This document shows, piece by piece, positions 1 through 64,000 of a DNA stretch of 64,000 bases. Position numbers and translations under genes: made by a program. The stretch covers positions 32,001 to 96,000 of the forward strand of contig JBNKBE010000002.1 in assembly GCA_050287085.1 (NCBI GenBank), written 5' to 3'. How positions within the stretch are numbered: the first letter of the stretch is position 1; every line of letters starts with the position of its first letter. This stretch comes from Polyangiaceae bacterium. GTDB lineage: Bacteria; Myxococcota_A; Polyangia; Polyangiales; Polyangiaceae. Under the pieces are notes generated by a model. It searched no databases. It was not told the origin of the DNA and worked only from the letters and a program-made list of their open reading frames with translations.

Positions 1-822
1 AAGGTGTACTCAAACGCCTTGGTGGAGCCCTGTGTCGTAGCGGAATCCGCCTCTCACGAGCGCTTTCAATTCGAACGACACGGGTACTTCTGGCAGGATC
101 CGAGCGACTCCACGCGGGAACAGCCGGTCTTCAATCGCATCGTTTCGCTCAAGGATAGCTGGAGCAAGATTGCGCAGGCGACCGCTAGCGGGAGGAGCGA
201 AGAACAGCAAAAACAGGAACAGCGAGCAGAAGCGCGCCGCGCTCGCAAAGAAGCTCAAGCTGCGGCAGACCGGCAGCGCACTCGAGATGTTAATCAGGAA
301 GCGCTTGCACTCGCGGAGGCACGGAGTATCCCCTTGGAGCAGGCGGCGGTGCTGAGCGAGAACGGGCGCTTGTTGGCGTATTTCGAAGCGCTCGTCGCGG
401 CTTCGGTCTCTACTCGCTCTGCGGCTAGCTGGGCCGTCAACGAGATCGCTAGACGGCTCAAGGATTCGGAGACGGATCCGATAGCCCCCGCTAGCCTCGG
501 GGAGCTCATCGCACTCGTCGACGAAGGTCGCCTCTCGATGCGGGCCGCCAAAGAGGTGCTCAGCGCGATGTTAAGCTCTGGAAAGCCAGCGGCGCAGCTA
601 GTTTCAGAACTAGGGCTCGAGCTTCAGGCGGATCCCGGCGCGCTGGCGCCGCTCATCGCACAAGTCTTGGCGGAGTTTCCGGACAAGGTCGCCGCCTACC
701 GGGCGGGAAACGGCAATCTGCTTGGCCTCTTCGTGGGGCAGGTCATGCGCCGGAGCGGTGGAAAAGCGGACCCCAAGCTCGTCGGAGAGCTGCTCAAGTC
801 AGCGCTGGAAGCTCCGCTTTGA
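1..822 (+). CDS. glnS: Glutaminyl-tRNA synthetase, C-terminal part, fused to a GatB/YqeY domain (5'-truncated)
   Basis: FQFERHGYF...FNRIVSLKDSW is the GlnRS anticodon-binding end. A charged linker follows, then a GatB/YqeY-like tail (LLGLFVGQVMRRSGGKADP). Confidence 0.9.
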   Translation, partial: KVYSNALVEPCVVAESASHERFQFERHGYFWQDPSDSTREQPVFNRIVSLKDSWSKIAQATASGRSEEQQKQEQRAEARRARKEAQAAADRQRTRDVNQEALALAEARSIPLEQAAVLSENGRLLAYFEALVAASVSTRSAASWAVNEIARRLKDSETDPIAPASLGELIALVDEGRLSMRAAKEVLSAMLSSGKPAAQLVSELGLELQADPGALAPLIAQVLAEFPDKVAAYRAGNGNLLGLFVGQVMRRSGGKADPKLVGELLKSALEAPL

Positions 823-834
823 GCGATGGTTCCG

Positions 835-898
835 GCGCTGCCCTTCCAGTGCGCTGCCCTTCCAGTGCGCTGCCCTGTACAGGGCGGCGCACTGGAAG
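835..898. terminator. Hairpin between convergent glnS and mscS, built from a 16-bp tandem repeat; probable bidirectional terminator
   Basis: GCGCTGCCCTTCCAGT x2.6 (835-876). An 18-bp stem pairs 859-876 with 881-898 around GTAC, with one G-U. Confidence 0.6.
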
Positions 899-937
899 CA
901 CGATGAAAACCTGGGCGCCCGCTGCCCATGGGCGAAG

Positions 938-1762
938 CTACTTCTGTACGTGGACGTCCATCTGCGGAAAGGGAATGCCAATTTTCGCCGAGTCCATGGC
1001 GTATTTCACCGCTTCTGTCAGCCCGGCCACCGTGGCCCAATAGTCGTCAGCGTTGCACCAAACGCGGACCTTCCAGTTGACGGAGGAATCACCCAGGTCG
1101 GATAGAAAGGCCTCGGGCGCAGGGTCTTCGAGCACGCCACCCAGTCCTTTAGCGGCCTTGAGCAGCACTTCGCGCGTTTGGCGGATGTCCGCCTCGTATG
1201 CAGCTCCCACTGCCACCTCGACACGTCGGGTGGGGTAGTAGGTGATGTTCTCGATGGTGTCGCCGAAGATCTTGCTGTTGGGGACGATGATGCGGCGGTT
1301 GTCGGCGGTCACGAGCTCCGTGGTGAAGAGTTCGATTTCCTTTACTTTGCCGAGTTCTCCACCGGCGCGGATGACGTCGTCGACCTTGAACGGACGAAAG
1401 ATCAGCAGCATGGCTCCGGCGGCGAAGTTGCTCAATGTCCCCTGAAATGCGAGGCCTATGGCCAAGCCCATGGCAGCAATGAGCGCCGCGAAGCTCGAGG
1501 TCTCAATGCCGAATACGCCCAAGCACCCAATCCCGGCTGCCGCGAGCAGGGTATAGCGGGCCGTATTGGCAAAAAATCGGGAAAGTGTGAGATCTAGACC
1601 TCTCCTTGCGCACGTGCCGTTGATGGCTCGTCGCAGTGCGCCACCCAGGATCCACGCGAGGAAAAGGGCCAATAACACGCCCGCAATGCGCACTCCCCAG
1701 TTGGTCAGTTCGCTGAGCAAGCCGGAAAGTCCGGTCGGTATGCCCATGTCGGTTAAGTCCAT
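938..1762 (-). CDS. mscS: Small-conductance mechanosensitive channel
   Basis: GLAIGLAFQGTLSNFAAG...FRPFKVDD...IPFPQ motifs. The ATG at 1762 is preceded by AAGGAG. Confidence 0.93.
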   Translation of the reverse strand: MDLTDMGIPTGLSGLLSELTNWGVRIAGVLLALFLAWILGGALRRAINGTCARRGLDLTLSRFFANTARYTLLAAAGIGCLGVFGIETSSFAALIAAMGLAIGLAFQGTLSNFAAGAMLLIFRPFKVDDVIRAGGELGKVKEIELFTTELVTADNRRIIVPNSKIFGDTIENITYYPTRRVEVAVGAAYEADIRQTREVLLKAAKGLGGVLEDPAPEAFLSDLGDSSVNWKVRVWCNADDYWATVAGLTEAVKYAMDSAKIGIPFPQMDVHVQK

Positions 1763-1883
1763 GTCTCGGTCTCCTTGGTGATTGTCATGTGAGCTTGCGG
1801 AGGGCGGGGCGAGAGGACGGCCCCTACCTCCAGCGCAAAGGTAGCCACAATCGGCACCTACTCCCAGTTGTGACGTGGTGGAA

Positions 1884-2250
1884 TGTAGGAACGCTACAAC
1901 AGCGACTCCGACCCGCGGTTCGCCCATCCACTATCACGGGATAATCGATGGGTTCTTACGAGGGGCGCGCGATTGAATGTGTTCGAGAACCGCGCGACCG
2001 ACTGGCTCTCCGTATCATGCGGAGTTCCCCTCGGCGCGAGGGGCGACCTGCGCGAAGGAGCCCATGCCGGTGGCTCCTGTCTTTCGCTCGCCAGGACAAC
2101 GTCAGGAGCTAGCGGCGGGGGACGTTTCCGAGCCTCTGCCGGCCGGAGGGGCTCGTCCCCATGCCGAGGCCGTGTAGGATAACAAGCCGGCAAGCCGGAA
2201 GTCCGCTGGCGTTCCCCGGGGCGCCCGCGCGGGGGGCGACCAGACTCAGC
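1884..2250 (+). ncRNA. Candidate structured non-coding RNA of unknown family
   Basis: Consecutive hairpins with G-U pairs on the + strand and no credible ORF (see findings). Confidence 0.35.
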
Positions 2251-2258
2251 GATTTCGG

Positions 2259-2332
2259 CGCCCCCGATTGGATTCGAACCAATGACACCCGGCTTAGGAA
2301 GCCGGTGCTCTATCCAGCTGAGCTACGAGGGC
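2259..2332 (-). tRNA. tRNA-Arg (anticodon CCT); CCA end not encoded
   Basis: Reverse complement is GCCCTCGTAGCTCAGCTGGATAGAGCACCGGCTTCCTAAGCCGGGTGTCATTGGTTCGAATCCAATCGGGGGCG. This is a full cloverleaf with a CCT anticodon, followed by CCG. Confidence 0.97.
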
Positions 2333-2364
2333 CTGTTCTGAGCTTGTGCATCAGCGGCGGGTGG

Positions 2365-2393
2365 AATCTCCCGCGCGAGGCAAAAAAGGTCAA
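2365..2393 (-). promoter_or_regulatory. Putative sigma70 promoter of tRNA-Arg
   Basis: TTGACC-17 nt-GAGATT on the minus strand, about 30 nt upstream of the tRNA. Confidence 0.5.
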
Positions 2394-2436
2394 GGGAACC
2401 GTGTGGCCTGCCGCGCGATTCGCTATGCTGCCGGAC

Positions 2437-2961
2437 ATGATTCGCCCTAGCGGTCGGTCCCGCGCTTGGATGCTTTGTTTCTACGCGTGTTTGACCTTGG
2501 CTCTGTTTTCCCCCGTGTGGGGGCTCTTGGACGCCTCTACCGCTTGCGCAGAGGCTGCGGGGGAAGACAAGCGCGCCCAGGATCTGGCGCGTACCATCAT
2601 GAGCCCCTTCTGTCCTGGGCGGACGCTGGAAGCGTGTCCTAGTCCCTACGCAACCGAGTGGCGCGAAGACATCCGCAAGTGGGTTGCCGAAGGAGTGAGC
2701 TCGGAGGAGATCCGCGCCCGCCTGGCGGCAAGAAGACCCGACAAGGACCTGACTGGGGCCCCCACCACGGCAGCCGACAGCTTTCTACCTGCGATTCTGA
2801 GCGTCATGGCGGTGGTGGCATTGGTCCTGCTGCTCCGAAGATTGTTGAAGCCGGCCCCCACCGGAGCCGCCCGCACCACGTCCAGCGCTGAACCGAAGGC
2901 CCGAGATCCAGAGCTACTCGAGGCGCGTTTGAACGAGGAATTGGCTCACCTGGACGACTAG
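2437..2961 (+). CDS. CcmH/NrfF-like cytochrome c biogenesis protein
   Basis: Signal or TM segment, then LARTIMSPFCPGRTLEACPS...WREDIRKWVAEG.S.EEI, then a C-terminal TM. Start codon uncertain. Confidence 0.7.
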   Translation: MIRPSGRSRAWMLCFYACLTLALFSPVWGLLDASTACAEAAGEDKRAQDLARTIMSPFCPGRTLEACPSPYATEWREDIRKWVAEGVSSEEIRARLAARRPDKDLTGAPTTAADSFLPAILSVMAVVALVLLLRRLLKPAPTGAARTTSSAEPKARDPELLEARLNEELAHLDD

Positions 2962-3007
2962 CTGCCGCGGAAGCCTAGAGGAAGCCTGCTTGGCAGTGCT
3001 TTCTCGA

Positions 3008-3640
3008 TCACAGCTCTACGTCGAAGAGGTTCACGGAGATCCCGAGCGGGGTGCTTTCGATGAGTCCCGCGCTAGCGAAACGGGGATCAGGATGTTCTCC
3101 TACAGAGCCGACGTTGACGATTCGTGTGTCGAAGAGCTGGCGTTCAAAGGGCACGTGGTTTGCGCCACAAACGATCAGGTCGGCGCCTTCGTCCCCCAAT
3201 AGCGCGCTCAATTCAGCATCGCTCATCCCGTCGCTCATGGCCTCCATCGGATCGCTCGGAGAGCCGTGGACCACCAGCATCTCATGACCGGACTCGAGCG
3301 GCAGGCGCGCCCGGTCTTTCAAGCGGGCGAGTCGGGCTATGATGAGCTCCCCGAGCTCGTCGTGGAACTCGGCAAGGCGCTCGATGCGGGCGCGCTGCGC
3401 GTCGTTCTCGGCGACGAGGGAGTCTGGATCGACACGGGCCAGTGCCGCGTCGGAAACACCCTGAACGCAGACCGCCTTGACCTCGAGCAGGAGCTTCCAG
3501 GTTGCCAAGGGGGCGGGACCCGGAAAGAGTAGGTCGCCGCAGCAAATCACCTGATCAAAATTGCGTAGCCGGCCCGCCTCGAGCACCTTTTCCAGCTTGC
3601 TGACGTGTCCGTGGATATCGGAGATACAAAGAAAGCGCAT
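3008..3640 (-). CDS. Metallophosphoesterase (YfcE/MJ0936-like)
   Basis: ISDIHG, CCGDL, VVHGSP, CGANHVP and VNVGSVG motifs. Confidence 0.85.
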   Translation of the reverse strand: MRFLCISDIHGHVSKLEKVLEAGRLRNFDQVICCGDLLFPGPAPLATWKLLLEVKAVCVQGVSDAALARVDPDSLVAENDAQRARIERLAEFHDELGELIIARLARLKDRARLPLESGHEMLVVHGSPSDPMEAMSDGMSDAELSALLGDEGADLIVCGANHVPFERQLFDTRIVNVGSVGEHPDPRFASAGLIESTPLGISVNLFDVEL

Positions 3641-3800
3641 TGCGCCGACTATATACTCCTCGCCTCTGGGCAAGAGTACCGTATCGAAGCTTCGAGTCGC
3701 GCCGCGTCGTGAATCTCGCCCGCCGATGGGGGGAGCCGGTCGCGCTGCGGGATGGGGTTTTTTGATGGACAACTCCGGCACGCTGCGCGAAAGCCGCTGC

Positions 3801-6800
3801 ATGCTTGTTCTACCAGGTAGTTCAGCCCTTTCAGCCTTTCGCAAGCAGCGCTTGCTCGTCGCAATCGAGCGTGCGTTGCGTGCGACGGGGGCTCTGGCTC
3901 AGGTCGATTTCAGCGCGCGACTGGTCCATGTCGCTAGGGTCCACCGCGATCTCGACGTCACGGAGCGCGCCCGCCTCGAGGCGCTGCTCGAGTACGGTCC
4001 GCGCGAGCGGGTGTTTGCAGACTCGGGCCGGGTGGCCGTGGTCGCGCCGCGTCCCGGCACTCAATCTCCCTGGTCGTCAAAGGCGACAGATATTGCCCGG
4101 GTCTGTGGACTCGAGGCGCTGCAGCGCATCGAGCGCGTCACGGCGTTCTACTTTCGCAGCGTCGACGACCTCCCGGAGGAGGCGTGGCAAGCCTTGGTGG
4201 GCTGCATTCACGACCGGATGACACAGACCGTTTTTTCTTCGCTGGACGACTGCTCGGCGTTGTTCGAAGAAGAAGCGCCGCGACCTCTGGGACAAGTCGA
4301 ACTGGGGGACGATCCCGTGGCCGCTCTTGCTCGCGCCAACCAAGAGCTGGGCTTGGCCCTGTCGCCTGGTGAACTGAAGTACCTGGCGAAGAGTTTTGCC
4401 GAACTGCAGCGAAACCCGACGGACGTCGAGCTCATGATGTTTGCGCAGATGAACTCTGAACACTGCCGTCATAAGATCTTCAAGGCGGACTGGGTCGTCG
4501 ATGGCAAGCCCGCGTCGCGCTCTCTGTTTCAGATGATTCAGAATACGTTCACAGCCAGTCCGCTCGGCGTCTTGTCGGCCTATCACGACAATGCTGCGGT
4601 CATGCGTGGGTACGCTAGTGCTCGCTTCTGGCCGGATGCCCTGGGTCACTATCAGCGGGTGTTCGAGGACGCTCCTGTGCTCATGAAGGTGGAGACCCAC
4701 AACCACCCGACTGCCATTTCGCCGTTTCCGGGTGCGGCAACGGGTTCTGGGGGTGAGATCCGCGACGAAGGCGCTACAGGCCGTGGTTCTAAGCCCAAGG
4801 CTGGGTTATCGGGGTTCAGCGTATCCAACCTGAAGCTCCCGGACGCAACGCGTCCCTGGGAAGTGGACTACGGGAAACCGGAGCACATTCAGAGCGCCCT
4901 GGCCATCATGCTGGAAGGGCCGATAGGCGCGGCGGCTTTCAACAATGAGTTCGGCCGCCCGAATATCTGCGGCTACTTTCGTAGTTTCGAGTTGAAGGAC
5001 GGCGAAGAAGTGCGCGGCTACCACAAGCCGATCATGCTGGCAGGAGGGCTGGGCACGATCCGTCCGATGCTCGTAGACAAGCGCAAGTTCGACGCTGGAA
5101 CGTTGCTGGTGGTGCTCGGGGGGCCTGCAATGCTGATCGGGCTCGGAGGCGGCGCGGCTTCGTCGATGGCGCAAGGACAGAGCTCCGCGGCGCTGGATTT
5201 CGCAAGTGTCCAGCGTGGCAATCCGGAGATGCAGCGACGCTGCCAGGAGGTTATCAACCGTTGCTGCGCCCTGGGCGATGAGTCCCCCATCGAGTCGATT
5301 CACGACGTAGGGGCGGGCGGGCTTTCCAACGCCTTGCCGGAGTTGGTGAACGATGCTGGGCGTGGTGCCGTCTTGCGTTTGCGCGACATTCCGAGCGCTG
5401 AACCCGGCCTGAGTCCCCTCGAGCTGTGGTGCAATGAAGCCCAGGAACGCTACGTACTGGCCATTGCTCCAGACAAACTTGCAATCTTCGAGGGGTATTG
5501 TGCCGCAGAACGAGCACCCTTTGCCGTGGTGGGGCAGGTTACCGCCGAGACATCTCTGACATTGGAGGACTCCGTGCTCGGCTCTCGTCCGATCGATATG
5601 CCGCTCCCGGTCTTGTTGGGCAACCCGCCAAAAACGGTGAGGCAGTTCGAACGCCAAGAGCGAGTTCGCGCCGAACTCGACTTGTCGGGGATAAGCCTTC
5701 AGGACGCTGTCGAGCGAGTGCTGCTTCTACCTACTGTCGCGGATAAGACATTCCTAGTGACTATCGGGGACCGAAGTGTGACCGGCCTCGTGACGCGTGA
5801 TCAGATGGTTGGGCCGTGGCAGGTTCCGGTGGCAGACTGCGGCATTACCCTTACTGATTATGACGGCTTCACGGGCGAGGCAATGGCGATGGGGGAACGC
5901 ACGCCCGTTGCCCTGATTGACGCCGCCGCGGCAGCGCGGATGGCGGTGGGTGAGGCCATAACCAACCTATGCTCCGCCCCTATAGCCGGCCTTTCCGAGT
6001 TGAAGCTGTCGGCGAACTGGATGGCCGCGGCGGGTTATGAGGGCGAGGACCAAGCTCTTTTCGACGCGGTCCATGCCGTTGGTCAGGAGCTATGCCCCGC
6101 GCTTGGAATCGCCATTCCTGTGGGAAAGGATTCGATGAGTATGCGCACTCGCTGGCGTAGCGGCGGGGAGGAGAAGAGCGTCGCGGCGCCGCTGTCGCTG
6201 ATTGTTAGCGCATTTGCTCGCAGCTACGACGTGCGCAATGCGCTCACTCCAGTGCTTGTGCAAGACGTTGAGTCTCAGGTCTTCTTGCTCGACTTGGGAC
6301 GACAGCGAATGGGCGGCTCGGCGCTGGCGCAGGTATACGGGAAAGTTGGCTGTCAGGCTCCGGACGTTGATTCGCCGCAGCTGCTATCGCGTTTCTTCAG
6401 CTTTGTTCAGGTATTGATTCGCGAGCAGCTTGTTCTGGCATACCATGACCGTTCCGATGGCGGTTTGTTCGTAACGTTGGCTGAAATGGCTTTTGCCGGC
6501 CACTCTGGGCTAGATGTTTCGCTTGATGCACTGCCGGAAGCGGAGCCTCTGGTGAGCCTGTTCAACGAAGAACTGGGTGGTGTCATTCAGGTCCGCGACT
6601 CCGACGTCGCGCGCGTCGAGGTTCTCTTGCGTGAGTACGAGCTCGAAGCGTACCGGTTCTTCTTGGGTCGTCCGAAGCCGGGATCGACCCTGGTGGTGCG
6701 TGCTGGGGGTGAGGTCATCTACGAGCGAGCTTTGTCGGAGCTGCGTCGCCTATGGTCTGACACCACCTACAGAATGCAGGCGCTTCGCGACGACCCGGAG

Positions 6801-7664
6801 TGTGCGCGGGAGGAGCTCGAGTGCAACTGCGACTTCGAAACGCCCGGGCTGACCCCTCAGGTCACCTTCAAGCTGGCTCCGTTTGGCCCGGTTCGAGCTG
6901 AGCGACCTAGGGTCGCGATCTTGCGAGAACAGGGCGTGAACGGACACGTTGAGATGGCTGCGGCTTTTGACCGGGCCGGCTTCGACGCAGTCGACGTCCA
7001 CATGACCGAGCTGCTGGCGGGGAGCCGCTCCCTGACGGAGTTCTCGGGGCTGGCCGCTTGCGGCGGGTTCTCGTACGGAGACGTCCTTGGCGCTGGCGGT
7101 GGCTGGGCCAAGTCCATCTTATTTCACGCCGGAGTGCGAGCGGAGTTTGCGGCGTTCTTCGAACGCGCCGATACCTTCACTTTGGGCGTCTGCAATGGCT
7201 GTCAAATGTTGAGCGGCCTGCGCGCGATCATCCCAGGAACCGAACACTGGCCGCGTTTCTTGACCAACCGCTCTGAGCAATTCGAGGCCCGCTTGTCGCT
7301 GGTCGAGGTGATGCCCAGTGCTTCCGTCTTGCTGCAGGGGATGGCGGGAAGCCGCCTGCCGGTGGCTGTTGCGCACGGAGAAGGGCGCGTCGAGTTCGAT
7401 GCAGGCGTCGATATGTCCTCGACTGACCCGTGTCTCCGCTTCATCGAAGCAGATGGGCGAAGCGCCGTGCGCTACCCGCACAATCCTAACGGTTCTCCTG
7501 GGGGGCTTACGGGCTTGTGCAGTCAGGACGGGCGCGTGACCATCATGATGCCTCACCCAGAGCGAGTGGTGCGGAGCGTGTGCCTGTCTTGGGCTCCTCC
7601 CGATTGGGAGGAAGAAAGCCCGTGGATGCAGCTATTTCACAATGCGCGACGCTTTGTCGGCTGA
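3801..7664 (+). CDS. purL: Phosphoribosylformylglycinamidine synthase, large single-chain type
   Basis: NSEHCRHKIF, KVETHNHPT, GVCNGCQ and MMPHPER motifs; about 1290 aa. Confidence 0.97.
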   Translation: MLVLPGSSALSAFRKQRLLVAIERALRATGALAQVDFSARLVHVARVHRDLDVTERARLEALLEYGPRERVFADSGRVAVVAPRPGTQSPWSSKATDIARVCGLEALQRIERVTAFYFRSVDDLPEEAWQALVGCIHDRMTQTVFSSLDDCSALFEEEAPRPLGQVELGDDPVAALARANQELGLALSPGELKYLAKSFAELQRNPTDVELMMFAQMNSEHCRHKIFKADWVVDGKPASRSLFQMIQNTFTASPLGVLSAYHDNAAVMRGYASARFWPDALGHYQRVFEDAPVLMKVETHNHPTAISPFPGAATGSGGEIRDEGATGRGSKPKAGLSGFSVSNLKLPDATRPWEVDYGKPEHIQSALAIMLEGPIGAAAFNNEFGRPNICGYFRSFELKDGEEVRGYHKPIMLAGGLGTIRPMLVDKRKFDAGTLLVVLGGPAMLIGLGGGAASSMAQGQSSAALDFASVQRGNPEMQRRCQEVINRCCALGDESPIESIHDVGAGGLSNALPELVNDAGRGAVLRLRDIPSAEPGLSPLELWCNEAQERYVLAIAPDKLAIFEGYCAAERAPFAVVGQVTAETSLTLEDSVLGSRPIDMPLPVLLGNPPKTVRQFERQERVRAELDLSGISLQDAVERVLLLPTVADKTFLVTIGDRSVTGLVTRDQMVGPWQVPVADCGITLTDYDGFTGEAMAMGERTPVALIDAAAAARMAVGEAITNLCSAPIAGLSELKLSANWMAAAGYEGEDQALFDAVHAVGQELCPALGIAIPVGKDSMSMRTRWRSGGEEKSVAAPLSLIVSAFARSYDVRNALTPVLVQDVESQVFLLDLGRQRMGGSALAQVYGKVGCQAPDVDSPQLLSRFFSFVQVLIREQLVLAYHDRSDGGLFVTLAEMAFAGHSGLDVSLDALPEAEPLVSLFNEELGGVIQVRDSDVARVEVLLREYELEAYRFFLGRPKPGSTLVVRAGGEVIYERALSELRRLWSDTTYRMQALRDDPECAREELECNCDFETPGLTPQVTFKLAPFGPVRAERPRVAILREQGVNGHVEMAAAFDRAGFDAVDVHMTELLAGSRSLTEFSGLAACGGFSYGDVLGAGGGWAKSILFHAGVRAEFAAFFERADTFTLGVCNGCQMLSGLRAIIPGTEHWPRFLTNRSEQFEARLSLVEVMPSASVLLQGMAGSRLPVAVAHGEGRVEFDAGVDMSSTDPCLRFIEADGRSAVRYPHNPNGSPGGLTGLCSQDGRVTIMMPHPERVVRSVCLSWAPPDWEEESPWMQLFHNARRFVG

Positions 7665-8607
7665 GCCCGGCTTCAGAACGGGATGGGCGGAGCGCGCTGC
7701 CCGTGCGTTTCCGCTGTGGCTCGTCGGGGGGAGCGTGCTCGCGGTGGTCTATCCGGCGTCGCTCGCCTGGTATAGCGGCTCGTGGATTACCTGGAGTCTC
7801 GGTGCGATCATGTTGCTCATGGGCACGACGCTTTCCGTCGATGATTTTCGTCGCGTGCTCACCTATCCCCGTTGGGTCGCAATCGGCTTTGCGCTGCAGT
7901 TTTCGGTAATGCCTATTGCCGGCTACTCCCTGGGGCGCTTGCTGCGCCTACCGGATCCTCTATTGGTCGGCCTGATCTTGGTTGCGTCATGCCCAGGGGG
8001 GACGGCTTCCAATGTCATCGCGTTTCTAGCGCGGGCCAATACGGCACTCAGCGTCACGCTCACAGCGCTTTCGACGATCGCCGCCACGGTTATGACGCCG
8101 TGGTTGACTGCGACGCTTGCGGGTTCGCGTATGGACGTCAATGCGTTGGATCTGGTTTATAGTACCGCTCAGGTTGTGCTCCTCCCCGTGGCTCTAGGTT
8201 CCTTGATAAGTCGAAGGCGGCCGGACTGGGCCCAGCGCTGCGCACAGGTCGGGCCCCTGCTTTCCGTTGTTCTCATCACGCTGATCGTTGCAAGCATTCT
8301 AGGACGCAGCTTCGACATGATCGTTGAGTCCGGATGGCGGCTCATAGTCTCCGTCTTGGGGCTGCACGTCGTGGGCTTTGTCGGGGGCTATGCGACGTCT
8401 CGCTGGCTAACGAAGAGCGAATCCGTTGCCAGGACGGTGGCCATCGAGGTGGGCATGCAAAATTCAGGCCTTGGCGCCCATCTGGCCAGGGCGCACTTTC
8501 CCGCAGGCATGGGCTTCGACGTGCCCAGCGCCTTGTCAGCCCTGACGCATTGCATCTTTGGGAGCGTGTGTGCGAGCTGGTGGCAGCGAAGACCACCCAG
8601 AAGCTAG
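7642..8607 (+). CDS. Bile acid:sodium symporter (BASS) family transporter
   Basis: CPGGTASNV and EVGMQNSGL motifs; multiple TM segments. Confidence 0.92.
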   Translation: MRDALSAEPGFRTGWAERAARAFPLWLVGGSVLAVVYPASLAWYSGSWITWSLGAIMLLMGTTLSVDDFRRVLTYPRWVAIGFALQFSVMPIAGYSLGRLLRLPDPLLVGLILVASCPGGTASNVIAFLARANTALSVTLTALSTIAATVMTPWLTATLAGSRMDVNALDLVYSTAQVVLLPVALGSLISRRRPDWAQRCAQVGPLLSVVLITLIVASILGRSFDMIVESGWRLIVSVLGLHVVGFVGGYATSRWLTKSESVARTVAIEVGMQNSGLGAHLARAHFPAGMGFDVPSALSALTHCIFGSVCASWWQRRPPRS

Positions 8608-8665
8608 AATAGTCGGCATATTCAGCGCCTAATGTGCTGGTTCAACCGTGCCGTTTGCTAGTTAG

Positions 8666-9070
8666 ATGACACTAGCGCTCACGCTCAAGGAGGTCGCTCG
8701 CTCCGTGCCCAAGTGTCACGCTTGCGCGGTTGTTGATTGCCGAGCAGGACTTCTTGTTGCGAGCCGGAGGGTAGATCCTCAGGTGAGCGATTGTCTCGAG
8801 GGGGTGGCGGCTGCGAGCACGGGTCTATTCGAAGGCACAAGAGCCGTGGACATGGGCATGTTGTGTGGCGAGCTCATGAACCCCGCGAACGTCGTACAGC
8901 AGCAGACGACTGAGGTCGTTTTGGTTTCGGGAGAGTACTTGCATGTATTTCAGCGTTGTCCAGGGGCCGCGTCTTGGGTGTTGGTGCTGATCTGTGACTT
9001 GTCCGCGAACCTCGGAATGGTTCTGACGCGGTCTCGAACCTATCTCAACGCTTTAGCCGAGCTTCAATAG
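8666..9070 (+). CDS. Roadblock/LC7-like (MglB-fold) protein
   Basis: 134 aa; A.AVVD...GLL.A...EVVLVS..YLHVF...ANLGMVL pattern resembles the roadblock fold. Confidence 0.6.
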   Translation: MTLALTLKEVARSVPKCHACAVVDCRAGLLVASRRVDPQVSDCLEGVAAASTGLFEGTRAVDMGMLCGELMNPANVVQQQTTEVVLVSGEYLHVFQRCPGAASWVLVLICDLSANLGMVLTRSRTYLNALAELQ

Positions 9071-9082
9071 GCCAGGTGCGCT

Positions 9083-9985
9083 GTGGGAACTGAGCATCGC
9101 TTTTCGACCTTGCCGGCCGTTGATGCCGCGTCGTCCCCGGCGAGGAGCGTACCGCTCCGTCGTCTCACCGCCTTCTTCCGACGCGTTGAAGATCTCGGCC
9201 CCGACGCGACGGGCGCCTTGTTGTTCGCTTGCGAGGCGAGAGACGTGGGTGCGCTCTTGATCGAGCGAGGGCGGGTATGTTGGGCGGCGACCCCCGAGAT
9301 GAGAGCACGCTTCACCGCGCTAATCTGCGACCAGAGTGAGGGGCGCCTAGCTCCGGAGCAGGTGAGGGCGGTCTACAAGCGCTGCATCGAGAGCGGAGAG
9401 CCCCTGGGTCAGACCCTCGTCGCTGACGGCGTCGTCAGCGACGAGGGCTTGCGGCGTGTCTTGCGCCAACACAATGCAGAGGCCGTGGCCCTGCTCAGTC
9501 TACCCGGGCGGGTTGCAACCTGGCATCCGAGACCGGATCACAGCTATGACCCGCGTTTCTCGTTTACCCCGGCAGAACTCTACGTCAGCGTCGGGGCCTT
9601 GGCGAACGTGCCGGGTGCACGAGTGGCGCGCTCGCGACTGCGTGCGTTGGCGTCTCCACCGAACATTGGCGCAGGCTTCATCGTCACTGGCCATGAGCTC
9701 TTGCCGGTGGCTGAAGTCAACGGTAGCGCCATCAGCGTGGCTCAATTGCAGGTGCTCGAGGGTTGGTTGGGAGAGCTGGCCCAGACCACCACGCTGGGTA
9801 TGGGGGCGCCGAGGCTCTCGCTGTTGCGCACCGAGAGCGACCAGTGTGCGCTAGGGTGGTTCGAAGGGTGCTTGGCGTTTGCTGTCCTCAGTGCCCATTC
9901 GCAGCAGTCATATCGATTGATGAGTCGTTTGGTACATCCTCAGAGCGGCGAATTTCCGCTGGGTCTTACGGCAAATGGGGGATGA
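9083..9985 (+). CDS. Hypothetical signalling protein with DUF4388/PATAN-like and MshEN-like segments
   Basis: GALLIERGRVCWAA and PLGQTLVADGVVSDEGLRRVLRQH segments. GTG start 12 nt after the roadblock gene. Confidence 0.5.
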   Translation: MGTEHRFSTLPAVDAASSPARSVPLRRLTAFFRRVEDLGPDATGALLFACEARDVGALLIERGRVCWAATPEMRARFTALICDQSEGRLAPEQVRAVYKRCIESGEPLGQTLVADGVVSDEGLRRVLRQHNAEAVALLSLPGRVATWHPRPDHSYDPRFSFTPAELYVSVGALANVPGARVARSRLRALASPPNIGAGFIVTGHELLPVAEVNGSAISVAQLQVLEGWLGELAQTTTLGMGAPRLSLLRTESDQCALGWFEGCLAFAVLSAHSQQSYRLMSRLVHPQSGEFPLGLTANGG

Positions 9986-10245
9986 ACCATAACGGCTGGT
10001 GGGGGTAAATGAGTGCGTCTCCTTGGCGCGGCTTTTGCGCTCATTGTGCCTGGTTCTAGCGGCTTCCGCTTGTACACTTAGGACCACATCCGGGGGCTCT
10101 GCGACCTACCAATAAGTGAAGAGAGCGTCCCTGGTCTGTTCGAAAAGCCGCAGCAAGGAGTCGGGCCTCAACGCTTGAGCCTCGACTCTGCGGAGTCCAG
10201 GAGCGACTGCGCGCGGCGCAGCGACAGAGCGAAAGAAACTCTCAA

Positions 10246-11661
10246 ATGCCTTCCAGTAATCGAGATCGTCATGAGGCCCGACAAGAAGCGGCACGTGTTT
10301 CGCCGGCACCGGCGATCGCTTGCCGCGGCGTTAGGGCGGGTTTTGGCGAGAAGACGATTCTGCATGGACTGACATTCGACATTGCCAGCCGGGGGATCGT
10401 CGCACTGCTGGGGCCCGCGGGCGTCGGAAAGAGCACATTGCTCCGCACGTTGGCCAGATACAACGAACTAATTCCCAGTTTCTGGACGGACGGTCGCATC
10501 GAGTTCGAGGGACGTGATCTGCTGACGGAGACCGACATCGAAGAGGCGCACGCGCGGGTCGCCTTGTTGGCGCAGAAGGCACGTCTATTCACCGCCACCG
10601 TGCTCGAGAACGCGATCTTCATGGCCACGCCGGCCCACCCCATATCCAAACTGCGCAAGCGGGAGCTCGCAGAAGAAATCCTACAACCATTGGGGTTATG
10701 GCGGCGCTTTGAGTCGCGCCTCGGAGAGCGGGTTACGGCGCTTTCCATCGCCGAACAGCGCATGCTTGGGTTAGCACGCCTAGTGGGGGGCGGTGCGCGT
10801 GTGATTCTTGCCGATGAGCCCTTGCGCGATATTGCCGAAGCGGAAACGTCGGAGCTGCTAGCGCTGTTCAAGCGGCTCGCCGAGACCTGCGCCGTTGTGG
10901 TTGTCACGCATCACCAGGGGCACGCCCGCGCCCTCGCCGATCGCATCCTCTTCGTCGTGGGAGGGCGCTTGGTTGAACAGGCCGGCACGGACGCGTTTTT
11001 TGAGCGGCCGGACACCGAGATGGGACGGGACTTCCTATCGTCCGGTAGCTGCTGGCCCAAGGACTTGGACGAGTTCAAAGCCTACGAGACGCCGACGGAT
11101 GAATCGGGGGCGAAGTCGATGGCGAGCGAGCCCGAGTCGTCGCCTACGGTATCGACCCCGGTGCGAAGCGTTCGTCAGTCGGGCCCTATGCCGGGCGGCT
11201 TCCACTGGATCCTACGAGGCGTGTTGGGGGGCATGCAGCGACCCGGGTTGCTGGTCGAGGAAGAGGACGACCTAAACGCTTTGCAGCGCCTTGGGGTGAC
11301 GATGCTCGTCACGTTGACGGAGGAGCCGTACCCCGCCGCAAAGCTTGCACCCTTTGGAGTCGACGCGGTCCACTTTCCGATCCGCGACATGGGGGTGCCC
11401 TCACTGGCTGATGCTCGTGACTTGTGTGCGCAGCTAGCTCCTCGCATCAAGCGAGGGGAGCCGACGATTCTGCACTGCAAGGCCGGCTTGGGGCGCACGG
11501 GGACGATGCTAGCTTGTTGTCTCGTATTTGGCGGGGTCGAGCCCTTGAGGGCGATCCACGAAGTGCGCCAAATAAATCCCCTCTATATCCAAAGCCAGGA
11601 GCAACTGGAGTTCATCTCTGCGTTTGGCCCCTACGTTCGCGAGTCATCGAGCCCTTCCTGA
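10246..11661 (+). CDS. PstB-like ABC ATPase fused to a dual-specificity (CX5R) phosphatase
   Basis: Walker A GPAGVGKST, Walker B ILADEP and H-loop VVTHH, followed by FPIRDMG and HCKAGLGRTG in the same frame. Confidence 0.88.
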   Translation: MPSSNRDRHEARQEAARVSPAPAIACRGVRAGFGEKTILHGLTFDIASRGIVALLGPAGVGKSTLLRTLARYNELIPSFWTDGRIEFEGRDLLTETDIEEAHARVALLAQKARLFTATVLENAIFMATPAHPISKLRKRELAEEILQPLGLWRRFESRLGERVTALSIAEQRMLGLARLVGGGARVILADEPLRDIAEAETSELLALFKRLAETCAVVVVTHHQGHARALADRILFVVGGRLVEQAGTDAFFERPDTEMGRDFLSSGSCWPKDLDEFKAYETPTDESGAKSMASEPESSPTVSTPVRSVRQSGPMPGGFHWILRGVLGGMQRPGLLVEEEDDLNALQRLGVTMLVTLTEEPYPAAKLAPFGVDAVHFPIRDMGVPSLADARDLCAQLAPRIKRGEPTILHCKAGLGRTGTMLACCLVFGGVEPLRAIHEVRQINPLYIQSQEQLEFISAFGPYVRESSSPS

Positions 11662-11665
11662 TGAC

Positions 11666-12991
11666 TTAGGGGAGCAGTCTCAAGTCGAATGCTAGCAGAC
11701 CCGGCTGTGCATGACCGACCACTGGCGAGACGAGTTGACTGACCGCGGCTTGGACGCAGGCGTCCGCGTTGGAGCAAGGCGCGCCTTCGACGCGGGTGTG
11801 TCGAGCTCCCGTGTCGTCGATCCGAAGCACCACCCGCATGGCTGCGTCCGGGTACTGTTCAAGGCAGGTCTGGAGCGGAGCGCGTAAGGCCTGAAGGCGA
11901 AGATTCCAGTGAGCCGGCGTGGCCATGCCGTTGAAGGTGGCGTTCACCAACGCGACCGAGGCCCGAGGGCTGTCCGCGTTGTCCGCCAAAGTAAGATCCA
12001 GCGGCGCGTCCGTGGGGTCCTTACCCGAGGAGGACGGCGCGGGCGCTGCCGTCGCTAGCGGTATTGCTCGCAATGGTAGGGGCAGTCTCGTCGGGGCAGT
12101 TGCGGTCGAGCCTAGGGTCGTAGCGGCCGGTTCAGCCGCCCGGGGCGAGTCGCTGCCATGCAGCTCGGCGACCGGTCGTGCTGAGGGCGTTTCAACGGGC
12201 TGATTGTGGGAGGCGCGCGATAGAACACTCTCGACGCGGCTCGCTTTTCTGGAGGCCGGCGCTGGGGATAGGTGAGCCGCCGGACGGGGTGATAGAGCCA
12301 TGGGACGGTCCTGGTTTTGCGGCCTGGTAAGCCACAGTCCGATGGCCGCAACACCACTGGCTACGACCATCGCGAGCGGAACGCGGCCGCGATCATGCCA
12401 GCGCTGCGTCGCCAAGCGATTCGACTTTGGAGCGAATCCTGCAGTCCTTGCCTGGTTTCGTGGCGGTGGAATGGGAGCGGGTGGGGTCGTGCGGACGGTT
12501 GGGGATAGGGTGATGACCGAAGCAGCCTGTGCTTTGGGCGAATCGCTTTCTTCCCCGAAGTCCGTGTGTCCTTCTGGCAAAGGGTTCATCCGAAGGCGGC
12601 GGGTAGTGTCCTTGCGGGTCTTCAGGGGGCCTGTGCCGACGGCTTCGGCCCCCAGGGCCGCGTCCAAGATGAGCTGCTCCCATGGGGTATGGATCGTTTG
12701 TTCCGAATGGAGCCCAGCCAGGGCTTCTGGCACGATGCCGGCGTTGATGACGGACAGTCGACGAAAGGCGTCTTCGCCGCGGCCTATCAGGTCTTCGGCA
12801 TCCCAGACGCACCCGCCTCGGATGGTGATGACGCCGACTGAGCCTACTGGTCCTAGCGCAACAAGACGCACGGAGCGTCGGGCCATGCAGGCAAGCTGTA
12901 CGTAGTCCGCCATGGAGAAGACGGCCTCGGCGGTGAGGGACTCAGACCTTCTCGGTGGATTCAGGTGTGGATGCAGGGTAGATCGGGACAC
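11666..12991 (-). CDS. DUF4388-like membrane-anchored protein with Pro/Ala-rich linker
   Basis: FSMADYVQLAC...GVITIRGGCVWDAE...GEDAFRRL, one TM and a C-terminal Cys-containing domain. Start uncertain (12913-13177). Confidence 0.6.
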   Translation of the reverse strand: MSRSTLHPHLNPPRRSESLTAEAVFSMADYVQLACMARRSVRLVALGPVGSVGVITIRGGCVWDAEDLIGRGEDAFRRLSVINAGIVPEALAGLHSEQTIHTPWEQLILDAALGAEAVGTGPLKTRKDTTRRLRMNPLPEGHTDFGEESDSPKAQAASVITLSPTVRTTPPAPIPPPRNQARTAGFAPKSNRLATQRWHDRGRVPLAMVVASGVAAIGLWLTRPQNQDRPMALSPRPAAHLSPAPASRKASRVESVLSRASHNQPVETPSARPVAELHGSDSPRAAEPAATTLGSTATAPTRLPLPLRAIPLATAAPAPSSSGKDPTDAPLDLTLADNADSPRASVALVNATFNGMATPAHWNLRLQALRAPLQTCLEQYPDAAMRVVLRIDDTGARHTRVEGAPCSNADACVQAAVSQLVSPVVGHAQPGLLAFDLRLLP

Positions 12992-13234
12992 GGGGTAACG
13001 CCTACTGCTGGGGATATGGACGCAACGGCCCAACCAGCTCTCCGCTGAAGTCCTGGAGGGCGGTTCATTGATTGGTAGTCGGTCCGGACCTGCCCCTAGG
13101 GGTTGAACTGAACCCCAAGGCCCCGGCCGAAACCGAAAGGCAGGGAGCCAGCAATCGCTTCCCGCTTCTCCGAGCAAGACTAGGGGCGTCTGTGTGCTTT
13201 ACGGCACCCCGCAGATCAGCTAGTTCTGATTGAC

Positions 13235-14425
13235 ATGACTCATCCGCGCGAGGCACGCCGCCCGCTGCTGCGGGCGCGGCGCGGGTGCCTTTGGTGCGTC
13301 TGGGGCTGTCGAGTCGGGCTTTCCTGTCTGACCTTGATATCATCCGCCTGTGGCCGGACCAATATCGGTTCTGGTGGGCCGCGAGTTGGGCACAAGGCGC
13401 AGGTCGTGGCATTGGATAACACGCAGGTGCAGTTGTTGGGTCGCGGTGAGCTGCGGGGAGGACGCTACCGCCTCGGGTACCCAGGAGCGGGCTTTCGCGT
13501 ACTGTTGAACGGACGCAGCCTTGCGGTGCGGGGGAGTTCGACTTCTGGTAAGGCCCGCTTTGCCGTCTTGCAGGATGGACGGCGCATCGCTGTCGTGCAG
13601 CTGCCTCGCTGGCCTCGAACGCTTACGGTCTTCGAGGCAGCCAAAGAGGACGTTGCGCCCTATGAGATTGAGTTCGTTCATCTCAACGAGACCTGGCAGG
13701 GCGAGGCGACCCTCTCCTCTTTGAGCGTAGAAGGTGAACTGCAGCCTCCTCGAACGCGCCGGCTCAAGTTGCTTTTCGTGGGCGACTCTGTGACCTGCGG
13801 TGAAGGCGTGTATCGCCAGCCAAACTGCGCGAAGAATGAGCAGTCGTGGGACGTTCTTCATTCATACGGAGGGCTGGTCGCTAGGCGTCTCAACGCTGAG
13901 GCCCACTTTGTCTGCTTCGGCGGGCGCGGTCTGGTGCGCGACTACCGCGGTCGCTCGGACGTCTTGAACGCACCGCAGTTCTTCGAGCTGGCGGTTCCAA
14001 GCGACAGCGCACCCGCGTCCTGGTCGCATGGGCAATTTCGCCCAGATGCTGTGGTCGTGTCGCTCGGGACAAACGACTTCAATTTGGCACTTGGCGCGTT
14101 TCCGTCGCGAGACGCGTTTGTCGGAGCCGCGCTCGCATTTCTGGCTCGCGTCCGAGCCGTGTACCCCGGAGCGTGGCTCGTCGTGACCCAAGGGGCCATC
14201 GTTTCCGATACAGAGGTCGGTCAGCGCGCCACCCTGATCGACTACTTGGAGACGAGCGTACGAGAGTTTCGAGATCCGAAGGTCCGATTCTATAGGTCGA
14301 GCCACCAACCGGGTGATGCGTGTGATGCCCATCCGACGGAGGCGCAACATCAAGTGATGGCGAGCGAGCTACAAGCCGTGCTCTGGCCTTTGCTCGAGGG
14401 GGCGCGCGAGGTGCCTCATGACTGA
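13235..14425 (+). CDS. SGNH/GDSL hydrolase, carbohydrate esterase family 2-like
   Basis: FVGDSVTCGEG, SLGTNDF and DAHP motifs with an N-terminal beta domain. Start uncertain. Confidence 0.85.
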   Translation: MTHPREARRPLLRARRGCLWCVWGCRVGLSCLTLISSACGRTNIGSGGPRVGHKAQVVALDNTQVQLLGRGELRGGRYRLGYPGAGFRVLLNGRSLAVRGSSTSGKARFAVLQDGRRIAVVQLPRWPRTLTVFEAAKEDVAPYEIEFVHLNETWQGEATLSSLSVEGELQPPRTRRLKLLFVGDSVTCGEGVYRQPNCAKNEQSWDVLHSYGGLVARRLNAEAHFVCFGGRGLVRDYRGRSDVLNAPQFFELAVPSDSAPASWSHGQFRPDAVVVSLGTNDFNLALGAFPSRDAFVGAALAFLARVRAVYPGAWLVVTQGAIVSDTEVGQRATLIDYLETSVREFRDPKVRFYRSSHQPGDACDAHPTEAQHQVMASELQAVLWPLLEGAREVPHD

Positions 14426-14502
14426 ACGCCCAAGAAGGCAGCTTGCCTTGGACGTTTGCGGCTTTCGCGGGGAGTGAGCCCTTGCTCCCGCAGCGGACCA
14501 AA

Positions 14503-14547
14503 GTGTTCCATTGTTGTCACCGACGTGTAACGGGCTCCTCCTAGCTT
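14503..14547 (+). promoter_or_regulatory. Pho-box-like direct repeats plus -10 element
   Basis: GTGTTCC/TTGTCAC/GTGTAAC at an 11-bp period (14503, 14514, 14525), with TAGCTT 10 nt downstream. Confidence 0.65.
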
Positions 14548-14556
14548 CGCTACCAA

Positions 14557-15276
14557 ATGGCTACTGTGCTTTTGGTGGAGGACGATCCAGATATCCGTTC
14601 CGTCTTGGATTTCAATCTTAGGAGGGAGGGGTTTGACACCGTGCTGGCGGAGTACGGTTCGAAGGCTCTGCGCTTTCTCAGCGAGGGGCAAGTCGACCTT
14701 GTCGTGCTCGACCTGATGCTTCCCGACATATCGGGCCTGGATGTATGCCGGGAGGCGCGGCGTGGCGAGGGGCGTCAAGTGCCGATCATCATGCTGACCG
14801 CGAAGGGGCACGAGTCCGATCGTCTCGAGGGCTTTGAGTGTGGCGCTGACGACTATCTGGCCAAGCCCTTCAGCATGCGAGAGCTCATGATGCGGATCCG
14901 TGCTGTGATGCGTCGCTTTCGCGGTCAAGCCGTCGCGCAGAGCGAAAGCACGAGGCTGGAAGCGCATGGTATCATCGTAGATCAAGCCGCTCATAAGGTG
15001 TTCGTCGCAGGGGCGGAGGTGACCTTGACGCTGACCGAGTATCAGCTCCTGGTGATGCTGATGCAGCGACCGGGGCGCGTGTTTTCGAGGCGACAGCTGC
15101 TGGTGCAGGTGTGGAAGATGCCCGAGACGGTCGTGACGCGCACTGTGGACACCCACGTCAAGCGCTTGAGGGAGAAGCTTGGGGGCGCTGGGTTTGCCAT
15201 CGAGACAGTGCGTGGAGTCGGCTATCGCCTGGTCGATCCCGCGGACATGCCTCAGGGCGCGACGCTGCAGGCCTGA
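14557..15276 (+). CDS. phoB: PhoB-like OmpR-family response regulator
   Basis: Receiver domain (LDLMLP, IIMLTAKG, GADDY) plus winged helix (RTVDTHVKRLREKL, IETVRGVGYR); upstream Pho box. Confidence 0.75.
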   Translation: MATVLLVEDDPDIRSVLDFNLRREGFDTVLAEYGSKALRFLSEGQVDLVVLDLMLPDISGLDVCREARRGEGRQVPIIMLTAKGHESDRLEGFECGADDYLAKPFSMRELMMRIRAVMRRFRGQAVAQSESTRLEAHGIIVDQAAHKVFVAGAEVTLTLTEYQLLVMLMQRPGRVFSRRQLLVQVWKMPETVVTRTVDTHVKRLREKLGGAGFAIETVRGVGYRLVDPADMPQGATLQA

Positions 15277-15299
15277 GGCGCGCCCGGTACGGGCGCGCC
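15277..15299. terminator. Perfect 10-bp hairpin directly after the phoB stop
   Basis: GGCGCGCCCG-GTA-CGGGCGCGCC between convergent genes; no U-tract. Confidence 0.45.
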
Positions 15300-15398
15300 G
15301 GACCGTCAGAGCGCTGGAGGCTGGCGGGCTCGCCGTGGGCGAGTCTCCCTATGGGCACGTCCGACGGCCAGCGCGCCGCGCTCGCCGTGAGGCGGGCG

Positions 15399-16370
15399 CT
15401 ATCGGGCCAAGAGGCGCGCCGCGTCGAGGGCTGCGTAGGTGAAGATGATGTCGGCGCCAGCGCGCTTGAAGCAAACGAGCGTTTCCAGCAGACAGCCTTC
15501 GTAGTCGAGCCAGCCCTGAGCCGCGGCGGCTTTCAGCATCGCGTACTCACCGCTGACGTGATAGGCGGCAATGGGCAGAGAGGCGTTGTCTCTGACGAAG
15601 CGGATCACGTCGAGGTAGGGGAGCCCCGGCTTCACCATCAGTATGTCGGCGCCCTCGGACTCATCGAGTTCGATTTCGCGCAGGCACTCCCGCAGATTAG
15701 CGGGGTCCATCTGGTAGGTCTTTTTGTCGCCGCTCCGCGGGTTGGAGTCCAGGGCGTCGCGGAATGGACCGTAGTACGTGGAGGCGTATTTCGTGCAATA
15801 GCTGCAGATGCCCACGTCGCTAAATCCCTCCTCATCCAAGGCATCCCGGATGGCGCCAACCCTGCCGTCCATCATGTCGGAGGGGGCGACGACGTCGGCG
15901 CCGGCACGAGCTTGGGCTACGGCCATGGCTGCCAGCAGTGGAACGGTTCGATCGTTGTCGATACGGCCGTCGACGAGAACGCCGTCGTGACCGTCGGATG
16001 AATACGGATCGAGGGCGATGTCGGTGAAGACCACGAGCTCCGGAAGCTCTTTTTTGAGAGCGGCGATGGTTCGTTGCATCAGCCCTTTGGGGTTGAGGCT
16101 TTCGGTGCCTTTGGAGTTCTTGAGTCGGTCTTCGATTACCGGAAAGAGCGCCACCCCGGAGACGCCCAGCTCATGCGCCTCGGCTGCTGTCTTGAGCAGT
16201 CGATCCAGGCTTAGGCGTGCTTGGCCGGGCATGGATGCGATGGGGGTCGCGAGGTCTTTGCCCTCTTGCACGAAGAGTGGCAGCACCAGATCGCGCGGCG
16301 CAACGTGGTGTTCGCGGACGAGATTCCGAATGCCTGCGGATACGCGGTTTCGTCGGGGACGGCTCAGCAT
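15399..16370 (-). CDS. hemB: Delta-aminolevulinic acid dehydratase (porphobilinogen synthase)
   Basis: RPRRNR, APSDMMDGR, YGPFRDA, MVKPG and YHVSGEY motifs. Confidence 0.97.
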   Translation of the reverse strand: MLSRPRRNRVSAGIRNLVREHHVAPRDLVLPLFVQEGKDLATPIASMPGQARLSLDRLLKTAAEAHELGVSGVALFPVIEDRLKNSKGTESLNPKGLMQRTIAALKKELPELVVFTDIALDPYSSDGHDGVLVDGRIDNDRTVPLLAAMAVAQARAGADVVAPSDMMDGRVGAIRDALDEEGFSDVGICSYCTKYASTYYGPFRDALDSNPRSGDKKTYQMDPANLRECLREIELDESEGADILMVKPGLPYLDVIRFVRDNASLPIAAYHVSGEYAMLKAAAAQGWLDYEGCLLETLVCFKRAGADIIFTYAALDAARLLAR

Positions 16371-16574
16371 GGCGCAAGCGTAGTCTGCGACCCCGGGTCG
16401 TGGTATCCGAAGCGCAGGCTCTCGCACCTGGTCGGATTGCGGGCCGAGTCCCCTCCGGAGCCCACAGCGAGGCAATTGGCCTCTCCGTCCAGCCGGCGAA
16501 AACCCGCCCGCGCCCCCTAGGTGCGTCTGCTAGTCTTTGTTGGACGTGAGCTCGCGCGGTGGCACAAAGGAAAT

Positions 16575-17684
16575 ATGTCGTTGAAAATCGATCGCGATCA
16601 TTCGCGCTTTCGCCAGATCGTGCGAGGGCGGATTCGCAAGAACCTCAAGCAGTACATTTCCACGGGGGAAATGCTTGGCCGGCAGGGCAACGACATCGTG
16701 TCCATTCCGATCCCGCGGATCGACATCCCACGCTTCACATTCGGAGGCAAACAGCAGGGAGGGGTGAGTCAGGGCTCGGGCCAGCCAGGTGATCCCGTCT
16801 CCGGCGAGGAGGGGCAGGGCACGGGTGCCGGGCAAGCCGGTGAAGGGGAAGGACAGCACACGGTCGAGGTAGACGTCTCCCTGGATGAGCTCGCGGAGAT
16901 TTTGGGCGAGGAGTTGGCGCTGCCGGATATCGAAGACAAAGGCAATAGCGTCATTGAAAGCCGCAAGGAGAAATACACTGGGATCCGTCGGGTTGGCCCG
17001 GAGTCACTGCGTCATTTCAAACGAACCTATAAAGAGGCGCTCAAGCGCTCCATCGCTTCGGGGACCTACGATTCCGGGAGGCCGCTGATCGTGCCTCAAC
17101 ACGATGACAAGCGCTTTCGCTCGTGGAAGGAAACGGCCGCGCCCATGGCCAACGCCGTCATCCTCTACATGATGGACGTTTCCGGATCCATGGGAGAGGA
17201 GCAGAAGGAAATCGTGCGGATTGAGAGCTTCTGGCTCGATACCTGGCTACGCAAGCAGTACCGCGGATTGGAATGCCGCTACATCATTCATGATGCGGTG
17301 GCGCGCGAGGTGGACCGCGATACCTTCTTTCATACGCGTGAGTCTGGGGGAACCATGATTTCGAGCGCGTATAAGCTGTGCCAGAGCATCATCGATGCCG
17401 ACTATCCGTCGGAGCAATGGAACATCTATCCGTTTCACTTCTCCGACGGGGACAATTGGTCGATGGACGACACGCTCGGTTGTATGCGACTGTTGAAGGA
17501 GCAGATGTTGCCCAAGGTGAACATGTTCGCCTACGGTCAGGTCGAGAGCCCCTACGGATCGGGGCAGTTCATCAAGGACCTCACGGAGCATCTTGGCGCT
17601 GACGAGCGCGTCGTCATGAGTGAGATCCCCGATCGCGACGCTATCATGGGCAGCATCAAAGACTTTCTGGGAAAGGGGCGCTGA
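16575..17684 (+). CDS. DUF444 (YeaH/YhbH) family protein
   Basis: [18 protein letters not shown] and FHFSDGDNW motifs; AAAGGA upstream of the start. Confidence 0.92.
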
Positions 17685-19273
17685 TGTCGCGATTTGCCAA
17701 GATCGGTGGACTGCCGCGCTATCTGCGCAAGGAGCAGGAACGCATCACGGAGGTGGCGCGCGCCGCGGGGCTGGACTTCTTTCCGACCCTCTTTGAGATG
17801 ATCAACTACCGCGAGATGAACGAGATCGCGGCCTACGGTGGCTTCCCTACTCGCTACCCACACTGGCGCTTCGGGATGGAGTACGAGCAGCTCGCCAAGA
17901 GTACTGAATACGGTTTGAGCAAGATCTACGAGCTCGTCATCAACAACAACCCGGCTGTGGCCTACCTACTCGAAGGCAACAGCCTCACCGATCAGAAGCT
18001 CGTGATGTGCCACGTGTACGCGCACGTCGACTTCTTCAAGAACAACTTCAGTTTTCGCGCCACCGACCTCAGCGCGATCAGCCCGTTGGATCTCTCGACA
18101 GCGGCGGGGCCCGAGTACAATCCAGACCGACGCTGGATAGACAAGATGGCCAACCACGGCTCGGTCGTGCGTCGGATAATAGATCGCCATGGTATCGACC
18201 AGGTGGAGCAGTTCATCGATCACTGCTTGTCGCTCGAGAACTTGATCGATCCGTGGTCGCGATTCGTTGTCCGCTCGCGCGAAAGTGAGGATACTGGCGG
18301 TGAGCCACAGCCGGTTGAGGTCCCCCGCTTGAGGGCCAAAGAGTATATGGAATCGTTCATCAATCCGGACGATTACATCGAGGCGCAGTCGCGCCGGATC
18401 AGTGCGGAGCGGGATGCAAAGAAGGGGCGCTTTCCGGAAGAGCCGGCGCAGGACGTGCTGCTATTCTTGTTGGAGCACGCACCGCTCGAGCGCTGGGAAA
18501 GAGCGATCCTTTCGCTGATACGCGACGAAGCTTATTACTTCATGCCTCAGATGCAGACCAAAATCATGAACGAAGGGTGGGCCAGCTACTGGCACTCCAG
18601 GCTCATGACCGAGGGGGTGTGTGACGCTTCGGAGATCGTCGACTACGCGGACAACAACGCCGCGGTGATGGCCACTAGTCAGGGTCAGCTTAACCCCTAC
18701 AAGTTGGGCGTTGAGCTGTACCGTCACATCGAGGAGCGCTGGGATAAGGGACAGTTCGGACGAGAGTGGGAAGCGATCGACAACCTGGACCGCAAGGTGG
18801 CCTGGAATCAGCGCACCGGACTGGGACGGAAGAAGGTGTTCGAAGTTCGAGCGCTGTACAATGACGTCACGTTTATCGACGAGTTCTTGACTCCGGAATT
18901 CGCGCTTGAGCAGAAGCTATTCGCCTTTGAATGGTCACCGCGCAACGAGCGCTATGAGGTGGCGACGCGAGAATTCCAAGCGGTGAAGGAGAAGCTTCTC
19001 AGTCAGCTCTCAAACATGGGCAATCCGATCATTCGCGTGTCCGACGCAAACTTCGAAAACCGTGGGGAACTGCTGCTGGCGCACCAGCACCTGGGTGTCG
19101 ATTTGCGACCCGACTATTGCCGTGAAGCGATGCGTTCGCTCAATCGCCTGTGGAAGCGTCCGGTTTGCCTTCAAAGCAAGCGCGAGGAGGCGGACATATT
19201 CATTCGTTTCGACGGCAAGGAATACACCGTCGAGGGTCAGCCGGAGCCGGAAGGGGCCGGCGGGCAAGCCTAG
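17684..19273 (+). CDS. SpoVR family protein
   Basis: RYPHWRFG, SKIYELVIN, TKIMNEGWASYWH and LNPYKLG motifs; start overlaps the DUF444 stop. Confidence 0.95.
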   Translation: MSRFAKIGGLPRYLRKEQERITEVARAAGLDFFPTLFEMINYREMNEIAAYGGFPTRYPHWRFGMEYEQLAKSTEYGLSKIYELVINNNPAVAYLLEGNSLTDQKLVMCHVYAHVDFFKNNFSFRATDLSAISPLDLSTAAGPEYNPDRRWIDKMANHGSVVRRIIDRHGIDQVEQFIDHCLSLENLIDPWSRFVVRSRESEDTGGEPQPVEVPRLRAKEYMESFINPDDYIEAQSRRISAERDAKKGRFPEEPAQDVLLFLLEHAPLERWERAILSLIRDEAYYFMPQMQTKIMNEGWASYWHSRLMTEGVCDASEIVDYADNNAAVMATSQGQLNPYKLGVELYRHIEERWDKGQFGREWEAIDNLDRKVAWNQRTGLGRKKVFEVRALYNDVTFIDEFLTPEFALEQKLFAFEWSPRNERYEVATREFQAVKEKLLSQLSNMGNPIIRVSDANFENRGELLLAHQHLGVDLRPDYCREAMRSLNRLWKRPVCLQSKREEADIFIRFDGKEYTVEGQPEPEGAGGQA

Positions 19274-19313
19274 CGGAGCTTTTGCGTTGCGTTTGCAAGC
19301 GCGTGCTCCGATG

Positions 19314-20456
19314 TCAGGAGCCCTCATCGGCGGGGGGTCCTGGAGGACCATGAGGGTGTCCTGAGCGCAGCGCCACGGGCGCTCGCGGTGAATAGCGTCC
19401 GACGCCCCGTTGCACACGGATCAAGCGTGTGCCGGATGCCTGGAGGTCCCCTTGGAAGGCCCCCGTCGGGGGAACGCCAGTGAGCGTTCGAGTGGTGAAG
19501 TGGGCGGTGAGCACGTAGTAGCCGGGGGCATCGAAGAATTCCCGTCCGCAGCGCTCGGCCAGCCTCACGTCGAGACTGGTTGTGGCACCGGGACGCAACC
19601 AGGTGTAGCTCTCCGGGGCCGGGGCTCGCAGCACCTCAGCTGGCTCGCAGCGCAAGGTCCCGTGAGCGCCGTGGGCTATCAGGGTGATACCTTCGCGGAA
19701 GAAATACACGGGCACCGTGCCGTCGCTCCGATTCTTGAGAGTGAGCCGCACGAAGGCCTCGTTGGCATTCGGACTATCGCTCCCCGCTGACAGCGACAGT
19801 CGCAACGCCTGGCCCGACACGTTCGCGGGCTCGACGCGTGTATTGGCCCATTTGTGGTAGCTTGAGTCGAGCGCAAAGCCGGCTCCGCTGACCGAGCCGA
19901 GCCCGGACGCGGAGGGCTCTGCAGTGGGCGCGCGCTTCGCTTCGGGGAAGCCGTAGTGGGGCACGACGTAGGCGCCGGGGACGAGTTCTTCCTGACCGTT
20001 TCGCGCAAAGCAGTAGAAGCGGGGGTCAACCTCAAAGGAGTAGGTTTCCCCTGGCTTGAGCCCGTTTTCCTGCGCCTCGCTTTTCCCTTGGGCTGGCAGC
20101 AGGCTGCGTGGGAGTCGGCAGACCTTCAGCTTGCGGCGACCCGGGACCTTCACCTCTAGCCACAAGAGGCGAGGATCGAGCAGCAGATGTGTGGGCTCTT
20201 TCCCCGTGTTGGTCAGCTCGACGGACCAGTTGGTGTAAGGGCCGTGCGCTCTCATGGACAGCTGGAGAGTGGCAGCCCCCGACTCCGAATCGGAGGCAGC
20301 CTTTGCCCCTGTGGCCTGACTGCCGGCGTTGTCGACGCCGCTGGGGCTTGCCAGGGCGCTGCGCGACGGCTGGGGCTCGCTGCGTGCGTGAGGGCTGGTA
20401 AGCTGGATGCCGGCGAGTAGCAGCACACCCGTCAGTATTCGTCCCCAAGTTGCCAT
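19314..20456 (-). CDS. Hypothetical exported protein
   Basis: 380 aa ORF with a signal peptide and two similar beta-rich halves (LTN.G/LKN.S ... L.PG.T). Confidence 0.7.
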   Translation of the reverse strand: MATWGRILTGVLLLAGIQLTSPHARSEPQPSRSALASPSGVDNAGSQATGAKAASDSESGAATLQLSMRAHGPYTNWSVELTNTGKEPTHLLLDPRLLWLEVKVPGRRKLKVCRLPRSLLPAQGKSEAQENGLKPGETYSFEVDPRFYCFARNGQEELVPGAYVVPHYGFPEAKRAPTAEPSASGLGSVSGAGFALDSSYHKWANTRVEPANVSGQALRLSLSAGSDSPNANEAFVRLTLKNRSDGTVPVYFFREGITLIAHGAHGTLRCEPAEVLRAPAPESYTWLRPGATTSLDVRLAERCGREFFDAPGYYVLTAHFTTRTLTGVPPTGAFQGDLQASGTRLIRVQRGVGRYSPRAPVALRSGHPHGPPGPPADEGS

Positions 20457-20534
20457 AGCCGCGTTATGCCAGCTTTCTTGCGATGCGTGTCAGCGCGGCA
20501 GAACTGTCGGTGGGCCATCGGGCCGTGCCCTGAT

Positions 20535-20596
20535 GCCCGCGAGTAGGCGCCCGCGCCCTGGTGCCCGCGAGTTGCCGCGAGTAGGTGCCCGCGAGT
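20535..20596. repeat. Five imperfect copies of GCCCGCGAGT in a divergent intergenic region
   Basis: Copies start at 20535, 20549, 20563, 20574 and 20587. Confidence 0.7.
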
Positions 20597-20648
20597 TGGA
20601 TGCAATGAAAGCTCGGGACCCGACCTGAGTGGGAGTAGACTGCCACGG

Positions 20649-21302
20649 ATGGCGGACTTGTATGCACTCTGCGATCTCGGAGTTGTTTCCGAGCGCGGCC
20701 TGGAGCTGGGGGCGGTGCTCGCCGGCATGTTGGCGGCGCGGCCCCACTGGCTCCAGATCCGCGCAAAGGAGTCATCAGACGCTGCCTTCTTGTCGGCTTT
20801 GGAGCTGGCGGTCGGGCTGCGCAATCGCGGGGCGGACCTGCGCACCCAGGTCATTGCCAACGATCGACCGGATCTAGCCCTCTTGGCTGGTTGTGACGGC
20901 GTTCACGTGGGGCAGCAGGATCTCACTCCGGCTGAGGTACGAGCCTTTGCTCCCAACTTGAGTGTTGGCATTTCCACGCACAGCATGGCTCAGCTCGTGG
21001 CTGCACTTGGGGAGCGGCCCGACTACGTCGCGCTTGGGCCGCTCTTTCCGACGGAAAGCAAACGCAACGCCGAGCCGGCCGTGGGCTGTGAGCCGCTGCC
21101 CGCGGCCCGGGCAGCAACGCGAGCCGCGGGGATCGCGCTGGTGCTGATCGGTGGCATCAGCGAAGCGCGCGCTCGCGGGCTCGGCGCGCTCTGTGATGCG
21201 GTGGCTGCGATCAGCGCCTTGCTGCCTGCGGCGCCAGGGGGGGATACGGAAGGGCAGGTCCGGGCGCGGTGTGAGGCCATCCAGCGAGCCACGAGGCTTT
21301 GA
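20649..21302 (+). CDS. thiE: Thiamine-phosphate synthase
   Basis: LQIRAK, IANDRPDLA, GVHVGQQD, GISTHS and GPLFPTESK motifs. Confidence 0.93.
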   Translation: MADLYALCDLGVVSERGLELGAVLAGMLAARPHWLQIRAKESSDAAFLSALELAVGLRNRGADLRTQVIANDRPDLALLAGCDGVHVGQQDLTPAEVRAFAPNLSVGISTHSMAQLVAALGERPDYVALGPLFPTESKRNAEPAVGCEPLPAARAATRAAGIALVLIGGISEARARGLGALCDAVAAISALLPAAPGGDTEGQVRARCEAIQRATRL

Positions 21303-21391
21303 CCGGAGCTCGTCGGCGATAGACCCGACAAGCATCGAACGCCTCGACGGACTGCGTAGCCGCGCGCGTCCGAGTCGCGTGCGGGCCAGCC

Positions 21392-22381
21392 CTAGTCTTG
21401 CATGGGGCGGTGTGCTTCGGCGGCAAAGCCTTCCAAGACGAGCTGGGGGGCCGTGTTTCCGGACAAGGTGAACAATGCCCTCTCTACGAGGTGGTAGCGT
21501 TCGGCACACAGCAACGCTTCGTACGAGCTGGCGTCCTGTCGAGCCCCTGCCGCAAGGCTACGCTGGTAGGCCACCAGCAGTTCGCGAGCCGCTTCGCGGT
21601 CTTTGGGGAGTTCTGCCGCTAAGCTGAGGGCGGCCCTGAGGGTGGGCGCGCCCAAGGCTTGGTCCAGCTCATGCGCGAAGCGCTCGACCGCTCCGCGGTT
21701 GTCGTCACTGGCATAGTCAATCGCTCGGGCCGCGCTGCCCTCTGCTGCGTGGGCCGCGCTCGCCGGCAAGCCGCGTTGCTGGAGCAACTCCTCCAGCACG
21801 GACTGCGGCAGAGGTGCGAAGCGCACCGCGACCGAGCGCGAGCGCACCGTGTCGAGCAGTCGGGGAGGGCTGTGGGTCAGCAGTATGAAGTGCACATGGG
21901 AACGAGGTTCCTCGAGCGTCTTCAGTAGGGCGTTGGCCGAGGCTGGGGTTAGCTCTTCCGCGGCCCGTATGATGAACACCAGCCGGCCCCCTTCGTGGGG
22001 ACCCGTGCGGCAGCGCTCGAGGACGATGCGCCGAACCTGCTCTACCCCGATCCCGGTGCCTTCTTTTTGCTTCAGGGACTCCGCGTACAGGCCTTTTCCG
22101 ACCAGGACCACGTCGGGATGTAGCGGAACGTGGGGCGCCTGCTCGCTATCGGTCATGGCGCGCCGGCAGATGTGACAATCACCGCACCCGTGATGCTCTG
22201 TACTCTTGCAGAGCAGGGCGCGGGCGAAGAGTCTTGCCGTCAGTTCTTTGCCGACACCACGCGGTCCCTCGAAGCGATAGGCATGATGGATCCGTTGGTG
22301 AACGAGAGCTCGCCGTAGGGTTTCAACCGCCACCGTCTGACCGTGGACGCCAGCAAAGCCCGGTTCGAAAGCGGGAGACAT
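21392..22381 (-). CDS. holB: DNA polymerase III delta' subunit
   Basis: HAYRFEGPRGVGK, zinc cysteines, HPDV and ANALLKTLEEP motifs. Confidence 0.9.
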   Translation of the reverse strand: MSPAFEPGFAGVHGQTVAVETLRRALVHQRIHHAYRFEGPRGVGKELTARLFARALLCKSTEHHGCGDCHICRRAMTDSEQAPHVPLHPDVVLVGKGLYAESLKQKEGTGIGVEQVRRIVLERCRTGPHEGGRLVFIIRAAEELTPASANALLKTLEEPRSHVHFILLTHSPPRLLDTVRSRSVAVRFAPLPQSVLEELLQQRGLPASAAHAAEGSAARAIDYASDDNRGAVERFAHELDQALGAPTLRAALSLAAELPKDREAARELLVAYQRSLAAGARQDASSYEALLCAERYHLVERALFTLSGNTAPQLVLEGFAAEAHRPMQD

Positions 22382-22448
22382 GGACTTGCGTTACACCAAG
22401 TTGCCGTGTGGACCGCAAGGCTACGTTGGCGGTAGGCACGGGACAGAC

Positions 22449-22491
22449 AAAAAAGAGCAGTCCGACGACTGTAGGTAGTTGTCGGACTGCT
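22449..22491 (-). terminator. Intrinsic terminator downstream of the TetR gene
   Basis: 15-bp stem 22456-22470/22477-22491 (one mismatch on the minus strand) followed by U6 on the minus strand. Confidence 0.8.
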
Positions 22492-22580
22492 TCATGGCGC
22501 TGTTGTCGGCTTGTCGGTGGCTGACGAGCGTCGTGGACGCTATCGGCTACGCGGCAACGGCGTTTGCAGCTGTGATTGGG

Positions 22581-23420
22581 TCAGCTGTGATGATTAGGGA
22601 GCCCCGGATGACCCATGTGCGGGAGTCCTGGGGGCGCACTCTGTGGCGCTGACGGGGGCGCGCTCTGCGGATGCATGCCCTGCTGATGGGGGGGCATGTG
22701 GCTCGGATGCGCGCTCTGCATGTGTTGCTGCGGATGCATGTGCTGCATCGGGGGACGCGGGGTATCGAGATTCTGCAGACCCGCACGCAGCAGCGATACG
22801 AAGATATCAAACGCTTCCTGCGCCTTGGCAGCTTCACCCTCGACGTATTCGCAGACGGTAAGTCCGTTGAGCACGCTCAGCACCAAAGTACACAGCGACT
22901 CACGGATCCGTGAAGGATCTGCTCCGAGCATTTCGGCGATGCTCTGGGCTACCAGCTTGCGCTTCTCCTTCTGGAGGGCGGCCGCTCGTCGCTTCAACTC
23001 TTCGTCGTTGCGCGAAGCGCTCCAAACTTCGATGTTGAGCCCAACGTTGCCGTCGCCGGCTGCTTCCCACAGGGCGTGGATGCCTTTTGCCGAGCGCTCA
23101 CCAGGACCGAGATCCGAGCGGACCGCATCACGAACTCGCTCCAGATAGCGGAAGTAGGTGTAGCTCTGAACCTCGTGAATGAGCGCCGCTTTGCTGGCGA
23201 AGTAGTAGTGGACGATGCTCTTGCGTAGACCCAGCTCCTTGCCGATCTCGGCGAGCGTGGTGGCACTGAACCCTTTTCTGGAGAAGCACTTTGCCGCTGC
23301 CTCCAGAATGGCCGCTACACGCGGGTTGTTCCAGTCAACCGTACGTGGGGTGGGATCTGTTTCCTCAAGATGCACTTCGTGATGATGGTGGTGCGGTGTT
23401 GCCAGGTCTTGCGTCGTCAT
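22581..23420 (-). CDS. TetR/AcrR-family transcriptional regulator with His-rich N-terminus and Pro/Gln/His/Met-rich tail
   Basis: ILEAAAKCFSRKGFSATTLAEIGKELGLRKSIVHYYFASK helix-turn-helix. Confidence 0.92.
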   Translation of the reverse strand: MTTQDLATPHHHHHEVHLEETDPTPRTVDWNNPRVAAILEAAAKCFSRKGFSATTLAEIGKELGLRKSIVHYYFASKAALIHEVQSYTYFRYLERVRDAVRSDLGPGERSAKGIHALWEAAGDGNVGLNIEVWSASRNDEELKRRAAALQKEKRKLVAQSIAEMLGADPSRIRESLCTLVLSVLNGLTVCEYVEGEAAKAQEAFDIFVSLLRAGLQNLDTPRPPMQHMHPQQHMQSAHPSHMPPHQQGMHPQSAPPSAPQSAPPGLPHMGHPGLPNHHS

Positions 23421-23891
23421 AAGTCTCTCAGGTTAGTCGACCGACGTGGGTTGATGGCTTGCCTCCCTAGGGGATGGGGCCACGGGTTTCAAGCTTTTCC
23501 CCTCCGACAGCCCGACGTCGCCTTGTCTTCCGGCGTGGTGTTGCCCCTCATTGTTGCCATCTACAGTGTTGCCATCTACGTAGCGGCCCGAGCCCCACGA
23601 GCGAGTTGCTCCAGTTGCCATTCGCTGACAACTCGATATTGCTTCTTCTGGTCCAGGTGCCCACAGGGCGGCGCCCGAGGAGCGAGTGCGAACCGAACGG
23701 GACACTTTCCGCGGCCATCGGTTTCTGCGGCCAAGAACGTGAAGCGCGGCTCTAGGGTCGGTAATACGCGGGTGATATGGCGGGTGGCCGGCTGTTGGCG
23801 CCGTTCTAAGAACGCGCCAGATAGAGGCCTGAGCGCCCTCCGTACAAGACAGGAAGGGCACGTTCCGATGGGATTTCTGCGGAGAGGTCAG

Positions 23892-23930
23892 GTTGCAGTT
23901 GGGTTGGAGTTGCAGTTGGGTTGGAGTTGC
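23892..23930. repeat. 17-bp tandem repeat
   Basis: GTTGCAGTTGGGTTGGA x2.3. Confidence 0.85.
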
Positions 23931-24128
23931 GAGTCGGGCCGTACACCAGTAACGGCCGGCCGGTGCTGCTAACTGATGGCGGTCCATACAACCATTGAGC
24001 CGGCAAAAGGAAGCGCAATGGATATGAAGTTACAGGTCGGCTGGCGGGTGTGCTGTAAAACTTCGAAGTTTATCGAGTTTTCTAGACGTTCAGGAAACGT
24101 CTGGGGTCACGCAGCTGGCGTGCCACGA

Positions 24129-25736
24129 TCAGTCTGTGGGCTCAAAAACCGGCATGCCGGCCTCTTTTGTCCACCCGGCCACACCAAAGCGGCCAGCTTC
24201 CCGCTTCTCGAAGGTCTCCGGGGTGGCTGAAGTGGCTCCCACGGATTGCGTCAGCACGAGGAGCTCGTCCGCCGTGTATTCGGCGTGACCATCCCCGCGA
24301 AACTGACCGCGGTCGTCCGAGCCCGTGCCAACGAGCACGATCTGGGTGGTGGGCGGGTAGCGGTTGAGCCACTTCTCCCGCACGGCATGCCGACCGTGGC
24401 GGACGATACGGTACTGACGCACTACAAAACCCGGAACCCCGCGCTGGGCGAGCAGGCGCCGCCCTCGCTTCAGATTGGGTTCCATGCGTTCGACTTGTTC
24501 GAAGGGTTTTGCTTGGGTGATGCGGCGGATCAGCGTTGTCGTCTGTTCGGCAGGGGGGCCCAGAATCTCCGCTCGGACAACTCCGTTTTTTACGCTTTGG
24601 TGAAGAACCACTGGGAAGTCGAACGGGTTTCGAAATCGGTAGTTGATCGTTGGATAGACCACCGTCGCATCCAAGCCGAGCTTGATATAAGAGCTCGGGC
24701 GGGTGTGAGGCACGCGTTCGACGATTTCGAGGCCAGAAAAGAAGGCCGCACCGTGTAGGGTTCCCGAGATCTGACAGGTGCCACCGCCGATGCCATCGAC
24801 GAGCTCGCCTTGGGCGATGACCGGGGCCACCTTGTAGCCGTTGGTTTCGTCGCGGGCGCCCACCACGCGGTTGAAGTCGAAGGTTTCGCCTGCGAGCAGG
24901 ACATAGCCGTCTAGCTTTGAGGCGGCGACGCGAAGATTGTGGGTGCGGGCCGCGGAGCGTGCGCTGCGATCGTAGTGGGTCTCAAAGGCGCCTATCACGT
25001 GGTCGAAGCGAACGTCGCTCAGCTGTTCCGTGCGACGTTCGGCTGGCAGTGAGATGAAGACGAGTTCGCTTCGTGTCTTGCCGGCTTGAACCGCGCTCTC
25101 AAGCCGTTCCAAGCTCGCGTCGACGTCCAATAGTTGGCCGTCCACGGACGGGATGACACTGCGCGCGGCTAGGTCCAGACGGGCGTCGCGTGCCGGACGG
25201 TCGTATTCGGCCTTTACGCCCAGAAGGAATTCCGTCGCCTTCGCTCGGTCCAGCTTCAAGGGGGCGGGTAATGCGAGTGGCTCGTCAGGGCCGAGCCCAA
25301 GTCGCCTCCGCTGGCGAGATAGTGGGCTCGTCGGATCGAGGGAGTCGCGGACTAGCTGCGCCAAGTGGCTCTTGTCTAGGAGCACACCAAGATCGCCAAA
25401 TGAGAGGTGTTGCGTCTGCCCTTCGGGCAATTGCAGGGTGAACAACTGGCCGAGGTGCGAACGCATTTGAGCGAGCGCGGTTTGGGCCGCGTCTTGATCT
25501 AGGGGCAGGGGGGCTCCTAGAAAGAGGACGTTTTGAGGCTTGGCCCAACGGGCGCTCGGGCCCGCGAGGCTGACGGACAACGCCAGTGTGCCCGAGACGA
25601 GCAACACGCTCGCGCCGGCGGCCCAGCGGAGACCAGATACGCGCGCCGCGCGGGAGCGCAGAGCCGCAAGCACGCGATCCAACCCGGACGGTCTGGGGCC
25701 AGATGTGGCGGGAGGTCGAGAATTCTCGGGCGACAT
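24129..25736 (-). CDS. VanW-family protein with peptidoglycan-binding and G5-like domains
   Basis: GETFDFNRVVG.R...GIGGGTCQISGTL...ERVPH..P.SY..LGLDATV motifs; N-terminal TM. Confidence 0.9.
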   Translation of the reverse strand: MSPENSRPPATSGPRPSGLDRVLAALRSRAARVSGLRWAAGASVLLVSGTLALSVSLAGPSARWAKPQNVLFLGAPLPLDQDAAQTALAQMRSHLGQLFTLQLPEGQTQHLSFGDLGVLLDKSHLAQLVRDSLDPTSPLSRQRRRLGLGPDEPLALPAPLKLDRAKATEFLLGVKAEYDRPARDARLDLAARSVIPSVDGQLLDVDASLERLESAVQAGKTRSELVFISLPAERRTEQLSDVRFDHVIGAFETHYDRSARSAARTHNLRVAASKLDGYVLLAGETFDFNRVVGARDETNGYKVAPVIAQGELVDGIGGGTCQISGTLHGAAFFSGLEIVERVPHTRPSSYIKLGLDATVVYPTINYRFRNPFDFPVVLHQSVKNGVVRAEILGPPAEQTTTLIRRITQAKPFEQVERMEPNLKRGRRLLAQRGVPGFVVRQYRIVRHGRHAVREKWLNRYPPTTQIVLVGTGSDDRGQFRGDGHAEYTADELLVLTQSVGATSATPETFEKREAGRFGVAGWTKEAGMPVFEPTD

Positions 25737-25765
25737 CGCGGCGCTGTGTATACCACCATCCGCAG

Positions 25766-27769
25766 ATGATCGATGGCTTGAGCGATGTTCTGAATCGGAA
25801 ACTGGAGCTTCTGCCGGCGCGTCCGGGGGTCTACATCTTTCGCGATCGCGAAGGTCACGCCCTCTACGTGGGCAAAGCCAAGAGTCTTCGCTCCCGTGTG
25901 CGCTCGTACTTTCAGGCAGGTTCCAGCGATGATCGACAGCTCTTGCCGGCTCTCGTGGCGCGGATCGCCGATCTCGACACGGTGGTTGTCGACACCGAGA
26001 AAGAAGCGGCCATCCTCGAAAACAGCTTGATCAAGGAGAAGCAGCCGCCCTTCAACATCAAGCTGCGCGACGATAAGGAGTACCTCACGTTGCGGCTCGA
26101 CCCCAATGAGTCTTGGCCTCGGCTTACGCTCGTGCGTGTGCCCGCGGCGGATCGCGCGGAGTATTTTGGCCCCTATCATACGGCCACCGCTGCGCGTCGT
26201 ACGCTGCATCTGGTGGAGAAGCACTTTCGCCTGCGCACGTGCAGCGATCGCGAAATGGAGTCCCGGACCCGTCCTTGTCTCCAGTATCAAATCAAGCGCT
26301 GCGATGCTCCATGCGTGGGGCTGTGCGAGCGCGAGCAGTACCAGCAGCTCGTGCGAGCGGTTCAGCTGTTTCTCTCCGACTGCCACGACGAGCTCAGCAC
26401 GACTTTGGAGCAACAGATGGCGCATGCGGCTGAAACGCTGGAGTATGAGCGGGCGATGGCCTACCGCGATCAGCTGCGCGCAGTGGCGGCACTCAGGCAG
26501 AAGCAGCGCGTGGTCAGCGTGGGCGGCCTCGATCAGGACGTGTTGGGGCTCTACCGTGAAGGTGACATGCTGGAACTGGCCGTGATGGTGGTGCGGGGGG
26601 GGCGTATGGTGGACGCCTATTCGCTAGCCTCTCCTCGCACCGAGCTGGACGCCGGTGAGATCGTCGCTGCGTTTCTGAGGGAGCAATACGCCGCGGGTCG
26701 CGTACCCCACGAGATCTTGGTGCCGGTCCTGCCGGACGGCGCGGAAGGGATCGCGCAGTGGCTGTCCGAGCGTCAAGCGGCGGAGCCTGGCAGTCGCCGT
26801 CGGGTGAGACTGCTCGTCCCCCAGCGGGGGCCCCGCTCAGCGCTGCTGCAGCTGGCCCTGGACAACGCCAAACATGCATTTTTGGAGAAGCAACGGGCTC
26901 AGGGCGAGCGTGAGCAGCGCCTCAAGCAGCTGCAAGAGAAGCTGCGTTTACCGGAGCTACCGCGCCGTATCGAGTGCACGGACATCTCACACTTGGGCGG
27001 TGATGATACCGTGGGCTCGGTCGTGGCCATGCTCGATGGTCAGCTCGACAAGGCGCGCTATCGCACTTATCGAGTGAAGAGCGAAACACGTGGCGACGAC
27101 TATCTGGCCATGTACGAAGTGCTGCGCCGTCGCTTTCGCCGCGGTGGGGAAGCGCGCGAGGGCGAGGCCTGGAGCTTGCCCGACCTATTTGTAGTGGACG
27201 GCGGGCGGGGCCAACTGGCCGTGGCGATGGCGGCAGCTCGCGACTTGGGACTGGCGCAGTTGCAGTTGGCCGGCCTAGCGAAGGAACGCGAGACCGCCTC
27301 AGGGCAAACCTTGGTGGATCGGGTCTACCTCCCAGGACAGAAAAATCCGATCGCATTGCGCGAGCACAGCTCCGCCCTGTTCTTGCTCGCGCAGCTACGA
27401 GACGAAGCCCACCGCTTTGCCAACTTGGGGCGCAGCCGAGCCGGGACGCGTCGGCGCTTGCAGAGCGCGCTCGACGGCATCGCTGGCATTGGTCCCAAAA
27501 CCCGGGTTGCGCTGTTGCGAGCCTTCGGCTCCGTCGCCAACGTGCTGTCGGCAACGGAAAGCGAACTCCTGGCGGTTTCCGGAGTCAATCGACGACACGT
27601 CGGCGCCCTGGAAGCGTTCCGCCGTGAACATATGCCTGACAACCCTGTTGGCGGATATGACACCGATGTTGGCGACGAGGAGGTGTGGTCGTCGCCCCAA
27701 GAGCCAGACGATGCGTTGGACGCTGATGGCACGGAAGGTGCTTCGGCGGAGCCCAGCTCTTCCCAGTGA
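25766..27769 (+). CDS. uvrC: Excinuclease ABC subunit C
   Basis: GIY-YIG (PGVY...YVGKAKSLR.RV.SYF), RIECTDISH, VDGGRGQL, LRDEAHRFA and HhH motifs. Confidence 0.97.
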   Translation: MIDGLSDVLNRKLELLPARPGVYIFRDREGHALYVGKAKSLRSRVRSYFQAGSSDDRQLLPALVARIADLDTVVVDTEKEAAILENSLIKEKQPPFNIKLRDDKEYLTLRLDPNESWPRLTLVRVPAADRAEYFGPYHTATAARRTLHLVEKHFRLRTCSDREMESRTRPCLQYQIKRCDAPCVGLCEREQYQQLVRAVQLFLSDCHDELSTTLEQQMAHAAETLEYERAMAYRDQLRAVAALRQKQRVVSVGGLDQDVLGLYREGDMLELAVMVVRGGRMVDAYSLASPRTELDAGEIVAAFLREQYAAGRVPHEILVPVLPDGAEGIAQWLSERQAAEPGSRRRVRLLVPQRGPRSALLQLALDNAKHAFLEKQRAQGEREQRLKQLQEKLRLPELPRRIECTDISHLGGDDTVGSVVAMLDGQLDKARYRTYRVKSETRGDDYLAMYEVLRRRFRRGGEAREGEAWSLPDLFVVDGGRGQLAVAMAAARDLGLAQLQLAGLAKERETASGQTLVDRVYLPGQKNPIALREHSSALFLLAQLRDEAHRFANLGRSRAGTRRRLQSALDGIAGIGPKTRVALLRAFGSVANVLSATESELLAVSGVNRRHVGALEAFRREHMPDNPVGGYDTDVGDEEVWSSPQEPDDALDADGTEGASAEPSSSQ

Positions 27770-27847
27770 GTGTCGCGCTGAGGCGGCGGCACACACGCTC
27801 GCAACTGGGCTGTGCTGCACGTCCAAAGCCTCAAACAGACAGGGAGC

Positions 27848-27872
27848 TCAATACAGTAAGAGTGTATTGACA
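27848..27872. promoter_or_regulatory. AT-rich inverted repeat overlapping a TTGACA; probable operator
   Basis: TCAATACA-N7-TGTATTGA (27848-27870); TTGACA at 27867-27872. Confidence 0.5.
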
Positions 27873-28016
27873 ACCCACGCTACGACCTGACAAACATGCC
27901 ACCCAAACCAGCAGCCGGATTGAGATCGATTCGGTTGGACCGCCCTCCCTGGCGGATCGTCTATGGACGAATCCCCGTTATCGGAGTGTCGACGTAGGTT
28001 CAAGGAGCCCTTCGAG

Positions 28017-30527
28017 ATGAAAAGCAATCGCAAAACGTCCCTTCGAGCCTTAGCGGCGGTCACAACGCTGACCGCGACGGCGCTGCTGCCGACTGGCTGC
28101 CTCGACCGCCCGGTGGGGGAAGTGACACCGCAGACCACCAACATCCTGGTGGATCAGTTGGTCCAGAGTGGCGTCGACAAGATCGACTTGCTCTTCGTCA
28201 TCGACAACTCGCTTTCCATGGCGGACAAGCAAGCCATTTTGGCGGAGGCTTTGCCCGACCTAGTGGACCGCTTCGTCAGCCCCATCTGCGTGGACGAAAA
28301 CGGGGTACCCACGGGCGAACACCCGGATAGTGCTGATGCGGATTGCACGAGCGGAGCCCGGGAGTTCAAGCCGATCCAGGACATCCACATCGGCGTCATC
28401 ACCACCAGTCTGGGGGGGTATGGTTCGGCATCGAACTGCTTGCCGGATTCCGGAGAGGAGGCGGACATGGCACGCCTGGTGGGGAGCTTGCCGCGCGCCG
28501 GGGACGCGCCGGATTTCCTCGCGTGGACCTCGAGTTCGGACCGCGGTACCTTTGTTTCCCAGTTCACTGCCCAGGTGTCCGCCGCGGGTGAGCATGGCTG
28601 CGGCTGGGAAGCTCCGCTGGAGTCGTGGTATCGTTTCTTGGTCGATCCCATTCCTTACCAGGTGATCGAACGACAGGACTGCCCGGGTGACACGAGCGGC
28701 AAGCTGCTATGTGCCGGTCCGAAGCTGGACGCCAGCGGCAATATGGTGCTCGACGAGACCATTTTGGCCCAGCGCAAGCAGTTTTTGCGACCGGACTCGC
28801 TGGTGGCCATCATCATGCTGAGCGACGAAAACGACTGCTCGTTTCAGGCCAGTGGGCGCTCGTGGACTCTCGCCCAGACTTCGTTGCCTGGAGGCGCGAT
28901 CAACGTCGCACTGCGCGCGACGACGGTGTGCCAAGAAAACCCGAACGACCCTTGTTGCCATAGCTGCGGGGTCTTGCGCAAAGACTGTCCCACTGAGAAG
29001 AGCGCGGAAGACCCTTCGAAGGAGGTTGGCGTTGGGTGCGTCGGAGGCCCGGCTTCCTATTACAGCTTGTCTATGGAGGGCATGCCTTCGGATGACGAGG
29101 CCAACCTGCGTTGTTTCCAGCAGAAGCGTCGCTTCGGGGTCGACTATCTGTACCCGGTGCAGCGGTATGCCAATGCCCTCAGCCAGTTCGAGCTGTGTCC
29201 TTTCGCGGATGACTTGAGTGCCGATAGCTCGGTGTGTTCCGATCCAAGTTATCTGCGCCCGAATCCGCTCTTCGACGACCTGACCTACGATCCCAACAAT
29301 CCCGACGCGGTTCGCGCGGTTCCCCGCGACGAGAGTTTGATCTTCTTGGCGGGCATTGTGGGGGTTCCCTGGCAGGATCTTGCCCAAACGGTGAGCGGCC
29401 AGTTGGATGTCAATGCTGAGCTCCGCTACCGCACCAACACAGCGGAAAAAGACACGAACCCCGCGGACACCCAGATTCAATGGGATTGGATCGTAGGCGA
29501 TGCCATTGATGAGGCGAACAATCTGCCTCCCGGGGGGATCCCTAACCCCGTTGATCCCATGATGGTAGAGTCGATCGACCCGCGCGACCAGCTTGGCAGG
29601 GCTAACCCCGTGACGGGGGAGGCGCCCGCTGCTCCAGCATCCAATCAGCGTGCTAACAGCATCAACGGTCACGAATGGAGCAACCTAGAGCGTCGCGACT
29701 TGCAATATGCGTGTACATTCCCGATTCAGAAAGAAACGGATTGCCCCACGCTAGAAGAGGTTAACGCCATGAAGGCGGCCGACCCAGGGGTAAAGATACC
29801 CAACTGCGACTGCACGGCCTATCCGAACGAAGCTGCCCACAATCCGCTCTGCCAATCGGATGCCAACGAATACGGCTATCGTCAGCACTACGCCAAGGCC
29901 TACCCAAGCTTGCGGCAACTGCAGGTACTCCGTCTCGTGCAGGATAAGGCGATCGTGGCTTCAATCTGTCCGAAGTCGACGGATCCGACTGAGCCCGATT
30001 ACGGCTATCGTCCAGCGGTCAAAGTTATCGTTGACACGCTGAAGAAGCAGCTGACAGACAAGTGTTTGCCTCGACCGTTGGCGGTGGATCCAACCGGGGG
30101 AGCCAAGTGCCTGTTGATCGAGGCCAAGCCGCTTGCCAGCGATACCCGAAGCTGTGGTGAGGTTGCGGCGCGCAAAGACGTTGGAAGCGACATCGCGGCA
30201 GTGGTTCGAGCTCGCTTGTTGGCCACCGACAAGTGCCAGGATGACGCGACGTGCAACCTGTATCGACTGTGTGAGATTTCGCAGTTGCCCCCTGGTCAGG
30301 ACAGCGACTGTCTGAACAATCCGAACAGCGCAAGCGGCGACGGCTGGTGTTACGTCGACCCTGGAGCGGGGATTGGTTCCCCAGCTGTGGTAGAAGGTTG
30401 TGCTGACACCGAGCAACGCAAGGTTCGCTTTGCTGGCAAGGGTACCCCGGAGAAGGGCACCGTTACGTTCTTCGCTTGTGCCGGGTCGTCACTGAGACCG
30501 GGTGAAGGCGAAGGAGAGGGCAACTGA
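28017..30527 (+). CDS. Large Cys-rich lipoprotein with a VWA/MIDAS-like core
   Basis: AAGGAG RBS, lipobox-like PTGC, IDLLFVIDNSLSM (DxSxS) and IIMLSDENDCS; many cysteines. Confidence 0.8.
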   Translation: MKSNRKTSLRALAAVTTLTATALLPTGCLDRPVGEVTPQTTNILVDQLVQSGVDKIDLLFVIDNSLSMADKQAILAEALPDLVDRFVSPICVDENGVPTGEHPDSADADCTSGAREFKPIQDIHIGVITTSLGGYGSASNCLPDSGEEADMARLVGSLPRAGDAPDFLAWTSSSDRGTFVSQFTAQVSAAGEHGCGWEAPLESWYRFLVDPIPYQVIERQDCPGDTSGKLLCAGPKLDASGNMVLDETILAQRKQFLRPDSLVAIIMLSDENDCSFQASGRSWTLAQTSLPGGAINVALRATTVCQENPNDPCCHSCGVLRKDCPTEKSAEDPSKEVGVGCVGGPASYYSLSMEGMPSDDEANLRCFQQKRRFGVDYLYPVQRYANALSQFELCPFADDLSADSSVCSDPSYLRPNPLFDDLTYDPNNPDAVRAVPRDESLIFLAGIVGVPWQDLAQTVSGQLDVNAELRYRTNTAEKDTNPADTQIQWDWIVGDAIDEANNLPPGGIPNPVDPMMVESIDPRDQLGRANPVTGEAPAAPASNQRANSINGHEWSNLERRDLQYACTFPIQKETDCPTLEEVNAMKAADPGVKIPNCDCTAYPNEAAHNPLCQSDANEYGYRQHYAKAYPSLRQLQVLRLVQDKAIVASICPKSTDPTEPDYGYRPAVKVIVDTLKKQLTDKCLPRPLAVDPTGGAKCLLIEAKPLASDTRSCGEVAARKDVGSDIAAVVRARLLATDKCQDDATCNLYRLCEISQLPPGQDSDCLNNPNSASGDGWCYVDPGAGIGSPAVVEGCADTEQRKVRFAGKGTPEKGTVTFFACAGSSLRPGEGEGEGN

Positions 30528-30606
30528 GCGCGCTCGAGACCGCACCCGAGGTCCAACAAGGGAGCGGCAGGGCCAACTGGCCTTGACTGAGCTCGATTGA
30601 CGACAG

Positions 30607-30645
30607 CGGCGGGTCGCCTTTTAGGCGCCCGCCGTGCGTCATTTT
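30607..30645 (+). terminator. Probable intrinsic terminator
   Basis: CGGCGGGTCGCCT-TTT-AGGCGCCCGCCG stem with ATTTT shortly after. Confidence 0.6.
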
Positions 30646-30722
30646 GGTGGGCTGGGAAATCTGAGAAGAGCGGGCTGGCTCTTTCGTTTGCTGGCGCTGA
30701 GCGCTAGCATCGCCGCCGGCCG

Positions 30723-31409
30723 ATGCAGTCGAAGAAGACGATAGTCGTGATCGAGGATGAGCCTCAGATCGCTTTGGGGCTCACCGACGCTCTCGAGTTC
30801 GAAGGGTTTCGCGTCGTGACGGAGGCAACGGGGCAGAGCGGTATTGCCGCGATCGCCCGAGAGCGGCCGGATGCCGTGCTTTTGGATCTGATGTTGCCGG
30901 ACATGAATGGCTACCAGGTCTGCGAACGGGTGCGCCGGAGCGATCGGCTTGTGCCGATCATCATGCTGACCGCTCGCAGCGAGGAGGTGAGCAAGATTCG
31001 GGGGCTTGAATCCGGCGCGGACGACTACGTTACCAAGCCCTTCAGCGTGGCGGAGCTAGTGGCAAGGATCCGTGCGGTGTTGCGTCGCGCAGAACGTCAA
31101 CCCGGCACGGAAATGGTTGCGATTGGGGACGTCACCGTCAACTTGAGTGCTCACACTCTGGAGCGGGGAGGCGAGACCGAGCCGCTCTCGTTTTACGAGG
31201 TGGAATTGGTGCGCGTTCTGAGCGAGCACCGGGGCCTGCCGGTGAGTCGCGACGAGCTCTTGCAGCAGGTCTGGGGTACGGAGACGACCACCAGTAACCG
31301 CACCATCGACAACTTCATCGTTAAGCTGCGGCGCAAGATCGAACGTAGCCCCGAGCGGCCAGAGCACATTCTGACGGTGTACGGCTACGGCTACAAGCTC
31401 ACTGCCTAA
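30723..31409 (+). CDS. OmpR-family response regulator with no adjacent kinase
   Basis: Receiver domain plus winged helix (RTIDNFIVKLRRKIE...ILTVYGYGYK). Confidence 0.93.
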   Translation: MQSKKTIVVIEDEPQIALGLTDALEFEGFRVVTEATGQSGIAAIARERPDAVLLDLMLPDMNGYQVCERVRRSDRLVPIIMLTARSEEVSKIRGLESGADDYVTKPFSVAELVARIRAVLRRAERQPGTEMVAIGDVTVNLSAHTLERGGETEPLSFYEVELVRVLSEHRGLPVSRDELLQQVWGTETTTSNRTIDNFIVKLRRKIERSPERPEHILTVYGYGYKLTA

Positions 31410-32067
31410 GGGGTTCGGCTTTGCCGGTCGGCGTGAGCTCCGGCTTGAGCCGCAGTACCGCCCTGGGATCTAAGTTGAGGCCAGCGTCGCGGGCCAATAG
31501 GGCATGGCTTGCTTGTCGGTTCCCTTCGGGCGGTGGCGCGCCCGGCAGGAGTTGATAGAAAGCGATGAGGGTGCCGCGCAATCGGGCTTTGGCAACCAGA
31601 GAATAGACCGTCCGGGAGCCCTGGGATTCGACCGCTTCATGCGCATACAGCACCCAGCCGGCGTCACCGTCGGAGCGCTGAGCTTCTCCCTTCTGATTTC
31701 GGATCACGGGAGGAGCTATCTCCTCAGTAGCGACCCATAGAGCGAGGCCCGTCGCCGGAAGCGGCGCGTCTAGGAGCCCGTCGTAGAGGACCCGAAGCTC
31801 AGCGCCATCAGGTACCTGATAGGCCCGGAGATCGGTGGGTAAGCCACTCGGTAGCGCGAGGGACACTCCGCCGCCTTGTTCTAGTTGGGTCGCAGGGGAC
31901 GGAGCGGGAATACAGATGGCGTTGTCCGGCAGCGTGCCCGGCGGACACTCCGACTCGCCAGAGCGTGGCGCTTTCAGCCGCCCCACCACGAGCTGATCGG
32001 CGGGCGTTCTGAGCCATAGCAGCAGCAGGACACCGAGTGGAAGCAGGAGCGAAAGCCATCGAACCAT
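31399..32067 (-). CDS. Hypothetical membrane-anchored protein
   Basis: 222 aa ORF with an N-terminal hydrophobic segment and CPPGTLPD..ICIP. Confidence 0.65.
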   Translation of the reverse strand: MVRWLSLLLPLGVLLLLWLRTPADQLVVGRLKAPRSGESECPPGTLPDNAICIPAPSPATQLEQGGGVSLALPSGLPTDLRAYQVPDGAELRVLYDGLLDAPLPATGLALWVATEEIAPPVIRNQKGEAQRSDGDAGWVLYAHEAVESQGSRTVYSLVAKARLRGTLIAFYQLLPGAPPPEGNRQASHALLARDAGLNLDPRAVLRLKPELTPTGKAEPLRQ

Positions 32068-32088
32068 CGGCGCAGAGTAACTCAGCAG

Positions 32089-32870
32089 CTGGCGGCATGC
32101 TAAGGGCCCGCCGCCAGGAAAGCCATACTACGCCGGCCGCTCCTCTTGCTGTGGCGTGCTGGCTCGTCGCTGTGCTCGTAGAGCTACCACAGTAGCTCTG
32201 CGGGGGGCTCTCCTCACGCGCCCACCTCGCGGCGGTCTCGACCGGCTCGCGACTGACTTTCCCATCCGCGGGCCCCAAGGGCCGGTGTGTCCGGCTTCCG
32301 CGGGGGCGTTCTGAGGCAAAGACTATCGATTGAGCTGCTCAGACTGCTTGGCAGCATGCCAAGCGCCGATGCTCGCTGCGGGGAGTAGGCGCGAGAAAGT
32401 CTCGTGCCCGGCTCTCTCAATTTCGCTGAGAGGGCCGGTCGGCGAAGCCGCGCCGAGCCGGGTTTGCGCTATCGCACTCGGTGAGTCTGCGAGGCCGCGG
32501 CAGCGGTCGAAATCGATGCCGTACTCCGCGGCAAGCCCACCGAGCTCGCGGAGTTACACGTTTCACTCGTACGTGGCACGGAGCGTTGCGGCGCCCCTGT
32601 ATGCACTCCCGCCAGGCCGTGCATCTATGCTCTGTTTCGGCTCGTGACTTGCGATGCAGGGGCTTGCTCTGCGCAGAACGCCTCGCTGACTCGCGACAAC
32701 CACTTGCACTACCACTTCGGCCTGAAGCAGAACCAAGTTTCGCCTTGCGAGGAAAGCGTGCAGACCTTTGCATCAGCGAACCCCCTCCCACCGGCCGAAC
32801 CCCAAACCGCGGGGAGCGCGCAAGCTCGCTCCCCGCTCCTCCGACCAAAGCTTCGTTCTGAGGTTGCAGT
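32089..32870 (+). ncRNA. Candidate large structured non-coding RNA or leader of unknown family
   Basis: More than 10 hairpins, a long-range helix, + strand G-U pairs and no credible ORF (see findings). Confidence 0.55.
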
Positions 32871-32898
32871 GGAGAAGGAGCGCTGATAGCTCTCGAAC

Positions 32899-33717
32899 GT
32901 GCCCTCCGAGTTCTTCACTCCCGCCGACGCTGCCGTGCTGGAAACCTTCGTGGTGCCGCGTTACCTATCGGCGTTTGGTCGCGTTGCTCTCGATATGATG
33001 CTGGTCGGCGAGAGCGCCAATGTGGCCCACCTTGGATGCCGTACGGGCTTTCCGGATGCGGAGCTGTTGAAGAAGGTCGGCAGTTGTCGCGTCGTAGGAG
33101 TGGACCGCGCCGCGTCGGTAGTGGAGCTGGCCCGCAATAAGGCCGCGGCGCTGGGGCTCAAACAGCTCGAGTATCACGTGGTCGACGGGTACCCGACGCC
33201 CCTGACAGGCCAGACCTTTTCCCACGTCTTGACCCTGCATCCCTACGGCAACCACTTCGAGCGCGCGGAGTTGTTCACCGAAATGAGTCGCCTGCTCTAT
33301 CCGTGTGGTCAGGCTCTTGTGGCTATGCCGCTGCGCGGTTCGTTTCAGGAACTTGGCGATCTGTTCCGGGAATACGCGCTCAAGTATGACGAGGGGGCTT
33401 TCGGGCAGGCTGTGGACGTGGCGGTCGGTGCGCGACCGACGATTGAGACCTTGTCGGAGGAGCTGGAAGTGGCGGGCCTTGTGGACGTTGATGTGGAAGT
33501 CGTATCGACGCGGCTCAGCTTCGTTGGAGGTCGCGCATTTCTGGAGGACCCGTCAACGCGCTTGCTCATCGTACCTGAGCTCGAGTCTGGGCTAGGGAGC
33601 TTTGATCTTTCTTCTCCACTCACCTACGTCGGGGACGCCATCGATGAGTATTGGGCGGAGTCTGAGTTCTCACTGACCGTCAAGATCGGCTGCGCCTCGG
33701 CACGACGCCCTGGGTGA
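32899..33717 (+). CDS. Class I SAM-dependent methyltransferase-fold protein
   Basis: VAHLGCRTG...VVGVD...ELARNKA pattern; GTG start after AAGGAG. Confidence 0.75.
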   Translation: MPSEFFTPADAAVLETFVVPRYLSAFGRVALDMMLVGESANVAHLGCRTGFPDAELLKKVGSCRVVGVDRAASVVELARNKAAALGLKQLEYHVVDGYPTPLTGQTFSHVLTLHPYGNHFERAELFTEMSRLLYPCGQALVAMPLRGSFQELGDLFREYALKYDEGAFGQAVDVAVGARPTIETLSEELEVAGLVDVDVEVVSTRLSFVGGRAFLEDPSTRLLIVPELESGLGSFDLSSPLTYVGDAIDEYWAESEFSLTVKIGCASARRPG

Positions 33718-33767
33718 GGCTTGCGCCTCCGTTGATGATTGGGTCGGGCGGACGTTGCTGCGCAGGG

Positions 33768-36700
33768 CTAGTAGCGGTGTCGCCACTGAACGTCGACGCT
33801 GCCTCCGGTGTTGCGAACCTCTGTCTTGAGCGACCAGTTTTTCCGAAAGCGGTAGTCCAGAGTGCCTGAGAAGACGTCCGGACTTGCCTGGTTGATGTCC
33901 GCGTCCTGGCCACGTTGGAACGTCCCTTGGAACCAGAGATTGTCCGTTATCGCGAAGGACGCGCCGTAGCGCGCTTGCTGGTCCTCTTTTTCGGCGGGTT
34001 CCACGCTCACCTGGAGCGAGCCTAGCGAGGGTCCCAGGAGGCGAGTGACGCCCAGCGCTTGAACGCCACCACTGATGGCGGTGGCCGAAGCCGAGCCGAG
34101 TAGGGCCTGGAGCTGCTCAGGAGGGGGCGTCATCACGGGTTCTTTGAGAGTACCCGAAACCGTTACGTTGACGTCGGGACCATCCACGGGGTGCCCGACG
34201 AGCAATACGTACAAAGCAGGATTGTCCGGTTCTTCTGGGTTCAGTGTGATCTTGCCCTCTTGGACGTCGAGACGCTGACCAAAGAGCGGGATGCGGCCTC
34301 CCGACTTCAGTCGAATCGTTCCAAGGAGTGTTTGAGTATCTGCTTGCAAGAGCGTTACTTGACCCCCGAGGGGCAGATCGATCTGTCCAAATGCGAGGCG
34401 CACGTCATCGTTCAGGTCAACGACCAGTCGCATCGGATGCGCGGTGGCCTTGGGCTGTGCTTCCAGTTGTTGCAGGACAACGATGTGGGCTGGCTCATCC
34501 AAAGAAATCAGATCACGCCCCGCAGTTTCAGCGGCACGAAAGCGGAGTCGACTGAGCGTTACGTTGGCTTCCAGGAAGTCTTCACCGGCATGTGCATCTT
34601 GCAAGGGCCAGTGGGTCCGTCGCGCGAGGGCAACGCGTGCCTCGCCCGTGGCTCGGCCCAGCGACACGCCCTCGAGCGTGAGCGGCACCGCGTCGAGCGA
34701 GATGCGAGCACTACCCCCGGTCAGCGAGGCGCCCTGTACGGACAAGCGTGCGCTCGCGTGGAGGTTGTCGCGCTGCGAGCGGGCTCGGGCTCGCACGTCC
34801 TCTATCACGATGGCCATACCGGTGCGCGCCGGAACGGCCTCCACCACGGCGTTGATATCGCGTAACTCGAGACCTAGGAGTGGAATAAAAGCACTTGCGT
34901 CAGTGAGTGTGGCTTGGCCGTAACCGCTGACTTGGTATCGGCCGGAGTGGCTTTCCAGTCGCAACCCGCCAACCGCGTCCAGATTACCGCTGAGACGCTC
35001 AGCCGTCCCGGTCAGAGCCGGTCCAAAAATCCCAGGGTCGACGGAGCGGAGTTCGAGGGTCCCCTCTGCGGTGCCAACTTCGGTCCACAGCGGGACCGAG
35101 TTGTGCTCTGAGTGGGCAGAGCCAGACAGCTTTAGCAGACGGGCCCCGTCGCAGAGTGTGAGTTCGGCGCTGGCCAGGTTAGGCTTACCACTGATGCTCA
35201 AGCTGCCACTGCCAAGCGCCGCGTCTCCGACCCGCAGATCATGCAGTTGCAAAGCGCTTGTCAGGGTGCCGCCATCTACGGCTGATACCGTGATAGTACC
35301 ACTGGCGGCGCCGGAAAGCTCCGCGGGGGCCCCTGGAAGCAGTGCCAGCGGAAGGGCGTCTAGTTCAGCCTGAAGGTTGCCTTCGACCTCGCCCAAGCTC
35401 GATGGAATGCGGCCTCTCGGTAGTTGTAGTTTGCTGGACAACGTGGCGACTTGTCGACCGCTTGCGGCGGCCACCAGCTCCCCTTGTGCACTTCCCGAGT
35501 TCAGATCGTAGCTGGCCGTGCCGCGAGCCGCGATGGGCTCGTACCTGGGCCCCGCGCCGGGGGGTCTCAGGTCCAGGGCGTCGACGCTGAGTTGGATGCT
35601 GGGGGCTTCGAGGCTGCCCTGGAGCAAGGCGTTGACCGACAACGTTCCCTCGGGGGCTGCTGTCTGCAAGATGAGGGGCAATGAGCTGATCGGGCGAGGC
35701 GGCACCCGGACCGTGAGCTCGAGGGGCGCGTCGCGCAGGGCGCGAAAGGCCGACAGGGCGCCCGTCATCAGCACGGAGGGGTCGTAGTTCAGTCGATAGG
35801 TGACGGTGGCCAGGTCGCCGCCGGGATCGCGTAGCGAACCGCTGCCCAGCGTGAGGTGATCTTCGGGCTTGTAAAGGGCGGTGAGGTAGAGCGTGCTTTC
35901 ATCGAGGTGTCGTCCCGTCGCGGAATGCTCCAAGCTCAGCCCTTGAGCTCCTATTTCCGCGTGTACCGTAGGAAGCTGCTCTGGGTTCTCGCGCGACAGT
36001 CGCGCGCGCAGGCCAGCTACACCTGATACCACTAGGCCCTGTTGAGCCAGCACGGGATTCAATAGCGGAAGCTGCAGATTGCTTGCGCTCACTTCACCCG
36101 AACCAGTGGCATGGACCCACGACGTGAGCTCGAGCGGGGAGCCCGCAAGGGTCAGCGCGTACTCCATACCGAAGCCGACGTTGGTTGTCTCGTCGGCACC
36201 CCAGAGGCGTCCGTGGACATGGCCGTCTCTGAGCTCGGCTTCGGCGCGCGCCGACAGACGGCCGTATTGCGCGTAGGCTCCCTTTTGCAACTCGAAGAGA
36301 ACACGGCTTCGCTCAACGTCGGGGCCGACGTTGACGTCGGCCTGGAGCCCAATGGTGCCCCGGATGCCCATGGCCCCGAGGCCGAGAGCGTGTGCTAGCC
36401 GCTCGAGTCGTAGACCGTCGCTGTCGGCCTGAAGCTCGAGGACTCCCGGACGATAGAGTAGGCGCGCGCGCAAGGGGTTGCCTGCGCCGACGATCGTGAT
36501 GTCTTCGACGTGCAGGCGGGGTAGCTCGGGGGCAAACTCCACGACGGACGCGCTGATCTTGATGTCGCCGTGTGTCGCCGTCAGGTGTCCATTGCGAAGG
36601 GTGCCTGTGGGGACGTCGAAGATGGACGAGAATGTCGCTTGGCGTCCAACCGGATCTCGCGCCGTGGCGTCCCACGCGATCCGGTTGCTGGTACCCAGTG

Positions 36701-38279
36701 CTTTGGCATTCACCGTGCCGAGTACTACGTCTGCAAGGGACAGACGATCTGCCGAGAGATGTCCGGAGAACGTGAACGCGCGGATATCGGTCGTGGGGGC
36801 GTGGGCTGTGACATCGAAGTGCAGCGTGTTTGCCCTGAGCGAAGCGTAAGCGAAGTTCTGCACGTCACCGTGGGCGCGAGCCCGCAAAGTGTCGCCTTGG
36901 ATTTGTGCCTGCAGTTGCACGGTGGTCGTGCCGCGCGCTCCGCGCGGCAGTCGCGGATGGGTGGCGAGGTTGACTCGCTGAAGGCTGGTTTCCGCCTGGT
37001 ATTGTGTACCTGGTTGGATGCGAAGGGAAACCGTCGCTGGGCTGGCGGGCTCGTCGATGGAGACTGAGCCCTCCAGCTCTCCGCCGATATAGTCGAGTTG
37101 AGCTCTGAGTCCGGGAAGTGGCGTTTCGGCAATCCAACCCGGAAGTGTCGTGGCGTCCAACGAAGCGCGGACCCCGCTTTCGTTCAGGAAGGTTAGATGG
37201 GCGTGGCCGCGGAGCGACGTCGGGGGAGCGTGGGCGATCAGCTGTGCAAGATTGGTTTCGTCTAGTACCAGATCTGCGCTAAATCGCAGTCGAGGCGTGA
37301 GCTCGACACGTCCCGCGATGCTGAGCGCGCTGCCGCCACTTTCCAGTTGGGCCCTCGCATTGAGAGCGGAAAGCGGACCTACGGCGTGCACCGTAGTGCT
37401 CAGCGCTTCTTTCAAGGGCCATGCTGGCAGCCAACGTTTGGCCGCGTCTGGGCTGAGTTCCGGCAGGCGAACCCAAGCGTCGAGATTGTCGTCGAGCCAC
37501 TGAGCGCTGGCGTCGACTTCGACCGGGCCGGCGAAGCCATTGAAGCTGGCGTTGATCGCGCCCGGGACGCGCACCGCAAGCGAGCCCGTGCCACTGATGT
37601 GAAGCGGCTGCGGCAGGTTCAGGCTTGGCGCTGAGACAGATAGGCGTACTGCGAAATCCTCGACTTCGACATATACGCCCTTGGGGGTGGATAGCACGCG
37701 GCCGTGGACCCGCGAAAGATGAGGCTCGAGCTTGCCGTAGGCAGCGTCGCTCTCGAGCACGTCAACAGTCCCGAGCTCTATGCTCGGAAGGTAGAGGCGC
37801 AAAGGAGAGGAGGGCGCACGCGCCCTATTTGACGTGCTGGGGCGCGGCGTCAGGGCAAATGCGAGGGTGGGGATGGCGTCGTCGCCCTCGAATAGACGCA
37901 CCTGGGCGCGGTCGGCTCGCACGTGGGGAATGACAACCGGAGCCAGGGCATCCCGCCAGTGGCGCTCCAGGTTCGGCCAAGCATCGAGATCCACGTGCAC
38001 GGTTTCGAGGGCTATGACCTCGCGCATTTGCACGTCGAAGAGTCGCGCTGAGCTCACTCTGACGTAGCCGAGGGAGAGTTCTTCGATGGGACCGAGCTCG
38101 ACGCGTCCTTCCAGCGTTCTGTTCAGCTCTTGTTCTAGCAAGTGAGCCAGTCCGCGCCTAACCTGGGGGTGGTTCAAGTGTAGCCGTGCGGAGGCAACTA
38201 GGGCGGTCAGCAACAAGGCGGTCCAAAGCAGTCCGCGGAGCGTCCCTCGAAGCCATTGCCGCATGCGGACCGCCGCCAT
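33768..38279 (-). CDS. tamB: TamB / AsmA-like translocation and assembly module protein
   Basis: About 1500 aa with an N-terminal TM anchor, a beta-rich body and a C-terminal GSVDVQWRHRY; directly downstream of an Omp85 gene. Confidence 0.8.
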   Translation of the reverse strand: MAAVRMRQWLRGTLRGLLWTALLLTALVASARLHLNHPQVRRGLAHLLEQELNRTLEGRVELGPIEELSLGYVRVSSARLFDVQMREVIALETVHVDLDAWPNLERHWRDALAPVVIPHVRADRAQVRLFEGDDAIPTLAFALTPRPSTSNRARAPSSPLRLYLPSIELGTVDVLESDAAYGKLEPHLSRVHGRVLSTPKGVYVEVEDFAVRLSVSAPSLNLPQPLHISGTGSLAVRVPGAINASFNGFAGPVEVDASAQWLDDNLDAWVRLPELSPDAAKRWLPAWPLKEALSTTVHAVGPLSALNARAQLESGGSALSIAGRVELTPRLRFSADLVLDETNLAQLIAHAPPTSLRGHAHLTFLNESGVRASLDATTLPGWIAETPLPGLRAQLDYIGGELEGSVSIDEPASPATVSLRIQPGTQYQAETSLQRVNLATHPRLPRGARGTTTVQLQAQIQGDTLRARAHGDVQNFAYASLRANTLHFDVTAHAPTTDIRAFTFSGHLSADRLSLADVVLGTVNAKALGTSNRIAWDATARDPVGRQATFSSIFDVPTGTLRNGHLTATHGDIKISASVVEFAPELPRLHVEDITIVGAGNPLRARLLYRPGVLELQADSDGLRLERLAHALGLGAMGIRGTIGLQADVNVGPDVERSRVLFELQKGAYAQYGRLSARAEAELRDGHVHGRLWGADETTNVGFGMEYALTLAGSPLELTSWVHATGSGEVSASNLQLPLLNPVLAQQGLVVSGVAGLRARLSRENPEQLPTVHAEIGAQGLSLEHSATGRHLDESTLYLTALYKPEDHLTLGSGSLRDPGGDLATVTYRLNYDPSVLMTGALSAFRALRDAPLELTVRVPPRPISSLPLILQTAAPEGTLSVNALLQGSLEAPSIQLSVDALDLRPPGAGPRYEPIAARGTASYDLNSGSAQGELVAAASGRQVATLSSKLQLPRGRIPSSLGEVEGNLQAELDALPLALLPGAPAELSGAASGTITVSAVDGGTLTSALQLHDLRVGDAALGSGSLSISGKPNLASAELTLCDGARLLKLSGSAHSEHNSVPLWTEVGTAEGTLELRSVDPGIFGPALTGTAERLSGNLDAVGGLRLESHSGRYQVSGYGQATLTDASAFIPLLGLELRDINAVVEAVPARTGMAIVIEDVRARARSQRDNLHASARLSVQGASLTGGSARISLDAVPLTLEGVSLGRATGEARVALARRTHWPLQDAHAGEDFLEANVTLSRLRFRAAETAGRDLISLDEPAHIVVLQQLEAQPKATAHPMRLVVDLNDDVRLAFGQIDLPLGGQVTLLQADTQTLLGTIRLKSGGRIPLFGQRLDVQEGKITLNPEEPDNPALYVLLVGHPVDGPDVNVTVSGTLKEPVMTPPPEQLQALLGSASATAISGGVQALGVTRLLGPSLGSLQVSVEPAEKEDQQARYGASFAITDNLWFQGTFQRGQDADINQASPDVFSGTLDYRFRKNWSLKTEVRNTGGSVDVQWRHRY

Positions 38280-38280
38280 A

Positions 38281-40455
38281 TCAGAACGCCTCGCCGAGGC
38301 TGAGATGGAGAGCCAAGGGAATGCCGAGCAGGGAGCTCGGGTTGGTGGGCTCATTCGACCCGGGACTCACCTGGGCCCCCGGTACGCGGTAGCCAAGATC
38401 TAGGCGCAAAGGCCCCACAGGGGTTCGGTAGCGCAGTCCGGTGCCGACCGAAAGATGGGGCGATGCAAAGTCAAACTGACCGCTGCGTGAGATATTGCTC
38501 ATGTCGGTGAACACCACGGTGCCGAAGCCAGCGGCGATGTCCACCCGTACCTCACTGCTGCTCTCCCATAGCGTGGTGCCGCCGAGCGGGCGTGTGCCCT
38601 GGAGAAATGGCACCGTGCCATGGGGCCCGACTGAACGCAGCGGATAGCCACGATTCGAGTTGGCGCCGCCGGAGAAGAAGCCGCGAAATAGCAACTTCTG
38701 CTGATCATCTGTTACGGTCTGATCGTCTTGTTCGGAAGTGAAAGAACTGCCATAGTCTAGCGGAATGAGCCAGCCCGCGGTGAGGCGTTGGGCCAAGACA
38801 ACGCTCCTCGAAATGGGGATGAAGAGCCGCGCCTCGGGGCGAAGGCGCACGTCGCGCACGTCGCTGTAGAGTACGGGCTGAGCGGTCTGGACACTCAGCG
38901 AAAGCAAAGCGCCTCGGCGCGTTGCCAGCGGATCATTGCGCAGGTCCAGGTATGCGGCGAGCTCTCCACTGGTGATCATGAGTGGCTTCAGCTTCTCGTC
39001 TCTTGCACCCGGGCGTTCGCCGAGCGTCAAGCTTCGATAGTCGAGAGGTGAGTCGAACTGCCACAGCAAGCCGGGCTCCAGGATCAGACGCTTGTGCCAA
39101 AAGCTTCGAGACAGGCCTGCTGCGGCTTTGAGTTCCGTAAAGCCAATCACGCCTTCGTCTTTTGCCGTCTGCGCAAAGAGCAGCGGAAATACGTTGAACT
39201 CCACCGACAGCAAGCCGCGCGTCAGCCGCTCCAGAAAGGAAGGCTGCTCCAGGGTGAGCTCGAATTCGTTCTGAAATAGGACGCGATTGGGCGCCTCGAA
39301 GCTGCCCCATCGCGTGGGATAATAGATCAGCGTGGGGCGTGCATTGGCTTCCGCTTGGCGCAGGCCCCCGAGGAAGTTGTGATGTGCCCAGCCAAGCAGA
39401 AAGTAGTTTGCGAGCTTCAGTGCGTCCAACTCCGCACCTGCGCCAAGACGAACCATACGCGGAGGACTTTCCTCCACGCGAATGACGATCGGGACGCCGG
39501 CGCTTGTGACCCGACTAGCGTCGCCGTAGACGTCAACCGAGGTGAGCAACCCGAGCTCACTGAGCTCTCGCCGCGCTTCGTCCAGAGCGGCGCGTCTATA
39601 GAGTCGACCTGGACGGAGTCCAGAAAGACGCAGAAGCTGGGCCTTGGGAAGTGTGGTGACACCTTCGAGCTCTACGCTAGCAACGCGCAGCCGTTGGCCG
39701 GGAGTGAGCTGAAAGCGCACGCGGGCGCGGTGAGATATCAGATCGACCTGGGCGCTCGATTCGGCCTTGGCGAAGGCATAGCCGTTGTCCTGCAACACTC
39801 GTTCGGCGGCGGCGCGGGTGGCCTCGAGCGCTGCTTCGTCCAATGCCTTGCCGGCGGTCAATCGGTTGGCGCTCAGCACTTCGGTGGCCACCGAAAACGG
39901 GACTGCTTCCAATCCTGGCAGTTCGATATGTTCCACCAGGACTCTCGGCCCGGGGTCGATTTGAAGGGCGACAAGGACGCGATGCTCGTCACGGCTGAGA
40001 ATGCGAGCCACCTCGACACGAGCTTCATAGTAGCCGCGGGCGCGGAGATAACGCGTGATGCGCTCGAGATCTTTGCTCAGGAGCTCGGCGTTGTAGAGTG
40101 CGTATTCGTAGCCAAGGCCGTCGATCAGCCCCAGGAATCTCCCAGAAGCGACCGTCGCCAGCCCAGCGAGGAGCTCGTCCTCGTCCAGGGTGCCCGGCAG
40201 TCCGCTCAGCTCGACGTCGCTGACGACCTTGGAGTGGAGCGGCAAGGGTTGCCGCACGCAAGCCAAGGCCGCGAACGTACACACCACAAAGCCCCCAAGC
40301 GGCAGTCTGATCCTGCGTCGGGCGGGCGCTTGCCGCCTCAGTTCCGACTCACGCTGCGTTCGAGCTATCACGCCATCGCCCGCCGGCCTGGGGCCGAAGA
40401 GGGGCCGAGTGCCCGGCGCCGGCGCTGGGCGATGGGGGCGGAAGCGAGGGAACAC
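38281..40455 (-). CDS. tamA: TamA/BamA-family Omp85 outer-membrane protein with POTRA domains
   Basis: RGYY POTRA repeats, FFSGGANSNRGY, GLRYRTPVGPLRLDLG and terminal LGEAF. Start uncertain. Confidence 0.85.
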   Translation of the reverse strand: MFPRFRPHRPAPAPGTRPLFGPRPAGDGVIARTQRESELRRQAPARRRIRLPLGGFVVCTFAALACVRQPLPLHSKVVSDVELSGLPGTLDEDELLAGLATVASGRFLGLIDGLGYEYALYNAELLSKDLERITRYLRARGYYEARVEVARILSRDEHRVLVALQIDPGPRVLVEHIELPGLEAVPFSVATEVLSANRLTAGKALDEAALEATRAAAERVLQDNGYAFAKAESSAQVDLISHRARVRFQLTPGQRLRVASVELEGVTTLPKAQLLRLSGLRPGRLYRRAALDEARRELSELGLLTSVDVYGDASRVTSAGVPIVIRVEESPPRMVRLGAGAELDALKLANYFLLGWAHHNFLGGLRQAEANARPTLIYYPTRWGSFEAPNRVLFQNEFELTLEQPSFLERLTRGLLSVEFNVFPLLFAQTAKDEGVIGFTELKAAAGLSRSFWHKRLILEPGLLWQFDSPLDYRSLTLGERPGARDEKLKPLMITSGELAAYLDLRNDPLATRRGALLSLSVQTAQPVLYSDVRDVRLRPEARLFIPISRSVVLAQRLTAGWLIPLDYGSSFTSEQDDQTVTDDQQKLLFRGFFSGGANSNRGYPLRSVGPHGTVPFLQGTRPLGGTTLWESSSEVRVDIAAGFGTVVFTDMSNISRSGQFDFASPHLSVGTGLRYRTPVGPLRLDLGYRVPGAQVSPGSNEPTNPSSLLGIPLALHLSLGEAF

Positions 40456-40591
40456 GAGCGCACTAGCCTACCAGCACGAGGCTTCGCAGACGGCCTTCTT
40501 GGGAGCTGCGCCGACCCCAACGACAGGCGGCTGGCCGGGCGCTGAGCTCGGATTTGCGCCACCGCACGCGCCCACAACCGCCTCATGGAGC

Positions 40592-40624
40592 ACCAACGGG
40601 GACGCCGAAAGCGTCCCCGTTGGT
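40592..40624. terminator. Perfect 14-bp hairpin downstream of the lipoprotein gene
   Basis: ACCAACGGGGACGC-CGAAA-GCGTCCCCGTTGGT. Confidence 0.7.
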
Positions 40625-40651
40625 TCTAAATCAGCGGTGAGTCCTGCCTCT

Positions 40652-41344
40652 TCAGCGCATTCCGGGAAGCGTTGCGACTTCGGTCGGCTGGTCTTCGTAG
40701 GTGACCTCGGAGTAGGTCAGGATCCCCATGATGGGATCTACCTCGGAGCCCTTGGTGGACTTGTTGAAGGTCATCGCGTAGTCGCCCTTGACCTTCACCT
40801 TGACTCCCTTGACGGGCAAGGGATCGGGGATCTTGACGCCCCAGATACCATCCATCAGAGGCTCTTCATCGTCCTTCTTGTGGCGTGCGCGCTTCTTATA
40901 TTCGTTGACCGCGTCGTACAGCTGCGCATAGTTCGATGCCCAGCCCATGACCTTGATCGCGTCCTTCTCGGTCGCGTCTTTGCTGTCAGCTATCCAGAAG
41001 GTGGGGATGGGGGCCTCGCAGCCTTCCGGATCCTCCTTGCCGGTCTTGTGTACGGCGCACTTGGGAGCGTCCGGGAGGTTGGTCTTGACGATGTAGCCTG
41101 TGATCGTCAATTCCTTGTTTTCAACCGACTTCTTGTGCACGCGAGAGCGTAGATGATAGCTGGCTCCCCACACGGTATAGGCGTCTCCGTCTTTGATCGG
41201 CTTTTGGGCTATCGACGGTACCGGCGGCAGGCCCGCTTGGACAGTGGCCGCGGGGCGGGGCTGGTAGGTGACTTCGTCCCCCGAGCAGGCGCTTGCAAGC
41301 GCGATCAGGGCAACGGATGCTGCGGTCGGGATGAAACGGGACAT
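40652..41344 (-). CDS. Hypothetical lipoprotein
   Basis: Lipobox-like LASAC; AGGAGG RBS; 230 aa. Confidence 0.8.
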   Translation of the reverse strand: MSRFIPTAASVALIALASACSGDEVTYQPRPAATVQAGLPPVPSIAQKPIKDGDAYTVWGASYHLRSRVHKKSVENKELTITGYIVKTNLPDAPKCAVHKTGKEDPEGCEAPIPTFWIADSKDATEKDAIKVMGWASNYAQLYDAVNEYKKRARHKKDDEEPLMDGIWGVKIPDPLPVKGVKVKVKGDYAMTFNKSTKGSEVDPIMGILTYSEVTYEDQPTEVATLPGMR

Positions 41345-41567
41345 GCGTATGAGCGCCTCCTAGAAATCAGCCTGAGGGGCTATCACTAAGCCGGGCGGGC
41401 GGCAAGAGACGCCTTTCAGCCCCGCTGTATTTCGGGTGTCGGGTCGGGGTCTCCTTTGGACGGTGATTCCACGGGTTTTCCCTCTGTCCACCCGTGCTTC
41501 ACGCTTGCAGCTTCCCCACCAAGCCCCGCTCGCACCAAGTGCTGGGCCTTGATAGTCTCAAGGCATT

Positions 41568-42323
41568 GTGAGTCGAACGGTCATCATCGGCGACGTACAC
41601 GGCTGTATCGACGAGCTCCGTGAATTGCTCGATTGCATTGGCTATTGTTCTTCGGATCGCTTGGTTTTTGCGGGCGACATGATCGCCCGCGGTCCGGGTT
41701 CCTGCGAGGTCCTCGATCTCTTTGAGCAGACGGCGGCTTGTGGCGTGCTGGGGAATCACGAGTTTCGCATGCTTGCAGTGCGCCAGGCCCATCGTGAAGG
41801 AAGACCGCCCCCGAAGCTCGGACCGGCGCATCTGCAGCTGCTCGGCGAGCTGGAAGAGCGCCACTGGCGGATGATGGAAGCGCTGCCACTGTCGTTGGAG
41901 CTGGAGTCCCATGGCGTCCGGGTCGTGCATGCCGGGATCTGTCCCTCGCTCGCGTTTGAGCAGCAGGATCCCTGGACTCTGCTTCACATTCGGACGCTGC
42001 GCCCAGATGGTTCCGCGGCCTCCAGTGCCGGATTCTTGCCCTGGGCCAGTGCGTATGTGGGTGAGCCGCACATCGTCTTTGGACACAACTCGCGACAGGC
42101 CTTGCAGCTTCACCCCTGCGCTACCGGGCTCGACACCGCGTGCGTGTACGGGGGCGAGCTCACCGCGCTGGTGTTGTCGGAGCAAGAGTGGGTAGAGCCC
42201 GACCCGAGCGAACGACATCGGCAGCTCTATTCGGTAACAGCGCGAGCGCGTTATTACCTCGGGCTCACCGGGGCGCCGGAAGGGGTGCGCGCGCGGTGGG
42301 AGCTCTCAAGCGGACGGCCCTAG
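41568..42323 (+). CDS. Metallophosphoesterase (ApaH / PPP Ser-Thr phosphatase-like)
   Basis: GDVHGC, GDMIARGP, LGNHE, VHAG, FGHN and LDTACVYGG motifs. Confidence 0.9.
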   Translation: MSRTVIIGDVHGCIDELRELLDCIGYCSSDRLVFAGDMIARGPGSCEVLDLFEQTAACGVLGNHEFRMLAVRQAHREGRPPPKLGPAHLQLLGELEERHWRMMEALPLSLELESHGVRVVHAGICPSLAFEQQDPWTLLHIRTLRPDGSAASSAGFLPWASAYVGEPHIVFGHNSRQALQLHPCATGLDTACVYGGELTALVLSEQEWVEPDPSERHRQLYSVTARARYYLGLTGAPEGVRARWELSSGRP

Positions 42324-42391
42324 CGGGTTGGGCGTATTCGGGTACTCGAGACCGCGCGAAGGGAGAACGGTCTCGGCCAGAAGCTGGGCGC

Positions 42392-43336
42392 TTACGGGGA
42401 AAGCACTGGAGCTGTGGCGCCTATGACGTGACGGGCAGCGCGCAGAGCTCTGAGCTGGTGGCAAAGGATCGCAGGCGTGAGTGTCTTGCCGGAGTCGCGC
42501 AGCACCCGCGCTAGCTGTTGCCGGACACTTTCAAGCGCACGCGCGTCGCCAAAGCCCACGTCCGAAAAGGCCGCCAGCATCTCGAGCCTGGCAGCGGCGG
42601 TGAGCGCCGTGTCTTCGTTGGGGGGTTCACCCAAGCGGCCCAAGGTGCGTCGGAGCAGAAGGTCTGTGCGCTGGCTGAGCACCAGCGGCGCGGCGCGGAT
42701 GACGGCTTGCGCCAGGTGTAGGACGAGCGCTGGGTTCGCATCTTCCGGTCGCGAAAGGGTCTGCAGCGCCCGCTCCAGAGCGTGTGCGAGCCGATTGCTG
42801 AGCAACTCCGGGGTTGCCGTGGTGGCCACAGGGCTTTCTGAACGTCCTGCCAGTTGCCCCAGCGCGTCGAGGGCATAGGCTTGATCGGCCAGAGTCGTGG
42901 CTCTGAGCTCTGACGGATCTGGCGGCGCGCTGGCCTTCGCCTCGGACAAGGCGAGTTGCAGCGCGAGCTCCGGGTGGTGCATGGGTTCCAACGTGGTCAA
43001 CCAGCTGAGCTCACCGCCGCGCAACTCCGCCGCGAGCGTGGTCTTGGCCTGGTCGGGCGCGTGTGGTCCCAGTCCGCGCACCTGCCACCAGGCGAGCTCT
43101 GCGATGCGACTGTCCAGGGCGCGAAGCTGTGCTTCGGTCTGACGTATCGCGTGGTCCAGGGCCTGGCGGGTGGCTACGGTCGGTTCGGGGGCTCCGACCA
43201 CGTTCGATTGCGGCGATGGGTTGGCGGGGGGCCGGCTCGGGTCGCTGCGCCGGAGACCCATCCACACGCCGAACGAGACAAGCCCTAGGAGGGTGACGAC
43301 CTGCCAGAGGCGGAAAGAGGAGGACGAAGGCGACAT
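42392..43336 (-). CDS. Hypothetical membrane-anchored helical protein
   Basis: Long ORF with a single N-terminal TM. Start chosen to avoid overlap with rsmE. Confidence 0.55.
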   Translation of the reverse strand: MSPSSSSFRLWQVVTLLGLVSFGVWMGLRRSDPSRPPANPSPQSNVVGAPEPTVATRQALDHAIRQTEAQLRALDSRIAELAWWQVRGLGPHAPDQAKTTLAAELRGGELSWLTTLEPMHHPELALQLALSEAKASAPPDPSELRATTLADQAYALDALGQLAGRSESPVATTATPELLSNRLAHALERALQTLSRPEDANPALVLHLAQAVIRAAPLVLSQRTDLLLRRTLGRLGEPPNEDTALTAAARLEMLAAFSDVGFGDARALESVRQQLARVLRDSGKTLTPAILCHQLRALRAARHVIGATAPVLSP

Positions 43337-43422
43337 GATGTGCTCGAGAAAAGTGGTCAGCACCGCGGCGGCCGCTGCACGTGGCGGTTGCGCTTCGGCC
43401 TCAGCTGTCATAGCAGCGGCAC

Positions 43423-44166
43423 GTGGGCAAGCTACTACGCGTCCCCGTTCTGGGCCTAAGAAGCGGAACTCTTCCTTTGGAGCCTGCGACACGCAACTAC
43501 GTTACGCGCGTGCATCGCCGGCGTGAGGGGGACCCGCTGCTTGCCTTTGATGCGGAAGCGTGCACGGAGGCGCGGGCGACCTTGGCGGAGGGCGGACGAG
43601 CCATCGTGGTCGCAGCAGACGCCATTCAGGCCGGAACGCGACCTGGCAACGGGCAAGTGTGGCTATTTCAGGGCTATGGCAAAGGCAGCAAGCTCGATCT
43701 TGTTGTGCGCGAGGTAACAGCCCTGGGGGCGGGTCACGTGCAACCCGTGGTTTGCGAACGCTCCGTGGCACGCCCGGAGGCGCCTTCGAGGGCGCAAAAG
43801 CGGGCGGAGCGCTTGCGCAGTGTCGCGCTCGAGGCGGCTCGTCAATGCGAGCGGAGCGATATTCCGGAGATATTACCCCCCACGGCTTTTCCAAAGGCCC
43901 TGGAGCGAGCGGCAACCCTCGAGCATCTCGTGCTGTCGCCCCACGGCGTGGGCGAACCTTTGCTCGAAGCGCTGCCGCAAGGCATTGGGATGCGGGGGAT
44001 TGCACTCTGGGTGGGGCCGGAAGGCGGTTTTGCGCCGCAGGAGCTCGGCGCATTGCAGGCCGCTGGCGCGAGGCTCATCTCCCTTGGTCCTTGGGTGCTG
44101 CGCACCGAGACCGCAGCCAGTGCCGCTGTTGCGCTGGCGATGGCTGCGCTAGCGACTCGTTCCTAG
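43423..44166 (+). CDS. rsmE: 16S rRNA m3U1498 methyltransferase
   Basis: EAARQCER, VGPEGGF and LGPWVLRTETA motifs. Confidence 0.93.
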   Translation: MGKLLRVPVLGLRSGTLPLEPATRNYVTRVHRRREGDPLLAFDAEACTEARATLAEGGRAIVVAADAIQAGTRPGNGQVWLFQGYGKGSKLDLVVREVTALGAGHVQPVVCERSVARPEAPSRAQKRAERLRSVALEAARQCERSDIPEILPPTAFPKALERAATLEHLVLSPHGVGEPLLEALPQGIGMRGIALWVGPEGGFAPQELGALQAAGARLISLGPWVLRTETAASAAVALAMAALATRS

Positions 44167-44240
44167 AAGTGGAAGTGCCCAAAACCGCGTCGGCGGCGCT
44201 GGGCATGGCATCCAAGTTGGAGTGACGCCCCTCTTATGTC

Positions 44241-44284
44241 CTGTGCTTAGCCTTGGGCGGTGCTGTGTTTAGCCTTGGGCGGCG
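44241..44284. repeat. 22-bp tandem duplication covering the lyase stop codon
   Basis: CTGTGCTTAGCCTTGGGCGGTG / CTGTGTTTAGCCTTGGGCGGCG (20 of 22 identical). Confidence 0.8.
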
Positions 44285-46053
44285 CGCCGTGAGCGTCTTT
44301 GCCACGCGAGGGCGGCACCCAATGTGAGCCAGAGCAGGGCCAGAGGGTGGGTCTCACCTTTTAGCCCAAGCGTGGAGCAGGAACAGCCCGCTGACGGATC
44401 GACGTTGGTGGTGTTGTCGCTGGCAGCGGGTAGGGCCCCGCCTGCGCTATCAGCCGCACCGGCGCTACCGGCCGCAGCGGGAGCGCCGCCTTCACCGGTG
44501 CCGCCGCTCGAACCCGGCGCCGCCGCGGGCTGACCCCCCGTTGTAGCGCCGCCGGCGCCCGCGTTGGGGGCTTGCACCGGGGGGCCCGCACCGTCCATTC
44601 CGCCCGTTTCGGAAGGCGTCGCGGGGCTGCCGCCGGGGTCACCGCTGCCGGCGGCGCCGCCCACGTTGCCCTCTCCGCCCTCGCCCGCTTGTCCAGCGTC
44701 CCCACCGTCGCCGCCTGCGCCGCCTGCGCCGGCGGTGGGTTCAGCAGGAGGTGTTAGTTCCGGCCCCGACTCGAAGGCTCCCAGATCAGGGGCGTCGCCG
44801 TTGTAGTTGAGGCCTACGTCGACGCCGCTATCGATCAGGTTGCTGCTCGCCGAAAGATGCAGAAAGGTCAGCACCGGCAGCCTGCCGTCGTTTCGGCGCG
44901 GACCGTCGGCGCCGTTGCTATCCAAAGAGGTGAAGTCCGCTGCGGAGGGGGCAGCGGGTCTATCCCAGGAGTTGTATTGCGAGTCGTCCGGCGTTGAGTT
45001 GGACAATGCGCCGCCGCGCCCGAAAGCGATGTTGTTGCGCAGCACGTGGCGCGCTTCACCGACGTCGTCCAACATGTCGTAGTTTCGAGGATTGTCGTAG
45101 GCCGTGTTGTTGTAGAAGCGCAGGGCACCAGGGTGGTGATTGGCGTAGAAGCCCTGCGTGCGGTTGTTCCAGGCCACGCAGCGATGCACTTCGTGTACGG
45201 GTAGGTCCGCAGGAAAGCGGCTCGAGTCCAGGCCGAAGCCACCTGACTTGAAGCCTGCGCCATTGCCCGCAGCGTTTTCTGTGTCTGGTATCCATCCGTT
45301 GCGCCACGCCCACGAGTCTTCGACCAAGCAGCTACCTGGGGCGTTGATGAAGTCGTAGCCGTCGTCGCTATTCTCCCAAGCGCGGCAGCCGCTGAGGATG
45401 TTGTTGCCCCCCGTGGAGTGGCAGCCGAAGCCGTCCCCGCTGCCGCCGCTTTCGAGAACGTCGTAGTTGTGATGAGAATCGCAGTTCAAAACATGATTGT
45501 CACTGCCGCTTGTGATGAAGACTCCGGGCGCTTCGTTGTGGTGGACGTTGAGCTGCTCCAGGACGTTATGACTGCCGCGAATGCGCACGCCCCAGGAGTC
45601 CTCACCGTCTCGGAACTGTCTTACGCCCGTGACTTCCATGCCGCGGATGTGCAGGTAGTCCGCCGTGATGTCGAAGCCCGTGATCCGCGCGGTGGGTGCG
45701 ACGGCGCTGAGATCGAAGTGCGGTGCTTCTCCGGCTACCGCGAAATAGCGGATCGGCTTACCCATCTGGCCGCTCTTGCTGAAGGCAACCCCAACGGTAC
45801 CACTGCTGAAGGCATAGGTGCCTCCGTGGACCCATACGGTGTCGCCTGGGGCGGCCGCTTGCTGCGCCCGGGTCAGGGAAGCAAACGGTGCCGCTTCCGT
45901 GCCAGCGGCCTCGTCGCTCCCGTCCGCCGAAACATAGTATTCAGCCGCGGTTGCGGTGGCCGTCCAGCTGAGCCACGAAAGACAAGGCACAACCCAAGCC
46001 CAACTTGGGCGGAAAGGTGACGGCCGGAGGGAGATGAGGCGGGGCCAGAACAT
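44269..46053 (-). CDS. Secreted right-handed beta-helix polysaccharide lyase (PL9/Pel9A-like) with MYXO-CTERM anchor
   Basis: YYVSADGSD...PGDTV..HGGTY, NSDDGYD and GNGAGFKSGG motifs; Gly/Ala linker; GCSCS-TM-RRSRR end. Confidence 0.85.
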   Translation of the reverse strand: MFWPRLISLRPSPFRPSWAWVVPCLSWLSWTATATAAEYYVSADGSDEAAGTEAAPFASLTRAQQAAAPGDTVWVHGGTYAFSSGTVGVAFSKSGQMGKPIRYFAVAGEAPHFDLSAVAPTARITGFDITADYLHIRGMEVTGVRQFRDGEDSWGVRIRGSHNVLEQLNVHHNEAPGVFITSGSDNHVLNCDSHHNYDVLESGGSGDGFGCHSTGGNNILSGCRAWENSDDGYDFINAPGSCLVEDSWAWRNGWIPDTENAAGNGAGFKSGGFGLDSSRFPADLPVHEVHRCVAWNNRTQGFYANHHPGALRFYNNTAYDNPRNYDMLDDVGEARHVLRNNIAFGRGGALSNSTPDDSQYNSWDRPAAPSAADFTSLDSNGADGPRRNDGRLPVLTFLHLSASSNLIDSGVDVGLNYNGDAPDLGAFESGPELTPPAEPTAGAGGAGGDGGDAGQAGEGGEGNVGGAAGSGDPGGSPATPSETGGMDGAGPPVQAPNAGAGGATTGGQPAAAPGSSGGTGEGGAPAAAGSAGAADSAGGALPAASDNTTNVDPSAGCSCSTLGLKGETHPLALLWLTLGAALAWQRRSRRAAQG

Positions 46054-46135
46054 GTTGGCTCCACCTTAGCAGCGGCGGCGGCCGGGAGCTAGCGTCCGAC
46101 TCGGCCCGGGCTTGAGCAGCCCTTTGGGAGCCCCC

Positions 46136-46759
46136 CTACGCGAGAGCCGGACGGCGCGCGACGAGATCGATGAGCGCCGAACGTCCCTTATGCCCGTCGC
46201 CTTCGTGCAGTTCGCGGTCGTAGGCTTCTAGTCGCAGGATGTGCCAGTCGCTGAAGGCCCCATGCAGCAATGGGCGAGTGTATAGCTGCTCTTCGACAGG
46301 TGGTCCGCCGGTCTTGTACTCCAGCTGCTTGGGCGTGTAGCCGTGAAGAAGAACCAAGCCACCCGGACGCACCGCTTGTTTGATGCCGGCGAAGATCTCC
46401 TGACGAAGCGCCGGGGGAGCAAATTGAATGAAGACCGCAACGATCGCGTCGAACTCGCCGTTAGGCCATGACCAACCTGCCAGGTCGAGCACACGAAAGT
46501 CCACGTGCACGCCGCGCTCATTGGCCAAGCGCCTGGCTTTGGCGACTCCGGCGCTCGCGATATCAGTCGCCAGCACATCATGCCCCTGTTCGGCGAGGAA
46601 TACCGAGTTGCGTCCCTCACCGTCCGCGGGCACGAGCACGCGGGAATGGGGTTGCAACAAGCCCGCTTGCTCCGCAACGAACGCAGCCGGCTCAGTACCA
46701 AATACGTACGCCTCACGCTCGAAGCGACCGTTCCAAAACTCTTCGTCAGGACTGGGCAT
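46136..46759 (-). CDS. SAM-dependent methyltransferase (TehB-like)
   Basis: VFGTEP, VPADGEGRNSVFLA, RPGG and TGGPP motifs. Confidence 0.9.
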   Translation of the reverse strand: MPSPDEEFWNGRFEREAYVFGTEPAAFVAEQAGLLQPHSRVLVPADGEGRNSVFLAEQGHDVLATDIASAGVAKARRLANERGVHVDFRVLDLAGWSWPNGEFDAIVAVFIQFAPPALRQEIFAGIKQAVRPGGLVLLHGYTPKQLEYKTGGPPVEEQLYTRPLLHGAFSDWHILRLEAYDRELHEGDGHKGRSALIDLVARRPALA

Positions 46760-46849
46760 GAGGGGCCTTTGACATGAGGGAATTGCGTTTGGGGGCGATG
46801 CCGCCTTCCGACAAGCCCCTGGGCATGCCGATTTGAGCCATGGCCACGG

Positions 46850-48019
46850 CTACTGACAGGGGGAGCCGCGGAAAACCGCGTCGCAACCGTCTTCTTTCCC
46901 GCTTGCGAGAATCGAGACCGCTTGGTGTATTCGGCACTGCACGACCTTGAGCTTGTCCGGTTCATTCACAGCGTAGCCGCTATTGCGAGCGGCGCCGTCC
47001 CATGATTCACATTCGAGCTGACACGCATCGTCATCGGCGAAGGTGTTGTCATAGGTCGCTTCACAAGCGACCCTCGCCAGCCGACAATAAGACTCGCAGT
47101 TCCCGCTAGGGCCGTCAGCCTCCGCGCCGCCGCAGTGGCCATCACCCGCAGGGCCGGCGTGCGGACAGTGGACCTTTGCTGCCCCAAGTGCGTTGTAAGC
47201 GTGATAGTGCCGGCACCCCACCGTGTTGGCGTTGGTGTCCGAAGCTTTTCCGGGGCTCAGCGCATTGCACGCCGCCATGCAGGCGTCGCGGTCTTCATAG
47301 ACCGCGTTCGCTCCCTCGCAAGAGGCCATGACCGTGGTGCAGTAGTCTTCGCAGGCGGGCGTCTCGTCGCTATTGTTGCACTTCTCTGGTGAGCCAACAC
47401 GTGCGTGAATGCAATGGCTCGTGTCTCCCAGGACAGCGGCTTCAAGATGAACGAGCCGACATTGTACGGTATCACCGTAGTAGTTGTCCTTCAGGCTGTA
47501 GCCGCCGTGATCGGGGACGGCGGCACATTGGCGTTGGCATTCGTCGAGCGCCAGCTTCGGTTCGCAAAGCGGAACGTAGAGCGCACAATACGCATTGCAC
47601 GGATCGTCGCACTTCACGGAGTCAGCGGGTGATTCACGGCCGGCCGGACCCGCCACAAGGCAGATTCCGGGGCCTTCGACCCCAACGCGCGCATTGCGCG
47701 CCCGACACTGCAGCGGGGCGTCGTCGTCTGAAGAGCTGGTCTCGGCTTCTGACTGTTCCAGCAGGGCGCACACCGCCTCGCAGGAAGCCTGCGTGGAATA
47801 GGCGGCGTCGTCTCCTTCGCAGTTTTGAGCCAACGAAGTGCAGTAGTCCTGGCACAACTCCGAAGGTGCCATGTCGTCGGCTGTGCCTGCGTCCAGATCC
47901 GCTGTGGGGCTATCGTCGTCCGGGGCGGCGAGTTTCGGATCGAAGTTCCGATCGGGCACGCACGACGCGACCAGTGCGAGCAGGCCTACGCCCACCACTT
48001 TCGAGGCTATTGTCTTCAC
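46850..48019 (-). CDS. Cys-rich repeat lipoprotein
   Basis: Lipobox VASC; four CxxYC...CR repeats; GTG start abuts the upstream stop. Confidence 0.8.
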   Translation of the reverse strand: MKTIASKVVGVGLLALVASCVPDRNFDPKLAAPDDDSPTADLDAGTADDMAPSELCQDYCTSLAQNCEGDDAAYSTQASCEAVCALLEQSEAETSSSDDDAPLQCRARNARVGVEGPGICLVAGPAGRESPADSVKCDDPCNAYCALYVPLCEPKLALDECQRQCAAVPDHGGYSLKDNYYGDTVQCRLVHLEAAVLGDTSHCIHARVGSPEKCNNSDETPACEDYCTTVMASCEGANAVYEDRDACMAACNALSPGKASDTNANTVGCRHYHAYNALGAAKVHCPHAGPAGDGHCGGAEADGPSGNCESYCRLARVACEATYDNTFADDDACQLECESWDGAARNSGYAVNEPDKLKVVQCRIHQAVSILASGKEDGCDAVFRGSPCQ

Positions 48020-49063
48020 CTAGAACGCCCCTCGGTAGTTGAGTCCCATGAACCTTGGATTGGCTTCTAGCGTTAGAGCGTCAGCGGTGGATTCTTCGTC
48101 GTCTGTCAGAACGTACAACAGCGCGCTGGTGGCGAGGCATACGCCGCCTGTCGCAAAGCCGATGACGGATAGTAGCTGCATGCTTTGCGCTCGATTTGAC
48201 AACGTTTCGCCTTGGCGATCGAAACAGCGGTTGTTCACGCAATACTCTTTTGCTTGGTCGTCCAGGTTGTGGGCGCGCAGCGACAAGAGGACGCCAGCGC
48301 TGACGCTGAGCAGTCCCACTCCGCCCAGAATCCAACTCGGGGCATGATTGACCCCGTGCCGGATGGGAGGCGGCGGGGCGGGGCTTGTTGTTTCCGGCGG
48401 ACTGGAAGTGACAGGTGCCGAGGCAGGCTCGGGAACGACGTTGGCTACTAGTGGGGGAACTATCACCTCGGTTTCCTGTGGCGTGTTCTCGATGACAATC
48501 GACTGCTCCCAACGTTGATACCCAGGCGCTTCCGCAACCAGGGTATGAGGGCCGGGATCGACGGGCGTCGGAACCCCCAGCAGCGCTCGAGGCACGGGCA
48601 CGCCGTCGCTTGTCAGCGTTAGGTCGGCAACGGCTTCGTCAGCGACCCGTATAGTGAGGCGAGCGAGCAGCGGTTCAAGCCGCTTGGCGCGCGCTTCACC
48701 GATCTCAGCGCGCTCGCTTTGACGCAGCTCGCGAGCCAGTGAGGAGGCTTCTCGAAAGGTCACCCAGGCGCTGGCGCTTCGTCCCGTCCGTTCGTAACAC
48801 TCGGCCAGGTACAGCAAAGTGCCGACGGCTGGGTCGACGCGTTGACTCTGCTCGAAACTGCGACAGGCGCCCTTCAAGTCGTTGGCCTCGAGCTGCTTGA
48901 GTCCCTTGTCGAATAGCGTTTCTGCGGCGGCCTTTTCGGCCGTCGTACGCTGCGCGTGCGCCGCGGCCGAAAGGGTTAGCCCCAGCGCCACCAAGAGTCC
49001 GGCGGCGCTACGACGTCTGGCCTTGGAGCTCGCACCACGGCCAATGGCCAAACCGATCACCAT
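48020..49063 (-). CDS. TPR + PEGA-like protein with C-terminal hydrophobic segments
   Basis: AETLFDKG...TLLYLAECYERTGRSASAW (TPR) and PVDPGPHTLVAEAPGY (PEGA-like). Start uncertain. Confidence 0.8.
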   Translation of the reverse strand: MVIGLAIGRGASSKARRRSAAGLLVALGLTLSAAAHAQRTTAEKAAAETLFDKGLKQLEANDLKGACRSFEQSQRVDPAVGTLLYLAECYERTGRSASAWVTFREASSLARELRQSERAEIGEARAKRLEPLLARLTIRVADEAVADLTLTSDGVPVPRALLGVPTPVDPGPHTLVAEAPGYQRWEQSIVIENTPQETEVIVPPLVANVVPEPASAPVTSSPPETTSPAPPPPIRHGVNHAPSWILGGVGLLSVSAGVLLSLRAHNLDDQAKEYCVNNRCFDRQGETLSNRAQSMQLLSVIGFATGGVCLATSALLYVLTDDEESTADALTLEANPRFMGLNYRGAF

Positions 49064-49194
49064 GGGCGCAAGGCTAGCCAAAACCCCTGCAAACGTCACG
49101 CGTCGCCCCAGTGGAAAGCGAGGCGGCGACACTCCGAACAACGATCCGGCCGAGTTCGGGTCGTGCTGCTCCCAGAAATCGTCCTCAGTGGTCC

Positions 49195-50811
49195 TCAGCG
49201 ACGGCCACCAAAATGCGTGAAACCGGCTGACGCCTTGGTCGAGGCGGGCGCCGTAGCGGGCGTTGCCGGCGACGCGGGGGATGGAGCCACGGTGGACGCG
49301 GGTGACGTGGTCTTCCAACGTGGGGGCGCCTTCGCGACGGGCCGTGCCGGCGGCGGCTCAGGTGGGCGGGGCGCTATTGGCGCTGCGCGGGGGGGAGGCT
49401 CAGCAGTGCTGGCCACCGACTCCGTGTCCTCGGCGGCAACCCCTTCAGTGGCGGGGGGGGCTGAGTCGACGACCGGGAGCACCGAGGGTTCAGCGGACGG
49501 CGCGGTTGCCTTCGAGGGCGCATCAGACGGGGCGCTGGCGGGAGACGGGGCGCTGGCGGGCACCTCGAACGCCGGAGCCACCTCTGGCTCTTCCCCGTTG
49601 GCCTTCGCCCCGGAGGCGATCCCGCTTGCTGCGAGCTGTTGTTTGGGGGTGGGGTTCACGAAGAAGAGTCCTGCCGCGGCCACGGCGACGACTCCGACGG
49701 CGCCAAGTATCAGCGGCGCCTTGCGTCGCTGGCTCGTCGGGGTGGTGTTCCCCCACGAGGCCATCGTGCCTTGGCCGCCCCCTTGTGCGCCCGACCGCTG
49801 ACCTGACATCGCCTCCACCGAGATCGGCAGGGAGAGGTCCGTTTCTGCTCCTGCCCCGGAAGGCAGCTCTGAACGTCCCGCGGTCAACGTGGAACTCGAC
49901 GGTTGCCCCAGAATACGCTCCACCCGCTCCGCGCTGGCGGGGCCGCCAGCGGTGAGCGGTCCGAGGGCCAGCGCGAGCTTTGCGACGGTGCGAAAGCGCG
50001 TCTCGCGCGGCGCCAGACAACGGTCCACGATGGCGTCCGGCTCGGGTCCAAGTTCCGGGCAGAAATCCGCGATCCGCTGTCTTTCACCCGTGAGCACCGC
50101 GCGTACTAGTTGCGGCAGCGACTCGCCCTGGAATGGCACCTGACCCGTTACCAGCTCGAAGAAGATGACGCCAAGTGACCAGATATCCGCTTGCTGATCG
50201 GCGTGTTTTGCCGACTCCAGCTGCTCGGGGGACATGTACAGCGGAGAGCCGACCATCGCGCGCGTCCGAGTCAAGGAAAGCTGGTCGCCGTTGGAGTCCC
50301 CGAGCAGGCTCTTCGAGATTCCAAAATCGAGCACCTTCAGGCAGTCCGAGCCGTCAGGGCGGCGGGTCAGAAAGAGGTTTGCGGGCTTGAGATCCCGATG
50401 AACGATACCCATTGCGTGGGCTGAGGCGATGGCTTCGCAGGCGTGCAGCATCAGCCGGGTGGCCTCCGCGACCGGAAGGCGACCGCGTTGCTGCAGCACG
50501 CGCGAGAGATCAGCGCCGTCCAGGAACTCCATCACCATGAAAGGCACGCCGCCCTCCATCGTACCGACGTCCAGCACGCGCGCGACGTGTTCGCTCCGGA
50601 TCTTGACCGCGGCGCGGGCTTCCCTTCGGAAACGCTCTGACGCCTCGACGTTCTCCGCCAGGCTCGGGAGCAAGAACTTCATCGCCACCGGCTGGTCCAA
50701 TTCGACGTGGCGTGCCGCGACCACGACACCCATGCCCCCGTGCCCGAGGATACGCTCAACCCGATACTTGTCGGCCAATATCTGACCGGGTTCCACGGGA
50801 CATTCCAGCAT
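49195..50811 (-). CDS. Hanks-type Ser/Thr protein kinase with TM and Pro/Ala-rich tail
   Basis: LGHGGMGVV, VAMK, HRDLKPAN, DFG and YMSPEQ motifs. Confidence 0.96.
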   Translation of the reverse strand: MLECPVEPGQILADKYRVERILGHGGMGVVVAARHVELDQPVAMKFLLPSLAENVEASERFRREARAAVKIRSEHVARVLDVGTMEGGVPFMVMEFLDGADLSRVLQQRGRLPVAEATRLMLHACEAIASAHAMGIVHRDLKPANLFLTRRPDGSDCLKVLDFGISKSLLGDSNGDQLSLTRTRAMVGSPLYMSPEQLESAKHADQQADIWSLGVIFFELVTGQVPFQGESLPQLVRAVLTGERQRIADFCPELGPEPDAIVDRCLAPRETRFRTVAKLALALGPLTAGGPASAERVERILGQPSSSTLTAGRSELPSGAGAETDLSLPISVEAMSGQRSGAQGGGQGTMASWGNTTPTSQRRKAPLILGAVGVVAVAAAGLFFVNPTPKQQLAASGIASGAKANGEEPEVAPAFEVPASAPSPASAPSDAPSKATAPSAEPSVLPVVDSAPPATEGVAAEDTESVASTAEPPPRAAPIAPRPPEPPPARPVAKAPPRWKTTSPASTVAPSPASPATPATAPASTKASAGFTHFGGRR

Positions 50812-51121
50812 GGCTCACGTCTTAGCGTGCTGGTCCCGCGTCGGCCATGATTGCCTTGTTCTCCTGGGGCATTTTTTGTCGCGCTTGGGTGTGCCCGACG
50901 CCCAGTGGGAGCAGCAGGCCTACATCAGTCGTCCTGCGTGCGGTCCGCCGCAGTTGATGGGACGGGGCCGCCTTGGGACCGCTCCTCGGCCAGAAATTAG
51001 GCCTGAGTGGGAGGTGCGGCTGGGCGCCGTGACCCAGTAGGCACTGAACAATGCTTCATGTAGGCGCTTGGCTGTCTTGTAAGTATTCGAAATTACGGAA
51101 ACTTCATCAAGTGCTCAGATG

Positions 51122-51187
51122 TTGACACCGGGCCGGTGCAGGCGTAGCTTCGGGTCGCCCAGTGGGAAATAGTGGACCATCGTGTCG
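51122..51187 (+). promoter_or_regulatory. sigma70 promoter of the dcw cluster with MraZ-box-like repeats
   Basis: TTGACA (51122)-17 nt-TAGCTT (51145); GTGGGA/GTGGAC/GTGTCG at a 10-bp period (51162, 51172, 51182). Confidence 0.75.
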
Positions 51188-51214
51188 CTTCCTCCCAAAA
51201 AGGGGATCACAAGG

Positions 51215-51670
51215 ATGTTCCGCGGACAGTCTCGACATACGATCGACCCCAAGGGGCGTCTGAGCCTTCCGGCCCGCTTTCGCGATGCGCTCGAGGCCGA
51301 CGGAGACGTGCGACTGATCCTCACAAAAGCCCCATTTGACCCGTGTCTGCATCTGTATCCCTTGAAGGTCTGGGAAGAGTACGAGAGCAAGATCTCGGCG
51401 TTGCCGATGTTTGATCCGACGGTGCAGCGCCTCCGGCGCCTCTACATCTCCCCGGCGGTGGCGCTCGAGATCGACGGCGCCGGTCGAGTGCGTGTGCCCC
51501 CGGAACTGCGCGACGCGGCCGGCCTCGACAAAGAGAAAGAGACCCTGTGGGCGGGGATGGGGCGTTTCGCCGAACTGTGGACCGTCACCCACTGGGATGC
51601 GGCAACCACCATGACTCCGGAGCAACTCATGGAAATCCGTGACACCGTCCAGGAAGTGATTCGAGTATGA
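51215..51670 (+). CDS. mraZ: Division/cell-wall cluster repressor MraZ
   Basis: MFRG...IDPKGRLSLPARFR...DGAGRVRVP. Confidence 0.96.
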   Translation: MFRGQSRHTIDPKGRLSLPARFRDALEADGDVRLILTKAPFDPCLHLYPLKVWEEYESKISALPMFDPTVQRLRRLYISPAVALEIDGAGRVRVPPELRDAAGLDKEKETLWAGMGRFAELWTVTHWDAATTMTPEQLMEIRDTVQEVIRV

Positions 51671-52632
51671 CATTGGCAGCCTTTGAGATGACGGATAGCA
51701 AACCAGCGCATGTGACAGTCATGCGAGACGAGGTCGTGTCGGGGCTCGAGTCGCTTCAGAGCGGACTCGTTATCGATGCGACCGCCGGTTACGGCGGACA
51801 CAGCGAGGCGATCTTGCGGGCCAAGCCCGGGATTTCGCTCATCGCCTTCGATCGCGACGCCATGGCCGTGGCGGCCAGTCGCGAGCGCCTACAGCCTTTT
51901 GGTCATCGTGCGCAGGTGGTGCACAGTGACTTCAGTCGGGTTCGGCAGTGCTTGGCGCGCGAGGGGATCACTCAGGTCGACGGCGTGGTGGCGGATCTGG
52001 GGGTCAGCTCGCCTCAGTTGGACCAGGACTTTCGCGGCTTGAGCTTTCGTCGCGAGGGACCTCTCGATATGCGGATGGATACGAGTCGGGGGGAAACGGC
52101 GCTGCAGCTCATCGAGCGCCTTTCGCAAGACGAGCTTGCCGACGTCGTCTTTCAGCTCGGCGAGGAGAAGCGCTCGCGTCGGGTGGCGGCGTGCATCAAG
52201 CAAGCGCTCGAAGCAGGTGAATTGGTGTCCACCTTGGACCTCAGGCGAGCCGTCGTACGTGCGGTAGGCCCGCGGCGTATCGGCGGGGTCGATCCTGCCA
52301 CGCGAACCTTTCAGGCGCTTCGCATCGCCGTCAATCGCGAACTCGAAGAGCTCGCCACTTTGCTCGGTGGGCTACACGAGTTGATTCGACCCGGGGGGGT
52401 TGCGGCTCTCATCAGCTTTCACTCCCTCGAAGACCGACTCGTCAAGCGCTGCTTTCAAGAACGTGCGCTCTGGAAGCGCGCGTCTTCGAAACCCTTGCTT
52501 CCGGGGGACGATGAGTTGGAACACAACCCCCGTGCCCGCAGTGCAAAGCTCCGGGTTGCGACCCGCACTAGCTTGATGCAGGTCCCACCCCCGATTCCGG
52601 AGGGGGTGGATCCACGGGAGTACCAGCCGTGA
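51667..52632 (+). CDS. rsmH: 16S rRNA m4C1402 methyltransferase
   Basis: DATAGYGGHS, DLGVSSPQLD, PLDMRMD and SFHSLEDR motifs. Confidence 0.97.
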   Translation: MTLAAFEMTDSKPAHVTVMRDEVVSGLESLQSGLVIDATAGYGGHSEAILRAKPGISLIAFDRDAMAVAASRERLQPFGHRAQVVHSDFSRVRQCLAREGITQVDGVVADLGVSSPQLDQDFRGLSFRREGPLDMRMDTSRGETALQLIERLSQDELADVVFQLGEEKRSRRVAACIKQALEAGELVSTLDLRRAVVRAVGPRRIGGVDPATRTFQALRIAVNRELEELATLLGGLHELIRPGGVAALISFHSLEDRLVKRCFQERALWKRASSKPLLPGDDELEHNPRARSAKLRVATRTSLMQVPPPIPEGVDPREYQP

Positions 52633-52979
52633 ACACGCGCTCGCCCTTCCTCGCGTTGTGGACACTCGCGGTGGTGGCGGCGACGGCTGCGTTTTGCGTT
52701 CATCTCGCGGTGCGCGTGCGTACCGTCGAGCTTGGCTACGAACTGGGCAAGGCCCAGGCACGCGTCGCGCGCCTGCGGGAGGTACGCCGTGTGCTCGAGC
52801 TCGAGGTGGCAAGCTACCGTGCGCCTGAGCGTGTTGGTTTTGTGGCCCGGCAGCTGCTTGGAATGTCCGAGCCATCCTCCGATCGCATCTTCTCGGCTGG
52901 TGTGATGCCGACCCGTGACGAGCAAGAAGTCGAGCCCAAAGCCGCCCGCTTCGACGTAGCCCATCGGGGGCGACCGTGA
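52629..52979 (+). CDS. ftsL: Cell division protein FtsL
   Basis: TM plus coiled coil, located between rsmH and ftsI. Confidence 0.85.
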   Translation: MNTRSPFLALWTLAVVAATAAFCVHLAVRVRTVELGYELGKAQARVARLREVRRVLELEVASYRAPERVGFVARQLLGMSEPSSDRIFSAGVMPTRDEQEVEPKAARFDVAHRGRP

Positions 52980-55123
52980 AACGTAAGAACCAGCGCGCGC
53001 CGTCCGGAAATGGTGAACGGCCCGTCGCTGCAGTTCGCGCTACGTGGGGCAATCGCCTGCTTGGGCCGGAGGGGCGCTTCATCCGCATGCGGATGGGACT
53101 GTTGTGTGGACTGCTCGCGGCGGGGCTCGGTGTGGTGGCCGCTGCTAGTTACCACTTGACCATGGTGGACGGCTCCGACTGGCGCAAGCTAGCGCAAGCG
53201 CAGCGAGAACGGAGGCTCCACGTCCGGCCGAAGCGAGGCACTCTATACGATCGCAATGGTTCTGTCCTGGCGGTCAGCGTCGACGTGCCGACGGTGAGTG
53301 TCGACGCTGTTGAGCTGCTCAGTGGCGTGCCCGATCAGCGTCAGCCCGAGGTGGCCCGCGATGCTGCCCAGCGGATCGCTCGCGCACTCGATCTCGATCC
53401 GGCGCGTGTTGAGCGGAAGATTCTTCGCAAGCGTCGCTACGCCTTCCTGAAGCGCAACATCACCGCTGAGGAAGCGGGTGCGATCCGGCAGCTCGGGCAG
53501 CGCGATTCCGAAGGGGGGCGGATTCGTGGTCTGGTCGTCGATGGCGAAGGCCGTCGCTACTACCCAAGTCGAGAGCTTGCGGCACCCCTGTTGGGCTTCG
53601 TGGCACCCGACGGAGAGGGCAAGGACGGCGTCGAGTTGGTCCTTGACGAGGAACTCTCCGGTGAATTGGAACAGCTGCGCGGCCTGCGTGATCGCAACGG
53701 CCGGCTGTTGTTGTCAGAGGGGGTTACCAGTGAACGAGCATTTGCTGGGCATGACGTTAACCTCACCATCGATGTTGGCATTCAGCATGTAGCCGAGCGG
53801 GAGCTGGCCCTGGCGGCGCGCACGTATGAGGCCAAGTCGGGGTCTGTGGTAGTGGTGCAGCCCGACACCGGGGAAATCTTGGCGATGGCGAGCTGGCCTG
53901 GCTACAACCCCAACGATTACGGGGAGTCAGCGCCGCTCGAGAGGCGCAATCGTGCGATTGCCGATCGTTTCGAACCCGGATCGACGATGAAGATCTTCAC
54001 CGTCGCCATCGGGCTCGCGCAAGGCGAGATCAAACCCACCGAGCGGCTATACTGCGAGAAAGGGCATATGGCGGTGGACAACATCGTCATTCGCGATACC
54101 CATCCGGCGGAGTGGCTTACGGTCTCTCAAGTGCTGGCTCAGTCCTCGAATATCTGCGCCGCCAAGATCGGGCTCTCCTTGGGCGGAGACGCATTATATG
54201 AGGGCTTGCTTCGATTTGGTTTTGGGCAGCCTACCGACGTCGGGTTGGCTGGAGAGTCCAGCGGCATCTTGCGCCCCCGCAACCGCCCTTGGGTGCAAGT
54301 GGAGACAGCCTCTGCTGCGTTTGGTCAGGGTATTAGCGTCACGACCCTTCAGTTGGCGATGGCCACAGCGGCGGTTGCCAACGGCGGAAAGCTGTTGGAG
54401 CCCCGCCTGGTGCGGCGCGTGACATCAGCAACGGGGGAGGTCATCCGGGAGGCGACGCCGCGGGTGCGCCGGATTGCTGTTCCCGAGCGGGCAGCCGCTA
54501 CCGTGGCTGAGATGATGGTGGCGGTGACGGAGGGGCATGGCACCGGGGTAGACGCTTCGATCGAAGGCTTTCAGGTGGCGGGTAAGACGGCCACGGCGCA
54601 GAAGATCGACCCGGCAACGGGACGCTACTCACTCGATAACTACATTGCGTCCTTCGTCGGCTTTGTCCCGGCTCGGAACCCCGCCGTGGCGATCGCCGTG
54701 ACGATTGACGAACCCATGGTGGCTCATTCAGGGGGTGAGGTTGCGGCTCCTGTCTTTCGTGAGGTCGCCAAGATGGCCCTCAAGTATAAGGGACTCACTC
54801 CAGGAGGAAGCAAACCTGTAAGCTTGAGCGAGCTCGCACGTCAGCCTGATCCTGCGAACGCGACCTACGCGCTGATGCGAAAGGCCGAGGGACAAGCGCC
54901 CGCCGTTCAGGAGGTGCAGACTCAAATGCCCCTCGGAAAGGATCAGGTCCGGGTTCCAGACATGACGGGGTGGCCCTTGCGACGCGCGCTTGTGGAGACG
55001 CGTGCGATGGGGGTTCTGGCGCGCGTCCGAGGGCACGGCCTGGTAAGCAAACAGGTGCCGAGTCCGGGACAGGTCGTCGACAAAGGCGGCGAACTGGTGC
55101 TGCATCTGGAGCCTGCTTCCTAG
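52976..55123 (+). CDS. ftsI: Class B penicillin-binding protein (PBP3) with PASTA domain
   Basis: RGTLYDRNG, EPGSTMK, SSN and GKTATAQ motifs; C-terminal VPDMTG. Confidence 0.95.
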   Translation: MKRKNQRAPSGNGERPVAAVRATWGNRLLGPEGRFIRMRMGLLCGLLAAGLGVVAAASYHLTMVDGSDWRKLAQAQRERRLHVRPKRGTLYDRNGSVLAVSVDVPTVSVDAVELLSGVPDQRQPEVARDAAQRIARALDLDPARVERKILRKRRYAFLKRNITAEEAGAIRQLGQRDSEGGRIRGLVVDGEGRRYYPSRELAAPLLGFVAPDGEGKDGVELVLDEELSGELEQLRGLRDRNGRLLLSEGVTSERAFAGHDVNLTIDVGIQHVAERELALAARTYEAKSGSVVVVQPDTGEILAMASWPGYNPNDYGESAPLERRNRAIADRFEPGSTMKIFTVAIGLAQGEIKPTERLYCEKGHMAVDNIVIRDTHPAEWLTVSQVLAQSSNICAAKIGLSLGGDALYEGLLRFGFGQPTDVGLAGESSGILRPRNRPWVQVETASAAFGQGISVTTLQLAMATAAVANGGKLLEPRLVRRVTSATGEVIREATPRVRRIAVPERAAATVAEMMVAVTEGHGTGVDASIEGFQVAGKTATAQKIDPATGRYSLDNYIASFVGFVPARNPAVAIAVTIDEPMVAHSGGEVAAPVFREVAKMALKYKGLTPGGSKPVSLSELARQPDPANATYALMRKAEGQAPAVQEVQTQMPLGKDQVRVPDMTGWPLRRALVETRAMGVLARVRGHGLVSKQVPSPGQVVDKGGELVLHLEPAS

Positions 55124-55132
55124 GAGTGAACG

Positions 55133-56698
55133 ATGACGGTTTCAGGTTCATCCGAACGCTCACCTGTCGGCGCGGCCCTATCCGAGCTGGTCTGCACGCT
55201 GGAGCCCTTGGGGGTACAGCTAGTGGGGGACGCCGCGACTTGGGTCACCGACCTGACCCAAGACTCAAGGCACGTGACCCAGGGGTCGCTCTTTGTGGCT
55301 CGTCGTGGAGGGCGGGTGGATGGCCGCCGCTTCATACCAGCTGCGCTGGAGCAGGGGGCTTGTGCTGTTTTGGTAGAGGGCGAAGTCACAAGCCTTGCCG
55401 CCGCCGAGCATGCGGCTCGCGGCCTTGGCCTGAGTGGACGGGTGCCGCTGCTGGTGGTTTCGGACCTGGGTGCCGCCTTGTCTCCGGCTGCAGAAAGGGT
55501 CCACCAATACCCCAGCCGCGCTCTGGACGTCGTGGGTATTACCGGAACCAACGGCAAGACCACCACGGCAAGCGTGGTGGCTCAGGTCGGGCAGGCGTTG
55601 GGAAAGACTGTTGCGCAACTTGGAACTCTCGGCTTCAAATGCGCCGGGGTGAGCGAGGGTGCTTCGCTTACGACGCCCGAAGCGGACGTCGTGTCGCGCT
55701 ATCTGGCGAGGGCAAGGACTCTGGGCGCGAGTGCGGTCGCCATGGAGGTGTCGAGTCACGCCTTGGCGCAGCACCGAGTGGATGGCCTTGCCTTTCGCGC
55801 CGCAGCGCTGACCAACCTCACGCAGGACCATCTAGACTACCACGGCACGATGGAGGAGTACGGCCGCGCCAAGGCTCGGCTATTTCTGGATCTCGCGCCT
55901 GAGGTGTGTGTCATCAACATTGACGACCCCTTCGGGCATGAGCTGGCGACGCGCGTTGGGTCACGAGCTATTCGTGTAGGCCGGAGCGCTGGGGCGGACG
56001 TGCGGCTACTCGAAGTGCATTCGCCGGTTTTGGGTAATCAAAAAACGAGCTACCGCATCGCTATGTTGGGGCGCCCTCTCACGCTGGAGACTGAGCTGGT
56101 CGGAACGCATAACGCGGACAATTGGCTCACCTGTTTGGGGCTCGCACACGCTCTCGGTTGGTCAGCCGAAGAGGTGGCCGCAGTTGCGCCGCGCATCGCG
56201 GGCGCTCCAGGACGACTTGAACGCGTCCACGGTGAGGGGGACGATATCCAAGTGTATGTCGACTACGCGCATACGCCTGATGCGCTGCAGCGGGCGCTGA
56301 TGGCGTTGGGCGGGGCGGAGCGGGGTGCACTCTGGTGTGTGTTCGGGTGCGGCGGGGATCGCGATACTGGTAAGCGCCCGCTGATGGGAAGCGCGGCCAG
56401 CCGAAACGCAGACCGGGTGATCATCACCAGCGACAATCCGCGCACGGAAGAGCCGGGAGCCATCATATCGCAGATCGAATCCGGTCTCGTCGCGGGAGTC
56501 TCAGCGGACGTCGTAGCGGACCGGCATCAGGCCATCGAACGTGCACTTCTGACGGCGTCTTCGGGCGACGTGGTGCTGATCGCCGGCAAGGGTCACGAGG
56601 ACTATCAGATCGTAGGTACGGAGCGACGTCCCTTTGACGATCGCGAGGTTGCGCGCAAAGTGCTCGCTGAGCGTCGCGCGCGCCAGGGGCAAGTGTGA
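55133..56698 (+). CDS. murE: UDP-MurNAc-Ala-Glu--meso-DAP ligase
   Basis: GTNGKTT, MEVSSH, DYAHTPD and DNPR (DAP-type) motifs. Confidence 0.97.
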   Translation: MTVSGSSERSPVGAALSELVCTLEPLGVQLVGDAATWVTDLTQDSRHVTQGSLFVARRGGRVDGRRFIPAALEQGACAVLVEGEVTSLAAAEHAARGLGLSGRVPLLVVSDLGAALSPAAERVHQYPSRALDVVGITGTNGKTTTASVVAQVGQALGKTVAQLGTLGFKCAGVSEGASLTTPEADVVSRYLARARTLGASAVAMEVSSHALAQHRVDGLAFRAAALTNLTQDHLDYHGTMEEYGRAKARLFLDLAPEVCVINIDDPFGHELATRVGSRAIRVGRSAGADVRLLEVHSPVLGNQKTSYRIAMLGRPLTLETELVGTHNADNWLTCLGLAHALGWSAEEVAAVAPRIAGAPGRLERVHGEGDDIQVYVDYAHTPDALQRALMALGGAERGALWCVFGCGGDRDTGKRPLMGSAASRNADRVIITSDNPRTEEPGAIISQIESGLVAGVSADVVADRHQAIERALLTASSGDVVLIAGKGHEDYQIVGTERRPFDDREVARKVLAERRARQGQV

Positions 56699-58116
56699 CG
56701 CCAATCCCTTCCAATCGCGCCGCCTTCACCATTGCGGAGCTGCTATCGCTCACCGGCGGGTCTTTGGTGGCGGGGGCCACTGTCGAAGGCGCCAGTGAGG
56801 GCGTCTGCGGCGTTAGCACTGACTCGCGGGCGCCGGGTGAGCAAGCTCTTTTCGTTGCGCTCCAAGGGGTTCGTTTCGATGGGCACGACTTCCTGGCGGC
56901 CGCCCATGCTGCGGGAGCCGCAGCGGCGCTCGTAGAGAAAGATACCCCGGCGCCCGTCGGTATGGTGGTTGTCCGGGTTGCGTCGACGCTGGAGGCCTTA
57001 GGGCGGCTTGCAGCCCATCACCGCAGGCGCTGGGGCGGGCGGGTGGTGGCTGTGGCTGGCTCAGCGGGAAAGACAACAACCTGCTCCGCGGTGGGGCAGG
57101 TCTTGACAGCGCTGCTGCCGGGCGCGGTCCACAAGACACCCGGCAATCTCAACAATCGCATTGGCGTTCCGATGGTGCTGCTCGGACTCGAGCCTCGACA
57201 TCGCGTGCTCGTGGTGGAACTGGGAACCAACCAACCTGGCGAAGTTGCGGCGCTAACCCGGATGGCGCAGCCTGATATCGGGGTGCTCACGTTGATCGAA
57301 CTCGAACACACCGAAGGGCTGGGCGACATCGACGGAGTCGAGCGCGAGGAGCGTGCGCTGTACTTTGCTAGCGATTGCCTGGCCATCGGCAACGCGGACG
57401 ACGAACGCGTGGCGCGCGCTCTGGCGGAGCTTTCCGGTGTCGGACGGCCCACGCTGAGCTACGGTTTCGCCGCCGAATCGGTCTACCATATCCGTTCGCT
57501 TCACCTGACTTCGAACGGGCAGGGAGAGATCGAGCTTGCAGGCCCTCGGGGGGGGATCTCTTTGCGGACTCCCTACGTGGGGCGGCCAGGAGCACTTGCG
57601 ACGGTGGCCGCCTACGCCGTGCTCGATCAGTTCAGGGACGACGATGGAGGGCCTGGGCATCCGGCCTTGTCAGCGCTTTCCGCGCCTCAAGACGCGATGC
57701 GACTGACGGTGCGTCAGATCGGTCGGCTCACCGTCGTCGATGATTGCTACAATGCAAATCCGGCGAGCGTTCGCGCGGCCTTGGAAACCGCTGCAGAAAT
57801 TGCGGCGAGTGGAAGACGCCGGTTGGTCCTCGTGCTGGGGGAGATGCGGGAGCTCGGCACGTGCGCTGAGGGCGAACATCTTCGGATCCGTCAAGCGCTG
57901 GAGACCTGTCCCCATGCCGCGTTGTTTGCGGCGGCCGGGGACGCGCGCCACTTCGGGGCACTTCCCGGCCGTTTCGCGGAAGATGCCGCCGAACTGATCG
58001 ACGCGATCGCTGCGGAATGTCGGCCTGGAGACGTCGTCTTGGTAAAAGGCTCCCGCGGCGTTGGGCTTGAACGCGTGGTGCGTGCGCTTGCTCAGCAGCC
58101 GCAACGGTACTCATGA
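56695..58116 (+). CDS. murF: UDP-MurNAc-tripeptide--D-Ala-D-Ala ligase
   Basis: GSAGKTT, GNLNNRIGVP, DCYNANP and KGSRG motifs. Confidence 0.96.
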   Translation: MTPIPSNRAAFTIAELLSLTGGSLVAGATVEGASEGVCGVSTDSRAPGEQALFVALQGVRFDGHDFLAAAHAAGAAAALVEKDTPAPVGMVVVRVASTLEALGRLAAHHRRRWGGRVVAVAGSAGKTTTCSAVGQVLTALLPGAVHKTPGNLNNRIGVPMVLLGLEPRHRVLVVELGTNQPGEVAALTRMAQPDIGVLTLIELEHTEGLGDIDGVEREERALYFASDCLAIGNADDERVARALAELSGVGRPTLSYGFAAESVYHIRSLHLTSNGQGEIELAGPRGGISLRTPYVGRPGALATVAAYAVLDQFRDDDGGPGHPALSALSAPQDAMRLTVRQIGRLTVVDDCYNANPASVRAALETAAEIAASGRRRLVLVLGEMRELGTCAEGEHLRIRQALETCPHAALFAAAGDARHFGALPGRFAEDAAELIDAIAAECRPGDVVLVKGSRGVGLERVVRALAQQPQRYS

Positions 58117-59243
58117 TCTACGAGCTTCTCTACCCGCTCAGCACTCGCTTTGGGTGGGCCGGTGCGCTGAACGTACTGCGCTACGTCCCTTTCCGCGTCA
58201 TCGTGGCCGTCATCTCGGCGATGTTGATGTCGTTCTTGCTCGCGCCGTGGTTCATTCGTGAACTGCAGAAGAAGCAGATCGGCCAGGTCATTCGCGAGTC
58301 GGGTCCCGAGAGCCATCGTCTCAAAGCCGGGACTCCGACCATGGGAGGGGCCCTCATCCTGCTGTCCGTGTTGGTGCCTACCGTAATGTGGGCAGACGTT
58401 CGCAATACTTTCGTAGTTGCCACGGCGACGGTGACGGCTGGCTTCGGTCTCATTGGTTTCATCGACGACCGAAGCAAGATCGTCAAGAAGTCCAGCGCCG
58501 GCTTATCGGCGCGCTTGCGCCTGCTGGGGGAGTTTTCCATTGCGGGCATGGCGCTGACGTACGTGTTCTTTGCCGACACGACGTTATCTCCAGAGTGGCT
58601 CGCGATGCGGGACCAACTCACCCTACCGTTTGTCGCCTACAGCAAGTTTTCGCTGGAGCTTCCGAGCTGGTTGTACATCGCCTTTGCCGTATTTGTCGTC
58701 GTGTCCATGGCCAACGGGGTTAACCTAACGGATGGCCTCGACGGGCTCGCGATTGGGCCCGTGATGATCAACGCGGGAACGTACCTCATTTGGGCTTATG
58801 TTGCCGGTGCGGTGCTCTTCGGGCAGCCCCTGGCGACCTACCTGGACATTCCGGGGATCCAAGAGATGAGCGAACTGGCCGTTTTCGGCGGCGCTATCAT
58901 CGGGGCTGGCATCGGCTTTCTTTGGTACAACACCTATCCGGCTCAGGTCTTCATGGGCGACGTAGGGTCGCTCTCGTTGGGCGGGGGTATCGGCATGCTG
59001 GCAGTACTGACGAAAAACGAACTACTGAGCGTGCTCATCGGCGGCATCTTCGTGCTGGAGACCGTTAGCGTAATCACCCAGGTGGCGTCGTTTAAGCTGT
59101 TCGGACGTCGCGTCTTCTTGATGGCCCCAATCCATCATCACTACGAGAAGAAGGGTTGGGCCGAGCCCAAGATCATCGTTCGCTTCTGGATTATCAGCGT
59201 GTTGCTTGCGCTTGTCGGGCTGTCATCGCTGAAGCTGCGCTAA
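58113..59243 (+). CDS. mraY: Phospho-MurNAc-pentapeptide transferase
   Basis: GTPTMGG, NLTDGLDGL, FMGDVGS and APIHHHYE motifs. Confidence 0.98.
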   Translation: MIYELLYPLSTRFGWAGALNVLRYVPFRVIVAVISAMLMSFLLAPWFIRELQKKQIGQVIRESGPESHRLKAGTPTMGGALILLSVLVPTVMWADVRNTFVVATATVTAGFGLIGFIDDRSKIVKKSSAGLSARLRLLGEFSIAGMALTYVFFADTTLSPEWLAMRDQLTLPFVAYSKFSLELPSWLYIAFAVFVVVSMANGVNLTDGLDGLAIGPVMINAGTYLIWAYVAGAVLFGQPLATYLDIPGIQEMSELAVFGGAIIGAGIGFLWYNTYPAQVFMGDVGSLSLGGGIGMLAVLTKNELLSVLIGGIFVLETVSVITQVASFKLFGRRVFLMAPIHHHYEKKGWAEPKIIVRFWIISVLLALVGLSSLKLR

Positions 59244-59321
59244 GGGCCTGCGGATGGGAAGCGAGCGTGCTCATCACAATAGTGGTGCATCACATCAATT
59301 CGGAAGTAGGACCGACTGCAT

Positions 59322-60635
59322 ATGGACCTTGAAGGGCAAAGCGTCATCGTGGTGGGCATGGGAGAGAGCGGCAAGCGGGCGGCCGAGCTAGCCCAGGCTC
59401 TTGGGGCTCGAGTGACCGTGACCGATGACCGTCCGGCAAGCGCCTTCGCGGGAGCGTTTGACGGGGCCGGGTATGAACTGCGTTTCGGGGGGAAACAAGG
59501 TGTTCCGTTTGACGCAGCCGACTGCGTTGTCGTCTCTCCCGGCGTACCGGACTTTCCGGCACTTCACAGCGCGTCGCGGGTTGTTTCCGAGCTGGAATTT
59601 GCCTCGTGGTACGTACGTTTTCCGTTGATCGCAGTAGGGGGTACCAACGGCAAAAGCACCACTACGCTGCTGCTTGCGCGCTTGCTGGAGGCCGCTGGCC
59701 TACGGGTGTTTGCGGGAGGCAACCTGGGGGTTCCGTTGTCTGCGGTGGCTCGAGAGGTATTTGACGTCGGGGTGGTTGAGGTTTCTAGTTTTCAGCTGGA
59801 GCGGCTCATGCACTTCAGGCCCCAAGTGAGCGTGCTGCTCAACGTCAGCGAGGATCACCTGGATCGCTACGCCGATTTCGCGGCATATGCTGGGGCCAAG
59901 GGCAATGCGTTCGCGCGGCAGGGGCCTGGCGACTACGCGATTGTGCCGGCGCAAGATCCGGTGTGCCTCGCCGAAGCCAGGCGTGGTCAGGGGCAGGTCG
60001 TGACGTTTGGAGCTGGGGGCGACTACGAAGCGAGCACCCGCGGAATCATGGACCATCGAAGGGGCCGGGTGCTGAGCCTTGATGGCGTCAAGCTTCATGG
60101 GCATCACAACCTGAGCAATGCGGCGGCGGCGGTCGCGGCGGCAGCGGCTTTTGGAGTTTCGTGGGAGGTCCTGGAGGCAGGGCTACGGGCCTTCGAGCCC
60201 TTGCCGCATCGCATGGCGTTTGTTCGGGAGCTCGATGGCGTTCGCTATTTTGACGACTCCAAGGCCACCAACGTGGGGGCCGCGGTGACCGCGCTCGGGG
60301 GACTGAGCGAGGAGCGTTGCGTCTTGATCGCGGGCGGGCGGGACAAGCAGGGTTCGTATCTGCCGCTGCGCCGTGCTCTCGAGCGGCGCGGACGCGCGGC
60401 AATTCTCATCGGAGAGGCGGCGGCCACGATCGAAACGGCCCTGCTCGGCGCGGTGCCCCTCTACCGGGCCGGCAGTATGGATCAGGCCGTGCAACTCGCT
60501 CAGAAGTTGGCCCAGCCGCGGGATGCGGTATTGCTTAGCCCTGCCTGCTCGAGCTTCGACATGTATCAGAGCTACGCAGCGCGCGGGGATGACTTCGCGC
60601 GCGCCGTGCTCGAGCTGGGCTCCGGCGCCTCTTGA
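59322..60635 (+). CDS. murD: UDP-MurNAc-Ala--D-Glu ligase
   Basis: GTNGKSTT, EVSSFQL, DDSKATN and LSPACSSFD motifs. Confidence 0.97.
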   Translation: MDLEGQSVIVVGMGESGKRAAELAQALGARVTVTDDRPASAFAGAFDGAGYELRFGGKQGVPFDAADCVVVSPGVPDFPALHSASRVVSELEFASWYVRFPLIAVGGTNGKSTTTLLLARLLEAAGLRVFAGGNLGVPLSAVAREVFDVGVVEVSSFQLERLMHFRPQVSVLLNVSEDHLDRYADFAAYAGAKGNAFARQGPGDYAIVPAQDPVCLAEARRGQGQVVTFGAGGDYEASTRGIMDHRRGRVLSLDGVKLHGHHNLSNAAAAVAAAAAFGVSWEVLEAGLRAFEPLPHRMAFVRELDGVRYFDDSKATNVGAAVTALGGLSEERCVLIAGGRDKQGSYLPLRRALERRGRAAILIGEAAATIETALLGAVPLYRAGSMDQAVQLAQKLAQPRDAVLLSPACSSFDMYQSYAARGDDFARAVLELGSGAS

Positions 60636-60650
60636 TCGCTCAGCCAGCTC

Positions 60651-61910
60651 ATGAAGCAGTTTCTAAGCTCCTTGTTTCCCACCCGCGCGTTTGGCAGTGA
60701 GCCCGTGGGACCTGTCGATTCCATCCTGGCCGCCATGACCATCGGTCTGCTGGGGTTCGGGGTGGTGATGGTGTTCAGCGCCAGCGCGATAGAGGCCACG
60801 GTCGTATTCGACCAGCCCTACCGCTTCCTCAACCGTCAGGCGACGTTTGCGCTATTGGGGCTTGGGATCCTATGGGGCGTCTCGCGCATCGACTATCACT
60901 CTTATCGCCGCTTCACCTACGTCATTCTTGCGCTGGTGACGGCTTTGATGCTCGCGAGCGTCAGCGGGCTCGGGCATTCCGGAGGCGGCGCTGCGCGTTG
61001 GCTGAGGCTCGGTCCCGTACACGTCCAGCCGTCGGAGATGGCCAAGTTGGCATTGATCTTATGGCTCGCTTATTCGCTCGCCAAAAAACGAAGCGAGCAG
61101 GTGAAGACGTTTGCCGTAGGGATGGTGCCGCACTTCATGATGGCGGGATTCTTGGTCTTGCTCTGTCTCAGTCAGCCCGACTTCGGCGGAGCGGTGGTGT
61201 TGTTATTCCTCACCTTCACGTTGCTCTTCGTGGCGGGCGCGCGCATCGCGTACCTGGCGCTGGTGGGGCTCGCAGGGAGTGCGGTGGCCGCATGGTTGGT
61301 CCGCTTTGAGCCGTATCGCTGGAAACGTGTGCTTGCCTGGATGCACCTCAGCGAGCACAAGTCGGGGCTCGCCTACCAGCCCTTCCAGTCCGTCATGAGT
61401 TTTGGCGCCGGTGAGTTTTCGGGTATGGGCCTGGGTAAAGGCCTGCAGGTGCTCTACTTGCCCGAGGCACACACCGACTTCGTGGCTGCGATCATCGGCG
61501 AAGAGCTCGGCTTGATCGGGATCGGGGCCTTGTGCCTCACCTACTTGGTTATCGTTTCCCGGGGCGTCCGGGTAGCGCTTGCGGCCGATGACGAGTACGG
61601 CTCGTACGTTGCTTTCGGCATCAGCGTGTTGTTTGGCGTGCAAGCACTCATCAACTTGGCCGTTGCGATGTCCATGCTGCCCACGAAGGGTCTGACGTTG
61701 CCTTTTGTCAGCTACGGTGGCTCGTCATTGCTGGTCAATTGTGCGGCCATGGGGGTGTTGCTCAACGTATCGCGCCGGCGACGGCCGGCGGGCAACCATC
61801 GGCTTGCGTCGATGGCCAGCCCGGAAGCGTCGATGCTGGTTGCCGCGGAGAGTCAAGCGTCGGGCTTGAGGCGCGCTTTCCGAGGGGGCCGGGAGCCGGC
61901 TGCGTCCTAA
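60651..61910 (+). CDS. ftsW: SEDS peptidoglycan polymerase FtsW
   Basis: QPSEMAK, LPEAHTDF and LPFVSYGGSS motifs. Confidence 0.97.
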   Translation: MKQFLSSLFPTRAFGSEPVGPVDSILAAMTIGLLGFGVVMVFSASAIEATVVFDQPYRFLNRQATFALLGLGILWGVSRIDYHSYRRFTYVILALVTALMLASVSGLGHSGGGAARWLRLGPVHVQPSEMAKLALILWLAYSLAKKRSEQVKTFAVGMVPHFMMAGFLVLLCLSQPDFGGAVVLLFLTFTLLFVAGARIAYLALVGLAGSAVAAWLVRFEPYRWKRVLAWMHLSEHKSGLAYQPFQSVMSFGAGEFSGMGLGKGLQVLYLPEAHTDFVAAIIGEELGLIGIGALCLTYLVIVSRGVRVALAADDEYGSYVAFGISVLFGVQALINLAVAMSMLPTKGLTLPFVSYGGSSLLVNCAAMGVLLNVSRRRRPAGNHRLASMASPEASMLVAAESQASGLRRAFRGGREPAAS

Positions 61911-63046
61911 TGGCGGAGACCGTATTGCTCGCCGGGGGTGGGACTGGCGGTCATGTCTTTCCGATGATTGCTGTGGCCGATGAGCTGCGGCGCCTGCTGC
62001 CAACGCTTCGCCTGGTGTTTGTTGGTACGGAGCGCGGACTCGAGAGCAAAGTCGTTCCTGAATGCGGCTACGAACTTCGCTATGTTTCGATGGCGCCGCT
62101 GCTCGGCGGTGGGGTTTGGGGGGGGCTGAAGGGGGCTGTCCGCGCCGGGCTGGCGATGCCAGAGGGACTCCTCTTGGTGCGAGAGCTACAGCCTGCCGTC
62201 GTGTTTTCTATGGGGGGATACGCTGCCGGCTCCGCGGCATTGGCGGCGCGGCTGCTTCGTGTTCCGCTGGCCCTCATGGAGCCCAACAGTGTGCTTGGGC
62301 TGGCGAATCGTCTCGTCGCGCCGCTCGTGCAGCGGGCCTACACGTCGTACGAAGACGTTGAGTCATCATTTCCTCGAGGGACGGTTCTGCGGAGCGGACT
62401 TGCGATTCGACGTGGGTTTGCTCGCGTCCCGTTTCAGCCGGATGGCGACGTGCTGCGGGTGCTCGTATTGGGCGGTAGCCAGGGGGCCCGCACCCTCAAT
62501 GAAGCCGTACCGCGCGCGCTCAGTCAGACGCGGGTCCGGGTGCGAGTAGTGCATCAGGCGGGCAAGGGGAAAGACGAAGCGGTGCGCACGTTGTACCAAG
62601 CACTCGGAGCGACCGAGGCGGTTTCAGTGCTGCCGTTCATTGCGGACATGCCCTCGGCCCTGGCCCAGGCTGATCTGGTCATCAGTCGTAGCGGTGCGGG
62701 GGCATGCAGCGAGATTTGTGCCGTGGGACGACCGTCGCTTCTAGTTCCCTATCCCTTTGCTGCGGGCGACCATCAACGCAAGAATGCCGAGGCTCTCGTG
62801 CGCGCCGGAGCGGCGCGCCAGATCGCCGACCGGGAAGCGACGCCGGACCGCCTGACCGCGTTGATCGACAGTTTAGGGCAAGGACGCTCAGAATTGGCCA
62901 CGATGGCCGAAAGCGCGGCTCGAATCGGTCGCCCGAGCGCTGCGGAACGGGTCGCCCGAGACCTGCTTGAGCTCGGGGGCCTAGGCGTGCCAGAAGAGGC
63001 TTCGGCCAGCCCGGAGCTGTCTCCACGGGCGTCGGAGGTTCACTGA
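61910..63046 (+). CDS. murG: Lipid I N-acetylglucosamine transferase
   Basis: GGGTGGHVFP, GGSQGA, SRSGA and HQRKNA motifs. Confidence 0.97.
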   Translation: MAETVLLAGGGTGGHVFPMIAVADELRRLLPTLRLVFVGTERGLESKVVPECGYELRYVSMAPLLGGGVWGGLKGAVRAGLAMPEGLLLVRELQPAVVFSMGGYAAGSAALAARLLRVPLALMEPNSVLGLANRLVAPLVQRAYTSYEDVESSFPRGTVLRSGLAIRRGFARVPFQPDGDVLRVLVLGGSQGARTLNEAVPRALSQTRVRVRVVHQAGKGKDEAVRTLYQALGATEAVSVLPFIADMPSALAQADLVISRSGAGACSEICAVGRPSLLVPYPFAAGDHQRKNAEALVRAGAARQIADREATPDRLTALIDSLGQGRSELATMAESAARIGRPSAAERVARDLLELGGLGVPEEASASPELSPRASEVH

Positions 63047-64000
63047 TGTTTAGAGGTCGGGTTCGAAGAGTCCATTTTATCGGCGTGGGCGGCATTGGCA
63101 TGAGTGGCCTGGCCGAGATCTTGAACAACATGGACTTCGAGGTCAGCGGCTCCGACCTGCGCGAGGGGGAGATCACGCGCAGATTGCAGCGCCTGGGCGT
63201 CATCGTTCACGTGGGGCATCGCAGTCAGAACGTCGAGGGTGCGAACGTGGTCGTCTATTCGAGCGCGATCGATCCCACCAACCCCGAGATCATTGAAGCG
63301 GAGCGCCTCGGAACACCCGTTATCAGTCGCGCCGAGATGCTGGCCGAACTGATGCGGGTGAAATATGGGGTAGCGCTGGCCGGCTCTCACGGCAAGACGA
63401 CAACAACCAGTCTGGTCGCCACCGTGCTGCGCGCTGCAGGCCTTGATCCTACTGTGGTCGTCGGCGGGCGGATGGCGGCTCTGGGGAGCAACGCCAAACT
63501 CGGTACGGGAGATTTGCTGGTCGCAGAGGCAGACGAGTCTGACGGGTCATTCTTGCGGCTGACCCCAACCGTTGCGGCCATCACCAACATAGACCCCGAG
63601 CACCTGGACCACTACGGCTCCTTTGGAGCCCTAAAAGATGCCTTTGTTGCGTTTGCGGAGCGCGTTCCCTTCTACGGACTGGCCGTGTTGTGTTTGGATC
63701 ACCCCACGGTACAAGAGATCTTGCCTCGTATTAAGCGTCGACACGTCACCTACGGCATGAATCCGCAGGCTGACTATGCGGCGCGCAGCGTTCGCTTCTA
63801 CGGACTTCAAACGACGTTTGAGGTATTGGCTCACGGCCGTCCGCTTGGTGAGTTCACCGTTCGCATGCCCGGGCAGCATAACGTTCTCAACACTCTTGCT
63901 GCGATTGCTATCGCTGACGAGTTGGAAGTGCCGCTGGACGTCATGAAAGACGCTCTGGCTACTTTCGGTGGGGTGGCTCGCCGCTTCACGATAGCAGCCC
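63046..64000 (+). CDS. murC: UDP-MurNAc--L-Ala ligase (3'-truncated by the window end)
   Basis: Read directly from the sequence: MFRGRVRRVHFIGVGGIGMSGLAE...GSHGKTTTT...EADESDGSF. Confidence 0.96.
   Translation, partial: MFRGRVRRVHFIGVGGIGMSGLAEILNNMDFEVSGSDLREGEITRRLQRLGVIVHVGHRSQNVEGANVVVYSSAIDPTNPEIIEAERLGTPVISRAEMLAELMRVKYGVALAGSHGKTTTTSLVATVLRAAGLDPTVVVGGRMAALGSNAKLGTGDLLVAEADESDGSFLRLTPTVAAITNIDPEHLDHYGSFGALKDAFVAFAERVPFYGLAVLCLDHPTVQEILPRIKRRHVTYGMNPQADYAARSVRFYGLQTTFEVLAHGRPLGEFTVRMPGQHNVLNTLAAIAIADELEVPLDVMKDALATFGGVARRFTIAA

Follow-up and report, generated by a model that had tools for sequence, protein, structure and literature searches.

A conserved fusion of an ABC-type ATPase and a CX5R phosphatase, apparently paired with a Roadblock-fold protein in a probable two-gene signaling unit

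The window, i.e., the whole stretch of 64,000 nucleotides that we analyzed from one contig of a Polyangiaceae bacterium, contains a gene whose single reading frame joins an ABC-type ATPase domain to a phosphatase domain of the CX5R type. Two smaller genes precede it on the same strand, one of which codes for a protein with the Roadblock/MglB fold. The features of the locus are as follows (residue numbers are those of the fusion protein; family counts refer to the alignment described below):

8666..9070, forward strand: RBX, a 134-aa protein of the Roadblock/MglB fold with no Pfam match, 1.2 kb upstream of the fusion gene
9083..9985, forward strand: a 300-aa protein with a weak, below-cut-off match to DUF4388 and homologs near the fusion in 10 other loci
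10246..11661, forward strand: the ABC-type ATPase–CX5R phosphatase fusion gene, an uninterrupted ORF of 471 aa with no predicted membrane helices
10309..11058, forward strand: the ABC-type ATPase domain, approximately residues 22–271, ending at its C-terminus in the family motif G-x-C-W-P
10411..10434, forward strand: Walker A, GPAGVGKS (residues 56–63), its Lys kept in 229 of 230 family members
10741..10761, forward strand: the degenerate signature, LSIAEQR (residues 166–172); SGG occurs in 0 of 230 family members versus 31 of 33 PstB sequences
10801..10836, forward strand: Walker B with D190 and E191 (each in 229 of 230) and, after it, an altered D-loop, LRDIA (residues 193–197)
10909..10911, forward strand: the H-loop His222, kept in 229 of 230
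11059..11187, forward strand: a variable linker rich in Pro, Ser and Glu (residues 272–314), with pLDDT below 50 at residues 287–298
11188..11649, forward strand: the DUSP23/CCaDUSP-like phosphatase domain (residues 315–468), with D381, HCKAGLGRT (C411, R417), Q449 and Q453

Further motifs in the ORF include Q110 and FFERPDTEMGRDFLSSG (residues 251–267) and, in the phosphatase domain, FPIRDMG (377–383), HCKAGLGRTG (410–419) and IQSQEQ (448–453). Pfam recovers ABC_tran at residues 39–193 (E = 1e-21) and the DSP-PTPase families PF22784/PF22785 at 318–437 (E = 2e-18). An AlphaFold2 model of the fusion built with 120 sequences has a pLDDT of 91.2 and a pTM of 0.87, with the linker disordered at about residues 287–298. 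As a pTM of 0.87 over 471 residues exceeds what one 250-residue domain could give, the model suggests that the two domains are packed against each other; inter-domain coupling pairs in an alignment of 230 sequences were at noise level, with plausible pairs within each domain. Neither a sigma-70-like promoter nor a terminator above chance was found around the gene. Among the sequencing runs, no RNA run containing it was listed, and the single DNA run that contains it may be the source itself. A convergent ORF of 503 aa on the reverse strand (11666..13177), with a Pro-rich middle, one hydrophobic stretch and no Pfam match, is absent among the conserved neighbors of the fusion.

A protein search with the fusion returned 630 matches at E ≤ 1e-20 from 7994 scored candidates. 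The 119 relatives listed cover 88–98% of the query at 39–53% identity, and every one has both Pfam domains. Because they carry both domains at near full length, an accident of assembly is ruled out, and the initial annotation was right to read the locus as one gene rather than two. Named sources of these relatives include Myxococcales, Gammaproteobacteria, Acidobacteriota, Ideonella and Sideroxyarcus, and the ESM Atlas holds several clusters with the same ATPase–phosphatase architecture under automatic names only. The architecture appears to hold from the side of the ATPase as well: with this domain alone as query against proteins of 139–443 aa, 18 of 19 matches were fusions, the sole stand-alone match being a protein of 276 aa on a contig of 1.3 kb. 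Three matches with apparent internal stops were considered as broken genes and rejected as such, each having a full ORF.

Having widened the family by a profile search of cluster representatives, we reduced 279 full-length members to 230 at <70% identity and aligned these with 33 PstB sequences. The pattern of conservation is markedly uneven. First, the residues by which an ATPase subunit binds and hydrolyzes its nucleotide within its own chain (K62, S/T63, Q110, D190, E191 and H222) are all six present in 227 of the 230 members, and 196 have Phe or Tyr at the A-loop position. Second, the motifs that act across an ABC dimer are degraded: besides the universal loss of the SGG core of the signature, the D-loop LD is found in 31 of 230 members versus 30 of 33 PstB sequences, and SALD in none of the 230. 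In the subfamily near the window protein, R194 and D195 occupy the place of the D-loop, conserved in 105 and 118 of 120 members, respectively. Both the intact Walker A, Walker B and H-loop and the degenerate signature and D-loop had been noted in the initial annotation, and the family at large bears them out.

Textbooks present ABC ATPases as obligate dimers, each subunit contributing its signature and D-loop to complete its partner's active site. Loss of the signature with retention of the same-chain residues therefore means that something else must complete or control the active site.

PstB, the ATPase of the PstSCAB phosphate importer, is the closest family. Among NCBIfam models, the fusion scores best with PstB (TIGR00972), reaching 149.7 bits where the cut-off requires 343.2; the top Foldseek matches of the model are E. 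coli PstB chains (9k3s, 9k3x; ~30% identity), with a TM-score of 0.93 when normalized to the target; and PstB gives the best BLAST score for 37 of 40 family domains. In a careful tree of 63 rows, built after dropping three long outgroup rows, the fusion family (100/100) and PstB (100/99) each form one group and join against the other ABC families at 98/88; in a quick tree that included those three rows, the placement of the fusion family was not fixed. Since the two are separate groups in the careful tree, the sequence phylogeny places the ATPase domain as a sister of PstB outside the PstB clade. Hence, the earlier description of it as PstB-derived is better put as sister to PstB. The fusion and PstB share the ABC fold, Walker A, the Q-loop, the D–E pair of Walker B and the H-loop, but the fusion has neither LSGGQ nor SALD, lacks pstSCA neighbors and bears a fused phosphatase.

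This kinship, along with a host protein containing two PhoU domains, is what recommends the proposal that the fusion senses phosphate status while docked on PstA/PstC or PhoU and controls a phosphatase of proteins or lipids. The genomic evidence runs against it. In the host genome, which is 96.8% complete, neither PstB nor PstC scores over cut-off. PstB over cut-off is present in only 10 of 20 carrier genomes, several of which are incomplete, and there is none in G013, a carrier genome in a single contig. No pst genes were found among 76 proteins scanned from fusion loci or among the window ORFs scanned. Moreover, the N-x-x-[YF]-G stretch that follows the Q-loop and lines the permease-coupling groove occurs in 3 of 230 fusion members versus 23 of 33 PstB sequences, and some members have lost the helical subdomain. 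We regard phosphate sensing by docking on the Pst system as highly improbable, and this part of the initial annotation is not supported. Across the whole host genome (L006, L007), there is also a PhoU-domain membrane protein besides the one with two PhoU domains, which we take to be akin to a sodium/phosphate cotransporter.

The fusion could in principle be an ordinary transporter ATPase with its permease elsewhere in the genome and the phosphatase as a passenger domain. The intact ABC fold and its structural closeness to E. coli PstB fit such a role, but the signature is lost in all 230 members and the gene neighborhoods are of the wrong kind. Among the window ORFs scanned (8, then 39 of 62 candidates, the others of the 62 having been scanned earlier, overlapping better ORFs, or being purL and hemB, which were read directly), none codes for an ABC permease or binding protein, as had been observed earlier. 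Four of them have at least three predicted membrane helices, namely a bile-acid/sodium symporter, MraY, FtsW and the following one:

48023..49318: a membrane-helix ORF without a Pfam match, 36 kb from the fusion gene

To place this in a wider context, we compared fusion loci with control ABC loci, defined as the 76 non-fusions among 80 loci listed by a scan of genome contigs (4 of the 80 were fusions). Only 6 of 40 fusion loci have a same-strand membrane protein of at least four helices no farther than 2.5 kb away, versus 52 of 56 control loci. Those identified next to fusions include no ABC permease; they comprise a bile-acid symporter, an ion channel, an amino-acid permease and a desaturase. 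A transporter function thus appears extremely remote. ABC nucleotide-binding domains without a membrane permease have precedents in PhnK, structures of which are among the Foldseek matches of the model, and in SufC and ABC-F. These work as signature-locked ABC dimers, whereas the fusion family has no signature, has a phosphatase fused to it and has a Roadblock gene adjoining it. A non-transport signaling role of some kind is, in our assessment, very probable.

The phosphatase half is complete, as the initial annotation had held. Of the 230 members, 229 retain the triad D381/C411/R417, with Cys and Arg there by construction because the 279-member set was picked by its CX5R motif. P-loops of PTEN-type lipid phosphatases have basic residues at both the +1 and +4 positions; in the fusion family, Lys or Arg is found at position 412 in 210 of 230 members and at position 415 in 3 of 230. 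Because of the latter figure, a lipid phosphatase of the PTEN type is unlikely from the sequences; a lipid phosphatase was one of the options suggested at the outset. The closest solved structure to the domain is that of CCaDUSP (25xa; E = 2.7e-24), an active pNPP phosphatase according to the accessible part of its description, which counts only one bacterial dual-specificity phosphatase as characterized before it (PMC13687992). CCaDUSP (PDB 25xa, PMC13687992), Tk-PTP, SsoPTP and human DUSP23 share with the window protein the small DUSP fold, the HCxxGxGRT P-loop and the general-acid Asp; they are stand-alone enzymes, whereas the window phosphatase is fused to an ATPase. The H-C-x-x-G-x-x-R-S/T P-loop and general-acid Asp of DUSP23-like phosphatases are both there (HCKAGLGRT and D381), while the second general acid, a Glu in the alpha4–alpha5 loop, is absent: Gln449 aligns with Glu135 of CCaDUSP, and the position is Gln in 226 of 230 members.

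The nature of the substrate admits a different reading, in which the CX5R domain takes a small molecule, a nucleotide or an RNA end as its substrate instead of proteins, or works together with a globin-reductase as a redox-sensitive thiol relay, the ATPase coupling it to the energy state. The best Pfam matches of the domain are PTP-SAK and Tc-R-P, names that we take to come from RNA-repair and toxin settings. C269 is conserved in 184 of 230 members, and 11 of 39 loci have a globin or globin-reductase gene close to the fusion. Likewise, a protein of the architecture Fer2-FAD-NAD-globin is found in 16 of 401 sampled genomes, 13 of them fusion carriers, but this was with a profile in which 4 of 7 rows come from carrier genomes in the same 401-genome sample. 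Against this reading, the closest solved relatives (CCaDUSP, Tk-PTP, DUSP23 and SsoPTP) are annotated as protein phosphatases, hardly any member lacks the general-acid Asp or the Gln residues for hydrolysis, and the neighboring genes are those of signaling rather than RNA repair. This non-protein reading is, on balance, rather improbable. Examples of the globin proteins, a Fer2–FAD–NAD reductase joined to a bacterial-like globin whose tail is rich in Cys, are found at L011:10310-11920, L108:9526-11130 and L113:3854-5401; the host has a copy at G000:C28:23820-25424, unlinked to the fusion.

The most consistent neighbor of the fusion is RBX. Counting the window, 37 of 39 fusion loci have it on the strand of the fusion gene, immediately downstream at 29 of them and 1.1–2.9 kb upstream at the other 8; the two loci without it have about 2 kb of flanking sequence or less. 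It is found near none of the 76 control ABC loci. The ESM Atlas links RBX to a Roadblock/LC7 cluster at 0.90, and its structural model (pLDDT 91.2) matches the Roadblock/LC7 and MglB structures 3kye, 1j3w and 3t12. RBX is apparently a new Roadblock subfamily paired with the ABC–phosphatase fusion. In the 401-genome sample from the phylum of the host, the fusion was first found in 17 genomes and RBX in 27, including all 17. Nine of 20 further places with RBX had a fusion gene nearby that fell below the first threshold, so that in the final count 24 of the 27 RBX genomes have the fusion and all 24 fusion genomes have RBX. As the genomes include many kin (11 of the first 17 matches are in one family), these counts are not independent events, and the linkage is a pattern, not a statistical test.

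Within the window, RBX is a divergent copy that is missing two conserved motifs and has 35% identity to a second, canonical host copy (G000:C30:23548-23949, i.e., L182:6049-6450), to which no fusion is linked. The canonical copy may be the working partner of the window fusion. A second RBX subtype (135 aa, ~35% identity to the first) is found in tandem with it at L106:6927-7331, L162:6670-7077 and L169:11722-12126, which suggests a Roadblock heterodimer. The loci with tandem subtypes also hold a long MglA-like GTPase. The family of the intervening 9083..9985 protein showed no similarity to RBX in a comparison with the RBX profile (probability 0.1).

Roadblock/LC7 proteins are predicted regulators of NTPases, and MglB activates MglA, as given in the accessible parts of PMC4316618 and PMC11112851. 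We found an MglA-type GTPase in 16 of 39 fusion loci: six are short proteobacterial versions accompanied by Roadblock/LC7 genes and ten are long. The six proteobacterial loci resemble the group 3 MglA operons of beta- and gammaproteobacteria, which, in the part of PMC4316618 (Wuichet and Søgaard-Andersen) available, comprise an uncharacterized protein, MglA, and one or two MglB proteins. There is no GTPase beside the window fusion gene, and none is seen in the DNA at hand in 23 of the 39 loci, 21 of which have RBX. RBX is thus commoner at the fusion than the GTPase (37 versus 16 of 39 loci), and this supports RBX as the partner of the fusion. Neither the upstream Roadblock-fold gene nor the MglA-type operons holding many of the relatives figured in the initial annotation. 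The host also has a canonical mglBA-like pair on C7 and, at G000:C45:3037-4903, a long MglA-like GTPase (~490 aa, extended at the C-terminus) with its own adjoining Roadblock-like gene. The latter GTPase gene and the host metallophosphoesterases on C2 and C22 were considered as parts of the system and set aside, being unlinked to the fusion locus.

Two sets of unusual relatives bear on how the ATPase domain might assemble. The first comprises seven short forms (L121, L122, L168–L171 and L187; ~335–360 aa in most), kept out of the 230-member count, in which Walker A and Walker B are separated by 59–78 residues versus a median of 123. In these forms, the signature and the greater part of the helical subdomain are missing, but Walker A, DEP and the H-loop remain, making them natural minimal versions. 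The second comprises the long relatives, 17 of 18 of which have tandem ABC domains before the phosphatase (P0152, P0153, P0155, P0174, P0181, P0186 and others), the second domain being without a Walker A or H-loop. These tandem forms point to contact between ABC domains rather than a strict monomer. Several long forms also have an uncharacterized N-terminal domain of 270 aa, similar to the C-terminal region of the TPR neighbors in L110 and L111; the N-terminal extensions of the long fusions show no match to the 9083..9985 protein.

Accordingly, one may picture the ATPase domain as an ATP-dependent clamp, in a non-canonical homodimer or paired with a dead ABC copy, that positions the phosphatase, with the Roadblock protein mainly serving an MglA-type GTPase or acting as a scaffold or substrate adaptor. 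The tandem forms with their dead second ABC domain favor this, as do the conserved R194–D195 in place of the D-loop and the GTPases in 16 loci with, among them, the six akin to the available description of group 3 operons (PMC4316618). Opposed to it are the many loci with RBX and no GTPase in view and the short relatives, in which most of the helical subdomain, and with it half of the canonical dimer interface, is gone. Such a clamp is an unlikely arrangement, though the chief competitor of the account that follows and one with a tangible share of the probability.

The account that we favor, and to which we would assign about an even chance, is that the fusion is a soluble ATP/ADP switch that gates its own phosphatase under the control of the neighboring Roadblock protein. 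Gating by a repurposed ATPase, shorn of its Pst connection, is thus the part of the original proposal that we retain as the best reading. In this mechanism, the ATPase domain would bind Mg-ATP but would not close into the customary signature-locked sandwich dimer. A Roadblock dimer would bind the ATPase domain and either speed up hydrolysis or fix one nucleotide state, as MglB does on MglA. The nucleotide state would then open or close the packed phosphatase domain, which would strip phosphate from Tyr, Ser or Thr of proteins within the same signaling module. In many lineages, the module might be plugged into an MglA-type GTPase operon, with oxygen or redox input via the globin-reductase. A relative with a fused Ser/Thr kinase (P0174) speaks for this switch. 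Against it stand the presence of the textbook Roadblock partner, an MglA-type GTPase, in 16 of 39 loci, the tandem ABC domains of the long relatives, the divergence of the window RBX with its two lost motifs, and the noise-level coupling between the domains.

As a system, the switch would be a Roadblock-regulated NTPase in kind, yet outside the MglA–MglB family, and neither a PstB nor a transporter part. The MglA–MglB switch of Myxococcus and Thermus likewise has a Roadblock/MglB-fold protein encoded with a P-loop NTPase; there, the NTPase is a Ras-like small GTPase, whereas here a Roadblock subfamily without a Pfam match is constantly paired with an ABC-type ATPase, and a fused phosphatase provides the output. 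A bolder version holds that an ABC ATPase has been turned into a G-protein-like switch by shedding the signature, the D-loop and, in some members, most of the helical subdomain; a dedicated Roadblock dimer would act as its activator where a second ABC subunit normally stands, and the switch would govern the tyrosine-type phosphatase fused to it, the whole being a two-gene unit across Myxococcota, Proteobacteria and Acidobacteriota that may relay the oxygen or redox state of a globin-reductase. We hold this to be possible, its chances falling somewhat short of even.

The two-gene signaling unit is real, conserved and apparently undescribed. To our knowledge, the likeliest place for an earlier mention of the fusion would be the treatment of the rhodanese-phosphatase superfamily by Burroughs and Aravind (2023). 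Our full-text search of the literature (listings and the starts of abstracts), whose coverage stopped short of Burroughs and Aravind 2020 and 2023, returned no description of the fusion or its Roadblock link. The word "phosphatase" is absent from the text of PMC4316618, three of its supplementary files gave no match to the fusion (file 1 being outside the search), and the accessible part of PMC11112851 has neither "ABC" nor "phosphatase". Given that an ABC site is ordinarily completed by a second subunit, the Roadblock protein is the obvious candidate to complete or control it here; if so, Roadblock regulation would extend from small GTPases to ABC ATPases. For the group 3 MglA operons, which are poorly understood, the fusion suggests a phosphatase as the output, and as both the fusion and RBX are small and soluble, the idea is open to direct testing.

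Finally, the fusion loci have other recurrent neighbors, namely metallophosphoesterases and TPR proteins. At two loci (L167:7219-8271 and L160:4560-5912), there is a second phosphatase gene near the fusion; the one in L167 is a decayed ABC–phosphatase fusion that has lost its Walker A.
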